This document shows positions 1 through 55,120 of a stretch of DNA of 55,120 nt, piece by piece; within the stretch, counting starts at the first letter, position 1, and every line of letters begins with the position of its first letter. The notes beneath the pieces are model-generated. The model had not been told where the DNA came from, did not search any database, and saw only the letters and a list, made by a program, of their open reading frames with translations. The DNA comes from an uncultured Thermotogae bacterium (GTDB lineage: Bacteria > Bipolaricaulota > Bipolaricaulia > M55B111), in assembly GCA_964649445.1 (NCBI GenBank), contig CAZYPS010000001.1, positions 1 to 55,120 of the forward strand, in the 5' to 3' direction. The position numbers and the translations under genes were made by a program.

Positions 1-121
1 TCGCTTTACTTGCCTCTCAGTTAGGAAATCTTCCTGTGTCAGTTCTAAACTCATGGTTTTGGCCCTTATCTAGCCTCAGTGCTTTTTAACTACTGCCTTA
101 CTTCATTTTAACTCTTATTTA

Positions 122-208
122 CCCCCTTGACGCTTACCTGGCTGCCGGGATTTGGCATATGTTAAACCTTTTAAGGTCAAATCAGTTGCCAGGTAAGCGT
201 CAAGGGGG
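122..208 (-). repeat. Dispersed long-hairpin repeat, copy H1 (perfect 21-bp arms 122-142/188-208, 45-nt loop)
   Basis: The arms cccccttgacgcttacctggc and gccaggtaagcgtcaaggggg are exact reverse complements. The loop is 38/45 identical to the reverse complement of the H2 loop (14889-14933). The arm shares cttacctggc with the rnpB P12 arm. Strand is assigned relative to the rnpB copy (TGATTT right after the 5' arm) and is tentative. Confidence 0.8.
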
Positions 209-455
209 CTTCTGAAATAAATTAAGTCAAAGTTTAAGTATCACGTTTATGTATTACCTTTCAATTTTCTATAACTTTGAAAGACTGAATTCTAATTAGT
301 TTTACTATTTCAATTTTATCCGGCTGGCTAAAGGGGACAATTACACGCGTTTGCCCGAAAACGGACGTTCGTAATATTTTTAACATAAGATACCTTTTGT
401 TAAAAATACTCTGTAATACCCTATAATAGGGAACAAAATTTCGCCGAAAATTATA

Positions 456-1232
456 TTAGAACTGATAATCCTCGATTATCTTCTTTTCGGAGTCTTCTTC
501 CCCTACTTCCACGGTAACTTCTATGTGTTGTCTTATCCCGGAATGTTCCAGTTTAGGTTTAAATAGGTTGTCCAGCTGAAAGACACCCGCTGAGTTGGAC
601 ATCTCTATGACGATTTCTACCGGTTTTTCCTTGCCCGCCCTTATCCGGACCTGCTCTATAGAAGTTGCGGAAACTGAGTGTATAGTTAATTCCCCCTCTT
701 TAAACGGTATTCTGGCCCGTCCCTGTTCCATATCCAGGGCATCAGCGACCTTTACTGCTCCCGCTTCCACGGTGAGGGTTTCTATCTCTGTCTCGTGGGC
801 ATAGCAGGCGTGCAGAACTTCCCCCTCCATTATCCCCAGGTTGTAATCGTCGTAAATTCCTCCGAGCAAATCGACAACCAGCGAGTCGGCAAGCCCTATA
901 CCGAACTCCTCGTGATGAACTCTATGCACGGCGTGTCCGAGATCGTGAAAAGCTGCAGCAAGGACGATGACTATTTCAGCGTCTTCTGTGGTCAGATCGT
1001 GGTCGGTTTCTATGGTTGATTTCACGCCGCTCTGATTAATCAACCGGAACATCCTCAGGGCTGAATTGGCAACGATCTTGGAGTGCACAGGTCCGTGATC
1101 GTTGATGCAGAGCCGATCAATTGCATTTACGTTTGCACTAGTCCATAGACCGTTTAGCCTATCGTGGTTCTGGATTTTGTCGATAACCTTTTTGAGCTTT
1201 TCATTGTCTTTAATTGGAACCGAAAATTTCAT
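456..1232 (-). CDS. HD-domain metal-dependent phosphohydrolase
   Basis: The ORF-track protein has an HD motif (AAAFHDLGHAVH) and further His/Asp ligands. I trimmed the start to the ATG at 1232 (MKFSVPIK), which follows GGGAGTGGTGA. The longer track ORF would overlap the upstream gene. Confidence 0.75.
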   Translation of the reverse strand: MKFSVPIKDNEKLKKVIDKIQNHDRLNGLWTSANVNAIDRLCINDHGPVHSKIVANSALRMFRLINQSGVKSTIETDHDLTTEDAEIVIVLAAAFHDLGHAVHRVHHEEFGIGLADSLVVDLLGGIYDDYNLGIMEGEVLHACYAHETEIETLTVEAGAVKVADALDMEQGRARIPFKEGELTIHSVSATSIEQVRIRAGKEKPVEIVIEMSNSAGVFQLDNLFKPKLEHSGIRQHIEVTVEVGEEDSEKKIIEDYQF

Positions 1233-1251
1233 CTTTATCACCACTCCCTGG

Positions 1252-1698
1252 TTACATCCATTCCAGCCACCATTTATCGTCTTCTTCACTCGTCTCTTGG
1301 TCCTCTAAACCTTCCGCGCTATCGGAATTAGCCAGGTTCAGGAGCAGTTCGCGCTGGAACTGTAGCTCTTCCATGAGATAGTCGATGAGTTCTACGTTTG
1401 ATTTTGGTTTTGATTGGTATGATACGGAACTAGAAGAATCCGTATCAATGTTATCTTCCTTATCAGGTAAGTAATCAGATCGTATAACTTCTGCCGCTTC
1501 GGATAGGAGTAATCCGCTTTCGTACAAATCCTGTAGTTTGGTTAAAATGGTTACTCCTTCCTCTCCGACGAGAATCTCGTTGTTCTCGCCTCGCTTTACG
1601 TAGGGCTGGATTACGTTCTCCACCGCTTTGATTCTGTTACGGGTCTGATGTATAGTATCTAGTCCGAGGATGTCTTTTAATTGACGTACACTTTTCAT
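1252..1698 (-). CDS. Putative HTH DNA-binding protein (MerR/excisionase-like N-terminus, acidic C-terminal tail)
   Basis: ORF track. The ATG at 1698 (MKSVRQLKDILGL...) is preceded by GAGGTGAAGGAA. The N-terminal segment is HTH-like by eye only. It lies 20 nt upstream of the HD gene and is probably co-transcribed with it. Confidence 0.45.
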   Translation of the reverse strand: MKSVRQLKDILGLDTIHQTRNRIKAVENVIQPYVKRGENNEILVGEEGVTILTKLQDLYESGLLLSEAAEVIRSDYLPDKEDNIDTDSSSSVSYQSKPKSNVELIDYLMEELQFQRELLLNLANSDSAEGLEDQETSEEDDKWWLEWM

Positions 1699-2037
1699 TT
1701 CCTTCACCTCTGGATTATAACTGGATTTAATCATAAGTTAGTTACAACCAGAAGGCAAAAAAGTGACGGAAAAATGAGCTTTAACTACATCAAAAAAAAG
1801 ATTTGTTCTTTATCGAAAAGTTTCAGGTGGTCCATAACCCCGCTCAGAGGGACCTGGTTTGTAGAAAAATATTTGGTTTCAAGGGTTCAAATTAGAAAAG
1901 TCCCCCTAAGGTATTATAGAAGAGTATTTGAGTTCTGCTAAATTAAAGTTAAACCCCATGATTCAGGTCCCATGACTAATCAGAGTGGTTAGTCGAACTT
2001 CAATAAAAAATGAGCTTTCCGATTAATCCACTAAATT

Positions 2038-2069
2038 GAGGTTAAATCGGTTAAAGGGACCAGGTAAGT
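2038..2069 (-). repeat. Truncated half copy (H6) of the dispersed hairpin repeat
   Basis: The minus strand reads cttacctggtccctttaaccgatttaacctc. This contains the arm motif cttacctgg plus gatttaacct, which is identical to H2 (14893-14902). I found no matching 3' arm nearby. Confidence 0.5.
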
Positions 2070-2076
2070 TTTTGGC

Positions 2077-2102
2077 CAGTTCTAATTCTCAGTTCTAATT
2101 CT
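2077..2102. repeat. Perfect tandem duplication, 2 x 13 nt (cagttctaattct)
   Basis: Read directly: 2077-2089 equals 2090-2102. It lies in the 650-nt divergent intergenic region upstream of the CDC48-like gene. Confidence 0.9.
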
Positions 2103-2191
2103 GAGTTTTGGGAGTCAGGCGAAAACCAAGTCGTCTTGAGTGTTATTTAATTAAAATATATAATTTTTCAGCGTTTGGCCGGTTTTGCTTG

Positions 2192-2223
2192 ACTTGAAAA
2201 ACAAAATTACTTGAAAAACAAAA
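2192..2223. repeat. Direct repeat, 2 x 15 nt (acttgaaaaacaaaa) spaced by 2 nt
   Basis: Read directly: 2192-2206 equals 2209-2223. It lies about 125 nt upstream of the CDC48-like start codon and may be an operator or UP-like element. Confidence 0.85.
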
Positions 2224-2347
2224 ACCGAATATGGTACCGGATACGATTTAGAGATATTATTTATTGGAAGGTTAATACAGTAGTAAAAAAGAGCGATTTT
2301 ATAGCTCATAGTAAATGATTTTATAATACCCGTTACGAGGTGAAAAT

Positions 2348-4657
2348 ATGGCCGAAAGCCCGAAGAAAGAAATGGAGTTAAAGGTGGCAGGTGCCAATCA
2401 GCAGGACTTCGGTAAAGGGGTTGCGAGGGTTAGTACTGACAGCATGAAAAAGCTGGGAATATCCCGCGGTGATATCATAGAAATTGAGGGGAGCGATAAA
2501 ACTGCCGGTATAGCAGTAGAGGGATATTCTCAGGACAAGGGGCTGGATATAATACGAATTGACGGACTGATGAGGAATAACGCCGGCACGAGCATTGGGG
2601 ATCAGGTCAAGATAAGAAAGGCAGATGTAAAAGAAGCGAAAAAAGTGACCATTGGTCCGGCTTCCGATAATTTAAGACTAAGGGGAAGTGGCCAGAGCTT
2701 GAAACAGGTTTTGGGTGGTAGGCCGTTGACGAAAGGCGACGTTCTTTCTACTACGATAAGACGTTCTAAAAGCCCGTTCGGTTCGGATTTGATGTCCGAG
2801 AGTTTCTTTAAGGACTTTCTCGACTCCAGTAGCTTTGGCCTGGGGGAGATACGGCTCCAAGTACTCGGTACGAGTCCCAAGGGCATCGTAAAAGTGACCG
2901 GGAATACACAAATTGAGTTGAAGCCGGAATACGAAGAGGTCGAAGAAGGAGAAAAGTACGTTGGAGTTACCTACGAGGATATAGGCGGGCTCGACGAGAT
3001 CCTGCAAAGGATACGAGAAATGGTCGAACTACCGCTGAAAAACCCCGAATTATTCGACAGGCTGGGAATCGACCCACCCAAGGGCGTCCTCCTCCACGGA
3101 CCGCCGGGGACTGGTAAGACACTCCTGGCTAAAGCAGTTGCGAACGAAACCGACGCCCACTTCACCTCGATAAACGGTCCGGAGATAATGAGTAAATATT
3201 ACGGGGAATCGGAACAGCAGCTCAGGGAGATCTTTGAAGAAGCTTCGGATAACGCCCCGGCGATAATCTTCATAGACGAGCTCGACTCTCTCGGTGTAAA
3301 ACGGGAAGAAGCTTCGGGAGAGGTTGAACGGAGAGTCGTAGCTCAGCTCCTGGCATTGATGGATGGGTTGAAACCCCGGGAGAACGTCGTAGTAATTGCC
3401 GCGACAAACCGGGTAGATGCAGTAGACGAGGCTTTGCGAAGACCCGGCAGGTTCGACCGAGAGATCATGGTTGGGGTTCCCGATACCGAGGGAAGGAAAG
3501 AAATATTCATGATCCATACACGAGGAATGCCGCTGGCAGAGGACCTCGACCTTGACGAGTTTATTGAACTTACCTACGGGTTTACCGGGTCTGATATCGA
3601 AGCACTGGCTCGGGAATCGGCAATGAATGCGCTTAGGCGATTGTTGCCGGAATTAAATCTGGAGGAAGAGTCTATTCCGGCAGAGAAGCTGGAGAAGCTG
3701 GAAGTTACCAGGCAGGATATGTTCGAGGCCTACAAAGGTATAGAACCCAGTGCTTTGAGGGAAGTACTCGCCGACGTGCCCCAGGTGAGCTGGGAGAATG
3801 TAGGCGGGCTCGAAGAAATAAAGCAGACGATGTCCGAGATAATAGAGTTGCCGCTCAAAAATCCCGATTCGTTCCGAAGGATCGGAATTGAGCCTCCAAG
3901 AGGGGTCCTGCTTTATGGACCTCCAGGAACAGGGAAGACGCTTATGGCAAAGGCTATCGCCAACGAGAGCAACGCGAACTTTATTACGGCAAAGGGAAGT
4001 GATCTCCTCTCGAAATGGTACGGGGAATCCGAACAGAGAATAGCTGAAGTTTTTGACAAGGCAAAGCAGGTCTCTCCGGCGATCATATTCCTTGACGAGC
4101 TGGACGCTCTGGCTCCTGAAAGAGGAGGCGGAGCGGGTGAGCCGAGGGCGACGGAGCGAATAGTCAACCAGCTGTTGTCAGAAATGGATGGCCTGGAAGA
4201 GTTACAGGGGGTCGTAGTAGTAGCAGCTACCAATAGACCTGACATGGTTGATTCGGCTCTTTTACGACCGGGAAGGTTCGACGAACTGATTCACGTCCCC
4301 GTGCCTGATAAAGAGGCAAGGTTGAAGATTTACGAGGTTCACACGGATAACATGAATCTCGAACCCGGGATCAATCTCGAAAAATTAGCTGATCTCTCCG
4401 ATAACTTCACCGGCGCTGATATTGCTGCGGTCTGTAAGAAGGCAGGCAGGTTTGCGCTGCGTGAGGACGTGGACTCGCAGTTCGTTCGCATGGACCATTT
4501 TCTTGCAGCGATTGACGATACGCCGGCTTCAGTGACTTCGGACGCGAGGAAACGTTATGAGAATATCGAGAGGCGTCTCAAGGAAAAATCGGGCAACATC
4601 GGGTTCAAGCCGGAATCAGAAGAAACCGACACACCCGACATAGAGGAATCCAATTAG
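2348..4657 (+). CDS. cdc48: CDC48/p97/VAT-type AAA+ ATPase (N-domain plus two AAA modules)
   Basis: 769 aa. The N-terminal segment is CDC48-N-like ([26 protein letters not shown]). There are two Walker A motifs ([17 protein letters not shown] and [17 protein letters not shown]), two Walker B motifs (IIFIDELD and IIFLDELD) and second-region-of-homology motifs. The start is ATG behind GAGGTGA. Confidence 0.9.
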
Positions 4658-4678
4658 CGGAAATCTCACCTTTCCGCT
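4656..4678 (+). terminator. Hairpin overlapping the cdc48 stop codon (weak terminator candidate)
   Basis: agcggaaa-tctcacc-tttccgct forms an 8-bp stem. The downstream tract is taaaaagtttctc, which is not a clean U-run. Confidence 0.25.
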
Positions 4679-4768
4679 TAAAAAGTTTCTCGGTCAAAAG
4701 TTTGTGATATAAAGGCTTATCCCCTATAACTGTCGAAACATCAATTTTTCTCGGAGGATGATCGTGAC

Positions 4769-6526
4769 TTGTTAAGGACTAACCGTTGTGGTGAACTGAG
4801 CGAAGAAAATCTGGGCGAGTCGATGACGCTTGCAGGCTGGGTTACGAATAGACGGGATTTGGGTGGTTTGCTCTTTATCGACCTTCGCGATAGATCCGGA
4901 ATAGTTCAGTTGTTGTTTACTCCGGAAAGAGGGGAGCTCCACGAACGGGCTGGAGACCTGAACAGGGAAGACGTGATAAAGGTAGAGGGGACAATTATCG
5001 AACGGGGCGAGAACAATATCAATCCCAGACTTGATACAGGAACGATCGAGCTGGAAGTGGAAGAGATGGAGATATTGAATTCTTCGGAAAACCTCCCGTT
5101 TTCCCCTGCGGACGGTCTGGAAGTGAACGAGAATACCAGGCTGAAATACCGCTATCTGGACCTGCGAAGGGATCAGATGAAGGACAATATCGAACTAAGA
5201 CACAGGGTTTTCAAAATAATAAGGGATTATTTCGACGAAGAAGGATTTTGGGAAGTCGAGACGCCCGTACTTACGAAAAGTACACCTGAGGGTGCCCGAG
5301 ACTTTCTCGTTCCTTCTCGGTTGCACAACGGTAAGTTCTATGCTTTGCCTCAGTCGCCTCAGCTGTTCAAACAGCTTTTCATGATAAGCGGGTTTGAGAA
5401 GTACTTTCAGATAGTTAAATGTTTTCGGGACGAGGACCTCAGAGCCGACAGGCAGCCGGAATTCACCCAGCTGGACATGGAAATGTCGTTTGTGGATGAA
5501 GAGGACGTTATTAAAATCACCGAGGGTATGGTAAAACGAGTATTTGACGAGGTACTGGACCTGAATCTTGAACTTCCTCTTCGTCAGATGACTTACGAAG
5601 CGGCGATGAACCGCTACGGATCGGATAGGCCCGACCTCAGATTCGGTCTGGAGCTGGTTGATCTCTCCAGCCAGGTGGAGGACTCGAACTTCAACATCTT
5701 CTCTGGAACGGTTGAAGATGGAGGAGTGGTAAAAGGTTTATGTCTCAGCGATCCTAAGGACTATAATAGGTCTCAGCTTGATTCCCTTGAAGATTACTCA
5801 AAAGATCTTGGAGCCAAAGGTCTTCTCTGGGCAAGAGTGAATGAGGACGGACTGGATGGGCAATTTACGTCCCACCTGACGGAGGAGACCGAAGAATCGA
5901 TATTAGTTGAACTAGAGGCGGAGCCCGGCGATCTGGTCTTTATAGTAGCTGATTCCCGGGAGATGGCGAACGAGGTGCTGGGAGGACTCCGGTTGAAGCT
6001 GGCGGAGGAAAACGACATGATTCCGGATAACCAGTGGGAATTTACCTGGGTAAGGCGGTTTCCACTATTTGGCACTGACGAAGCCGGAAACCTCACTTCG
6101 GAGCACCATCCATTTACCTCACCGAAGGACGAAGACGTGAAAAAACTCAGTGAAAATCCTCTTGAAGTTGATGCAAAAGCCTACGACCTGGTTCTAAATG
6201 GAATAGAGCTGGGCGGAGGAAGTATAAGGATTCACGACCGCGACCTTCAGCAGGATATATTTGATGTGCTGGGCATTTCACGGGAGGAAGCCCAGGAAAA
6301 GTTCGGGTTTTTCCTGGATGCCCTCAATTACGGAGCCCCGCCCCACGGAGGAATTGCGCTTGGTTTAGATAGATTAGCAATGTTGCTGGCCGGTGAGGAC
6401 AGCATTAGGGACGTAATAGCCTTCCCCAAGACCGGTATGGCTCAGTCCCCTTTAACCGGGGCCCCTATGGAGGTCTCCGAGAAACAACTTGACGAACTCG
6501 GACTTAAAGTCGACAAAGAGGACTGA
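4769..6526 (+). CDS. aspS: Aspartyl-tRNA synthetase, bacterial type
   Basis: 585 aa. The N-terminus [25 protein letters not shown] matches the canonical AspRS start. Class II motifs are present ([34 protein letters not shown]). The start is TTG, 11 nt after GGAGG. Confidence 0.95.
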
Positions 6527-6548
6527 AGTTCAATGTTCCGGGAGTAAA

Positions 6549-7430
6549 TTAGCAGGAGTTTTTTTCGACCTGTTCCTCCATGAACTCGACAATCCTGTAG
6601 TCAAGCTTTCCGTCGTCCCGTAATTTTTCCTCGAAGTTTTCCGTGCGGCAATATTCCAGGAAAGCCTCGGTAGTTTGTTCGTCGTAGTTACCATTTATGG
6701 GTCCGGAATAGTAGCCGAGTTCACCCATGAGGTGCTGGATTTTTTTTACGACACCTTCTTTTAGCTCAACGAGGTCTTCGTCGGATGGCTGGCTGAAGTA
6801 AAGCTGGTGCAGGGATAGTAAATCCTCCAATTTCTCGATAGGCTTCGGGTTGTCGTCGACCCTCAGGTCGATTTTCCTGTCGTTAAATCCTCCGTAGCCC
6901 CCTTCTTTTTTCACTACCAACAGTGCTGCTGACTGCTTGCCTCGCTTGTCTCCACCTGCTTCGTCGGCAGCTTTCAGGGCAGCAACAAGCCTTTCTGAAA
7001 GAGGGTTGTTTTTCGTTTTCCGGAACTCCTGAGTCATGGAAGTTATGGTATATTCGGAAACGAGTATGTTGCCCTGACAGGTAAAATTTTCTTCGGAATT
7101 ATGACCGGCGTACTCGATACATTCGTCGCCGGTGAAAGCAGCCGATTTCCCGTCCGCCTCGACAATTCCTACCTGTCTTATTTCACTTTCTTCGTCGGCT
7201 TCGGTGAGTTTCTCAACTACCGATTTCGGATCCTCGCCCTCTTTGAGCAACTCCAGTCCATCGGGGCCGTAAGCGGTATTAGCAGCGGATTGGGTTGCTA
7301 CAGCACCGACTTCCGCCTCAGCCCAGGGCACCACGGCACCCGCCGCAAGAAACTTCGACTGAACCGCAATTCCCAGTTCCCCCGTTTCCGGGTCTCGAGC
7401 TACAATTGAGAAAGTGGATGGTTTTTGGAT
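6549..7430 (-). CDS. DUF1028 Ntn-hydrolase-fold protein with C-terminal peptidoglycan-binding-like domain
   Basis: The track ORF (6549-7334) starts inside the conserved domain. The same frame stays open upstream and encodes STFSIVARDPETGELGIAVQSKFLAAGAVVPWA, the hallmark DUF1028 N-terminus. No ATG, GTG or TTG lies between the in-frame TGA and this motif. An ATC at 7430-7428 sits 7 nt after GGGAGGGG, so the start coordinate is tentative. Confidence 0.75.
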   Translation of the reverse strand: MQKPSTFSIVARDPETGELGIAVQSKFLAAGAVVPWAEAEVGAVATQSAANTAYGPDGLELLKEGEDPKSVVEKLTEADEESEIRQVGIVEADGKSAAFTGDECIEYAGHNSEENFTCQGNILVSEYTITSMTQEFRKTKNNPLSERLVAALKAADEAGGDKRGKQSAALLVVKKEGGYGGFNDRKIDLRVDDNPKPIEKLEDLLSLHQLYFSQPSDEDLVELKEGVVKKIQHLMGELGYYSGPINGNYDEQTTEAFLEYCRTENFEEKLRDDGKLDYRIVEFMEEQVEKNSC

Positions 7431-7444
7431 AGTTTCCCCTCCCG

Positions 7445-8065
7445 TTAAACGTCAAATTTGCCGTTTAATTTAACTCCCAGGCTCGCTAAGTCCTTAACAA
7501 GTTCTCTGATATCCGTAAATTTAATACCATTTATTCCAAGCTGGTTTGCCTGTTTTACGTAATCTTCCTGATCGTCGATGAAAACTATTTCCTCCGGAGA
7601 ATGGTCCGCCTTCTCAATTACCTCTCTATGTCCTTCGGGAGAGTCTTTCAACTTTCCTATTCGAAAGGAAAGAGTCACGGCCGAGAAAAGGTCGAAGATA
7701 GGCATTTCCGCTATTACCCGTTCGTAAAGAATCTTTGGGGTATCGGAATATAGCTGCAAATTGTATTTATCCTTTAGTTTTCGGACCAGGTCAAACATTT
7801 CTTCTTTCGGCTCAACGCTAGCCGCGTAAACATGTGCCAGCTCGTCTTCGGTCATTTTTAGCCCGATCCGGCTTTCCAGAACCTCCAGTAGTTTCTTTGC
7901 CTCTAGTTCTCCCCGAAAATGCATTCTTTCCAGGTTATCCCCTTCTGTGAGAGCTTTAAGCTCGCTGAGTCCTCCGGTGGAGCGAGAGAGTAATTCCTCA
8001 AGTACTTTTTCTTCGTGGTACTTGTAGAGAACTCCACCGAAATCGAAAGTTATAGTCTTTATCAT
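7445..8065 (-). CDS. HAD-superfamily hydrolase (subfamily IA-like)
   Basis: Motif I is DFGGVL (ITFDFGGVLY). A later FIDD motif is also present. 206 aa. Confidence 0.75.
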   Translation of the reverse strand: MIKTITFDFGGVLYKYHEEKVLEELLSRSTGGLSELKALTEGDNLERMHFRGELEAKKLLEVLESRIGLKMTEDELAHVYAASVEPKEEMFDLVRKLKDKYNLQLYSDTPKILYERVIAEMPIFDLFSAVTLSFRIGKLKDSPEGHREVIEKADHSPEEIVFIDDQEDYVKQANQLGINGIKFTDIRELVKDLASLGVKLNGKFDV

Positions 8066-8270
8066 TTTCTTATTCTTATATCCTTACAACAAACCTTATT
8101 GTGCATTCCGGTGAATAGGATCCTTTAAGTATTTAACAGTTTAGCGAAAGGAAAAGGGTTTATCCAGTAGGGCATTCTCCGGCGGGAACCAGGATGATAT
8201 TGACCTGCATTTTTATAAAACGTACTATTACGTAACGTAACAATAACAATCATTTATCGGAGGGGAAGAT

Positions 8271-8666
8271 TTGCGGAACACGCAAGAATTCTTGAAACTC
8301 CTTTTATTGTACCTGATGGAGGACCAACCCAGCTACGGCTACGAATTAATTCAGGAGATAGAGGCTAGATCCGAGGGTTACTGGCAGCCCGGTCAGGGTA
8401 CCATTTACGGCGCTCTGGATAGGTTAGAAAAAACAGGAACCATCGAAGAAGTGGACTTTGAGGGAGAGACCGAGGAGAGTAATCGCCAGTATTACGATCT
8501 TACCCATAAAGGCAGGGAAGAGCTTGAAAGGTTAAAAAATAAGTGTGAGGAGGAAATAAATCCGATCGACCGGATTCTTGGCTTGATGTATATCTACCGG
8601 TTCCTCGCCGGAGAGGATGAATTCGGGATTTTGCTGGATGAGATCGAGGAGGAGTTTTTTGATTAA
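8271..8666 (+). CDS. PadR-family transcriptional regulator
   Basis: The winged-helix signature is SYGYELIQEIEARSEGYWQPGQGTIYGALDRLEKTGTIE. The start is TTG, 5 nt after GGAGGGG. Confidence 0.8.
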   Translation: MRNTQEFLKLLLLYLMEDQPSYGYELIQEIEARSEGYWQPGQGTIYGALDRLEKTGTIEEVDFEGETEESNRQYYDLTHKGREELERLKNKCEEEINPIDRILGLMYIYRFLAGEDEFGILLDEIEEEFFD

Positions 8667-8684
8667 TAATTATGGGAGGTCAAA

Positions 8685-9326
8685 ATGAAATTATTTTCAA
8701 ACCGTGAAAGTCCGGCTGACCCTTTGGTGGTTGTTCTGGTAGTTATTATAGGGGTTGCTCTGCTGCAGGTGAGTTCGTTCGCGGGAATATTTGGCATGGG
8801 TGAGTATCCGGGTGGCACTCTTAAGGCTGTATTTCGGATTAGCGAACCAAACAGTAACACCCCCGGAAGAAAGTATACTATAAAGGTTGAGCCTTCCGGT
8901 GATTCCTATGACATTACTGAGACGGTTTTGAGCCCTGGCCGTGTTCGAGAGGACGTTTCTACTGCATTTGGGGCAAGCGGAGGAGCTAGTGCCGGTGGTT
9001 CACAGTACGACGAAGGTGGTTCCCCGAGCATGGACCTCAGTCCTCTTTCTACGATTGACGATAGAAACATCGAGATAAAACCGGATGACAGGATTTTGTT
9101 GCCTGACGGCGGCAGGTTGGTTACCGAAAACGTAGTTACGATTGCAGGATTGGACGTTGTTATGGGGACCTTTACTCATTCGAATTACCCGGATCAGCGA
9201 GTACGGCTAGCTTTTGCCGAGAGGGAAACCAGGGACTTGCTGCTGTTTCCCGCATTTTTTGAGTTGATCGAAGACGGGGAAGTCGACTCCAAGATAGAGC
9301 TGGTGGAATTTAGCTATCAATCTTAA
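8685..9326 (+). CDS. Hypothetical membrane-anchored protein
   Basis: ORF track. There is one N-terminal hydrophobic helix (VVVLVVIIGVALLQV) and a good SD (GGGAGG). I recognise no family. Confidence 0.5.
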   Translation: MKLFSNRESPADPLVVVLVVIIGVALLQVSSFAGIFGMGEYPGGTLKAVFRISEPNSNTPGRKYTIKVEPSGDSYDITETVLSPGRVREDVSTAFGASGGASAGGSQYDEGGSPSMDLSPLSTIDDRNIEIKPDDRILLPDGGRLVTENVVTIAGLDVVMGTFTHSNYPDQRVRLAFAERETRDLLLFPAFFELIEDGEVDSKIELVEFSYQS

Positions 9327-9330
9327 GAAA

Positions 9331-10035
9331 ATGGGAGAGACAATGGTAAAGCTGGAAAACGTTGCAAAGGAGTACTTGATGGGGGAGACCAAGGTCCGGG
9401 CTCTACGTGGACTTGACCTTAATATTGATAGTGAAGAGTTCGTAGCGATAGTTGGACCTTCCGGTTCGGGGAAAAGTACGTTAATGCACATAATTGGTGC
9501 CCTGGATATCCCGGATCAGGGCCGGGTATTGCTGGACGACAGGGATATATCGGATTACAGCGAAAACGAACTGGCTGAACTGCGGGGTAATAAAGTCGGG
9601 TTCGTCTTTCAGACGTTCAACCTGATTCATACTTTGACCAGCCTGGATAACGTGGCGTTGCCCCTCACCTTTCACGGAGTAGAGAAATCGAAAAGAGAAG
9701 AACGAGCCGTTGACCTACTCGAAATGGTTGGGCTCGGAGACAGGTTGAGTCACAAGCCCGCCGAACTGTCGGGCGGGGAACAGCAGAGGGTCTCCATCGC
9801 CCGGGCGCTGGTGAACGAGCCTGATATCCTGCTCGCGGACGAGCCAACGGGAAATCTCGATTCTGATACGGGCGAGGATATAATGGAATTGATTAAGGGG
9901 TTAAACAGGGACCGAGGTATGACGATAGTGGTAGTTACCCATAACCCGCGGGATGCGGAATACGCTGATAGGATAGTTAATATGATCGACGGTGAAATAA
10001 CGAATGGCGAGCGGGAAGTTGGAGGGGATGGTTAA
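9331..10035 (+). CDS. ABC transporter ATP-binding protein (MacB/LolD-like)
   Basis: Walker A is GPSGSGKST, the signature is LSGGEQQR and Walker B is ILLADEP. The start is either ATG 9331 or ATG 9343 (MVKLENV). Confidence 0.9.
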   Translation: MGETMVKLENVAKEYLMGETKVRALRGLDLNIDSEEFVAIVGPSGSGKSTLMHIIGALDIPDQGRVLLDDRDISDYSENELAELRGNKVGFVFQTFNLIHTLTSLDNVALPLTFHGVEKSKREERAVDLLEMVGLGDRLSHKPAELSGGEQQRVSIARALVNEPDILLADEPTGNLDSDTGEDIMELIKGLNRDRGMTIVVVTHNPRDAEYADRIVNMIDGEITNGEREVGGDG

Positions 10036-11264
10036 TGTTCCTCGATTACCTGAGTTTATCTTGGCACTCGATAAAAAACAGGAGCCTCCGGTCCTGGTTG
10101 ACCATTCTTGGGGTTGTAATTGGAGTAACCGCAATAGTTACGCTAATTTCTATTGGACAGGGGATTCAGGATTCAATTCTGAGGGAGTTCGAAAAAGTGG
10201 GATATAATACCATCACCGTTTTGCCCGGCAACTTCGACACTCAAGGAGGTGGATTCGGTAATGCAACTGCGGATTCCACTTCTTACCTCGAGAAAAGTGT
10301 GGTAGATGTAGTTGACGGTGTTAAGGTCTCGGCGGCAATTCGCAGCGAGGACCTCCAGGTAATTTCCGAGGGATTGGAGGGTCAGGCTTTTTTACGCGTT
10401 ACCGGGATGAGTCCAGAGGTCCTTTCCGATTTCGATAACTACTTCGAAGGATTCACGGTAACCGAAGGGAGTCGGTTTTCTTTCGAAGGCGAGGGAAACG
10501 AGGTAGTTCTTGGTCCCGACGTTGCCAAAGACCTGGGAGTTTCTGCAGGTGAGACTCTAAGAATAGAGGGGGAAGAGTTTACGGTAACCGGTATCCTTGG
10601 AGTGGATCAAGAAGATGGTAGTGGCGGACAGTTCAACTTCTACGGTGACCTTGAAAACGGACTATTCGTGCCTCTTTCCACTCTTGAAGGGTTTTACGGT
10701 AGACAAGGTAAGGCTTCACTTATTCTGGCCGAGGTCTACGAAGACATCGAAGTATCCGAAGTGGCTGACGAAATAGAGAAAGCCTACGCTGCACGAGATA
10801 CGGCATCGACCACTATTACCACGGAAGAGATTAGTAACCGTGTTAATAGCGCTCTGGGAACCATTCAGATCGCGCTGGCCGGTATTGCCGCTATCTCGCT
10901 GCTCGTAGGAGGGATAGGAGTGATGAACACTATGTACACGGCAGTGCTGGAGAGAACGAGGGAGATAGGGGTGATGAAAGCAGTTGGGGCAAAGAACGGG
11001 CAAATCCTGGGGCTATTCCTGACGGAATCCGGGCTGCTGGGACTCGTTGGGGGTGCAATCGGTACTTTGGTTGGCGTTGGGCTCAGCCTTCTGGCCAGCA
11101 GGTTCATCAGTCAGGCGCTCGAGGCACCTTTCGTCCCTGCTTTCGGTCCGGGATTGCTGATTGGAGCTATCGCGTTTTCCTTCGTTCTCGGTTCAATCTC
11201 AGGTGTACTACCCGCTCGACAGGCATCGAAGCTTCAGCCGGTGGAAGCACTAAGGTATGAGTAG
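10035..11264 (+). CDS. ABC transporter permease, FtsX/MacB family
   Basis: 409 aa with an N-terminal TM helix, a large periplasmic domain and a C-terminal FtsX-type 3-TM bundle. The start overlaps the upstream stop (TAATG). Confidence 0.85.
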   Translation: MFLDYLSLSWHSIKNRSLRSWLTILGVVIGVTAIVTLISIGQGIQDSILREFEKVGYNTITVLPGNFDTQGGGFGNATADSTSYLEKSVVDVVDGVKVSAAIRSEDLQVISEGLEGQAFLRVTGMSPEVLSDFDNYFEGFTVTEGSRFSFEGEGNEVVLGPDVAKDLGVSAGETLRIEGEEFTVTGILGVDQEDGSGGQFNFYGDLENGLFVPLSTLEGFYGRQGKASLILAEVYEDIEVSEVADEIEKAYAARDTASTTITTEEISNRVNSALGTIQIALAGIAAISLLVGGIGVMNTMYTAVLERTREIGVMKAVGAKNGQILGLFLTESGLLGLVGGAIGTLVGVGLSLLASRFISQALEAPFVPAFGPGLLIGAIAFSFVLGSISGVLPARQASKLQPVEALRYE

Positions 11265-11292
11265 ATAAATAAAACCTAAAGGAGGTAGCCAG

Positions 11293-12870
11293 ATGGTCTT
11301 TAGGAAAAAGGTGTGCGTGTTGTTTGCTGGTTTTGTATTCGCCGGTCTAATGTTCGGGATCACTGTACCTGCCGGTGGCAGGACTGAGGGCGAGGTCGAT
11401 ACGGAGCTCTGGTTGATTCCCAAAGAGTCGGTGGTGGGGGATAAATCAGTAGCGAACTTTCGGGTGGACCATCTGAGGGGTAATCTGTCTGATTATCCTA
11501 ACAAACTAACAACAGCACTGTACTGGCCAAATACGAATAATACGTTGTTTGATACAGGACTTGCGCTGAGCGGGAACATAAAAACCCCTCTGGTCGACAG
11601 AGACTCGAGGGAGTCTAGAGATTTTAGTCTCATCCTGGATGGTTATTTTGCTGAGGATTTCGGTTTCGACTATCCAATTGGTACTGCGGGCGGTAGTTCC
11701 AGGATTTCGTTTGACGAAGAAAGGATGGACTACTGGGTGGCTAAAGGGATTGTTAACTACGGGGGTTTCTCGTATCGCGCCGTTTTCCTGCTTGAGGAGA
11801 TAAAAGAAAGTAGCCCGATCATCCTTCAGGGGATTTCGGACCCGGTAATTTTCGGAACTATTGATGAAATTACGGCTGAAGCACGGGCTGAGCTTAAGAA
11901 AGTCCAGTCCGGTAAATTGTCATTTAAAGATATTTCAGCGCGGACTTCGAGGGAAATCCTTGAGGCAATCCCGACTAAAATCCTGGAAGACCAACTGGAG
12001 GTAACCAGTAATTACGGAACGGGGATGGAACTCGCCCTGTCCGGCATGAAAGTAAGTGGTATTTCCGTGGAGTTAAAGACCAGATTGGGTCTGGTTCCAA
12101 ATCCTCCGGAGATGGTCAGGGACGATCCCGGAAGCGGTTACGACGTATTTAGCGCAGTCGGTAGGTACGTGGGTTATACGGGAAGCGATATTGGTGTCAA
12201 TGGAATCGGGCTCGGTCCCGTCAGTCTGGATACAACCAGCAGTTTTTCGGCGGAGGGTGGGTTTGAGGAGACTACGGTGAATTTTTCACTTGAGGAGGCC
12301 TCGGAAATGCTCGAGTTGGAAGGCACGCTAACATATAGCCTCGAGAAAAAAACGGTCTCGCTGGAACCATCACTGGACCTGGGATGGGCCTGTTTTGACG
12401 TCTACTCCAAGATCCGCCCGCGCGAAATGACCGAGAAGCAAAACGGGTTGACCGGGATAAGTATAAAAGGTTACGGAATTAACGGAATCCAGCTGGGGAA
12501 CGTAAAAACCAGTTTTATTCACTCTCTCGGGGATAATAGATTACAGCGGACAAAAAGGCAGGATGACTGGCGGCTTCGTGCCTCTGATTACGATCTAATT
12601 GCCGAATCCGAATTTTCCTACGCAGGTGGATCGTACGCCTATGAGGTAACGGATTATGATGGAGCGATTTCCTTAGAAGGAGGGGGAGGAAACCTGGAGT
12701 TGGCAGTGGATTATTACTGGGGACCTTCTTCCAGTTTATTCGGACTTAGCGAACTTACGGGAGAAGCAGGTTATCGATTGAGTAATTCTTTTGAACTAGT
12801 TACCGGGTTGGTTCTTGACTCCGATGAAGGTGTTCAGAGCATTGTTATGAATACGATCTATAAATGGTAA
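11293..12870 (+). CDS. Secreted hypothetical protein, possible outer-membrane beta-barrel
   Basis: It has a signal-peptide-like N-terminus (VCVLFAGFVFAGLMFGITVPAGG), is Gly/Ser/Tyr-rich, and ends in ...NTIYKW (aromatic terminal residue). It is the last gene of the PadR-ABC cluster. Confidence 0.5.
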   Translation: MVFRKKVCVLFAGFVFAGLMFGITVPAGGRTEGEVDTELWLIPKESVVGDKSVANFRVDHLRGNLSDYPNKLTTALYWPNTNNTLFDTGLALSGNIKTPLVDRDSRESRDFSLILDGYFAEDFGFDYPIGTAGGSSRISFDEERMDYWVAKGIVNYGGFSYRAVFLLEEIKESSPIILQGISDPVIFGTIDEITAEARAELKKVQSGKLSFKDISARTSREILEAIPTKILEDQLEVTSNYGTGMELALSGMKVSGISVELKTRLGLVPNPPEMVRDDPGSGYDVFSAVGRYVGYTGSDIGVNGIGLGPVSLDTTSSFSAEGGFEETTVNFSLEEASEMLELEGTLTYSLEKKTVSLEPSLDLGWACFDVYSKIRPREMTEKQNGLTGISIKGYGINGIQLGNVKTSFIHSLGDNRLQRTKRQDDWRLRASDYDLIAESEFSYAGGSYAYEVTDYDGAISLEGGGGNLELAVDYYWGPSSSLFGLSELTGEAGYRLSNSFELVTGLVLDSDEGVQSIVMNTIYKW

Positions 12871-13093
12871 TCGCAGGTTAAATTTACCTGATTAGGTATG
12901 TATGTTGATCTTTTTTTTAGGTATACTTGCAAAAAAACCTTGCTTGGATTGACCGGCGTTCTTATTAAATTCTTGTCCGCCGTCGGAGGGGACAGTCAAT
13001 TGCAACCCAGCTTCGAATCTAAAATTTAGCAAATTCACTCAAAATCCCCCGGTCTTTGGCCGGGGATGAATGCGGAAGTTTGTAAATAAATAG

Positions 13094-13173
13094 AAATCGC
13101 GGTGGCGAAGCCATGAAGCGGGCGTAATGCCCCGACCTATGGGCGGGGATAGCGCGATTCAAGCGATTTTTTT
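13094..13173 (+). promoter_or_regulatory. Candidate structured 5' leader (three-helix junction plus T-run) upstream of the MATE gene
   Basis: Hand-paired. aatcgcg (13095-13101) pairs with cgcgatt (13153-13159), or alternatively aaatcgc (13094-13100) with gcgattt (13163-13169) followed by a T-run. There are inner hairpins guggc-GAA-gccau (13102-13114) and ccccg.cc-uaug-gg.cgggg (13130-13148). I recognise no riboswitch class. Confidence 0.25.
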
Positions 13174-13244
13174 ACTTAGTCGAGTTTTTAATTTAATACT
13201 CAAATAGCTTAAATCATCGTATCATCGAAGGTTTAGAAAAAAAT

Positions 13245-14714
13245 ATGAAAGAAACTTCAACGAGAATAGACCGATTAAAAGACGATATTCTGAATGGACC
13301 GATAATCAAAACTTTATTGGTCCTGGGCTGGCCCGTCATTGTCTCAAACGCCTTCCAGATGCTTTACAATCTTGTGGATACTTACTGGCTCGGGAAAATT
13401 GGCAAAGTAGCTGTGTCCGCTCCAACCGTGGGGTTTCCGGTCGTATTCTTATTGATTTCCCTCGGGTTCGGATTCTCAATAGCCGGCGTTTCACTTGTCT
13501 CCCAGCATACTGGTGCGGGTAGCTCCGAAAATGCCGACAAGGCTGCAGGACAGGTCATTTCTTTTATGCTGGTTAGTTCGGTGGTACTTTCGGCGATTGG
13601 TTACGGTGTAGCACCCGTGCTTCTCGAGACGCTGATGGGCGTCCCTGAGGACGTATTTCCTAAAGCTCTCGTTTACATTCGAATAATATTTGCGGGTCTC
13701 CCGTTAATGTTCATATTCTTTGCCTTCCGCTCCCTAATAAGAGGAATAGGCGACATGATAACCCCGATGCTGGTCACTGGTGCTTCCGTTATCGTAAATA
13801 TGTTGCTGGACCCACTATTTATCTTCGGTCTGGGAATAATGCCCGGTATGGGAGTTGCCGGAGCCGCGCTGGCAACGGTTTTAAGCCGGGGTGCTGCGTC
13901 TCTTGTAGCCATTTACCTGCTTTTCTCGGGGCGGATAGGGATCCACCTGCATTTTCGAGATCTGTTTCTAAAGTTAAGATGGGTTAAACAGATATTGAAA
14001 ATAGGGTTACCATCGGCGATCGGCCAGGCGGGAACCGCTGTAGGGTCGGTTTTATTGATGGGATTGATATCGCGGCTTGGCGTTGTTGCTGTATCGTCTT
14101 ACGGTATAGGACAACGGATCATCCGACTTCTTAACGTGGCGATCTGGGGACTTGCTTCTCCTCTCACGACGATGATAGGGCAAAATATTGGCGCGAAAAA
14201 CGAATCCAGGGCAACTACGGTCGCGAAAAGAGCCTACGCCCTATCTTTTGCCGCTCTAATAACTCTAGCGTTTGTAGTTTTCTTCTTGAGGCGCCCGTTA
14301 TTTAGAGTATTTATCGACGACCCCGAGGTCGTCGAGGCGGGGGCGCGTTTCCTCAGTATATTCCTCTGGTCGATACCGTTTTTCGGGGTTTATAGATTGA
14401 CGAGCTCCGTCTTTCGGGGGTCGGGCCACACAAGGCCACCGATGATAATGTCTCTGATTCGACTCATTCCCCTTAGGGTAGGAGTCTCTTATCTCCTGGC
14501 GTTTGGCGTGGTTGGCGTCAACCTGGGAATGGATGGCATCTGGCTGGGACTTTTCACCAGTAATTTCGTAGTAGGGATAATGGCTTTCATCTGGTTTCTT
14601 ACCGGGACCTGGAGAGAACGAACGATCAAGGAAAAAGAGCCCGAGGAATCGGTCTCAGAAGAACTCCCGGAATCAGCTGAGACACCTGAGTTGAGCGGGT
14701 CTTCCGTAGATTAG
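13245..14714 (+). CDS. MATE-family multidrug/sodium efflux transporter
   Basis: 489 aa and about 12 TM segments. The MATE N-terminal signature is LLVLGWPVIVSNAFQMLYNLVDTYWLGKIG. Confidence 0.9.
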   Translation: MKETSTRIDRLKDDILNGPIIKTLLVLGWPVIVSNAFQMLYNLVDTYWLGKIGKVAVSAPTVGFPVVFLLISLGFGFSIAGVSLVSQHTGAGSSENADKAAGQVISFMLVSSVVLSAIGYGVAPVLLETLMGVPEDVFPKALVYIRIIFAGLPLMFIFFAFRSLIRGIGDMITPMLVTGASVIVNMLLDPLFIFGLGIMPGMGVAGAALATVLSRGAASLVAIYLLFSGRIGIHLHFRDLFLKLRWVKQILKIGLPSAIGQAGTAVGSVLLMGLISRLGVVAVSSYGIGQRIIRLLNVAIWGLASPLTTMIGQNIGAKNESRATTVAKRAYALSFAALITLAFVVFFLRRPLFRVFIDDPEVVEAGARFLSIFLWSIPFFGVYRLTSSVFRGSGHTRPPMIMSLIRLIPLRVGVSYLLAFGVVGVNLGMDGIWLGLFTSNFVVGIMAFIWFLTGTWRERTIKEKEPEESVSEELPESAETPELSGSSVD

Positions 14715-14871
14715 GGCGGTACGTTTTAACCGATTCGCCTTTTCGTTGAAATCGCCTGGTGATTCTCGGAAAATAACTTGTTCATCGGTCTATAAGGTTA
14801 AGTTTTCTGCCGCAATTGGGTGGAAACGAAATTTAGTTTATGGGTAATGGCTTAATTACATCTTATAACCT

Positions 14872-14950
14872 CCTGTCGCTTGCCCGGCCACTGATTTAAC
14901 CTAAAAAGTTTTAACATTTGCCAAATTCCGGTAGCCAGGCAAGTGGTAGG
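14872..14950 (+). repeat. Dispersed long-hairpin repeat, copy H2 (17-bp arms with 3 G-U pairs on the + strand, 45-nt loop)
   Basis: The arms are cctgtcgcttgcccggc and gccaggcaagtggtagg. The loop is the reverse complement of the H1 loop (38/45 identical). TGATTT follows the 5' arm, as TGATGT does in rnpB P12. Confidence 0.8.
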
Positions 14951-15052
14951 AAGCAGGAAGGGAACAAAACTAAGTGAGGCGGCGTTAAATAGGTGGGTGA
15001 CAATGACTTTCCAGTCCCGGAGAGACGGGGATAAATGTAGGGAGAAGAAATA

Positions 15053-15961
15053 TTGTTAACTTACTTGAGAGCTAAAACGATTTTATTCCTGAAAGGTGTA
15101 GTAATGGGGATTGCCGACGTCATTCCCGGCGTCTCCGGGGGGACTATGGCATTAATAACGGGGATTTACGAAGAGCTTATTTTGGCACTGGAATCTTTTA
15201 AACCCCGGATTATCCTGGACCTTCTGGGGGGAAAGCTGGGAGAATTCAGGGCCGGGCTCAAACGGGTCAACTACAGCTTTCTGGTTCCTCTCGGTCTTGG
15301 GATCGGGTTAGCCCTTCTTGTAGGGTCTCAGTTTGTGAGATATCTATTGGAGCACTTTCCACCTTATACTTATTCTTTCTTTTTTGGACTGATTCTAGCG
15401 TCGGCCGGACTGTTGTATTTTGAGATTACAGAAGTTCAAACTTCGGCTGTAATAACAAGCATTATCGGTGTTTTCGCCGCTATTATGATTGTTGGGGTCT
15501 CAAGGGGGAGTCTTGGGCACGGTCTCCCGGTAATTTTAGTCTCTGGAGCTATCGCCGTTTGCGCCATGATCCTTCCGGGCATCTCCGGCGCCTTCATTCT
15601 CTTGTTGCTGGGACAGTACGAGTACATCTTGGATTCTATTGGAGAACTACCCTCAAGTCTCCCGACATTATTAGTTTTTGCTCTCGGGGCTGGAGTAGGA
15701 ATAGTGGTTTTCTCTCGGGCCCTGTCTTTTGCGCTGGGCCGATGGCGGTCGGGGACTCTCGGTTTTTTAATCGGACTCATGGTTGGAGCTCTGCGAAAGC
15801 CGTTTGAGGTCCTGCTGGAGTCCCCTTCTAACCCTGCTATAGACTTCGAATGGGCCTTTCAAGACACTCTACTGGTAATTGCTTCTGGGTTACTTGGGGT
15901 AATTGTTGTAATCGGGCTTGGTTTCTTTCAGTTGAAAGAAAACCGGCGGAAAAGCGGTTAA
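15053..15961 (+). CDS. DUF368-family polytopic membrane protein (family implicated in undecaprenyl-phosphate recycling)
   Basis: Duplicated signature PGVSGGT... and PGISGAF..., about 8 TM segments. The start is TTG behind GGGAG; an ATG at the MGIADVIPG position is an alternative. Confidence 0.75.
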   Translation: MLTYLRAKTILFLKGVVMGIADVIPGVSGGTMALITGIYEELILALESFKPRIILDLLGGKLGEFRAGLKRVNYSFLVPLGLGIGLALLVGSQFVRYLLEHFPPYTYSFFFGLILASAGLLYFEITEVQTSAVITSIIGVFAAIMIVGVSRGSLGHGLPVILVSGAIAVCAMILPGISGAFILLLLGQYEYILDSIGELPSSLPTLLVFALGAGVGIVVFSRALSFALGRWRSGTLGFLIGLMVGALRKPFEVLLESPSNPAIDFEWAFQDTLLVIASGLLGVIVVIGLGFFQLKENRRKSG

Positions 15962-16365
15962 ATTTCCAGGAGATCTAGCCCGATTTTCTCGTCGTGATAA
16001 CGGTTCAGCCTAGCGGGAGCAGGTGTCGCGATTATCTCGCATGTTGCCGCTACTACGGCTTCGACCAGGTGGCCCCCGTAAGTCTCCATTTCCTCCGTGC
16101 CAAGACATGCGTGAGGATGAATTCCTTCTTCAGTTATGGTGCCCATTAGGGATACGATCTCAAGAGGCTGGGCCAGTTCTTTCTCGCTGTATTCTTTCGA
16201 GACCAGGGAATAGTGGCCTAAAGTTGCCTTCGATACGGCTCCTATACCCTGAAAGGAGCCCGCGGTAACGTCCTCGTCCTCCAGTATCTCTTCAACTTCA
16301 GTTACTATTTCTTCACCTTTTTCCAGCCGAATAAACAGCTTGTCGCCGAAAGTTTTATTTTTCAT
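15958..16365 (-). CDS. PPC/DUF296-domain protein
   Basis: 135 aa. The pattern GEEIVTEVEEILEDEDVTAGSFQGIGAVSKATLGHY...GHLHACLG-like is typical of the PPC (DUF296) fold. Confidence 0.6.
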   Translation of the reverse strand: MKNKTFGDKLFIRLEKGEEIVTEVEEILEDEDVTAGSFQGIGAVSKATLGHYSLVSKEYSEKELAQPLEIVSLMGTITEEGIHPHACLGTEEMETYGGHLVEAVVAATCEIIATPAPARLNRYHDEKIGLDLLEI

Positions 16366-16536
16366 ATTAACCTCCTTTTAGGGTTAGGGTTTCCTATCTT
16401 CCTAAATAATCAATGGGAAAATTACAGCACAATAAGATTAGGAAATCAACTAAAAAAAGAGAAGTTAAAACCACGCCTCAACTGCCGGGTCCCGGCTAAT
16501 AGAATCCAACCAGCTGATTCATTCGAGCACACCCCT

Positions 16537-16565
16537 GTGGCATTTTCGGCTAATTTTGGTAAAAT
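16537..16565 (+). promoter_or_regulatory. Candidate sigma70-type promoter of rnpB
   Basis: GTGGCA - 17 nt - TAAAAT, with the -10 element ending 6 nt (16566-16571) before the predicted RNase P RNA 5' end (G16572). Confidence 0.3.
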
Positions 16566-16571
16566 TTGCCC

Positions 16572-16950
16572 GAAGGGGAAGAGGAAGTCGCGACCTTTTG
16601 GTCGAGGAAAGTCCGGACTCCACAGGGCGGGTTGCTGGTCGATGTTCACCAGCTAAGACCAGAGCCGGTGACGGCTGGAAAGTGCCACAGAAAAGAGACC
16701 TCCAGCACTTACCTGGCACTTGATGTTCGTAAAAAGCTTAACCTTTAACTTTCAGTGCCAGGTAAGTGCTGGAAAGGGTGCAACGGTGAGGTAAGAGCTC
16801 ACCGCTTCAGTCGCGAGGCTGAAGGCAGGGCAAACCCCGACCGGAGTAAAGCCAAATAGGGAGGTATGGAGTTGCCCGCTCCTTTAACCTCCGGGTAGGC
16901 TGCTTAGATAGATGGCTTCCTAACACAGGATCCGGCTTAACTTCCCCTTC
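16572..16950 (+). ncRNA. rnpB: RNase P RNA, bacterial type A
   Basis: The universally conserved blocks are read directly: GAGGAAAGUCCGGACUCC, AAAGGGUGCAACGGUGAGGUAAGAGCUCACC, AAAGCCAAAUAGGGAGG, CCGGGUAGGCUGCUUAGAUAG and ACACAGGAUCCGGCUUA. P1 pairs gaaggggaag (16572-16581) with cttccccttc (16941-16950). The overlapping track ORFs are spurious. Confidence 0.92.
16701..16773 (+). repeat. Copy H3 of the dispersed hairpin repeat, forming helix P12 of rnpB
   Basis: A 19-bp perfect stem tccagcacttacctggcac / gtgccaggtaagtgctgga with a 35-nt loop. It sits between the J11/12-like ACAGAAAAGAGACC and GGAAAGGGUG, which is the P12 position. Confidence 0.8.
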
Positions 16951-17061
16951 ATCTCTTCTATAGGCTTGCCTGGAATGAAGAACTTCGAACAAAACAACGG
17001 GGCTTGGAGAGATATATTTTAAGTAATTTTTTCGGGTTTTTACGAATCAAACCCAGCATCC

Positions 17062-17084
17062 CCAAAAGGGCTCAACACTTGAGC
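17062..17084 (-). terminator. Weak intrinsic terminator candidate downstream of mraY
   Basis: The minus strand reads gctcaa-gtg-ttgagc followed by ccuuuugggg (only 4 U). Confidence 0.25.
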
Positions 17085-17226
17085 TTCCCTGGATATGATG
17101 GTTACACCCGAATAATAACCAGCGATTCTTAAGCTCAATATTCTTAATTGGCTGCTGGACCATAACAATCTGATTCATCTTCCAGGGCCTGGGGAATTCT
17201 CAGCTAAGGATGGTAGTCTAGCAGGA

Positions 17227-18240
17227 TTAACCCCAGACAAAGAATCCAGCCAACCCGATCCCGGCTAACACCAGATGGGTTATTAACAACCTGGCGGTTA
17301 CCTTTGGTTCGTCCCATTCAACATTCGGAAGCAGATAATCGTAGTCAATTCCCTCAGCCGACTCGAAATGGTGATGAAGGGGGGTTATTTTAAATACTCT
17401 TTTTCCCGTGGATTTGTAATAACCGACCTGGATCAGTACGGATAAAGTTTCGAGCAGGAATAATCCACCCAGTAAAGCAAGATATATTTCCCCTTTGGCT
17501 ATTATGGCGGCAGCCCCCAGAAAGCCTCCCAGGGCAAAAGCTCCGGTATCGCCCATAAATAGTTTGGCCGGATAGACGTTATACCAGAGAAAGCCGATTA
17601 TTGCGGCTATAACTCCTGAAATAAAAGGGGAAGTGGTCGAGGAGTTAATCAAACCAAAAGCTCCTATCGATATCAGGCTGGCATGGGCCGCCAGGCCATC
17701 CATGCCGTCCGTTAGGTTTACTGCATTTACCGTACCAATCAGAATGAAGACACCAATCAGTGGATAATAAACGGGAGGAATCTTTGGTGCTACCGAACTA
17801 AAGGGTAAAAGTATTTTAGTTGGCTCGTCTATCAGCTGAAATACTAGAACCAGAAGGAAGATGGCTACTGCAACCTGGGAAAGTATCTTTTTCAGCGGAG
17901 TGAGTCCCTTGGCTTCCCCTCTGATCAGACTTAAGATGTCATCTATAAATCCTATTAGTCCGAAACCAAAGGTTCCTACGGTAAAAAGTATTAAATTATT
18001 TCTCCCGCCGGGGAAACTGAACCATAAATAAATTAGTGCCGAACCCAGCCCGGCGAGTATCGCAAGACCACCCATGGTCGGCGTCCCGCTTTTGTGTTCG
18101 TGGACTTTTGGACCCCAGTTTCTTATGTGTTGCCCGATATTTCGCGAATTCATCAAGATTATCAATAAACGGGCAGAGACCAGGCTAACTAAAAGAGAAA
18201 TCAACGCCGCAATAGTGGCTACGGATCTCAATACGATCAC
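17227..18240 (-). CDS. mraY: Phospho-N-acetylmuramoyl-pentapeptide transferase
   Basis: 337 aa and about 10 TM segments. MraY motifs are present: HEHKSGTPTMGG, NAVNLTDGMDGLA, FMGDTGAFALGG and PLHHHFE. The start is GTG. Confidence 0.9.
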   Translation of the reverse strand: MIVLRSVATIAALISLLVSLVSARLLIILMNSRNIGQHIRNWGPKVHEHKSGTPTMGGLAILAGLGSALIYLWFSFPGGRNNLILFTVGTFGFGLIGFIDDILSLIRGEAKGLTPLKKILSQVAVAIFLLVLVFQLIDEPTKILLPFSSVAPKIPPVYYPLIGVFILIGTVNAVNLTDGMDGLAAHASLISIGAFGLINSSTTSPFISGVIAAIIGFLWYNVYPAKLFMGDTGAFALGGFLGAAAIIAKGEIYLALLGGLFLLETLSVLIQVGYYKSTGKRVFKITPLHHHFESAEGIDYDYLLPNVEWDEPKVTARLLITHLVLAGIGLAGFFVWG

Positions 18241-18269
18241 CCGAAAGATACAGGCAGAAAGCGGCCAGC

Positions 18270-19682
18270 TTAAACTTCGAAGGACTGTTCGAACGCGTAG
18301 CCGGCCCTGAGGATTTTCTTTTCCGCCAGACTTTCACCCATGATCTGTAAACCAACGGGCAATCCTTCTACTTCCCCACCAGGTACGGACATAGCTGGGA
18401 TTCCCGCCAGATTGACCGGGACTATGAATATATCGGAAAGATACATCTCCAGCGGATCCTCGATCTTTTCGCCGATTTTGAACGCCGGAGTGGGTGAGGT
18501 CGGTGCCACTATTAGATCTACCTCATCAAATGCTTGATCGAAGTCTCGTTTTATAAGCCGACGGGTCTTCTGGGCTTTGCCGTAGTATTCGTCGTAATAA
18601 CCGGCTGATAGGGCATAAGTTCCGAGCAATATTCTTCGCTTAACCTCGGGCCCAAAACCTTCGTCCCTGCTTCTGGAAAACAGCTCCTCAATTGAATCGG
18701 TGTCGGCTCTACTGGTATACCTTACTCCGTCAAACCTTGCGAGGTTGGCGCTTGCCTCGGAGCTGGCAATTATGTAGTACGTTGCGATTGCGTATTCCGA
18801 GTGAGGCAGTGATATTTCCGTTACTTCCGCTCCGAGGTTCTCGAATGTTTTCCTCCACTTTTTGGCCTTGTCCTGAATTTCGCTATCCAGTTCTTCCCCA
18901 AAATATTCCTTCGGAAGTCCGATCCTCAGCCCTTCTATTCCCCTGTCAATTCCTTTTGTGTAGTCATAGGTTTCTTCCACCGCGGAAGTGGAATCCATCT
19001 CGTCATGTCTGGCGAGATAATTGAGCAATAAGGCCGAGTCATAAACGTCTTTAGTAATCGGTCCAATTTGATCCAGCGAGGAAGCAAAAGCCGTTAGGCC
19101 ATATCTGGAAATCAGGCCGTATGTCGGTTTCAGACCGACGACACCACAGAAAGCGGCCGGATGCCTGACAGAACCGCCAGTATCGGAACCGAGTGCGTAG
19201 ACCGCTTCATCGGCCGCAACAGCTGCTGCGGACCCTCCGGACGAACCGCCAGGTACCCGGGAAAGATTTGCAGGATTCCTCGTCGTTTGAAAATAGGAAT
19301 TTTCTGTCGAGGAACCCATGGCAAATTCGTCCATGTTGGCCTTGCCGAGTATTGGTGAGCCGGCTTCCTTGAGGGTTTTCACCACCGTAGCATCGTAGAC
19401 GGAGTCGTAGTCCTCTAAAAATTTCGATCCACAGGTAGTCCTGAAACCAAGAGTTTGTATGTTATCTTTTATTGCTCCGGGAATACCTTTCAGCGGACGG
19501 TCGATAAGTTCTCGGGCTTTTTCCAGTAGGTCGTTTCTGTTGGCAAGCTCCAGATAAGCCTGAACGTCTGACTCGCTATCGTCAATTTCCTCAAATAGGT
19601 CATTGATGAGTCTTTCCAGTTTTTCCGGGGACTCCTCCAGTAAATCTATTAATTCGTGAAGTGTAAGTTCGTTTAATGAGAT
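18270..19682 (-). CDS. gatA: Glu/Asp-tRNA amidotransferase subunit A
   Basis: Amidase signature GGSSGGSAAAVA and NMDEFAMGSSTENS. The frame is open 99 codons upstream of the track start and encodes (M)SLNELTLHELIDLL...GIPGAIKDNIQTLGFRTTCGSKFLEDYDSVYDATVV, which is collinear with GatA N-termini. The only plausible initiator is the ATC at 19682-19680, 8 nt after GGGAGG. Confidence 0.88.
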   Translation of the reverse strand: MSLNELTLHELIDLLEESPEKLERLINDLFEEIDDSESDVQAYLELANRNDLLEKARELIDRPLKGIPGAIKDNIQTLGFRTTCGSKFLEDYDSVYDATVVKTLKEAGSPILGKANMDEFAMGSSTENSYFQTTRNPANLSRVPGGSSGGSAAAVAADEAVYALGSDTGGSVRHPAAFCGVVGLKPTYGLISRYGLTAFASSLDQIGPITKDVYDSALLLNYLARHDEMDSTSAVEETYDYTKGIDRGIEGLRIGLPKEYFGEELDSEIQDKAKKWRKTFENLGAEVTEISLPHSEYAIATYYIIASSEASANLARFDGVRYTSRADTDSIEELFSRSRDEGFGPEVKRRILLGTYALSAGYYDEYYGKAQKTRRLIKRDFDQAFDEVDLIVAPTSPTPAFKIGEKIEDPLEMYLSDIFIVPVNLAGIPAMSVPGGEVEGLPVGLQIMGESLAEKKILRAGYAFEQSFEV

Positions 19683-19782
19683 TGGAACTACCTCCCATAA
19701 TGGAGATTATATCCGGTTTTTTTCTGTTTTCTTAACCTTTATGAATTATAACCGGTGGGTTGTTACGATCAAATGAGATCAA

Positions 19783-19813
19783 TAAAAAAGGACTGCGAGG
19801 AAAATCCCCGCAG
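19783..19813 (-). terminator. Intrinsic terminator downstream of trpB2
   Basis: The minus strand reads CUGCGGGG-AUUUU-CCUCGCAG (8 bp including one G-U) followed by UCCUUUUUUAUU. Confidence 0.6.
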
Positions 19814-19889
19814 CCCCGAGCGTAGATTTAGTCACCTAGACCGCCTGGAGCAGCCAATTATTTGTCGTTACTGAACTCTAGATATCTTA

Positions 19890-21221
19890 TCATTGATCCG
19901 GGCCCTCATGGTAAACGTCTTCCAATTTTCCGGCAAGGTAGTCGTCGTAGGCCGCCATGTCGAAGTTTCCGTGACCGCTATAGTTAAAGACAATGGTCTT
20001 ATCTTCGTTTTCCTTTTTAGCTTTTTTGGCTTCGTCAATTGCCACTTTGATGGCATGAGCTGATTCCGGAGCAGGAATGTAGCCTTCCGTGTTGGCGAAG
20101 GTAAGAGCTGCCTCGAATACCTCCGTTTGCTCAAGAGCTCTGGCGGTCATGTAATCTTTACTGTGGAGACGGCCGACTATCGGAGCCATTCCGTGGTACC
20201 TCAATCCACCGGCGTGAATTCCGTCGGGAACGAAGTCATGACCGAGCGTATACATATTCATCAACGGAGTCATCTCGCCGCTGTCGGCGTAGTCATACTT
20301 CTGGGTACCTTTGGTCAGGGTCGGACATGCAGTTGCTTCGGCTCCAATGAGTTTGATGTTCTCTCCCTCGGCAATAATATCTTCGAGGAAGGGCAGGACG
20401 AGACCACCAAAGTTGCTACCCCCGCCCGTGCAGCCGATTAGGACGTCAGGTTTTTGTCCATCTTTTTCGAGCTGTAGCCTGGTTTCCTTTCCCAGTATCG
20501 ACTGGTGTATGAGCACGTGGTTAAGCACGCTACCCAGGGAATACTTCGCTTCGTCGGATTTGGTTGCCAGTTCTATGGCTTCGCTGATTGCCATTCCCAG
20601 CGTGCCGTCCGTATCGGGTTTCTCCTCCAGAAAGCTCCGCCCGACCTCGGTTTCTTCCGAAGGGCTGGGGACAATATCTCCGTTCCAGCTCTGGATCATG
20701 GACTTTCTATAAGGTTTCTGGTCGTAACTTACTCTTACCATGAAAACTTTTGCGTTTATTCCAAACTGCGAAGTAGTGAAACTCAAGGCACTTCCCCACT
20801 GGCCTGCGCCGGTCTCCGTAGTTAGTGTTTCCAACCCTTCCTGTTTGGCGTAATAGGTCTGGGGAAGGGCGGTGTTGGGTTTATGACTGCCCGGGGGAGA
20901 CGCACCTTCGTACTTGAAGTATATTCTAGCTGGTGTGCCTAGTTCCTGTTCTAGATTGGTTGCCCTTATCAGCGGTGTAGGTCTCCAGATTTTGTACTTT
21001 TCCCGGACTTCCTCCGGAATATCTACTTCCTCTGTCTGACTTACCTCAAGATCTATTGACCCCTCGGGGAATATTTTCTTGAGTTCCTCCGGTTTCATCG
21101 GCTCTTCCGTTTCCGGATTGAGTGGTGGTTCAAGCGGATTTTCGAACAATGGCAGGGGATTGAACCAACTAGTTGGCATGTCTGTTTGGTCAAGATGGAT
21201 CATTTTATTTTTATTTTTCAT
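19890..21221 (-). CDS. trpB: Tryptophan synthase beta-like PLP enzyme, TrpB2 class (stand-alone)
   Basis: The long N-terminal TrpB2-type extension ([12 protein letters not shown]...PEEL...IWRPTPL) and GGGSNFGG are present. I trimmed the start to the ATG at 21221, 6 nt after AGGAGG. No other trp genes are nearby. Confidence 0.85.
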
Positions 21222-21480
21222 AGTAGACCTCCTGTTGATAGGAATAATACAACTTGGGATAATAAAGAAATTAAACGCATCAACTACGGAATGAGGTTTT
21301 TTTGGTATTACCAAGCAGGTTCAAGCTGCTCCGGGAAGAAAGTCGATAGTTTTAGGTGAATCGAAACTACGGGAAGGACGTCCGTGGTAGAAGTGCAGAA
21401 AAAGGCGGGGCTAGAAATTGTCAGCTTTTTAGTGGGTTCAGCCGAGCCAAACCCGATCACCGAAATTCATTATCATCACC

Positions 21481-21509
21481 TTGTACATTAATTTTTAATA
21501 GTATATTAT
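21481..21509 (+). promoter_or_regulatory. Candidate promoter upstream of tRNA-Ala(GGC)
   Basis: TTGTAC - 17 nt - TATTAT. The context is AT-rich, so chance matches are likely. Confidence 0.2.
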
Positions 21510-21603
21510 AATCGGGATAATTAATCAACTAGTTCTCCGGAAGCTCTATGGCTTAGACCTCCTTGCATACTTTATAACTCTAACTTATTATTAATCCATC
21601 AAC

Positions 21604-21679
21604 GGGGCCGTAGCTCAGTCGGGAGAGCGCGTGGTCGGCATCCACGAGGTCACGGGTTCGAATCCCGTCGGCTCCACCA
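21604..21679 (+). tRNA. tRNA-Ala (anticodon GGC), CCA encoded
   Basis: The cloverleaf was folded by hand: acceptor GGGGCCG/CGGCTCC with G3:U70, D arm gctc/gagc, anticodon stem cgtgg/ccacg, loop tcGGCat, T arm acggg-ttcgaat-cccgt. Position 33 is C rather than U. Confidence 0.88.
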
Positions 21680-21732
21680 CCCTTCTTACCTAAAACTTTC
21701 TGGAACATCGAAGTTGTAAATTTCAAATTTAA

Positions 21733-21760
21733 ATGTCCTGGAAAATATGTCCTGGAAAAT
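21733..21760. repeat. Perfect tandem duplication, 2 x 14 nt (atgtcctggaaaat)
   Basis: Read directly: 21733-21746 equals 21747-21760. It lies 54 nt downstream of the tRNA-Ala 3' end. Confidence 0.9.
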
Positions 21761-22108
21761 TCAGGGTATTAGTTTGAGTTTGATATAACCTAAAGTGCCC
21801 TTTATTGGGAAGTTCTAATATAAAACTGATTTAGTAAGCTAATTGCTTTTTCGTTGTTCGAGGAATCAAAAACGATGAGACTCTCGGCTTCTCTTAATAC
21901 CGTTTGGAAAGAGAAGCGGGAAATTGGAAAGGTTCCGGAGGCCGGGAAGCTCTGGAAACACAGGCGGGTCCTGTGAACCACCGCTTACCAGATTGGGGCA
22001 TATTTTAGCCTCTATAGAAGTAGTTACTATCCTGACGTTTTACATCGTCGCTTCGGTGATCACAGGAGACCACCCCCTTTTCATCACCGAAATTAGCCGA
22101 GAATGCTC

Positions 22109-22220
22109 TCCAGCACCCACTTTAGTATTGACCACGAGCGGAGATAAATAATTACAGCTGGAGTTTTTCGCTGTAAATCAAAACCCATAACCGCTCGTAG
22201 ATACTAAAGTGGGTGCTGGA
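22109..22220 (-). repeat. Dispersed long-hairpin repeat, long variant H4 (112 nt, rod-like)
   Basis: The outer 20-bp perfect stem is tccagcacccactttagtat / atactaaagtgggtgctgga. There is an inner 8-bp stem acgagcgg/ccgctcgt and an apical 7-bp stem ttacagc/gctgtaa. It shares the tccagcac...gtgctgga termini with rnpB P12 and the 10-mer tgtaaatcaa with H5. Confidence 0.75.
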
Positions 22221-22556
22221 TCTCGAGTTTTCGAAGAAGGTGGCTTTTTGGTTGAAATAGTTTTGTTATAAGCCCCGACCGGAAGTGCGGGGAAATTGAC
22301 TCCTTTCTTCTTCCTTCAGCTCAATTCCAGCAGTATATCGTATAACTTCGAGTGATCAGGGGGGACAGATTTATAAAGGTTAGTTTAATTTCAGTTCGAC
22401 CGGACCGTGGTTCATACCTAGATGGGGGTTGAAAGGGGGAATATAATTAAATGAAGTAAAAAAGGTCCTTTACAGATAAATTGATTTTTGGTTTTTTCGA
22501 TTTATCCTGGGCTGATATATTCTCGGCTTTACATTGATGCTTAACCATCTATATTC

Positions 22557-22675
22557 CCACCCAGGAAGGGAAAAGTCGATTGGGAAAGGTTTTCCGGGCT
22601 GGGGTTTCTGCCTCCTTCCCCAGTTCGGTTTTTCCCTCCCAACTCGGCTGAGGGCCCTATTCCCGACCTGGGTGG
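22557..22675 (+). ncRNA. Candidate structured RNA: 119-nt extended stem-loop of four coaxial helices
   Basis: Hand-paired helices: 22557-65/22667-75 (9 bp), 22568-72/22660-64 (5 bp), 22577-84/22638-46 (8 bp plus a bulge) and 22594-604/22618-28 (11 bp, two G-U pairs that would be C-A on the other strand). Confidence 0.3.
22594..22633 (+). terminator. Terminator-like hairpin plus T5 on the + strand in a region with no credible gene
   Basis: ccgggctgggg-(13 nt)-ccccagttcgg followed by ttttt. No + strand CDS lies upstream, so it would terminate a noncoding transcript if functional. Confidence 0.35.
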
Positions 22676-22757
22676 AACATTGAAATGCACTCTATAATAT
22701 CAAACCGAAACTAGGTCGATCAACCTGATAGGGAAAGTTTTTAACTATAGTAGTGAT

Positions 22758-23816
22758 TCAGCCTCGTTCTCTCGAAATTTTTACCTGATTTCCAAGAGTA
22801 GCCTCAATTTCTTCACCGGCAAGATTTATTTCGACGTTTTCCCCTATTAGAGATTGAACCGTTTTTACCTTATTTAGTTGTGATTGATCCATAATAATTG
22901 AATTTCTGACCTCCGCGTCGCGAACTACTACGTTTTCTCCTACTGTGGCGTTTGGTCCCACTGTAGAATTAATTATGCGGGCTCCTTCGGCTACGTGTGC
23001 TGGTCCCCGTAGCTCGCTATTTTCAATCTGGCTGGTTTCTGCTACTATTATTTTTTCCCGATCCGTGAGTGTCGAACTTTTAACTTTTCCTTCTATTTGA
23101 CCCTCGGCTTCATCTAACAGAACCCGATTTGCTTTTAACGCATCCGAGGGTCGACCTACGTCCAGCCACCAGCCCTCAAGCTCCGTCGGAGTTACGGGTT
23201 TCCCTTTGTTTATCAGTTGGGCAATTGCATCCGTTATCTCAAGTTCCCCCCGATCCGAAGGCTCTATATCCTCGATTGCAGAAAAGATATCCTGATCGAA
23301 AAGGTAGGTACCGACGATTGCAAGGTTACTGGGAGGATCATCCGGTTTCTCAACGAGGTTTACGATTCTTCCATTCTCGATTTCTGCTACTCCGAACCTT
23401 TCGGGATCGTCTACCGGAGCGAGCAGGATTGACGCAGCTGGTTCTTCTTTCTCGAACCTGCCGACCATCTCCGTAAGGCCGTAACTCAAAAGGTTGTCTC
23501 CGAGATAAACAAGAAAAGGATCGTCTTCGGCGAAATCACGAGCACAGGCGACTGCGTGAGCAAGTCCCTTTGGATTCTCCTGGTGTATATATGTGATTGA
23601 TGCACCCCATTTTGAGGAACCGAGCGCTTCTCGGTAGAGGGACTCCATTTCAGGCGAAACTACGAGTCCGACTTCAGTTATTCCGGCGTCTATGACTTTT
23701 TCTACGTTGTACTGCAGTATTGGTTTATTAGCTACCGGGATAAGATGCTTCGGCGTGGAGTAACTTATAGGACGCATTCTCGTGCCCTTTCCAGCACAGA
23801 GAAATACTCCTTTCAA
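22758..23816 (-). CDS. Sugar-phosphate nucleotidyltransferase with C-terminal left-handed beta-helix (glucose-1-phosphate thymidylyl/uridylyltransferase-like)
   Basis: G-x-G-T-R motif (LCAGKGTRMRP), GDNL, and hexapeptide-repeat-like C-terminal third. I trimmed the start to the TTG at 23816 (MKGVFLCAGKGTR), 5 nt after GAGGTGA. Confidence 0.8.
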   Translation of the reverse strand: MKGVFLCAGKGTRMRPISYSTPKHLIPVANKPILQYNVEKVIDAGITEVGLVVSPEMESLYREALGSSKWGASITYIHQENPKGLAHAVACARDFAEDDPFLVYLGDNLLSYGLTEMVGRFEKEEPAASILLAPVDDPERFGVAEIENGRIVNLVEKPDDPPSNLAIVGTYLFDQDIFSAIEDIEPSDRGELEITDAIAQLINKGKPVTPTELEGWWLDVGRPSDALKANRVLLDEAEGQIEGKVKSSTLTDREKIIVAETSQIENSELRGPAHVAEGARIINSTVGPNATVGENVVVRDAEVRNSIIMDQSQLNKVKTVQSLIGENVEINLAGEEIEATLGNQVKISRERG

Positions 23817-24055
23817 GGTAATCACCTCTGTTGAGCTATTGGTTGGAGTCTTGGAGTTTGGTGTGATCCATAGAAATATGATGTAAGGAGAAGAGGTTTT
23901 TTTCAACTATGCACTAACTCCTTTTGTAAACGATGAACCCAGAGGAGGAACGATTCATTCGGGCCGGAGCGGCCATCTATTATCTATTGTTTTTACGTCC
24001 CCCTGGCTTAAAATTTTACCAACCTCAATATTTAACCTAAGAAGGGGGAAAATTC

Positions 24056-24763
24056 ATGGCCGCGCAGCCCGTTGTAACGATTTATGGGAATTCCGATTCC
24101 GGAAAGACAGAGTTGGTTGTAAAACTCGTTGAAGTGTTCGTCGGTGAGGGAGTTGAAGTTTGTACGATCAAACACAGCCCCAGCAAGCTAAGACTGGACG
24201 AGGAAGGTAAGGACAGCTGGAAACATAAAAAAGCTGGTTCTCGGTTGACCGTGCTTGCTACTGAGGTGGAGACCTCCTTCCTCGTGCCGCGCGAGATGAA
24301 GCTGGTAGAGATCGAGGAAACCCTGGAAAGGATAGGGGGCTTTGATCTTATAATAGCCGAGGGGTACAAAGATTCAGATGCTCCGAAGGTGGCTGTTGGA
24401 GATATAGATCCTCGGGACAATACCCTGCATGAATACAACGGTGATTTTCCCGAGCTTAAGCGAAAAATTAATGACCTAATTGATCTTAAGGGGATCGAGG
24501 ATGACCTTCCGGGTATAGATTGTGGGAGATGTGGCTACGATAGTTGCGAAGAGCTGGCAAGGGCTATATTGCAGGGAGAGAAGAAACTTTCCGACTGTGA
24601 GGTTAGAGAGCAACGCAGAGTAATGCTGAAAGTTAACGGAGAAGACGTCCCGCTGGAGAACTTTCCCGCCCAATTTGTCGAAGGGGGGTTAAAAGGAATG
24701 TTGCGTTCTCTCAAGGGAGTCGACGACGAGATTGACCAAATTTCCCTCGAAATTCGCGACTGA
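24056..24763 (+). CDS. mobB: MobB-like P-loop GTPase fused to a Cys-rich Fe-S-type domain
   Basis: MobB-like N-terminus with P-loop (IYGNSDSGKTELV...IKH). The C-terminal half carries CGRCGYDSCEELARAILQGEKKLSDC. Confidence 0.7.
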   Translation: MAAQPVVTIYGNSDSGKTELVVKLVEVFVGEGVEVCTIKHSPSKLRLDEEGKDSWKHKKAGSRLTVLATEVETSFLVPREMKLVEIEETLERIGGFDLIIAEGYKDSDAPKVAVGDIDPRDNTLHEYNGDFPELKRKINDLIDLKGIEDDLPGIDCGRCGYDSCEELARAILQGEKKLSDCEVREQRRVMLKVNGEDVPLENFPAQFVEGGLKGMLRSLKGVDDEIDQISLEIRD

Positions 24764-24785
24764 ACACGCTTAGAGCCAGCCAGTA

Positions 24786-25493
24786 ATGATCGGCCCGGCA
24801 CTTGCTCAATTCGATCTTTTTACCGCTCAAGTTTCGAAACGGGACAGCAGGGTGACGGTAATTGCTTCGGACCGGGATACGGAATTCAGGGCTCACCTTA
24901 GAAATACAGGAAGGCTCGAAAACTTAATTTATCCTGGAGTGACCATAACCTGTGAGTGGAAGGAGAGTGGGAAAACTGACGCAAGGGTTATCGGAGCAGT
25001 GGATGGCGGAGCTCACGTTCTACTGGACACTTACGTCCAGGAGAAATCGTTCGGCAAAATTCTTGAGGATGGTCTCCTTAAGAGGTTTTCGTCGGATCTT
25101 GACATCAAAAGTCAGGTTTCTTTTGAGGGGAAAAGGTTTGATTTCGGCATAAAACCGGACGGGAAAACGGGGTATATCGAATTAAAGTCCGCCGTCACGT
25201 GCAAAAGTGGCTGGGCGAGCTATCCGGATGCTCCTTCGGAACGTGGTCTTGAGCATCTTGACGTGCTGGAGAGGATTTCCAGAGAAGGCCACCCAGCGTA
25301 CGTGGTTTTTACCGTAACTCACCCGGATTGCGACAGGTTTAGGCCGAACGGCGATGTTCAACCAGAGATGGTTGCCAGGTTGCAGTCCGCAGAGGAAGCG
25401 GGCGTGGATATTTTCGCAGTAAAAATGGTGATAACGGAAGAAGGGAAGGTTTTGCTTTCGAATTCGGACGTTCCAGTCAGCCTGCAATACTAG
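24786..25493 (+). CDS. sfsA: SfsA-family protein (sugar fermentation stimulation protein homologue, nuclease fold)
   Basis: The SfsA pattern is HLRNTGRL...GKRFDF...GYIELKS...RGLEHL...VVF. Confidence 0.8.
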   Translation: MIGPALAQFDLFTAQVSKRDSRVTVIASDRDTEFRAHLRNTGRLENLIYPGVTITCEWKESGKTDARVIGAVDGGAHVLLDTYVQEKSFGKILEDGLLKRFSSDLDIKSQVSFEGKRFDFGIKPDGKTGYIELKSAVTCKSGWASYPDAPSERGLEHLDVLERISREGHPAYVVFTVTHPDCDRFRPNGDVQPEMVARLQSAEEAGVDIFAVKMVITEEGKVLLSNSDVPVSLQY

Positions 25494-25565
25494 CCTTCGG
25501 CAGTTTATTCAGGTTCGGTGGGACTTTCACCTTTTCAATAACTGGAGTATAATTATAGGTCATTC

Positions 25566-28400
25566 ATGAAAAAGATTTCTATAAAAGGTGCAGGCGAGCA
25601 CAACCTGAAAGATATAGACCTGGACATTCCCAGGGACAAATTGATTGTGATTTCCGGCCTGAGCGGATCGGGTAAGTCTTCCCTTGCTTTGGATACGATA
25701 TACGCCGAAGGCAGGCGGAGATATCTCGAGTCATTGTCCGCTTACGCCCGACGTTTCCTCGGTCAGATGGAGAAACCCGACGTGGATTTCATTGAAGGTC
25801 TTTCTCCCTCGATATCTATTGATCAAAAAACCACCGGGCAGAATCCGAGATCGACCGTAGGCACGGCAACGGAAATTTACGATTATCTAAGGCTACTCTA
25901 CGCTCACGTCGGAGTACCGCACTGTCCGAACTGTGGAAAGGGACTCTCCGCTCAAACGGCTGAAAGAATAATTGACCAGGTAATTGACCTGGAAGACGAA
26001 TCAAAAATTTACATCCTGGCGCCGGTGGTTCGGGGCAGAAAAGGGGAGTACCAGGATCTATTCCAGCAGTTGAGTGATCAGGGGTACCTTCGAGTCCGAG
26101 TAGACGGGAGTATAAGGGAGCTGGAAGAAGAAATAGAGCTGGAGAAATACGTGAAGCACGATATAGAAGTCGTAGTTGACAGGTTGTTAATAAAGGAGGG
26201 TATACGCTCCCGACTTGCGGACTCAGTGGAGACCGCTCTGGATCTCGCCGAAGGTAATCTGATCGTTAAGGTAAAAAACGGAGAAGAACTGACTTTCAGC
26301 GAAAAACAGGCATGTTCGGAGTGTGGGATAAGCGTACCTGAACTTACTCCCAGGATGTTTTCGTTTAATAGTCCTTACGGTGCCTGTCAGAAGTGTGACG
26401 GTCTCGGGAAGAAGGCGGAAGTGGATCCAGATCTCGTCCTTGATAGAAGTCTTTCAATAGAGGAAGGAGCTATTCTCCCGTGGCGAAAGAATCCGGGTAA
26501 GTGGCGGAAAGCTATTCTGTCTGCGTTCTGTAAGAAGCACGATATACCCAAAGATCAACCTCTCGAGGATCTTTCGGAGAAAAAAATTGATCTCCTCCTG
26601 TACGGAGACGAGGAGAAGGTGAGTTTCCTATATACAAACCGAAAGGGTCAGACGAAGAGGCACAAGAGAAAGTTCAAAGGGGTTATTGAAGAGCTGGAAA
26701 AGAAATATCGTGACTCAAGTTCCAACAGCAGCAGGAAGAGAATAGAGGAGTACATGGCAAAACTTCCTTGTCCTGAATGCGACGGTGGGCGGTTAAACCC
26801 AAAAAGTATGGCGGTTACTTTATCCGGCAAAAATATCAAAGAAGTAACCAGTCTGTCGATTGACAGGGCTTACGAGTTCTTCAATTCCCTGGAACTCAGT
26901 GAAAACGAGCAGTTGATTGCGGGAGAGATACTGGATGAGATCAAAGCCAGGCTGGGATTTCTGCTTGACGTGGGGCTGGATTACCTAACGCTGGACCGGG
27001 AGGCAGGAACTTTATCCGGCGGGGAAGCTCATCGGATAAAACTGGCGACCCAGATAGGATCCGGGTTAACGGGAGTTCTGTATATTCTGGATGAGCCGAC
27101 CGTGGGTTTACACCAGCATGACGTAGATCGACTTCTCGATACGCTAAAAGATCTCCGGGATATGGACAACACAGTGATAGTTGTCGAGCACGACAGAAAG
27201 ACGATAATGGAATCCGACTGGGTTGTAGAACTGGGACCCAAGGCCGGCGTAAACGGGGGAGAGGTAATTCATGAAGGGTCGCCGGAAGGGTTGGTTGCCA
27301 ACGAGGACTCGCTAACCGGACAGTATCTGAGAGGAGAGAAGGAGATTCCGATTCCGCGAAAACGCCGCCATTCTCCTGGCCAAAAGCTCTGGATCCGCGG
27401 CGCCAGGGAACACAATCTTCAGGACATCGATGTGGGTATACCGCTAGGTCTATTCAACTGCGTAACTGGTGTATCCGGTTCGGGGAAATCGACCCTGATA
27501 AATGATATCCTCTTCCGACAGCTCGAGCGGGAACTTCACAATAGTGGAGCAAAACCAGGAGAACATGACGAAGTCGAGGGAGTTGAGCACCTCGACAAGG
27601 TGATAGAAATAGATCAGTCACCGATAGGCCGAACTCCCCGGTCGAACCCGGCGACTTATATTAAAGTATTCAGGTATATCAGGGAACTCTTTGCCGAGAC
27701 CCCTGAAGCAAAGGCGAGAGGGTACGAAAAGGGTCGCTTTTCCTTTAACCGTAAAGGAGGTCGCTGTGAGGAGTGCAAAGGTCGAGGGCACAAAGAAATT
27801 GAAATGCACTTCTTGCCTGACGTTTCCGTTCCCTGCGAGGACTGTAATGGAAAACGTTACAATAAGGAGACACTACAGGTTACTTACAAAGGGAAAACTA
27901 TCGCCGACATCTTGGAGATGACGGTCGAAGAGGCACTGCACTTCTTTGCCAATCACGGAAAGATTAAGAATAAGCTGGAAACTTTGATGGATATAGGACT
28001 CGGTTACATGAAACTGGGTCAGCCTTCGACGACTCTTTCCGGAGGCGAAGCCCAGAGGATAAAACTTGCCCGGGAATTATCCCGAAGGAGGAAAGGGCAT
28101 ACGCTATACCTATTTGACGAACCGACTACAGGTCTACACGCCGAGGATATTCGAAAATTAATGGATGTCCTGCATCGGCTGGTGGACGATGAGAATACCG
28201 TGGTTGTAATTGAGCATAACCCTCACGTTATCAAAACCGCGGACTGGATAATCGATCTTGGTCCGCGTGGGGGCAAGCACGGAGGGGAATTGATCGCTGA
28301 AGGAACGCCCGAGGAAATAAGTAGTAGCGAGGAGTCGTTCACGGGGGATATACTCGAGGGTATATTCTCGGAAAAGAGAGAAGAGTTGCTGGCCAAATGA
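25566..28400 (+). CDS. uvrA: Excinuclease ABC subunit A
   Basis: 944 aa. Two ABC modules ([11 protein letters not shown] and [11 protein letters not shown]; LSGGEAHR and LSGGEAQR) and zinc-finger Cys clusters. Confidence 0.97.
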
Positions 28401-30277
28401 ACCTAGAAGAAAAAGTAAGGGATTTCCCGGAACAACCGGGAGTTTATATTATTCGCTCCGAGGGAAAAGTAATATACGTGGGAAAGTCCGCTTCGCTTAG
28501 GGACCGAGTGAAAAGTTACTTCAATTCGGGCAAAGCTGGTTCTGTTAAGACGAAGAACCTGAGAGAAGAGGCGGACGATGTGGATTACATAGTAGCTGAT
28601 TCGGAAGTAGAAGCCCTAATCCTGGAAGAAAACCTCATAAAAGAATACAGACCAAAATATAACGTTCTTCTCAAGGACAACAAACGGTATCCTTACATAA
28701 AACTCACCGACGAAAAGTTCCCCCAGCTTGAAGTTTCGCGTAAGCGAGGTGATGAATCGGGTGAACTCTACGGCCCATATATAGATTCCGGGGCAATGAG
28801 GAAGACTCTCGACACGATCGAAAAGATATTCCCGGTTCGGGACTGTAGCTGGAAACCTGAAGACGGTCATCGGCGTCCCTGTTTACGATACCATATAGAT
28901 CTCTGCCCTGCACCCTGTGCCGGCAAAGCGGACAGGGAAACTTACATGGAATCTATCGAAAAAATTCGGGACCTGCTCAAAGGGAAAATAGGCGAAGTAG
29001 CGGACCAGTTAAGGGAAAAGATGGAAATCGCTTCCGACAATAAGGATTTTGAGAAAGCCGCTGAATGGCGCGATAAGCTTGAGGCATTGAAAAAGATAAC
29101 CCGGGACCAGAACGTTCGGTTGTCAGATGAACTTGATAGAGACTTTATCGCTCTTTCGGAGAAGCAGGGTACGGAAGAAGATGACGAGGCCTGGGGGACG
29201 ATTCAGGTGTTTTTCGTTCGTGCTGGAAGGATAACCGGACAGGATAGTTTCGACCTGGAGTTTCCTTCGGATGTAGAGTCCTCCGCTATTCTCGGTGGGT
29301 TTATAAAAAAGTTTTATTCAAACCGAAGAGTAATACCGGCGGAGATCTACGTAGAAGAGGACCCCGAAGATGCTTCTACTATCGAAGAGTGGCTTGAGGA
29401 ATCCCGGTCGGGAAAGGTTGAGATAAAAATTCCCAAACGCGGTCAGAAGAAAAAGATCCTCGATATGGCGAGCCGAAACGCTCGTTACGGGCGTGGTGGA
29501 GGAAAAAGGGGTAAGTCCGAGTTCGAAGGAGAACCCGAAGGTAAAGGGCTCGAAGAAGTACAGGAGGTCCTTGACCTGCCAACCCCTCCCCATCGAATCG
29601 AGGGATACGACGTCTCAAATATTTCAGGTACGAATTCTGTCGGGTCCATGGTTGTATTTGAGGGGGGTAGATCGACCAATCGGAAGTACAGAAGATTCAG
29701 GATAAAAGAGAAGGAGGGGCCCGACGACTATCTGATGCTCCAGGAGGTACTCAGGAGAAGATTTAGACACGGACTTGATGCTAAAGACGGGGAGAAAGAT
29801 AGGGAATTCGACGAAAGTTTTTCCAGCTTTCCGGATCTGATTTTGATCGACGGGGGAAAGGGCCAGCTGAACGCGGTAACGAAAGTACTGGAATCTCTGA
29901 GTATGGCTAACATCCCCGTTATCGGTCTGGCAAAAGAATATGAAGAAGTATTCCGCCCCGGAGAAACTACTTCAGTAGGGTTTTCCCGTGATTCAGAAGG
30001 TCTCAAGCTGCTTCAGCGGGTCAGGGATGAAGCGCATCGCTTCGCTGTTAATTATCACAGAAGATTGAGACAGAAACGAACGGTTCGATCTTCGCTCGAC
30101 TCAATTAAGGGCATAGGTCCGAAGAGGAAAAAGGCCCTCTTAAATACTTTTGATTCAGTAGAAAGAGTTAGTGAAGCCACTCCTGAAGAATTGAAGAGCA
30201 TTTCCGAAATACCGGATAAAGTGGCAGAAAGAGTGGCGGAGTTTTTTTCGGAGCGCACGGAAGATAGCGCTAGCTAA
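28397..30277 (+). CDS. uvrC: Excinuclease ABC subunit C
   Basis: GIY-YIG N-terminus ([18 protein letters not shown]), a UVR domain, an Endo-V-like domain and a C-terminal HhH2. Its ATG overlaps the uvrA TGA (ATGA). Confidence 0.95.
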
Positions 30278-31397
30278 AATAATTCAAAACGTGGTCGACG
30301 ATCTTTCTCGATGCATTCCCCTGCCCAAAAGGGCTTACCTTTTTGACCATTTTTTGGTAACTTGATTCATCGCTGAGTAAATTAGTCGCCTCCGAGACGA
30401 TTCTGTCGGTATCCGTGCCGACCAGCTTTGCAGTACCTGCCTCCACGGCCTCAGGGCGCTCGGTCTTTTCTCGCGCGACGAGAACGGGAACTCCAAAGGA
30501 CGGGGCCTCTTCCTGAATGCCGCCGGAATCAGTAATTATCAGGTCCGATATTCTCATTAAACCGACAAATGCGAGATAGTCGATCGGCTCTACAAGGTTT
30601 ATCCTTTCCGTCTCACCGAGGATCTCGTGAACGGCATCCTGGACTTTCGGGTTCAGATGTACCGGAAAGACTACTTCTAGGTTGGGAAACCTTTCGGTTA
30701 TTTGTTTAATTGCTCGGGCAACTCTCTTAATTCCCCCGCCGAGGCTCTCTCTCCGGTGAGTGGTAACTAAGAGCAGCCTCTTCTTACCGCTTTCAAATCT
30801 TGTGATGTCAACAGGATAAGTTGGATGAACCACGCCTCGTTCAATAGATTCTTCGATTTTGAGCAGGGCGTCGATTACGGTATTTCCCGTCACGGAGATT
30901 GAATCGCTCGGAAAATTCTCTTTCAAAAGGTTATCTTTGGCACCTTCCGTCGGGGCGTAGAGAAGATCGGAAAGTGAGTCGGCTAATCTTCGGTTTATCT
31001 CTTCCGGGAACGGATTTGCCCTGTCCCCGCTCCGCAGGCCGGCTTCAACATGCCCCACGGTAGTCCGGTGGTAAAACCCTGTTAGAGCACCTACGAATGC
31101 AGTCGTAGTATCACCCTGAACGAATACGAGGTCGGGATCCTCGGCCTTAACTGTCTGAGATATTCCAGTTACCGCCCGCGACGTGAGGCCTGAAAGGCTC
31201 TGAGACTCCTCCATGAGTTCTAGATTGTAATCAACTGTTAGGTCAAATACTTCGAGAGCTCCAGTCAACATTTCGCGATGTTGACCCGATGAGCAAAGCA
31301 CGGACTGAATTTCTTCTCTTTCCTCAAGTTCGTTTAACAGGGGTGCCAGTTTTATCGCTTCCGGACGCGTACCGCACACGGTCAATATTTTTATCAT
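30270..31397 (-). CDS. wecB: UDP-N-acetylglucosamine 2-epimerase (non-hydrolysing)
   Basis: MIKILTVCGTRPEAIKLAPL..., HVEAGLRS and DSGGIQEEAP. I trimmed the start to the ATG at 31397, which matches family N-termini. Confidence 0.9.
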   Translation of the reverse strand: MIKILTVCGTRPEAIKLAPLLNELEEREEIQSVLCSSGQHREMLTGALEVFDLTVDYNLELMEESQSLSGLTSRAVTGISQTVKAEDPDLVFVQGDTTTAFVGALTGFYHRTTVGHVEAGLRSGDRANPFPEEINRRLADSLSDLLYAPTEGAKDNLLKENFPSDSISVTGNTVIDALLKIEESIERGVVHPTYPVDITRFESGKKRLLLVTTHRRESLGGGIKRVARAIKQITERFPNLEVVFPVHLNPKVQDAVHEILGETERINLVEPIDYLAFVGLMRISDLIITDSGGIQEEAPSFGVPVLVAREKTERPEAVEAGTAKLVGTDTDRIVSEATNLLSDESSYQKMVKKVSPFGQGNASRKIVDHVLNYFS

Positions 31398-31580
31398 TGT
31401 AATCGTAAAGGGTATTCGATTGATTGTATCTTTGCAATTATGGTCGTATAAACAGGAGATAGTCGGTCTTAAATAAGTCAGGAACAGGAAGCGTTTCGGC
31501 ATAAATAACATTTAAAGAAATAACCCCTTTTCCGGTCCAACTATTTAAAACTCGCTACATTTTTTGCAAAATGAACTACC

Positions 31581-32711
31581 ATGAACAGGAAGTCCAGTAG
31601 TTTCCGAACCGGACTCGTTTTTTTGATCGTTTTCTGGTTGATCGCATTTTCTCTCGTCGTCCTGCCTGCCGAGGTCACAGTCACGCCTCTACTCGACACG
31701 CCTAATAACCGAACTTATTACAACGAATTGCTGGATTCTCTGCGGGAGGCGGAGTCGTCGATCAGCGTGCTGATGGCCACAGCCAACTATTATCCCGAAT
31801 ATCCCGACGGACTCCAGAACAGGCTATATGACGCCTTAGTAGAGGCAGATGAACGCGGTGTAAATGTAAGAATAGTTCTTGATAAGAGTGATTGGTCGGA
31901 AGAGATAACCAAGACTAACCGGGAGACTGCTCGCTATCTTCGTGAAAGGGGGCTTGAAGTCAAATTCGACGATCCCGAGGTGACAACTCACGCGAAGACC
32001 ATAATAGTGGACGAAAAGGTAGTTTTTCTGGGTTCCAGTAACTGGAATTTCCCAACTTATACCGAGACCTATCAGGCCAATCTTAAACTTGTATCTGGTA
32101 AGATTGGTCGATTTTACGATCGATTTTTTGATGCGGTCTGGCTGGGCAAAGCCCCGAAGCGGTTGACGCTTCCAGAAATGTCAGGTGGAAAATCTATAGT
32201 TCCGCTAATTAGCACGGGGGAGAGCCGGGCCTATTTCGAGACCGCAAAACAACTGCTGAGAGAAGCCGAGGAGTCAATTGATCTAGTACTGTTTAAAATT
32301 ACCCGATACTCGAGTTTTGGTGATAGCAAATCCAACCTGTTAACGGAAGAACTGGTGAAGGCTCGGAACCGGGGAGTTGATGTGAGGATAGTTCTGGACG
32401 TAAATACCTGGTCGGAAGGTGTAAATCAGTCAAACCGGGAAACCACCCTCTGGCTTCTCGGCAAAGGGATCGGGAACGTGAAGTTCGATAGTCGGGAGTC
32501 CACCACGCACAGCAAAGTACTGATAATTGACGGGGAGACCGTGATGGTTGGCTCGAGCAACTGGTCTTACTATTCTCTTGACGAAAACCTTGAGGTGGAC
32601 GTGGTTATAAAAAAGTCACCCTCAGCGGCTAAACCGTTTGAGGTCTATTTCGAGGAAATCTGGAAGAGGGCCAATATCCCTTCCCGGGAGGAATTAAGCG
32701 GGGGTTACTGA
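31581..32711 (+). CDS. Membrane-anchored phospholipase D-superfamily protein (two HKD motifs)
   Basis: HAKTIIVDEKVVFLGSSNW and HSKVLIIDGETVMVGSSNW, with an N-terminal TM helix. Confidence 0.8.
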   Translation: MNRKSSSFRTGLVFLIVFWLIAFSLVVLPAEVTVTPLLDTPNNRTYYNELLDSLREAESSISVLMATANYYPEYPDGLQNRLYDALVEADERGVNVRIVLDKSDWSEEITKTNRETARYLRERGLEVKFDDPEVTTHAKTIIVDEKVVFLGSSNWNFPTYTETYQANLKLVSGKIGRFYDRFFDAVWLGKAPKRLTLPEMSGGKSIVPLISTGESRAYFETAKQLLREAEESIDLVLFKITRYSSFGDSKSNLLTEELVKARNRGVDVRIVLDVNTWSEGVNQSNRETTLWLLGKGIGNVKFDSRESTTHSKVLIIDGETVMVGSSNWSYYSLDENLEVDVVIKKSPSAAKPFEVYFEEIWKRANIPSREELSGGY

Positions 32712-32712
32712 G

Positions 32713-34860
32713 CTAGAATTCGCGGATAGATTTTTCTTCGAGCTGGAGGGCAATAATTTCCTTCACCTCCTCGAACCCGAGCGTTTTGCCGTCAGTATAT
32801 GGAACAGCTTCGTTTTTCGACCAAAATTCCATTGCTTTTTTCGCCTGAAGCTCGGTTATATAGTTGTTCAACGATAGGTCAAGCTCCCCCTCCTCTACGT
32901 CCCAGCGCGAAATCACTATTTTAACCGGAAGCTTATCTGAAAGCTCCAGGCTGCTGTCGCCTTCTATCCTGTAAGAACTCTCCGACAAACTTTCGCTGAG
33001 ATGTCCGGATAAGTTAAAAGTCCAGAAAGGTGAATCGAGAGGGACCCGGACGGTATAAGGTACCGTGAAGGTTTCCCCCGGAGAGATAGGACATGTAATT
33101 ATCCATTGGTCAGTAGAGGATTTGTAAGCAATATTATCGGTTTCGCCGGGAACGATTTCCCAGCTATCCGGTAGTTCTTCCTCAAGCCCTACCCCCATTA
33201 AGGTTCTGTTCCTCGGTTTTATTATGATCTCAACACCAAGCTCAATTACCTCTTCGTCTTCCGCTGCTGGAGTACTTTCGGCGTCCACGAATAGCAAGTT
33301 GTCGGGCAGGTTAGTTTTGATCTCTCGCGAAACGTCTGGGTTGGCCCGTTTTTCAAGGTTTAATTTGGAACTCGTGTCCACTCCTTTCTGGTGATAGAGC
33401 AAAGCTTTTTTGACGAATTCAAAGTTGATTTCTTTCCGATTGAGTCCGGGAAGGTTCTCTCCTTTTTGCCAGGCGGTAATAAGTCTTTCAACCTGCCGGA
33501 AGGTAATCCTGTTCGATAGATCGAAGTTAAGCTCCCTTTTGTCGATTTCGTAGTGAGATAGAGCTACCAGCGGATCTACTTCTTCTACCACGATCAGGGT
33601 CGAGTCACCGGCAATTTTTTCATCGAATTCCGGGCTCGCACTGGTAATTTCACCGCTGAGCTCTACTTTACGATCTATAGAATCAGCATCGAGCTGAGTT
33701 CGGGAAGGAGCCTTTATTTGATAGGAAATTCGTTTTTTGTCACCGGGTTCGAACCCGGTGGGTAGCAACCACTGATTTGTGGAGGGTTTGTATACAGCTT
33801 TTTCACTGTCTTCCGGAATTACCCGCCAGCCCCCGGGTAGCGATTCCTCTACCCCTATTCCGGAAACCTCAGTCCGGGCCGTGATTTCTATAGTGCAATT
33901 GACGTTTTTCCCAGGCAGGACTTTTCGGGCTGATAGATTTCTTTCAGCTTTAAACGGGGTCTTTCTAACTGTTACTTGTTTTCGTTTTTCTGCCTTATTT
34001 CCATGGTTATCGGTTACTCTAAGGGCGATTTCGTGACTCTCAGGATCCGTGAAAGTGTGTCGCATTGTAGGTTCGTGAGAAGCGTAAGTAAAATGTCCGT
34101 CTCCAGTTAAGTCCCATTCGTACTGGGTTATTGTTCCTTCTGGGGCTATTGAACTCGAACCATCCAAGATCAAAGTCAAACCGGGTTGGGATGATCTAGA
34201 GGTTGAGAAAACCGGTTTCGGTCTTTGCTCCCTTCCGACACCCTGCAATCTAATATCGACGCTCGGGTCCAGGGTCAATAGTTTGTGGTTCTCAGCATTA
34301 CCGGAAACTATCCGTATCTCGGTAATATTTTCCAGAGTGCCAAAATCAAGAGTGAGGTCAGGGTACTTCTCTAGATCTCTTATTATTGCTCCGTCGGCAA
34401 ATCCGGGACCCCAGGACCACTGGAAGTTCGCTACGGGAGGATTAAAGAAGTATTCGTCAGTTGAATCCATCTCAGAAGTATCGTCCTGGAGGAGAAGTTC
34501 AGCACTTTCCGACAGCCCCGATATAGTTAATTGGCCAGTCCCTCCATGGGAAGAGCCAGGACCCCCCATTATGACAATTAAACTGGTTCGGTTCGAGGGT
34601 GTTCGATAAGGGATTAAAAGACAGCTTTTTGGGCTTTCCAGTCCAGTATTGGGTTTGGCTTTATAATAATTGTAGAAATCGTTCGCCGGTATATTCCCCC
34701 AGAAGTATTCCAGCCTGGTGGAGGCTGTTTTGCCATTTTTGGTCTCCAGTACGAGGTGATCCTTTGCATTCGAATTGAAAGTGGATAGTAGAACAAGTGG
34801 GAGAACTACAAGAAAAATGGCCAGGAATTTAACAGTTTTGCTGAGGTGACATGAGGACAC
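32713..34860 (-). CDS. Large secreted protein with a PKD domain and two copies of a conserved C-terminal module
   Basis: Signal peptide. The PKD-like segment is ITQYEWDLTGDGHFTY...RVTDNHGN. An internal duplication is visible (LPGGWRVIPEDSEKAVYKPSTNQW versus LPDSWEIVPGETDNIAYKSSTDQW). The start is GTG behind AGGAGGA. Confidence 0.6.
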   Translation of the reverse strand: MSSCHLSKTVKFLAIFLVVLPLVLLSTFNSNAKDHLVLETKNGKTASTRLEYFWGNIPANDFYNYYKAKPNTGLESPKSCLLIPYRTPSNRTSLIVIMGGPGSSHGGTGQLTISGLSESAELLLQDDTSEMDSTDEYFFNPPVANFQWSWGPGFADGAIIRDLEKYPDLTLDFGTLENITEIRIVSGNAENHKLLTLDPSVDIRLQGVGREQRPKPVFSTSRSSQPGLTLILDGSSSIAPEGTITQYEWDLTGDGHFTYASHEPTMRHTFTDPESHEIALRVTDNHGNKAEKRKQVTVRKTPFKAERNLSARKVLPGKNVNCTIEITARTEVSGIGVEESLPGGWRVIPEDSEKAVYKPSTNQWLLPTGFEPGDKKRISYQIKAPSRTQLDADSIDRKVELSGEITSASPEFDEKIAGDSTLIVVEEVDPLVALSHYEIDKRELNFDLSNRITFRQVERLITAWQKGENLPGLNRKEINFEFVKKALLYHQKGVDTSSKLNLEKRANPDVSREIKTNLPDNLLFVDAESTPAAEDEEVIELGVEIIIKPRNRTLMGVGLEEELPDSWEIVPGETDNIAYKSSTDQWIITCPISPGETFTVPYTVRVPLDSPFWTFNLSGHLSESLSESSYRIEGDSSLELSDKLPVKIVISRWDVEEGELDLSLNNYITELQAKKAMEFWSKNEAVPYTDGKTLGFEEVKEIIALQLEEKSIREF

Positions 34861-35132
34861 TTTATCCTCCTTTTTTAAATCTATAGTATTGATATTTTCT
34901 CTAGTTTATAAAAAGGTAAAGGTTTCGTCAAGCAAAAAACTTGTTTGATAGTTGAATTGTGGAATTACTCTTTTTAGGTTAGTTTACTGATCTCCCGGAC
35001 ATTAATTCTCGATAGCGGTCGTGCCCTGGTAATAGGTATAGTATATTAGTATAATTTTTCTATATTGATATAGATAATAAAATTGTCTAAACATTAAACC
35101 TCCCTGTTACTAAGTACTAAGAGGTGAAGAAT

Positions 35133-36152
35133 ATGTATAGCAGAAAAGTCCAGATCACCGGTGGTTCAACTTTTATGGTTACCCTACCTAAAGCGTGGGC
35201 CGAAGGAATTGGCCTGGAGCCGGGGACAGAAGTCAATATGGTGAGTATAAAGCCAAACACGATGGTTCTGCAGCCCCAGACTCAGCTGGAAGAGAAGGAC
35301 AAAGTTGGTAAACTGGAGATAGGAAATAAAGAGGGCGCAGTTCTGACAAGGAGCATAATATCTCTCTATATAGCGGGTTACGAAGTTATTACAATTGAGG
35401 GAGAACAGATAACTTCTGGTCAGAGGGGCACGATCAGGAAGACTACACAGTCCCTAATTGGCCCTGAAATAGTAGAAGAATCTTCAAATCAAATAATAAT
35501 CCGTAACCTCTCGGACCTCTCCGAACTTTCGATAAACGAGACACTATCAAGAATATATCAGATATCTCGTACCATGTTCGAGGACTCCGTTCACGCCATG
35601 GTTGAAGGCAACCACGAACTTGCCAGGGATGTAGAAGACAGGGACGACGACGTGGATAGACTATACCTCGCTCTATCCCGCAGGTTCAGGGTTATGTTGT
35701 ATACTATAGTTGAACGAAATGGAAAAGAGGTAAATAGGGCTCGTTACTTCGATTATCAGACGGCCGCAAAACAGCTGGAGAGAATAGCGGATCACGCCAA
35801 AAAAATAGCCAGCATAGCTCCTGAACTGGAAGAAGGTTTGCCGAATGAAGTTAAAGAAGCGTTTAACAAGACAGCCGTTGAGGCTCTGTCCATAGTGGAC
35901 AAATCAGTGAAATCTCTTACCCGGAGAGACATCGATCTAGCAAATGAAGCCCTCTCTCAGGGGGAAGTTATAGAGGAAAATCTGTTTGATCTCGATAAAT
36001 CGTTGAGAAAACTTGACCCACAGAACGCTCAGTTGCTGGGCATAGTTTCCGATAGCATAGAAAGAGTGAAGGAATACGGAAAGAACATAGCGGAGACCGC
36101 TCTAAACTCTTCCTGTCCGTTGCCCGGTGAAGGTCCTGGCTGGGAGGCATAA
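35133..36152 (+). CDS. AbrB/SpoVT-domain plus PhoU-domain regulator (archaeal-type phosphate uptake regulator)
   Basis: The N-terminus KVQITGGSTFMVTLPKAWAEGIGL is an AbrB-like swapped hairpin. It is followed by two PhoU-like helical repeats (ERIADHAKKIA). I chose the ATG at 35133, 5 nt after GAGGTGA. Confidence 0.8.
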   Translation: MYSRKVQITGGSTFMVTLPKAWAEGIGLEPGTEVNMVSIKPNTMVLQPQTQLEEKDKVGKLEIGNKEGAVLTRSIISLYIAGYEVITIEGEQITSGQRGTIRKTTQSLIGPEIVEESSNQIIIRNLSDLSELSINETLSRIYQISRTMFEDSVHAMVEGNHELARDVEDRDDDVDRLYLALSRRFRVMLYTIVERNGKEVNRARYFDYQTAAKQLERIADHAKKIASIAPELEEGLPNEVKEAFNKTAVEALSIVDKSVKSLTRRDIDLANEALSQGEVIEENLFDLDKSLRKLDPQNAQLLGIVSDSIERVKEYGKNIAETALNSSCPLPGEGPGWEA

Positions 36153-36235
36153 CCGCCGCCAGACGGTTTTGCTGTTGCATTGTTCGGTCTCTATATCTTA
36201 CTTTTAATTACATCATATAACTTGGAGGTTAATAC

Positions 36236-36517
36236 ATGAACGAAGAAAAAGACAAAAGAGATAAGCAAGAGGAAAACCCAGAAGGTGAGGAAGAAACAGA
36301 GGAACAAGACCTAGAATCGAAGATGAACGAGATGGCAGGTGGCATGGGAGGAGGAATGGGTGGTTTAGGACAGATTATGAGCCAGATGGGTGGCATGGGA
36401 GGAGGAATGGGTGGACGATCGGGCCCTGATCCTCAAATGCTTAAGTCGATTCAGGAACTCCAGAAAAAGCTGGAAGAATTGGAAGAGAAAATTGACGAGA
36501 TAAACGAAAAACTTTAG
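36236..36517 (+). CDS. Small acidic protein with GGM repeats and a C-terminal coiled-coil-like tail
   Basis: 93 aa with a good SD (GGAGGT, 6 nt before ATG). The central segment is AGGMGGGMGGLGQIMSQMGGMGGGMGG. Confidence 0.55.
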   Translation: MNEEKDKRDKQEENPEGEEETEEQDLESKMNEMAGGMGGGMGGLGQIMSQMGGMGGGMGGRSGPDPQMLKSIQELQKKLEELEEKIDEINEKL

Positions 36518-36522
36518 GTTTT

Positions 36523-36598
36523 TGGTGGAGATGAGCGGACTCGAACCGCCGACCTCCGCGTTGCGAACGCGGCGCTCTCCCGACTGAGCTACATCCCC
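36523..36598 (-). tRNA. tRNA-Ala (anticodon CGC), CCA encoded
   Basis: The reverse complement folds as acceptor GGGGATG/CATCTCC with G3:U70, anticodon arm ccgcg-ttCGCaa-cgcgg and T arm ggcgg-ttcgagt-ccgct. Confidence 0.93.
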
Positions 36599-36725
36599 CT
36601 GATTTCTAAGCTATTATAAAAGAAAGGGTAATTTCCCTCAAGAGATATTTTTACCGGTAAAGCGACTGGAATTGCGCGTATTGATTAAACTTGACTAAAA
36701 TAGTATAGTTTTCTTGGTGGTAAAA

Positions 36726-37877
36726 ATGAATGAACTGGTCTATTTAGATCACGCAGCGACAACTCCGGTTGCGAAGTCCGTAAAGAAAAAGATGTCAATT
36801 TTCTTCCGGGAAAAGTTTGGAAACCCTTCAAGTCTTTATTCTACTGCAAACGAGGCAAAAAGGGAAGGGCTGGAGAGAAGTCGGGAAAGGATTTCAAATT
36901 ATCTGGACGTAAGGTCGGACGAGATCATTTTTACCTCGGGTGCCACGGAATCGGATAATCTCGCCATTAAAGGCGTCGCTTTTTCAAAGGACGAGTCCGC
37001 TCACTTTATTACTTCGGAAATCGAACACCATGCGGTTCTCCACGCTTTTGAGTGGCTGGAAGATCAGGGGCACGATGTCTCCTATCTCGAAGTTGACGAA
37101 GACGGATTCGTCAACCCGGAAGATCTAAAAAATGCTCTGCGCAATGATACTGCCCTCGTCTCCATCATGTACGCTAACAACGAGATTGGCACTGTCCAAC
37201 CCATCGGAGAACTGGCGAAGATTGCAGAGGAAAACGGATCACTGTTTCACACGGATGCGGTTCAAGCTTATGGGAAGTTCCCGCTGGATTTAGAATACGT
37301 TGATATGCTCTCGGCTTCGGGTCATAAGATTTATGGGCCTAAAGGAGTTGGACTGCTTTATCGGCGCAAGGGAGTAAAGTTAAAGCCGTTGATTCATGGA
37401 GGGGGACACGAGAGCGGCCTTAGAAGCGGCACGGAGAATGTGCCCGGAGTTGTCGGATTGGCAGAGGCTACAGAGCTTATGGCCGAAGAACAGAAGGAAG
37501 AAATCCCCCGCCAGAAGGAGTTGAGGGATAGGATAATTGATCGAGTACTGGATATACCTGATGCGAGGTTGAACGGGCCTGAAGATAACAGACTGGCAAA
37601 TAACGCCAACTTCAGTTTTAAGGGGATTGAAGGGGAGTCGATAGTAATGAAGCTCGACAACCGGAATATTGCTGCCAGCACAGGGTCGGCTTGTTCCTCG
37701 CCCAGTCTCGAACCCAGTCACGTCCTTCTTGCCATTGGTCTTCCTCTTTCACTTGCTCACGGGAGTTTGAGGCTCACTCTGGGTAGAGAAACAACGGAAA
37801 AAGAGGTCGACTATTTGCTGGAGGAACTCCCCGAGGTCATTGAGGAACTACGAAAGGCTTCCCCTTTATCGAATTAA
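36726..37877 (+). CDS. iscS: Cysteine desulfurase (IscS/NifS class)
   Basis: YLDHAATTP, the PLP-Lys region SASGHKIYGPKG and the active-site loop SACSS. I preferred the ATG at 36726 (behind GGTGG) over the TTG at 36714. Confidence 0.9.
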   Translation: MNELVYLDHAATTPVAKSVKKKMSIFFREKFGNPSSLYSTANEAKREGLERSRERISNYLDVRSDEIIFTSGATESDNLAIKGVAFSKDESAHFITSEIEHHAVLHAFEWLEDQGHDVSYLEVDEDGFVNPEDLKNALRNDTALVSIMYANNEIGTVQPIGELAKIAEENGSLFHTDAVQAYGKFPLDLEYVDMLSASGHKIYGPKGVGLLYRRKGVKLKPLIHGGGHESGLRSGTENVPGVVGLAEATELMAEEQKEEIPRQKELRDRIIDRVLDIPDARLNGPEDNRLANNANFSFKGIEGESIVMKLDNRNIAASTGSACSSPSLEPSHVLLAIGLPLSLAHGSLRLTLGRETTEKEVDYLLEELPEVIEELRKASPLSN

Positions 37878-37906
37878 ATTAGAAAGACCGCTTAGAGGTG
37901 GTAATA

Positions 37907-38407
37907 GTGTACTCAGAGAAAGTAATGGAACACTTCAATAACCCCCGGAACCAGAGAAAGATGGAAAATCCCGACGCAATAGGGAAAGTTGGAAATGCTC
38001 TCTGTGGGGACGTTATGTGGATTTACATTAGGGTGAATGAAAATGAAGAAGGAGACGAAATTATTAAGGATATCTCCTGGGAGACATTTGGCTGCACTGC
38101 GGCTATAGCCACGTCTTCTATGGTGACGGAACTGGCGAAAGGTGAAAAACTGAAAAAAGCTCTGGAGATAAGTAACGAAAAAGTTGCGGAAGAGTTGGAC
38201 GGACTACCTTCCGTTAAAATGCACTGCTCCAACCTGGCGGCAGACGGTTTAGTGGAAGCAATTTACAATTACCTGGACGGCAGTGAAAAAGAAATTCCCG
38301 AAGACCTGAAAGAGAAACATGAGCAGATAAAGCAGCATATGAAAAAAGTCGAAGAGGAGTACGGGGATTACGTTGAGATGGAAGAGGAAATGCATAAAGC
38401 TAATTAA
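37907..38407 (+). CDS. iscU: Fe-S cluster assembly scaffold IscU/NifU-like
   Basis: YSEKVMEHFNNPRN, GNALCGD, FGCTAAIA and KMHCS. The GTG at 37907 lies 5 nt after GAGGTGG. The track start is at 37898. Confidence 0.88.
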   Translation: MYSEKVMEHFNNPRNQRKMENPDAIGKVGNALCGDVMWIYIRVNENEEGDEIIKDISWETFGCTAAIATSSMVTELAKGEKLKKALEISNEKVAEELDGLPSVKMHCSNLAADGLVEAIYNYLDGSEKEIPEDLKEKHEQIKQHMKKVEEEYGDYVEMEEEMHKAN

Positions 38408-38500
38408 TTGGTCTCACCAGTAAGAAAATTTGCCTCTAAGGTTTTAGCCGATGTATATAGGGGTTTTCAGCCTCCGCAGTTTCCCCTAAAAAGGAGGATC

Positions 38501-39328
38501 ATGAAATTAGTTTTTTCCGAAGAAGCTTTACAATACCGTTCTGCCGGGCACCCCGAAAGCCCGGAACGAGTAAAGACAGCTTATAATTATTTAAGGACAA
38601 AATACGAGATAATTGAACCTACTCAGGCTTCAGTCGATGACCTCCTTCTCGTTCACGATAGGGATTTCGTCCAGAGTGTCAGAGACGGAAGTTTTTCTGA
38701 TCCTGATTGTCCCAAGTACGAAGATCTCTTCTTTTACTCTACTCTTTCCGCAGGTGGAGCAATCACCGCACAGAAAAACCAGGCTATGTCTATAATGAGA
38801 CCTCCCGGACATCACGCAGGGCGGGACTTTCTCGGGGGTTTTTGTTATTTTAACAATTTAGCAATAGCGGTCGAGAAATCCGGATTAAGGACTTTAATAG
38901 TTGATTTTGACGCTCATCACGGAAATGGAACGGAAGACATATTTCTGGGTCATGAGGACGTCACGTACCTTTCACTTCATCGGTCGCCTGGTTTCCCTGG
39001 AACGGGTCAGGAATCCCACCAAAACGCCATCAATTATCCGATTCCGGCTACCACGGGTGACGAGAAATTCCTGGACTTATTGAGCGAGGAACTTGGACGA
39101 CTAGATGAAAAAAATTTCAGCCAGATGGCACTATCATCCGGGTTTGACGGACATAAAGACGACCCATTGGCTTCCGTCGGACTTTCCACTTCCGCCTTCG
39201 AAGAAATTGGTAAGATGTTGAGGGATATGGATCTTCCTACTTTCGCCGTTCTGGAAGGTGGTTACGTCGGGGAAGATTTGGGAAGAAATATAGATGCCTT
39301 TCTCAGAGGTTTTAACGACCAGGATTAA
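38501..39328 (+). CDS. Histone deacetylase-family amidohydrolase (AcuC/acetylpolyamine deacetylase-like)
   Basis: RPPGHHA, DFDAHHGNGTEDIF and EGGY. The ATG at 38501 lies behind AAGGAGG. Confidence 0.85.
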   Translation: MKLVFSEEALQYRSAGHPESPERVKTAYNYLRTKYEIIEPTQASVDDLLLVHDRDFVQSVRDGSFSDPDCPKYEDLFFYSTLSAGGAITAQKNQAMSIMRPPGHHAGRDFLGGFCYFNNLAIAVEKSGLRTLIVDFDAHHGNGTEDIFLGHEDVTYLSLHRSPGFPGTGQESHQNAINYPIPATTGDEKFLDLLSEELGRLDEKNFSQMALSSGFDGHKDDPLASVGLSTSAFEEIGKMLRDMDLPTFAVLEGGYVGEDLGRNIDAFLRGFNDQD

Positions 39329-39338
39329 AGATCGCTAA

Positions 39339-40196
39339 ATGAAAATACTTGCTTATTCCAAAGCTCTATATTCCAGCTGGCTCTACTATAGCCCGGACAG
39401 GATACTGTTTGATGCCGGTGAAAGTGTAAGCAGCATAATGGGTAACAAATCATTTGCTGTAGAAAATGTCTTTCTCTCACATGGCCATATCGATCATATA
39501 GCCGGACTTGTCAGCCTCGTCAATATTAGGAATAACGCCATGGGCGACAAAAAAAAGCCGTTGACAATATACTATCCCCGGAATAATTTCCATATTTCCG
39601 AGTTGATAAACTACCTTAGTCGAACCAACAATAACGTCCAGTACCCTCTCAACTGGGTACCAATTGAAGCGGGTGAGGAGATTCAGGTTTACGGCGAGGA
39701 CGGTTCTAGAAACCCCAGGTATGTTCGGACTTTTTCTACCGAGCATTCCAGAAGCGAGGTTTCGCTGGGTTACAATATTATTGAAGAACGTCAGCGCTTG
39801 AAGGACGAATACAGCGACTTCTCCCAGGAAGAAATCAAGGAACTGGCCGAACGGAAAGGCAGGGACGGACTAACGGAGTCTTACAGGCAGAAAATATTTA
39901 CTTACGGCGGTGACTCCGTTCCTCTGGACCCGGAGAAGATAGTAGACACGGAAGTGTTGTGTCACGATTGTACCTTCCTCGAAGAAGAAGACAGAAAAAT
40001 GTATAAACACGCCACGTTAGGGGAGGCAATAAAGGTTGCCAAGGAAGCTGGAGTGAAGAAGAAATTTATTGGCCTTCATATTTCTTCCAGATACAAAGAC
40101 AGAATTCATGAACTCAAAAAGGAAGTTATGCTCGCGGAAGAACCCCAGTTCGACGTGGAACTCGTCCCGCCAGGAAGAATTTATCGCGAAGATTGA
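39339..40196 (+). CDS. MBL-fold metallo-hydrolase (RNase Z-like)
   Basis: HxHxDH motif (SHGHIDHIAG) plus downstream His/Asp ligands. Confidence 0.7.
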   Translation: MKILAYSKALYSSWLYYSPDRILFDAGESVSSIMGNKSFAVENVFLSHGHIDHIAGLVSLVNIRNNAMGDKKKPLTIYYPRNNFHISELINYLSRTNNNVQYPLNWVPIEAGEEIQVYGEDGSRNPRYVRTFSTEHSRSEVSLGYNIIEERQRLKDEYSDFSQEEIKELAERKGRDGLTESYRQKIFTYGGDSVPLDPEKIVDTEVLCHDCTFLEEEDRKMYKHATLGEAIKVAKEAGVKKKFIGLHISSRYKDRIHELKKEVMLAEEPQFDVELVPPGRIYRED

Positions 40197-40328
40197 ATAT
40201 CTCCTAAATCGACATTTCAACCGCAAAGTTAGCATTCCGAACTACATCTATCCCCCGGAATACTCCGGATTCTACTAAGAATTTGCCCGTAGCTTAACTT
40301 GGTTGTTGGAAAGAAAGTTCCGGGCAAG

Positions 40329-41003
40329 TTAACTGGCTGGTAGAACGTAGAAGTAGATCGCGTAGAAGTGACTGACGCTTCCCCCCATTACGAATAAATG
40401 CCAGATCATGTGGTTATAAGGGAGGCTGTGCCAGCCCAGGAAAATTAGTCCCACAAGGTAAATAAAGCTCCCGAGCAGGACCCAGAAGAATCCCGTGAAA
40501 GGTAGCCCCAGATAAAGCTGTTTCATTATTAAAGTGGAAAGGGACCCCATGATTACGTAAGTGCTGGCTTCGAACCTGGGATACCTGTTTATAAAAAAGA
40601 TCTTAAAAATGACTCCCCCGAAAGCGAAAGCCCAGACCAGGGAAAACATGATCCAGCCAAGAGTCGTCTTCAGAGTTATTAGTAGCAATGGAGTGAAAGT
40701 GCCCGCTACCAGGAAATATATTGTCCCATGATCGACAAATTGAAGGATTCTTTTATATTTTTTCTCGGGCACGATGTGATAGAGGGTTGAGGCTAAGTGG
40801 GCAAGTATCAAGGAAGAACCGAATATTACCACACTTGCGAGTCGCAATTGGTCCTGGAGAGGAAGAGTTCGGAGGATCATCAGGATCAACCCGACTACGC
40901 TCAGAGCCGTCCCCAGTCCGTGAGAGATACCATTGGCTATTTCTTCTTTCCTCGTGTGTAATAGCCGAAATTCTGCACCCTCTGGTCGGTCGTCGAAAAT
41001 CAT
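40329..41003 (-). CDS. Hemolysin III / PAQR-family membrane protein
   Basis: 7 TM segments. Motifs ANGISHGLG, LASTLYH and HLFVMGGSVSHF. Confidence 0.8.
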   Translation of the reverse strand: MIFDDRPEGAEFRLLHTRKEEIANGISHGLGTALSVVGLILMILRTLPLQDQLRLASVVIFGSSLILAHLASTLYHIVPEKKYKRILQFVDHGTIYFLVAGTFTPLLLITLKTTLGWIMFSLVWAFAFGGVIFKIFFINRYPRFEASTYVIMGSLSTLIMKQLYLGLPFTGFFWVLLGSFIYLVGLIFLGWHSLPYNHMIWHLFVMGGSVSHFYAIYFYVLPAS

Positions 41004-41004
41004 C

Positions 41005-41967
41005 TTACTGCAGCTTTGCCTCCAGTTTTTCTATCATATCTTTTACCATGGATTCTAGCTCGTAATTAGGCTCCCAGCCCCATTCCTCTCTGGCGGGTGT
41101 ATCGTCCAAAGAATCCGGCCAGGAATCGGCGATTTTCTGTCGCTCATCAGGTTGAAAGTCATAGGTAAAACCGGGAATAAATTCCTCTATCTTCCGGGCC
41201 AGTTCCCCGGCTGAGAAACTCATTGAGGATACGTTAAAATCGCAATGGTGCTCAAGGTCCTCGAGGTCAGCCTCGGCCAGGTCTATCAGGGACTTCACAC
41301 AATCCGGCATATACATAAGCGGAAGGGTTGTATCTTCCCGGACGAAGAAAGTGTAATGTCCTTCTTCGATCGCTTCATAAAATACTTCCACCGCGTAATC
41401 CGTCGTCCCACCCCCGGGGAGCGTTTTCGAACTGATTATACCAGGAAGTCTGAGACCTCGCACGTCGAGTCCAAATTTGTGGTAGTAGTAATTACCGAGC
41501 AGCTCGTCGGTAACCTTGGTTACCCCGTACATCGAAGTTGGCCGAAGGATGGTTTCGTTTGGTGCGTTCTTATTTGGTACTTCTGGTCCAAAAACCCCAA
41601 TCGAGCTAGGAATAATTATCCTGGTTAAATCCAGTCGGACGCCAAGTTCAAGTAATTCGAAAAAACCAAGAACGTTTACCTTAAATGCTTTAGCCGGATT
41701 TTCTTCCCCCTTGGCGGATAGGATGGCGGCTAAGTTGAAAACGGAGTCGATATCGTACTTCTCTATAAGTTCTAATGTTTTGTCTCTATCCAGAACGTCC
41801 AGTTCTTCAAGTGGACCCCGGGCAAGCTCCTCGTCGGGCTCCTCGGTTGAAAGGTAGGTGGCAACCACTGATTCGTTACCGTACTTTTCTCTTAGAGCAG
41901 GAGTAAGTTCAGAGCCTATCTGTCCCGTCGCACCGATAACCAAAATATTATCCATTTCTCCAACCAT
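41005..41967 (-). CDS. tdh: NAD-dependent L-threonine 3-dehydrogenase, SDR/epimerase-like type
   Basis: Rossmann motif ILVIGATGQIGSEL and YGVTK (Y-x3-K). It is divergent from kbl. I trimmed the start to the ATG at 41967, 7 nt after GGAGGG. The long track ORF would overlap kbl. Confidence 0.7.
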   Translation of the reverse strand: MVGEMDNILVIGATGQIGSELTPALREKYGNESVVATYLSTEEPDEELARGPLEELDVLDRDKTLELIEKYDIDSVFNLAAILSAKGEENPAKAFKVNVLGFFELLELGVRLDLTRIIIPSSIGVFGPEVPNKNAPNETILRPTSMYGVTKVTDELLGNYYYHKFGLDVRGLRLPGIISSKTLPGGGTTDYAVEVFYEAIEEGHYTFFVREDTTLPLMYMPDCVKSLIDLAEADLEDLEHHCDFNVSSMSFSAGELARKIEEFIPGFTYDFQPDERQKIADSWPDSLDDTPAREEWGWEPNYELESMVKDMIEKLEAKLQ

Positions 41968-42114
41968 ACATAAACCCTCCAGAAGTTTTTTCCAATTATA
42001 GAAACAAAAAAAGTGGCAGGCAACTATTTCAGGAGCTCCACCGACTCTTTTCCATTTGACCCCGATACCTGGCTTCGGTATCCTTAATGAAAAGAAAAAT
42101 TTGAGGTGAGGCGT

Positions 42115-43332
42115 ATGCCACTTGAGAAGCTGGAGGAGGAGGTTCAACGAAGGTTAAATGAACTCGAAGAAAAGGGGACGCTGAAGGGTGACGAACTGGT
42201 AATTACGGGGATTGAAAAGTCTCCGGACGGAAATGCTCCGCGCTACCGGATCGAGGGGGAAGATGGAGCCTTTTTGAAGATGAATTCAAATTCGTATCTC
42301 GGGTTGCATTTAAACGAAGAGGTGGTTAAGGCCGAAGAAGAAAGTTCGGAAAAATTCGGCTCTGGGCCTGGGGCTGTACGGTTTATTCACGGAACGTATA
42401 AACCTCACGTGGAACTCGAGAAAAAACTGGCGGATTTTCACGGTAAGGAGTCCTGTGTAATTTATTCTTCAGCTTACGCAACTATGACGGGAATTTTGCG
42501 CCCGTTGACGTCGGACAATACGTTGATCCTTTCCGACGAACTTAATCATAACTGTATAATCAACGGGATAAGGATGGCCAAGCCAAAAGGGAAAGATATC
42601 TACTCTCATCTCGATATGGATAGCCTGGCAGGAAAACTACAGGATGCAGTAGACACCTACGACAGAGTAATCGTAGTTACGGACGGGGTCTTTAGCATGA
42701 GAGGAGATTACCCCGACCTGCCGAAACTGTCAAGTCTCGCCAGAAAATACGATTCGGAATTCAAAGACGGCGTATTTACGATAATGGACGATTCTCACGG
42801 CGTAGGAGCTTACGGAGAAACGGGAAGAGGTACTACCGAAGTAACTGGGGAAGTAGGAATAGATCTAATCGTTTCCACAATGGGTAAATCGCTTGGAGTG
42901 AACGGGGGATATGTTGTCACGAGTGAGACAATTACCCGTTACTTGAGAGAGACATCTCCCTTCTACATATATTCCAATCCGATAACAGCTCCCGAAGCTA
43001 GTGCTGCAATAAAATCCTTGGAAATACTGGATAGTGAGCAGGGAAGGTCCATGCTGTCCCACTTGAGAGAAATGACAAATTACTTTGAAGAGGGGCTAAA
43101 GGATATTGGTCACGAGGTAATTGAGGGACCTCACCCAGTAGTACCGTTGATGATCAGGGATACGAAGGAGACAAAGGATCTCGTAGAATATCTCAAGGTG
43201 AACAAGGTTCTGGCTACTGCTATCGTATATCCTGTCGTCCCACAAGGTGATGAATCCATCAGATTCCAGCTATCTGCCGATCATACAAAAGAAGACCTGG
43301 ATTACGTCCTGGAAACGATAGACCAATTTTGA
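42115..43332 (+). CDS. kbl: 2-amino-3-ketobutyrate CoA ligase (glycine C-acetyltransferase)
   Basis: Alpha-oxoamine synthase family: NSNSYLGL, DDSHGVGAYG and the PLP-Lys region STMGKSLG. The ATG at 42115 lies behind GAGGTGAGG. Confidence 0.85.
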   Translation: MPLEKLEEEVQRRLNELEEKGTLKGDELVITGIEKSPDGNAPRYRIEGEDGAFLKMNSNSYLGLHLNEEVVKAEEESSEKFGSGPGAVRFIHGTYKPHVELEKKLADFHGKESCVIYSSAYATMTGILRPLTSDNTLILSDELNHNCIINGIRMAKPKGKDIYSHLDMDSLAGKLQDAVDTYDRVIVVTDGVFSMRGDYPDLPKLSSLARKYDSEFKDGVFTIMDDSHGVGAYGETGRGTTEVTGEVGIDLIVSTMGKSLGVNGGYVVTSETITRYLRETSPFYIYSNPITAPEASAAIKSLEILDSEQGRSMLSHLREMTNYFEEGLKDIGHEVIEGPHPVVPLMIRDTKETKDLVEYLKVNKVLATAIVYPVVPQGDESIRFQLSADHTKEDLDYVLETIDQF

Positions 43333-43379
43333 ACTGGATCTGTCAATTACCCCGCACCAAACTGATTAAGGGATTTCCT

Positions 43380-43451
43380 CCAGCACTTACTGTGCACTTT
43401 GGGATTGAACTAATAACTATGATTGTAAATCAAGTGTCAAGTAAGTGCTGG
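43380..43451 (-). repeat. Dispersed long-hairpin repeat, copy H5
   Basis: The arms ccagcacttactgtgcac / gtgtcaagtaagtgctgg give 12 bp, a 2x2 mismatch, then 4 bp. The outer 12 nt are identical to the rnpB P12 arm. On the minus strand the loop begins ttgatttaca. Confidence 0.75.
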
Positions 43452-43470
43452 CGGACTTCTTGGACAATAT

Positions 43471-44154
43471 TTGGTGAGTAGAGTGAAGAGTCTGAGTTGT
43501 TCGGATCAGCCTTGCAAAATACTCGACTGCGGATTAACCAAGTACAGGGAGAATTACGAGCTTCAAAAGGAGCTATTTTCCAGGCGACTGGAGGGAAGTG
43601 GGGAGGATACTTTACTAATTACAAGGCACGAACCCACTATTACTATGGGAAAATCCGGCCATGATCGAGATCTACTTGTGAATGAGGACGTGCTATCAGA
43701 CCGGGGGGTTGACTTCGTCGAGATTGATCGCGGTGGAGGAATAACCTACCATGGCCCAGGTCAAATAGTCCTTTATCCAATATTTGATTTAAGGAATTAC
43801 GGAAAGGACCTTAGGGAATTTGTCCGAAAGCTGGGTCTAGCAGCAAAGTGTGCGGTCGATAAGCTGGGGTTAGATACAGTTTTCCGGGAAGGTGATGAGA
43901 TCGGGCTCTGGGTTGAGGGTAAAGAAAGTAAGAAGCTTGGCTCCCTGGGGATAAGAGTGAAGAAGTGGTACACGATGCACGGGCTGGCACTCAACGTCTC
44001 TCTGGATAACGAAAAGGCCGGGTTGATAAGACCATGTGGAATAGGAGGAGCTGAACTAGTGTCGATCGCGGATTTTGTCTGTGATGTTGAGTTGGTCGAA
44101 GTTAAGGAACTATTGATAACGGAATTCCGTCGTAAATTCTTTCACGAGGGCTAG
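43471..44154 (+). CDS. lipB: Octanoyltransferase
   Basis: RGGGITYHGPGQ and the conserved Lys/Cys region (KLGSLGIRV..., RPCG). The TTG start is uncertain. Confidence 0.88.
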   Translation: MVSRVKSLSCSDQPCKILDCGLTKYRENYELQKELFSRRLEGSGEDTLLITRHEPTITMGKSGHDRDLLVNEDVLSDRGVDFVEIDRGGGITYHGPGQIVLYPIFDLRNYGKDLREFVRKLGLAAKCAVDKLGLDTVFREGDEIGLWVEGKESKKLGSLGIRVKKWYTMHGLALNVSLDNEKAGLIRPCGIGGAELVSIADFVCDVELVEVKELLITEFRRKFFHEG

Positions 44155-44156
44155 AT

Positions 44157-45035
44157 ATGAACGCGGAACCTGAATGGATAAAGGCAAGTGCGCCGGGCCC
44201 TGAAAGCGAGGAGAAAGTAGGAGATAAGCTAAAAGAGATAGGTCTGAACACCGTTTGCCGGGAAGCCAATTGTCCCAATCAGGGTGAATGCTGGGGTAAA
44301 GGAACGGCAACCTTTATGATTATGGGGGATGTGTGTACCAGAAACTGCCGTTTCTGCGACGTAAAGTCCGGAAACCCAGAAGGGGCTCTGGCCCATACTG
44401 AACCGGAAAAATTGAAAAGTGCCGTCGAGAAATTCGAACTTGATTACGTGGTTTTAACCTCTGTGGACCGGGATGATCTTGCCAATGGGGGCGCAAACCA
44501 TTTCAAGCGGGTCGTAGAAGGGATAAAAGAGATCTCCAATACTCCACTGGTGGAAGGTTTGATCCCTGATTTTTCAGGAGATGACAGATCTCTTGAATTG
44601 ATATCACGGAGCGGGCTCGATGTAGTAGGGCATAACATCGAAACAGTGGAAAGGTTGAGTCCCGAAGTTAGAGACCGCCGTGCCGGTTACGAACTATCGC
44701 TTTCCGTTCTGGAAAAGATCAACCAACTCACCTCGAACGTCGTTACCAAATCTTCGATAATGTTGGGGCTGGGGGAGGATAAGAAAGAGGTCAAGGAATC
44801 GATGGAGGACCTCCGTGAAGTAGGAGTAGATATAGTAACTCTTGGCCAGTATCTCAGGCCGTCGGAAGACCAACTTCCCGTAGAGGAATTTATAGATACT
44901 TCCGACTTCGAAGCTTTAAAGCGGGCGGGTGAGGAATTGGGATTTTCGAGCGTAGTTGCTGGCCCGTTTGTCAGGAGTTCATATAAAGCCAGAGAGACTT
45001 ACCTGAAAGCTCAATCGAGGGACACGCGATGTTAG
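44157..45035 (+). CDS. lipA: Lipoyl synthase
   Basis: CREANCPNQGEC (auxiliary cluster) and CTRNCRFC (radical SAM CxxxCxxC). Confidence 0.95.
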   Translation: MNAEPEWIKASAPGPESEEKVGDKLKEIGLNTVCREANCPNQGECWGKGTATFMIMGDVCTRNCRFCDVKSGNPEGALAHTEPEKLKSAVEKFELDYVVLTSVDRDDLANGGANHFKRVVEGIKEISNTPLVEGLIPDFSGDDRSLELISRSGLDVVGHNIETVERLSPEVRDRRAGYELSLSVLEKINQLTSNVVTKSSIMLGLGEDKKEVKESMEDLREVGVDIVTLGQYLRPSEDQLPVEEFIDTSDFEALKRAGEELGFSSVVAGPFVRSSYKARETYLKAQSRDTRC

Positions 45036-45075
45036 GCCAACATGGCTTAACTGTGGTCAACTTGAAGACTAATCT

Positions 45076-45936
45076 ATGAGTGTCAAATCAGGACAAACCA
45101 ATAAAATTTTGGCTGACCAGGATCCGGTTAGAGTAATCCAGGATTTTGAACTCAGGGACCCCGCAATTAACATCGGTCTGGAAGAAGCTATTGTAGAGAC
45201 GGTTTCCAGAGGAAGTTCACCTCCGACTATAAGGTTCTGGCGGAATCCTCATTCGGCAATTATCGGAAGATCGCAGGAAACTGAAGCAGAGATCGACATC
45301 CGGAATTGTAAGTCCGCTGAAATTCCGATAATTAGAAGACCTACCGGGGGCGGGGCAGTACTTCATCACTCAAACAACCTTAACTACTCTATATATCTAC
45401 CGAAAAGTTCAAGGTTTAACGTGGAAGAAGAATCGGTAAAAATGTCTGAGCCCGTGGCTTCCGCCCTCTCCGATTTCGGTCTAGATGTTAGAGTAGAAAC
45501 CAACGGGCTGTTTTCCGGTCGGATCAAGATCGGAGGGACGGCTCAATCCCGACGCCGGGGTCTGTTGCACCACGGAACGCTGCTGGTAAGAAGGGACAGT
45601 ATAATCGAAGAAATGTCATCATTCCTCAGGGCTGGAGAAGGTAGATATAGTAAAGCGGTATCTCGAGTTGCCTCGAAGCCCGATCCGGTATCAAATCTGG
45701 AAAAACTTATGAATGGAAGGGTTAGGTTGGGCGATCTAACCAGGAGTATTACCCGTAAGCTAGCAGTGGCCCTGAATCGGAGTCCTACTAATGGACGTAT
45801 TAGCGATGAGGAATGGAGAATTGCATCTTATCTTGCTGATTTCAAGTACTCTTCGCCGGAGTGGAATTTTAGGTTTCGCGAAGAGGGCGGAGAGGAAGAC
45901 TTACTTAAGAAAACTGGAAGTGGGGGTTTCGCATGA
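45076..45936 (+). CDS. Lipoate-protein ligase family protein (BPL/LPL catalytic domain)
   Basis: RRPTGGGAVLHH and the conserved Lys in RIKIGGTAQ. Confidence 0.75.
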   Translation: MSVKSGQTNKILADQDPVRVIQDFELRDPAINIGLEEAIVETVSRGSSPPTIRFWRNPHSAIIGRSQETEAEIDIRNCKSAEIPIIRRPTGGGAVLHHSNNLNYSIYLPKSSRFNVEEESVKMSEPVASALSDFGLDVRVETNGLFSGRIKIGGTAQSRRRGLLHHGTLLVRRDSIIEEMSSFLRAGEGRYSKAVSRVASKPDPVSNLEKLMNGRVRLGDLTRSITRKLAVALNRSPTNGRISDEEWRIASYLADFKYSSPEWNFRFREEGGEEDLLKKTGSGGFA

Positions 45937-47162
45937 AAAGTATAGGCTTGCGAAGTTTGGTAGTTACTTTGTTCGGTTTAGCGTTGATTTTAACTCTTAG
46001 CTTTTCGGCCGGTCTACGAACTATGGCCTCCGAGGAAGCCCGTCTGGGCAGTTCTCTTAGCGAAGTATTGCTGCACTGGAAGTTAATGATAGTAAATAAT
46101 CAGTCTTCTTATGCCGGGGATAGCGGCCTTGAATCTTCACTTGTCTCTCTGGATAATTCGCTCAAAAGTCTTAATTCACCAGGCTGGCTGGGCGATAGGT
46201 TACCTCCACTTAGAGAAAAGCTGGAAAGGGCAAAGTCCGAAGATTTATGGCCCTATCAGTTCGGTTTCTGGAATTTTGCCCGGGAGGATTCAACCGTATC
46301 TCTCTCTGGGGCTGAAAAAGACGAAGATATCCTGGTAGATGAAACCAGTGACGAGGAATCGGGTTCCAGAAGATTAGGATTTAGGTATCTTAAGTTTTCT
46401 GATAGCCGGGACAGGGCAACAATTAATCTTGAGGAGAAGTTAAATACTCCTCTCTCGAAAAGCTTTACTCTCGAGTTCTGGATTCGGATAAGAGAAGGTT
46501 CGGCGGCGAAAGTAGTATCTTCAGGCAACTGGAAACTCAGCCTGGAAGACAGCCTGCCCGAGTTGAAGAATACTTCGGAGGAAAAAATCCTGGAGGGTAG
46601 GGAGATACCGCTGAATAACTGGACACACGTCGGACTAATTAAAGATGGTAGTCGAATCAGGTTATTCCTAGACGGTAACGAGGTAAGTAAATCCGAAGTT
46701 TCAAAGTCGTTCAACATTTCAAAGATGATTGACTTTGGGGACGGTCTAGTGGGAGATATTGACGAGTTAAGGGTGCGGGAAAAGGCCGTGGAGCCAGAAT
46801 TACTCAACTTTGATCGGCCAATCGATTACCTTATAGGATTTCCGCTCTTGGATTGGATTCAAACTAACTTTACATCCGAGAAACAATGGCGATTCTACGC
46901 GGGCTTGTTAACCTCCAACATTAAACTAAAGATGGATAGCGAGAACTACTCGATCAACGGGGAGAACATAAGCCAGGTAGCAGAATTTCTTTTATCGGAA
47001 AGCGAAACGAGCCTAAAACGCCCCTCGGATATACCTTTCGGCATCGTCGAGGATATGGAAGAGATGCGAGCCCTGGGAAATAATGGTGAATTAACAGAAG
47101 AGGATAGAAGGAGTATAGAGGAATTTATCGGAAGACTGACTAGTTATCTTGATCTTGGTTAA
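45933..47162 (+). CDS. Secreted or anchored protein with a LamG/concanavalin-like jelly-roll domain
   Basis: N-terminal hydrophobic helix. FTLEFWIRI...NNWTHVGLIKDGSRIRLFLDGNEV is a LamG-like pattern. Its start overlaps the upstream stop (ATGA). Confidence 0.5.
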   Translation: MKSIGLRSLVVTLFGLALILTLSFSAGLRTMASEEARLGSSLSEVLLHWKLMIVNNQSSYAGDSGLESSLVSLDNSLKSLNSPGWLGDRLPPLREKLERAKSEDLWPYQFGFWNFAREDSTVSLSGAEKDEDILVDETSDEESGSRRLGFRYLKFSDSRDRATINLEEKLNTPLSKSFTLEFWIRIREGSAAKVVSSGNWKLSLEDSLPELKNTSEEKILEGREIPLNNWTHVGLIKDGSRIRLFLDGNEVSKSEVSKSFNISKMIDFGDGLVGDIDELRVREKAVEPELLNFDRPIDYLIGFPLLDWIQTNFTSEKQWRFYAGLLTSNIKLKMDSENYSINGENISQVAEFLLSESETSLKRPSDIPFGIVEDMEEMRALGNNGELTEEDRRSIEEFIGRLTSYLDLG

Positions 47163-47754
47163 GCTCCGTATCTTCCCACCAGGTAACCAGGTGGTTGAGT
47201 TTTCCTTCCTGGTGTTTCTCTTTCAGAAATTCTCCGATTTGTCTGCCTGAGTCCGTTTCCAGAGAAGGGAGCGTGTTGTTGGCCCACTTCTCAGCCAGCG
47301 GGTTTCCCTGATGAGCGATTTCGAACGCCTGAAAAATAAGTTCCAGCAGATCTGCGTCCCTGGCGACTTGTTCCAGGTTCTTAGATCTATCGGAGCGATC
47401 GAGAAGCTTCTCAAGGCTGCCCTTCAATTCTTCTGGGAGACCGCTTAGCTGGTCGGTTATTACGTTGGAAGAGATATAGTCCTCTTTTTTCAGGTAGTTC
47501 TGAGCAAGCCAATCCAGGTCCAGGGTTCTGGTTTCTGCCGTGTCGTGGAAAAGACAATAACCGGCTACTTCGTAGGGGTTCTCACCTTCAAGCTTCCCGA
47601 GCAGGAAACCGATGGCTGCCGTCCGGAACGAATGATCAGCTACTGATTCGGGGTTATTCACACCGAGTTTTAGCCAGCCCGATCGAGGGGTTCGTTTTAA
47701 CTGTCCCAGTTCGAATATAAACCTTGCGATATTGGCTAAATCGTCTTCGTCCAT
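47140..47754 (-). CDS. HD-domain 5'-deoxynucleotidase (YfbR-like)
   Basis: FELGQLKRTPRSGW...ESVADHSF...FHDTAE is a YfbR-type HD signature. The ATG lies behind GGAGGTG. Confidence 0.75.
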   Translation of the reverse strand: MDEDDLANIARFIFELGQLKRTPRSGWLKLGVNNPESVADHSFRTAAIGFLLGKLEGENPYEVAGYCLFHDTAETRTLDLDWLAQNYLKKEDYISSNVITDQLSGLPEELKGSLEKLLDRSDRSKNLEQVARDADLLELIFQAFEIAHQGNPLAEKWANNTLPSLETDSGRQIGEFLKEKHQEGKLNHLVTWWEDTELNQDQDN

Positions 47755-48285
47755 CTCGCACCTCCATTAACTTTCTTGCTAATTCAAGTCCCGCATATTA
47801 CTCATAAGAGATCAGCTCCTAAGTCAAAATAGGGGATAAAATAACTACTGGTTGTGATATTTATTGATTCATCCCAAGTGCGAAGTTCAAAAAAGTTGAA
47901 TTGACTTACTTTTTCGCAAAAACCAACCAGCATCCAGATGAGAAAGTTAACTGGTTATATAACCTACCGATGAGCAAGTATGGTAAACTATACCCGGGTA
48001 AAGTTAAAGAACTTGGGTCAGGTTTTTAGCTCACCTTGGTGCTGGGCCAGATCTCTATTGTAAAACGGTCACTATGGATAACAAGTCTCTTTCGAGCTCA
48101 TGTGTTAAAATCGCTCAATCCAAGTAACTTAACACAGGGTATATTTAACCCTTATAAGGTTCGAACCATGAGTGTTATATTAGGAAGGTTAGATTGTTGT
48201 GGAAAAGTGAGACGGATTTTAGTTTGCCTGGTGACGGTTTTCCTTGTGGTTGTGAGCTGGACGGACCACCATTTATTCCAAGATA

Positions 48286-49341
48286 ATGCATAAATTTCAA
48301 CCAAAGAACTTATTTAGGATTGCCAAGTCTTTTGTGGGTCTTGCTGTTGTCCTCATGTTGTTGGTGCTTACTCCCGTAAATGGGGGGCAGAGGACTTTTG
48401 TCAATATTACTTCGTCAGCGGGACATGAAACTCAGGGAGAGACCAGGACGGTGAAAGGGATTTACCTGCATTCAAGGGCAATTTCGTCCGAAACAGCGGG
48501 AGGTCTGGCGGAGACTCTGAACACCCATGGTTTTAATGCCGTCGTAATAAACGTCAAGAACGTCCACGGGGAGGTCACTTATTCATCGGATGTAGATCTA
48601 GCCTCCGAAATAGGGGCAACAACCGGTCGACTGGATATTGAGGCCATTATAACCCGGTTGCATCGTGAAGGGGTCTACGTGATAGCCAGGTTAACCTGCT
48701 TTAAGGACAGATTGATGGCTGCAAGGTGTTGCGGTGGAGGCGAATGGGCCGATCCTGAGAGCGAACTTGCCCAAAAATACATCCTGCAGCTGGCGCGGGA
48801 GGTTTCAAGCCTGGGCTTTGACGAAATTCAGCTTGACTATATTCGGTATCCTGACGGGCCGGGCAAAATTGGAGGCGAATATCGTGATAGAAGCGAGGTA
48901 ATTGCGGGTTTCGTAAAGAGAGTAAAACAAACTATTGATTCCCAGGTAAGGTTGTCCGCAGATGTCTACGGTAGGACAATGTGGAACTGGAACAGTAATA
49001 ATACGGATCCAATAGGCCAAAATCTGGAGTATCTGGAGGAAACAGTGGACGTCCTTTCGCCGATGGTTTATCCGTCTCACTACAATAATCCCGACCTGGT
49101 CTACAATCCGCATAAGCTTGTGAATCTCACTATGAAGACGGGTAGGGAACGTTTAAACACTGAAATAAGGCCATTTATCCAGGGGTTTGATAGGGCAATG
49201 CCACAGGGTATGGATCTTGTAACATATATTCAGGAAGAGATACGGGCGTTAAAGGCCCACAGTGATACAGGTTATCTCGTCTGGAATCCTACTTCCGATT
49301 ATGAATCTCTCTGGAAAGCCGTAAAGGGTTTGAAGGGCTAA
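48286..49341 (+). CDS. Secreted TIM-barrel-like putative glycoside hydrolase (DUF4015-like)
   Basis: Signal peptide and GFDEIQLDYIRYP. The family assignment is by motif memory only. Confidence 0.5.
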   Translation: MHKFQPKNLFRIAKSFVGLAVVLMLLVLTPVNGGQRTFVNITSSAGHETQGETRTVKGIYLHSRAISSETAGGLAETLNTHGFNAVVINVKNVHGEVTYSSDVDLASEIGATTGRLDIEAIITRLHREGVYVIARLTCFKDRLMAARCCGGGEWADPESELAQKYILQLAREVSSLGFDEIQLDYIRYPDGPGKIGGEYRDRSEVIAGFVKRVKQTIDSQVRLSADVYGRTMWNWNSNNTDPIGQNLEYLEETVDVLSPMVYPSHYNNPDLVYNPHKLVNLTMKTGRERLNTEIRPFIQGFDRAMPQGMDLVTYIQEEIRALKAHSDTGYLVWNPTSDYESLWKAVKGLKG

Positions 49342-49345
49342 AAGT

Positions 49346-49382
49346 AAAAACCCCTCGCCGTTTTGAGTGGCGAGGGGTTTTG
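49346..49382. terminator. Bidirectional intrinsic terminator between convergent genes
   Basis: aaaaa-cccctcgcc-gttttgagt-ggcgagggg-ttttgtt: a 9-bp GC stem with an A-run upstream and a T-run downstream. Confidence 0.75.
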
Positions 49383-49404
49383 TTAATAATGTTAATCCTT
49401 TAGT

Positions 49405-51816
49405 CTATTCTTCTTCGTCTTCTTCGTTGTTCTGGAGAGCGTTGTAAATCTCCCTGATCTTTTCGTCAGCTCGGGCAAATATAGTTCCGTCTTCGTAACT
49501 TCCATCTTTAAGTTCGGCACCGGCATCCATCCCGGTTAGTATTTCAAGGCCTTCGCTAACTGTCTCTGCAGGATAAATGTGAAAGTCGCCGGAGTCTACC
49601 GCGTCTATTACGTCATCGTTCAGCATCAAATTGTCGACGTTTTCTTTTGGAAGTATAACTCCCTGGTCTCCTGTTAAGCCCTGAGCTTTGCATACTTCAT
49701 AAAATCCTTCGACCTTTTCTTTAGCTCCGCCGATTGGTTGAATCTCTCCTTTCTGGTTCACGGAACCGGTCACGGCTATGCCCTGATTAATCTCTACATC
49801 GGCCAGACTGGAAATTATGGCGTAAAGCTCGGTGCTGGAGGCGCTATCCCCGTCCACTTTTGAGTAGCTTTGCTCGAAGGCAATGTTTGCCGTCAGAGAC
49901 AGAGGCTTGTCGTAAGCGAATTTCTTACCGAGGTACCCTTTTAATATCATAACGCCTTTCGTGTGACTGCTCCCGGAAAGATCTGCTTCCCTGTCTATAT
50001 TAACAACCCCTTCCTTCCCGGCGTAGACATTGGCGGTGATCCGAGCTGGTTTACCGAAGCTGAAGTCTCCCGTGCTTAGGACGGATAGTCCCGTTATCTG
50101 GCCTACTTCCTCTCCCTCCGTGTCGATGAAGATCTTTCCTCGGTCTATATATTCGTGAATCTTGTCCTTTATCAGGCTTCTTCTTTCTATCTTCTCTTCC
50201 ATTGCCTTCATTACGTGTTCCTCATCGACGTAATTCTCATCTTCTTGCTTGGCCCAGTAGCTCGATTCCTTTACGAGTTCCGTTATTTCGCTGAATTTAG
50301 TAGATAGTTTCTCTTTGTCCCTTGCCATTTCCGAGGTATATTCGACTACCTTGGCCACTCCGTCATTATTGAAATGTCTGATCTCGGAACTGCTGTCTGC
50401 CTGATCGCGGATAAACCGGGCAATTTTAACCTCTTTTTCTTCTTCCCAGTCCATCTCGAAGTCAAAATCCGATTTTACGTTGAATAGCTTCTGAAAATCC
50501 TCTTCCAGGCTGTTCAGGATGTTATAAATTCTTCTATTTCCTATGATAACGACCTTGACGTCGAGAGGTATCGGTTTGGGCTGGAGTCCTTTGGTTGAAG
50601 AATAGCCAAGCATCTGAGCCGGATCTTCGATATTAATCTCTCCCTGGTTAAGTGCCACCTTCAGTCCTTCCCAGCTTAACCCGTACCGGAAGAGATTATC
50701 CGCCTTCAGGACCAGGTACCCCCCATTGGCTTCGTGAAGGGCACCGGGTTTGATCATCGTGAAGTCGGTGGACATCATGCCAAATTGAGCCTTTTTCTCG
50801 ACGGCACCGAAAAGATTTGGATAAGTGGCATTGTCCTCTGTAACAACGGGTGCTCCTTCCGTATCACCATTGTTGATTAGAACATTTACCCGGTATTTTA
50901 CGAACTGATCCTGGTTTGAGGCAATCTGAGGCATTGCTGCTGGCTGGCCGCCGGAATTCTGGTTGGTAAATTCATCTATGTTTTCCAGAATGTCTTCCTT
51001 GACGGCCCGAAGATACTCCACAGCCTTCTCGTTTCCTTTGTATTTCTCCTGAAGTTTACGGAACATTGGATCGAGGAGGAACGATATAGCTTCCTTTTTA
51101 AGGTTCTGGATTTTCTCATTTCGTTCCTCTTCAGCTTCCATGACCTGTTCCATCGTTTCCTGAATCCTGTTCTGGAGTTTCTCTTGACGTTCTTCCAGCT
51201 CCTCTCTTCTTTCGTCTTCCAGTTCGCTGAATTCCTGTTGGTCCATCGGTTCTCCGTCTTCCGCCTTGGGCACGGTATTTAATCCGAACGGAGTTCTCTG
51301 GAGTATGAATCCTTTTTCTGAAGCCTCTTCCTCGAGTTTTTCGAACAAAGCCTTCTTCTTCTGGTTGAATTGCTGATCTATTGCTTCTTTCCGCTTTTTG
51401 TATTCCCCCGTCTCGAAAGAATCGGAAACACCGTCCTCCAGGTGTTCAACAAGTTCATCCATATCGTCTTTGAATTCGCAACCCTTACCTGCTTCGAACT
51501 GAAGATACTGGGGTCTATCGGGGTTTTCGAAATTGTGGACGTAACAAATATCGACCGGGGCTTCTTCCTGTTTACTTACTTTTTCGAGAAATTTATTTAC
51601 TGCAGAATTCTTGCCAGTACCCGGTTGTCCAGCGACGTAGATGTTGTAACGATTTTCATCGTCTTTGACTCCCAATCCAAGCTCGATAGCATCTAGAGCT
51701 CGATCCTGTCCAATTATCTCCTTTAACGGATCTAATTCCTCTGTCGTATCAAAAGAAAAATTTTCCGGCGAACAAGTCCTTCTTAAATCGGAACTTCCAA
51801 GTTCTCTTGTCATCAT
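49405..51816 (-). CDS. Lon-like protease with AAA-like module carrying a long Glu-rich helical insertion (COG1067/LonC-like)
   Basis: The P-loop GQPGTGKN has Asn where Ser/Thr is expected. The C-terminal Lon protease domain has DGDSAS (Ser) and PIGGAKEKV (Lys). 803 aa. Confidence 0.85.
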   Translation of the reverse strand: MMTRELGSSDLRRTCSPENFSFDTTEELDPLKEIIGQDRALDAIELGLGVKDDENRYNIYVAGQPGTGKNSAVNKFLEKVSKQEEAPVDICYVHNFENPDRPQYLQFEAGKGCEFKDDMDELVEHLEDGVSDSFETGEYKKRKEAIDQQFNQKKKALFEKLEEEASEKGFILQRTPFGLNTVPKAEDGEPMDQQEFSELEDERREELEERQEKLQNRIQETMEQVMEAEEERNEKIQNLKKEAISFLLDPMFRKLQEKYKGNEKAVEYLRAVKEDILENIDEFTNQNSGGQPAAMPQIASNQDQFVKYRVNVLINNGDTEGAPVVTEDNATYPNLFGAVEKKAQFGMMSTDFTMIKPGALHEANGGYLVLKADNLFRYGLSWEGLKVALNQGEINIEDPAQMLGYSSTKGLQPKPIPLDVKVVIIGNRRIYNILNSLEEDFQKLFNVKSDFDFEMDWEEEKEVKIARFIRDQADSSSEIRHFNNDGVAKVVEYTSEMARDKEKLSTKFSEITELVKESSYWAKQEDENYVDEEHVMKAMEEKIERRSLIKDKIHEYIDRGKIFIDTEGEEVGQITGLSVLSTGDFSFGKPARITANVYAGKEGVVNIDREADLSGSSHTKGVMILKGYLGKKFAYDKPLSLTANIAFEQSYSKVDGDSASSTELYAIISSLADVEINQGIAVTGSVNQKGEIQPIGGAKEKVEGFYEVCKAQGLTGDQGVILPKENVDNLMLNDDVIDAVDSGDFHIYPAETVSEGLEILTGMDAGAELKDGSYEDGTIFARADEKIREIYNALQNNEEDEEE

Positions 51817-51871
51817 CAGTCCTCCTTGCGCTAATGTTAAAGGAGGGTACGTGCCAGTTCAATTCTGGAAA

Positions 51872-53194
51872 TTAGCTTTTTCGAACCACGTTAACGCCAT
51901 CTAAAGCGAGTGCCGGAGCTTTGAGCCCTCCACCTACCCATTCCGGTTCTTTACCGAGTTCAATCCCCTCCTCTAGTAAATCGTATACATTCCCTGCGAT
52001 CATCGTGTCTTTTACTTTACCGGTTATAGCCCCGTCTTCTATTTTGTAGGCTACTGAAACGTTATTGGAAAATTCACCTGAGAGGAGGTTGCCCTGACCC
52101 AGTCCCAGTACCTGGTCTACCACCAATCCCTGGTCAATACTGGAAATAATTTTGCCCATTTTTCTGTCTCCCGGTTTTATAGACAGAGTGGTAGGACTGA
52201 TGCTAGGTGGAGAACGGAAGTCTGAACCGCTAATTAAACCGCCTTTAACGCCGTTTCCTGTCGGGTTAGTCTCAGCCTGTCCCGCTGTTTGAAGGTCATA
52301 TAGGAAACCTTTTACTTTACCCTCCGATATGAGTGCCGATTCTTGAGCTGGGGTTCCCTCGTCGTCAAAGCTGCGCCGTGAAGGAGAATCTTCCAAAGCG
52401 CCAAAATCCTCTAGGGTAAGATTTTCAGCGAAGATCTTTTCCCCGATATCTCCTTCGAGGGGAGAAGTCCCCTGAAAAACGCTCCTGCCATTTAATCCGG
52501 CAAGTAATGAAACAAGCACCACCAGGGTACCTCGCGGCGTCAATATAACGGGATAGGCTCCGGTCTCAATCCCTGACTCTCTCTCCGACCACTTGACTTT
52601 CTGCACTGCTTTTTCAACTGTATCGTCCAGATTAAATTGATCCAGTTTCTGGGCGACGCAGGACTCGTGAAATGTAAAGATATCTTCTTCCTCAACCTTT
52701 TTTACTTCCAGGTCAAGAGAGAGTTTTGTTTTCTCTTCTTCAACATCCAGTCCATTGCTATTTGATATTCTGGTTTTTCCTACTGACCGGGAAAGATTGA
52801 CGTTTACTTCCAGGTCGGGATCGAAATCCTGAAGTCTGGTTATTACTTCTTTTCCATAATTAATGAGTTTCTTGGACGTTAGCTCCGATACTTCCTTGTC
52901 AAATGTATTAACCTTATTGATTTCGACGGAACCGGGAAATTCGAATCCAGCCTCCTCGCCGAAACTTGCCGTTTCAGCTGCCTGGTCAGCTGCTTTGGAA
53001 TCTCCCCCAAGGTTAGTCGTAGTTGAAAATCCAAGCTTACCGTCGTTTATAACTCGCAGGGCGGCTCCGGTCGTTTCCACGTGTTTGACTGATTCCAGCT
53101 CTCCAGAGTTAAACTTAACCGGGATCGAATTGCCCGTCTTTTGAAATACTTCGGCACTTTCCACCTTTCTGCTGGCCTGATCGAGTAGTTCCAT
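51872..53194 (-). CDS. pmbA: PmbA/TldE-family protein
   Basis: 440 aa with the TldD/PmbA fold pattern and no HExxxH. Its start overlaps the tldD stop (TAATG). Confidence 0.8.
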   Translation of the reverse strand: MELLDQASRKVESAEVFQKTGNSIPVKFNSGELESVKHVETTGAALRVINDGKLGFSTTTNLGGDSKAADQAAETASFGEEAGFEFPGSVEINKVNTFDKEVSELTSKKLINYGKEVITRLQDFDPDLEVNVNLSRSVGKTRISNSNGLDVEEEKTKLSLDLEVKKVEEEDIFTFHESCVAQKLDQFNLDDTVEKAVQKVKWSERESGIETGAYPVILTPRGTLVVLVSLLAGLNGRSVFQGTSPLEGDIGEKIFAENLTLEDFGALEDSPSRRSFDDEGTPAQESALISEGKVKGFLYDLQTAGQAETNPTGNGVKGGLISGSDFRSPPSISPTTLSIKPGDRKMGKIISSIDQGLVVDQVLGLGQGNLLSGEFSNNVSVAYKIEDGAITGKVKDTMIAGNVYDLLEEGIELGKEPEWVGGGLKAPALALDGVNVVRKS

Positions 53195-54570
53195 TATCTC
53201 CCTCCTATAGTAACGTCTTCTATTCTAAGATGCGGTGATCCATCGGTAACGGGGAGAGGCATTTGCCCTCCTTTACCACATCCCCCGGCTGATCCTATGA
53301 TATCGAGGTCATCTCCTATCCCCGAGATGTTTTCGAGGGAACTGAAAATATTTCCCGTAAGGACGACATCGCGTACCATTGGGCCTATCTCGCCGTCCTC
53401 TATGACGAAACCGTGTCCCGCGCTAAATGTAAACTGCTCGAGCTGAGTTTGACCTCCATAAGCGTCCTTGGCGTAAATACCGTGATCTATTGATCCGATC
53501 AATTCCTCGAAAGATTTCTCTCCGGCTTCTATGTAGGTGTTTGTCATTCGAACTATCGGCTCGTAACGGTAAGAGATGGCCCGAGCATTTCCTGTCGGTT
53601 CCTGGCCCATTTTAGCGGCTGTTTCTCGATTGTGGAGAAAGCTGTTGAGCTTTCCCTCCTTTATCAGGTAAGTTTTTTGTCTCGGGATCCCTTCGTCGTC
53701 GTAAGGAAGGTTACCCCTTCGACCCCTTATGAAGCCTTCGTCAACCACGTTCAAATTTTCGGGTCCGAACTTCCGTCCCAGAGTCATAATTTCCTGAAGC
53801 CGTTCGTTCTTGTAGAAATGGTCTGCCTCGCAAAGATGGCCAAAAGCCTCGTGGATAAATACTCCAGCTAGTTTTGGATTGAGCAATACGGTGTACTGCC
53901 CCCCTTCAACGGGATCAGCCGATAGCAGAGACACTGCCTGCGAGGCGACGTCCTCAGCCATTTCTTCCTTCTGCTGGATCAGTTCAAATCCCGCCGCTTC
54001 GCCTACGCTATCGTGGGCAGTCTGGATATTGTTTTTGCCCCCCTTCGCTATGGCAACGAGAGCCAGTGTAACGTCAGGCAACTCCTGGTAGAGTTCGGTT
54101 CCTTCCGAATTCACGTATCTAAGCTCCCGAAACGAATCGCTATAGACGGCTTTGGTTGATTCGATTCGGTCGTCGTAATCCAACATCCTTCTGTTGTAGC
54201 GTCTTAAAGTATCCCGCTTTTCTTCCAGCGAAACTTCGCGGAAGTCCCTGTGCAGGTTCGTCTTAATCTCGTCTTTTTCCGGTGATACGCCAGCCAGGTT
54301 AATTGGTTTCTCCAGATTTGAAGAGACCTCTTTACCTATTTTGTGAGCTTTCTTTGCTTTTTTCGGGATTTCGTCAAGAGAATTGAAAGTTGCTATCCCC
54401 CAACCTCCCTGAACCAGGGTTCTGATAAATCCTCCTTTCTCTTCTGACGAATCAATGTTCGTCAGTTTTTTCTTTTCGTATTTGATGTTCGTCCTCTGGG
54501 CTTTTTCAATCCTGATTTCAGTGAATTCACCTTTGCTTACTTTCAATCCTTCTTTAAGTTTGTTGAGCAA
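53194..54570 (-). CDS. tldD: TldD-family metalloprotease
   Basis: 458 aa with the HExxxH motif in FIHEAFGHLCEADH. Confidence 0.85.
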   Translation of the reverse strand: MLNKLKEGLKVSKGEFTEIRIEKAQRTNIKYEKKKLTNIDSSEEKGGFIRTLVQGGWGIATFNSLDEIPKKAKKAHKIGKEVSSNLEKPINLAGVSPEKDEIKTNLHRDFREVSLEEKRDTLRRYNRRMLDYDDRIESTKAVYSDSFRELRYVNSEGTELYQELPDVTLALVAIAKGGKNNIQTAHDSVGEAAGFELIQQKEEMAEDVASQAVSLLSADPVEGGQYTVLLNPKLAGVFIHEAFGHLCEADHFYKNERLQEIMTLGRKFGPENLNVVDEGFIRGRRGNLPYDDEGIPRQKTYLIKEGKLNSFLHNRETAAKMGQEPTGNARAISYRYEPIVRMTNTYIEAGEKSFEELIGSIDHGIYAKDAYGGQTQLEQFTFSAGHGFVIEDGEIGPMVRDVVLTGNIFSSLENISGIGDDLDIIGSAGGCGKGGQMPLPVTDGSPHLRIEDVTIGGR

Positions 54571-54916
54571 GTTACCCTCCTCTTTTCAATTGGTGAGGAA
54601 AAAGTTTACTACTAACTATAATCAATATCAGCAAATTGAGCAAAGTTTCGGGCCATTCATAGTTATTTTATGATGGTTATAATTGCTCCTGTTTAGGGAG
54701 AAAGAAAAGTTAAATTTGCGGAACGTCCAGTTGAGAATAAATATCACGGGATTACCTTAGCATGGAAGGATTTTAGCGGTTCCTGTTCATTTAATAGTTT
54801 AGCGTGCCTGAAAGCGATCCCTGTTTAGGTAAAGTTTGACTCAGACCCGAAATTCTTATTTGAAGAGACCACAACCAATAGCTCCATAGTTTTCTGGTGG
54901 CTTCGTACTCGCAATC

Positions 54917-55120
54917 CTAAAGATCCAGATCATCCATGTTGATCTGCTTCAGTTTATCTTCCGTTACTCCTTCCTGTTCGAGTCCTCTAAGATCGTAGTA
55001 CTCCTCTTTCAACTTATTTAAATCTCTCTCAGGTAAACCCTCTCCTTTGCTTCCACCAGAGGGAAGCCGACTTTTCAGGCGATCCGTCAGATCATCGTCT
55101 TCGATACTGTAACCTTCCCG
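54917..55120 (-). CDS. C-terminal end (67 codons plus stop) of an aldehyde:ferredoxin oxidoreductase-family protein; the 5' part lies outside the window
   Basis: It is absent from the ORF track because it has no start in the window. The open frame from 55120 to the TAG at 54919-54917 reads ...LPSGGSKGEGLPERDLNKLKEEYYDLRGLEQEGVTEDKLKQINMDDLDL, matching the AOR C-terminal pattern (L..ML.EYY.LRGWD..G.PT...L..LGL). Confidence 0.55.
   Translation of the reverse strand, partial: REGYSIEDDDLTDRLKSRLPSGGSKGEGLPERDLNKLKEEYYDLRGLEQEGVTEDKLKQINMDDLDL

Follow-up and report, generated by a model that had tools for sequence, protein, structure and literature searches.

The rnpB gene of this Bipolaricaulota genome carries, at the tip of its P12 helix, a perfectly paired hairpin whose arm sequence recurs in intergenic DNA of the same contig. 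Which family this hairpin belongs to, when it entered rnpB and how far it extends beyond this gene are the questions addressed here for a window of 55,120 nt, meaning the whole stretch of DNA that was analysed (features in Table 1). An earlier note on this DNA had suggested, as one of three readings, that P12 may have been colonised by a dispersed palindromic element. Membership of a dispersed family was borne out by our analysis, whereas the family, its age in P12 and its scope turned out to differ from those proposed.

The P12 hairpin of rnpB and its counterparts in the window

The host gene is a normal type-A RNase P RNA, as had been claimed, with a strong match to RF00010. It is flanked by a PPC-domain gene and mraY, a synteny that is kept in the relatives. 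When aligned to RF00010, the gene matches the model throughout (1-367) except that the whole P12 segment stands as an insertion at the tip of that helix; the rnpB genes of the eight relatives, and two helices of the rnpB of L094, show the same arrangement. The 19-bp perfect hairpin with its 35-nt loop is present and folds at -41.1 kcal/mol (z = -9.0 vs. shuffles). The recurrence of its arm sequence also held, with four matches at ≤3 mismatches vs. none expected, and the hairpins listed by the earlier note all exist where it had placed them.

Table 1. Coordinates of rnpB, its P12 extension and the dispersed hairpins in the window.
Feature	Position	Strand	Description
rnpB, type-A RNase P RNA	16572..16954	+	RF00010 matched over its full length (1-367) at 245.8 bits (E = 7e-79)
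P12 extension	16701..16773	+	19-bp perfect stem 16701-16719 / 16755-16773, 35-nt loop
Family base, 5' half T-CCAGCAC	16701..16708	+	Partner GTGCTGG-A 16766-16773
CTTACCTGGC stem segment	16709..16718	+	Partner GCCAGGTAAG 16756-16765; exact 10-nt core of the 87-nt repeat
H43379, intergenic short-class YCCAGCAC hairpin	43376..43455	.	Base to base 43380-43451; between two + strand ORFs
H22109, intergenic long-class YCCAGCAC hairpin	22106..22223	.	Base to base 22110-22219, 110 nt
H122, 87-nt repeat member	122..208	-	Perfect stem of 21 bp and conserved loop of 45 nt; 71.1 bits with nhmmer (E = 3e-21)
H14872, diverged 87-nt repeat member	14869..14954	+	nhmmer 48.7 bits, loop z = 8.0
Possible truncated half-copy of the 87-nt repeat (CTTACCTGGTCCC...GATTTAACC)	2036..2069	-	8.5 bits (E = 0.09) with nhmmer over HMM positions 12-39

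Three hairpins of the window (P12, H43379 and H22109) share the base CCAGCAC...GTGCTGG, which was found in none of 300 dinucleotide shuffles. A short-class HMM (nhmmer, window sequences excluded from the model) scored P12 at 19.2 bits (E = 1.2e-4) and, judged by its sequence, the P12 extension is to be placed among the short-class members of a YCCAGCAC hairpin family. H43379 aligns with P12 over 23 nt at 91% (E = 0.004), scores 15.5 bits (E = 1.8e-3) with a short-class model likewise free of window sequences and has a fold z of -5.8. It is missing from the orthologous spacer of the relative GSL3510_1 (L004 4436-4540). H22109 is longer, bears the mini-hairpin TTACAGC...GCTGTAA at its apex and scores 27.9 bits (E = 2e-7) with the long-class HMM, again built without window sequences. 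Similarity of the loops only, expressed as the alignment score vs. shuffled sequences, links H22109 both to the P12 of an ERZ rnpB (z = 5.7-6.3) and to the 23S helix-25 hairpins L100/L195 (z = 5.6-6.0). A homolog of H22109 (L145, 92.8% identical) has its flank inverted relative to the window copy. Copying between the rnpB P12 and the two intergenic copies could have gone either way.

The 87-nt repeat and its resemblance to P12

A second set of hairpins in the window shares with P12 a stem segment of 12 nt, CTTACCTGGCA, on each arm. It comprises H122 (loop z = 9.6; fold z = -10) and H14872, which matches H122 over 63 nt at 86% (E = 3e-10) and sits within a block of ~220 nt that is absent from the Tobar ortholog. 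The 87-nt repeat represented by these hairpins has ~46 copies in GSL3510_1, 8 loci in GSL3510_5, 10 copies in DAL and 1 in Tobar, with 9 chance-like matches elsewhere, and polymorphism for its presence or absence was observed. Its loop (AACTGATTTAACCTTAAAA...GAAATCCCGGCA) is asymmetric, conserved and 44-45 nt long, while 37 nt separate the cores in P12; its outer stem, pyrimidine-rich and 11 bp long, is set in intergenic DNA between mosaic flanks that the copies have in common. P12 instead has, as its outer part, the CCAGCAC base found in all the related rnpB genes, and is flanked by the rnpB core.

The six copies of the earlier note had been taken as one family, in which P12, H122, H14872 and others would all belong to a local REP/MITE-like CTTACCTGGC repeat that colonised P12. 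We consider this quite improbable, and as a claim of membership it is largely refuted, as nhmmer and the loop-only tests split P12, H43379 and H22109 from H122 and H14872. The exact 10-nt core on both P12 arms speaks for the local repeat, as does a score of 19.2 bits (E = 4e-5) with the HMM of the abundant family, but that score rests on the 20 core positions used to ascertain the family. Once only loops are compared, P12 reaches z = 0.8-1.3 with the repeat, which is not significant (65/300 and 27/300 shuffles were as good), vs. 8.0-9.6 for real members; the TGATTT/TGATGT strings near the 5' arm, which had been read as a shared signal, therefore lose their force. Homology was seen instead between this P12 loop and that of the sister GSL5 (z = 4.1). 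At the 10-nt core positions the GSL5 P12 (CTTACTTAGCAC) has CTTACTTAGC / GCGAAGTAAG, sharing 8/10 positions per arm, so that the core of the window P12 lies two base-pair changes away. Both changes are towards the repeat core, which would fit a gene-conversion tract from a repeat that is abundant, lineage-specific and polymorphic for presence, yet each of the eight relatives has the CCAGCAC base together with a mid-stem unlike the repeat core, and the spacing of 37 nt in P12 departs from the uniform 44-45 nt of the repeat. The CTTACCTGGC core in P12 is either a coincidence or a short conversion tract. The 87-nt repeat is a Bipolaricaulota-specific family distinct from the YCCAGCAC hairpins, and the dispersed family of P12 is the wider YCCAGCAC one, which numerous uncultured bacteria also carry at 23S and 16S IVS sites. 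As for the copy proposed at 2056-2068, the sequence is there and amounts to a marginal fragment (E = 0.09).

A hammerhead-like CUGAUGA...GAAA in the loop of the 87-nt repeat was considered and rejected, as the core is unmatched and Rfam gave no match. Target motifs of the IS608/ISDra2 type (TTAC, TTGAT) adjoin hairpin stems, but these are short strings and nothing speaks for such an assignment. The hairpin arm resembles the 5' end of U1 snRNA and the 5' splice-site consensus, which we treated as a coincidence.

YCCAGCAC hairpins and their host sites

A metagenome scan for the degenerate YCCAGCAC base returned at least 122 hairpins, vs. a rough chance estimate of 2-4. The host proportions given here describe a sample and not a census, and conservation at the 13 nt per arm fixed by the search pattern is built in by the search. 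Among the matches listed, 20 hairpins are in rnpB, 15 in 23S, 5 in 16S and 82 in other DNA, and Rfam assigns the host genes of the listed hairpins to LSU, SSU and RNase P RNA. The 23S segments replaced among them (E. coli numbering) are 540-553, 1164-1185, about 130-178 and 2789-2821, corresponding to helices 25, 45, 9/10 and 98, respectively. In 16S, the segment replaced among the same matches is E. coli 71-100, and the host sites are h6 and V2. The rnpB sites among these matches are P12 and, in one lineage (L094, with both helices occupied), a second helix that is taken to be P9. Copies in other DNA lie outside long ORFs in 47 of the 51 evaluable cases listed.

Regarding their architecture, members of the family have a conserved base and a strictly complementary, variable stem of 13-20 bp, and fall into size classes of about 66-73, 98-114 and 119-124 nt. 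The pair flanking the base is Y-R in ~92/98 cases among the matches listed. Four stem positions are not forced to pair by the search, and there 403/408 cells are strict Watson-Crick pairs with no G.T, pointing to a constraint at the DNA level rather than at the RNA level. One subfamily is common to 23S helix 25, rnpB P12 and the intergenic H22109, and the similarity extends to the loop. With the stems stripped, 23S H25 loops (L100/L195) match the rnpB P12 of JBKHGT (z = 7.2-8.1), and an intergenic hairpin of Tobar/GSL5 matches the P12 of JGI082 (z = 4.0-5.4).

Several known kinds of element were compared with these hairpins. The YCCAGCAC.../...GTGCTGGR arms form terminal inverted repeats as in MITEs; among 98 non-redundant copies, 7% lie between direct repeats of ≥5 nt, vs. 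2% in a mismatched-flank control, and the repeats have no consistent length or sequence, which rules out a classical MITE with target-site duplication. In the sequences compared, neither a mobilising enzyme for the family nor an ORF-bearing long version (S23p type) was found; the "long" pattern matches there are neighbouring hairpin pairs or one ORF-less hairpin of 302 nt. At gathering and E-value thresholds, Rfam matched no known family to the hairpins; besides rnpB and tRNAs, all that it gave was noise from miRNA or snoRNA models, below threshold, on the hairpins, and a known RNA family was ruled out on these grounds. A phage-borne element was rejected as well, with one and zero matches in IMG/VR. 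Integron attC sites are marked by R''/R' boxes (RYYYAAC...GTTRRRY), extrahelical bases, imperfect pairing and cassette arrays. In the YCCAGCAC hairpins AAC/GTT boxes occur in at most 29/102 variants, the stems are perfectly paired without bulges and the hosts are rRNA and rnpB, and attC was discarded.

Could rnpB itself have been the source, with P12-derived hairpins copied out to other genome sites, as the earlier note had also suggested? Intergenic copies carry the whole P12 helix to the pair beside the CC/GG base (TCCAGCAC...GTGCTGGA), and they match P12 interiors from the rnpB of other lineages. However, no rnpB flanking sequence accompanies them, only about one-sixth of the sampled copies are in rnpB, and the family is also present in 23S, 16S and non-coding DNA of distant lineages outside the Bipolaricaulota. 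As a general origin this is very improbable, because the same hairpins occur in rRNA of distant lineages.

Comparison with eight syntenic rnpB genes of Ca. Bipolaricaulota relatives (MraY 55-74% identical) showed an extended P12 in all of them, opening with CCAGCAC and closing with GTGCTGG, and measuring ~117 nt in six and ~80 nt in two. The extended P12 is therefore ancestral to the clade, with an insert that predates the split of the sampled lineages, and a recent insertion into P12 was ruled out. The alignment of sister rnpB genes, which the earlier note had called for, thus spoke against recent colonisation, but it also revealed an interior that has been replaced, shortened or flipped. Turnover since then is seen in forms of ~71 and ~110 nt, and the loop comparison showed the interiors to be non-homologous between some lineages. 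Between the close relatives L130 and L132 the interior is flipped within rnpB: the flanks are identical at 38/40 and 37/40 positions, and the interior matches at 87/109 positions when inverted (z = 8.3) vs. 78/112 in direct orientation (z = 2.9). Flipping of the loop within rnpB argues against a strand-specific loop function.

These comparisons also bear on whether the similarity might be fortuitous, or the repeat in rnpB a product of faulty assembly. Palindromes are easily misassembled, and the sequences come from MAGs or metagenome contigs. Nevertheless, the same architecture recurs in eight independent assemblies from different sites with syntenic rnpB, which excludes the assembly chimera that the earlier note had named, and both the shuffles of the window (0/300) and the yield of the metagenome scan are against chance. 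Such an explanation is scarcely credible.

A further alternative is that the extended P12 represents a functional expansion in the halophilic clade, docking a protein or stabilising the RNA, and that the module in rRNA and elsewhere binds one trans-acting factor recognising the duplex base. The P12 extension is fixed across the eight related lineages, with two size classes and flipped interiors, and the YCCAGCAC family is found in distant lineages as well. Fixation fits a useful expansion too, unlike the sporadic spread that is typical of rRNA IVSs. Among the matches listed, hosts and environments differ while the sequence of the base is kept; the size classes are discrete, the long one having a conserved apical mini-hairpin; and retained expansion segments have been documented for 5S rRNA (PMC7812874). 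On the other hand, interiors flip between close relatives inside rnpB and are non-homologous between lineages, G.U is absent at the unforced stem positions, most listed copies are in non-coding DNA and H43379 is dispensable in GSL3510_1. Taken together, we regard a functional expansion as unlikely. The earlier note's suggestion of a common binding partner could still apply to the conserved stem base alone, as a common recognition site.

Proposed origin of the P12 insert and comparison with known systems

The reading that we favour, and hold to be likely, is that the distal P12 is an IVS-type palindromic insert of the widespread YCCAGCAC family, selfish or neutral, and tolerated at the helix tips of stable RNAs. 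The family would be a DNA palindrome that persists in non-coding DNA and in peripheral helix tips, where, in highly expressed stable RNAs, it would replace the terminal loop. The proposed sites are H9/10, H25, H45 and H98 of 23S, h6 and V2 of 16S, and P12 and (as read) P9 of rnpB. Entry into P12 would have preceded the divergence of the sampled Bipolaricaulota lineages, and later turnover at the DNA level, by exchange with other copies, would have given rise to short and long interiors, with the centre inverted by recombination or by template switching between the arms. Family membership, the host sites, the antiquity in the clade, the homology of loops across hosts, the flips and the presence or absence at one window site are the observations behind this scheme; we infer that the element is neutral or selfish and has no function for RNase P. 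Its copying may be due to recombination, to template switching or to a putative trans-acting enzyme that recognises the conserved base.

In the transcript, the insert would form a perfect duplex of at least 20 bp stacked on the native P12 base (CC/GG plus AA bulge), leaving the catalytic core of RNase P untouched. By analogy with rRNA IVSs, this duplex is about as likely as not to be cut by RNase III, in which case the RNA would be nicked in P12 or come apart there; the alternative to such cutting is a retained expansion segment. A bolder reading, which we put forward tentatively and with some doubt, is that one hairpin family, marked by its conserved base, moves in distant lineages among non-coding DNA and the helix tips of 16S, 23S and RNase P RNA. 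Such movement would imply a dedicated system that recognises the base, be it an enzyme for mobilisation or a nuclease for processing. The RNase P RNA of these lineages would then consist of separate pieces in vivo, with a cut in P12 and, in some, another in the second rnpB helix, as happens to 23S rRNA at IVS sites.

With an IVS-type insert in P12, the selfish inserts known from rRNA would reach a further essential RNA, one hairpin family being hosted by RNase P RNA as well as rRNA. The family also offers a large non-genic pool of copies outside any known RNA gene, a terminal sequence conserved across hosts that could act as a recognition handle, and dynamics at the DNA level, as seen in flipping centres, strict Watson-Crick arms and presence or absence at orthologous sites. 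The origin and movement of IVSs could thereby be approached through a census of genomes and through biochemical work on a defined motif. RNase P RNAs that are extended or fragmented by nature are predicted, which bears on how far the specificity domain tolerates discontinuity. For the annotation of MAGs, such inserts are of practical importance, as they inflate or break rnpB, 16S and 23S models.

Among known systems, the 87-nt repeat resembles REP/BIME and MITE-like repeats (Correia, ERIC, PATE): a genome holds tens of intergenic copies, the palindrome is long and imperfect to perfect, the modules beside it are mosaic, and copies are polymorphic for presence or absence. It differs from them in that no RAYT or transposase partner was identified, its loop lies in both orientations relative to the flanks and it is restricted to halophilic Bipolaricaulota.

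Invasion of P12 by repeats had been described in the earlier note as known only from cyanobacterial STRRs, in agreement with the literature that could be searched. STRR heptamer repeats are reportedly found in the P12 of RNase P RNA of heterocystous cyanobacteria (attributed to Vioque, 1997). In both cases genomic repeats fill the distal part of P12, which is dispensable, in a type-A RNase P RNA whose function is kept, but STRRs are short tandem heptamers, whereas this P12 is a palindromic hairpin with inverted-repeat arms, and no tandem heptamer periodicity was visible on direct reading of 16701-16773. The nearest relatives also place the organism in Ca. Bipolaricaulota. In a literature search that left most subscription journals outside, we found no precedent, whether for RNase P RNA that bears an IVS or is fragmented, for the CCAGCAC motif or in work on Bipolaricaulota RNase P. 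The expansion segments of 5S rRNA in bacteria and archaea are sporadic loop insertions, possibly horizontal, with related intergenic motifs; computation alone cannot tell retention from excision, which takes experiment, and for some of them retention in mature 5S rRNA has been demonstrated (PMC7812874). They differ from the YCCAGCAC family in their host RNA and have no demonstrated sequence relationship to it.

The closest parallel is with the rRNA IVSs, which have been known since 1990 and are regarded as a peculiarity of rRNA. As in the IVSs of Salmonella, Yersinia, Campylobacter, Leptospira, Coxiella and the alpha-proteobacteria, an inverted-repeat stem-loop replaces a peripheral terminal loop in P12. 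Helices 9, 25 and 45 of 23S are canonical IVS sites, where an extended stem-loop stands in place of a tetraloop and is excised by RNase III (PMC4990558). Among the matches listed, the YCCAGCAC family occupies these three 23S helices and 16S as IVSs do; it is ~70-120 nt long, similar in size to the short ORF-less IVSs, and like them gives evidence for transfer between sites and lineages. Unlike IVSs, it is also hosted by RNase P RNA (in P12 and, in one lineage, a second helix), many of its copies are outside known RNA genes and its terminal sequence is conserved across distant hosts, while the P12 insert is fixed in its clade rather than sporadic and lacks an S23p-type ORF. We call the P12 insert "IVS-like" because its host is rnpB and not 16S or 23S rRNA, and the suggested link to the classical IVSs is one of site, architecture and size, not of sequence.

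Finally, the Rickettsia palindromic elements (RPEs) provide another case of a dispersed palindrome tolerated inside essential genes, including one stable-RNA gene; of the 526 RPEs reported in R. bellii, 53 lie within protein-coding genes and 1 within that for tmRNA (PMC1458961). RPEs and the YCCAGCAC family are unrelated in sequence. RPEs are restricted to their genus and are mostly found in protein-coding or intergenic DNA, whereas the YCCAGCAC family spans many lineages and environments and is strongly associated with the tips of helices in rRNA and RNase P RNA.

The P12 hairpin and a second repeat family in the window

Rfam analysis led to a complete type-A RNase P RNA gene (rnpB, 245.8 bits), in whose alignment the tip of P12 bears a long insertion after ACAGAAAAGAGACC. 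The P12 segment is a perfect 19-bp inverted repeat with a 35-nt loop and, folded as RNA, reaches -41.1 kcal/mol (z = -9.0 against dinucleotide shuffles). Its arm is repeated in the window (4 matches, 0 expected by chance) and every hairpin listed in the earlier note is present, so the description given there was accurate. Additionally, one arm (16709-16718) reads CTTACCTGGC, as does eukaryotic U1 snRNA at its 5' end, and CAG|GTAAGT, the consensus 5' splice site, lies in the arm opposite (16756-16766); in so short a palindrome this likeness is almost certainly coincidental. The gatA-like amidase ORF encodes only 371 aa from its first possible start, compared with 455-473 aa in syntenic relatives, and is preceded upstream by about 500 nt without assignment; a frameshift, a sequencing error or a pseudogene is possible.

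The earlier note had grouped P12 and five other hairpins as one dispersed hairpin-repeat family, with TGATTT near the 5' arm in three full copies and TGATGT in rnpB. Blastn-short, profile HMMs and loop-only tests led to two families instead. With blastn-short, 122-208 (reverse strand) and 14872-14950 are homologous over 63 nt at 86% (E = 3e-10), including the loop, and P12 and 43379-43451 share 23 nt (91%) spanning the arm and the first loop bases. The shared core (CTTACCTGGC N{25,55} GCCAGGTAAG) matched 71 stretches of a genome collection, 62 of them from four hypersaline Ca. Bipolaricaulota MAGs; the remaining nine, scattered in other phyla with other spacings, are near the chance level estimated beforehand. 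The Bipolaricaulota copies form an 87-nt repeat and are very uniform, measuring 64-65 nt core to core with an asymmetric, conserved loop; GSL3510_1 has about 46 of them, DAL-Ass_33 has 10 and Tobar has 1, and GSL3510_5 contributes 8 loci. The inner pairing GATTT/AAATC covaries to GATCT/AGATC, and the outer stem of about 11 bp is variable in sequence while its pairing is kept in 86-97% of cells (57-89% with shuffled partners). One arm of this heavily covarying stem is pyrimidine-rich. The flanks are repeated mosaic modules, one roughly 70 nt long and the one on the opposite side roughly 40 nt, and the loop lies in either orientation relative to them (275 same vs 188 flipped BLAST pairs); L016:2139-2203 and L001:5523-5587 are examples from the retrieved stretches L001-L071.

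Profile HMMs of the 87-nt repeat, built without window sequences, identified two members in the window (Table). P12 scored 19 bits (E = 4e-5), 2036-2069 was marginal (E = 0.09) and 43379-43451 had no significant score. Because the 20 core positions by which the repeat was ascertained are exactly those present in P12, loops were tested alone. The likeness of P12 to the repeat was then z = 0.8-1.3 (8.0 and 9.6 for true members), and therefore P12 has only the stem segment CTTACCTGGCA in common with it; with this loop-only result, TGATTT is unsupported as family evidence.

Table. Positions of the hairpins and associated features
Feature	Sequence	Position	Remark
rnpB	window	16572-16954	+ strand
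P12 inverted repeat	window	16701-16719 / 16755-16773	
87-nt repeat	window	122-208	71 bits
87-nt repeat	window	14869-14954	49 bits
gatA-like ORF	window	18270-19385	- strand
P12-like hairpin outside rnpB	window	22110-22219	found with P12 queries
P12-like hairpin outside rnpB	window	43380-43451	found with P12 queries
P12-like hairpin outside rnpB	Tobar L074	243-352	found with P12 queries
P12-like hairpin outside rnpB	GSL3510_5 L005	3476-3585	found with P12 queries
Hairpin replacing 23S segment	E. coli numbering	540-553	helix 25
Hairpin replacing 23S segment	E. coli numbering	1164-1185	helix 45
Hairpin replacing 23S segment	E. coli numbering	about 130-178	helix 9/10
Hairpin replacing 23S segment	E. 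coli numbering	2789-2821	helix 98
Hairpin replacing 16S segment	E. coli numbering	71-100	helix 6
Hairpin replacing 16S segment	E. coli numbering		site in V2
rnpB with two hairpins	L094	4187-4741	another lineage
First hairpin	L094	4426-4516	in P12
Second hairpin	L094	4547-4644	in place of a tetraloop
68-nt hairpin in 16S	L149	4411-4478	helix 6 position
302-nt hairpin in 16S	L149	4568-4869	further in, V2 region

P12 in related lineages and copies outside rnpB

Syntenic loci fetched via the neighbouring mraY gave rnpB in seven further lineages, with MraY identities to the window of 55% to 74%. In these genes and in that of the window, P12 is always extended, with CCAGCAC at its opening and GTGCTGG at its close; it is about 117 nt long in six (stem e.g. 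CCAGCACTTACTTTAGTAT) and about 80 nt in two (the window and GSL3510_5). Since such a P12 is present in all relatives, the extension is ancestral to this clade, and a recent invasion of P12 is ruled out. Its presence across all relatives also rules out an assembly artefact placing a repeat in rnpB. The window's mid-stem CTTACCTGGCAC differs from CTTACTTAGCAC of GSL3510_5 by two base-pair changes, both towards the 87-nt repeat core. The GSL3510_5 state, also found in unrelated metagenome hairpins (L123, L163), is probably ancestral, and the two changes in the window may reflect either chance or a short tract of conversion.

For the copies outside rnpB (Table), loops were compared after removal of 19 nt from each side. 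Homology links the loop of 22110-22219 with that of P12 in another lineage's rnpB (ERZ, z = 5.7), and the Tobar intergenic loop with that of P12 in yet another (JGI082, z = 5.3); the loops of 43380-43451 and of P12 in the window are not similar (z = 0.1). The 43380-43451 copy is absent from the orthologous spacer of GSL3510_1, a presence/absence polymorphism. Under a relaxed definition (CCAGCAC...GTGCTGG within 40-130 nt and 5/6 next positions paired), 3 copies were counted in the window vs 0 in 300 shuffles.

The 22110-22219 hairpin lies in an ORF-poor region of about 1.08 kb (21680-22757), between tRNA-Ala(GGC) and an NTP-transferase gene, which also contains a second long inverted repeat (22557-22575 / 22657-22675) and measures only 13-100 nt in the relatives L072, L078 and L081. 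Its appearance is that of a non-coding insertion or mosaic next to a tRNA gene; its motif GCCCCGACCGGAAGTGCGGGGAAATTGAC at 22273-22300 is found again close to this tRNA in Tobar (L074, ~525-556). At L074:190-400 and L005:3440-3650 (GSL3510_5), the CCAGCAC hairpin is nested in a larger conserved unit, whose edges pair as an inverted repeat of 17 bp (TTCTCTGGTGATTGTTC...GAACAATCACCAGAGAA); the two genomes differ there by a single compensatory change, G>A / C>T. Possible identities of this unit are a palindromic element of composite build and a structured RNA that has escaped annotation.

RNA hosts and DNA-level behaviour of the YCCAGCAC family

The YCCAGCAC family, with base YCCAGCAC...GTGCTGGR, was defined with pre-specified arms. 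A metagenome scan (degenerate base CCAGCACYYAMYT, gap of 40-100 nt, then ARKTRRGTGCTGG) yielded at least 122 hairpins in at least 120 stretches, compared with 2-4 chance matches estimated beforehand. According to Rfam, representatives sit inside bacterial LSU rRNA, SSU rRNA and RNase P RNA genes. Judged by flanks among the matches listed, a sample as regards host proportions, 20 are in rnpB, 15 in 23S, 5 in 16S and 82 elsewhere; 47 of the 51 listed 'elsewhere' copies far enough from contig ends are outside long ORFs. Some rnpB hosts, from several lineages among the matches listed, are only 72-74% identical to the window rnpB over aligning parts. The family is essentially missing from the viral contigs searched.

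The rRNA sites were mapped onto an E. coli rrn operon, and we take their helix names from standard E. coli numbering (Table). One 16S gene (L149) bears two members, as does the rnpB of L094, where the second hairpin occupies the tetraloop of the helix preceding P12, which we take to be P9; the L9 loop of type-A RNase P RNAs normally makes a tertiary contact. Eight stretches (L125, L129, L152, L164, L175, L194, L196 and L200) carry 67-nt family hairpins (CCAGCACCCAACTTTCTC...) enclosed by an additional inverted repeat of 14 nt (CACCCAACTTTGKT...AMCAAAGTTGGGTG) that partly repeats their own arm CCCAACTTT, forming nested palindromes.

Within one long-class subfamily, compared across hosts after removal of 17 nt from each side, the 23S helix 25 copies (L100, L195) match the rnpB P12 of JBKHGT (z = 7.2-8.1) and the intergenic 22110-22219 (z = 5.6-6.0), and also link to other non-genic copies (L121, L145). 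The apical mini-hairpin TTACAGC...GCTGTAA is common to the 23S, rnpB and non-genic members of this subfamily. What rRNA, RNase P RNA and non-coding DNA have in common is thus entire hairpins, beyond a stem motif.

Two close rnpB genes (L130, L132) have flanks identical at 38/40 and 37/40 positions, and their P12 interiors align better inverted (87/109, z = 8.3) than directly (78/112, z = 2.9). Interiors are also flipped between Tobar and L130 and between ERZ and JBKHGT, and L145, whose flank has the opposite orientation, shares 92.8% identity with 22110-22219. At stem positions 8, 9, 11 and 12, where the search left pairing free, 403/408 cells among the matches listed form Watson-Crick pairs, with no G.T wobble; further stem positions remain paired with many pair types. 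As structurally selected RNA would tolerate wobbles, their lack suggests that the arms behave as a DNA palindrome templating each other. No target-site duplication of consistent length or sequence was found at the 98 family copies examined, and about 92/98 copies among the matches listed have a Y-R pair adjoining the base. A nuclease or mobilising enzyme might recognise the conserved base, or this base might simply supply homology for recombination. Size classes among the matches listed are 66-73, 98-114 and 119-124 nt; the window P12, at 71 nt, falls in the first of these and 22110-22219, at 110 nt, in the second.

Comparison with intervening sequences of rRNA

On the reading with the best support, the distal P12 is a palindromic insert from a widespread family and of the type of the intervening sequences (IVSs) of bacterial 16S and 23S rRNA, to which it is likened by site and architecture. 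On this reading the family persists both in non-coding DNA and at the tips of helices in stable, abundant RNAs, and the insert, long resident in this clade's rnpB, is turned over via exchange with other copies and inversion of its centre. The data demonstrate the structure, the family and its hosts, its age in the clade, the homology between hosts, the flips and one presence/absence polymorphism. By analogy with rRNA IVSs, there is roughly an even chance that the perfect duplex of at least 20 bp would be cut by RNase III, leaving the RNase P RNA split in P12. Alternatively, the extension would be a retained expansion segment; retention and excision are inseparable by computation alone (PMC7812874). 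In the searchable literature, whose coverage of older subscription work is thin, IVSs are described in 16S and 23S rRNA only, with no report of the CCAGCAC motif or of RNase P RNA bearing an IVS-like element. IVSs are described as extended stem-loops in place of a tetraloop, removed by RNase III without religation, and helices 9, 25 and 45 are classical bacterial IVS sites (PMC4990558). Beyond 16S and 23S rRNA, expansion segments occur in 5S rRNA (PMC7812874) and a Rickettsia palindromic element occurs in a tmRNA gene (PMC1458961).
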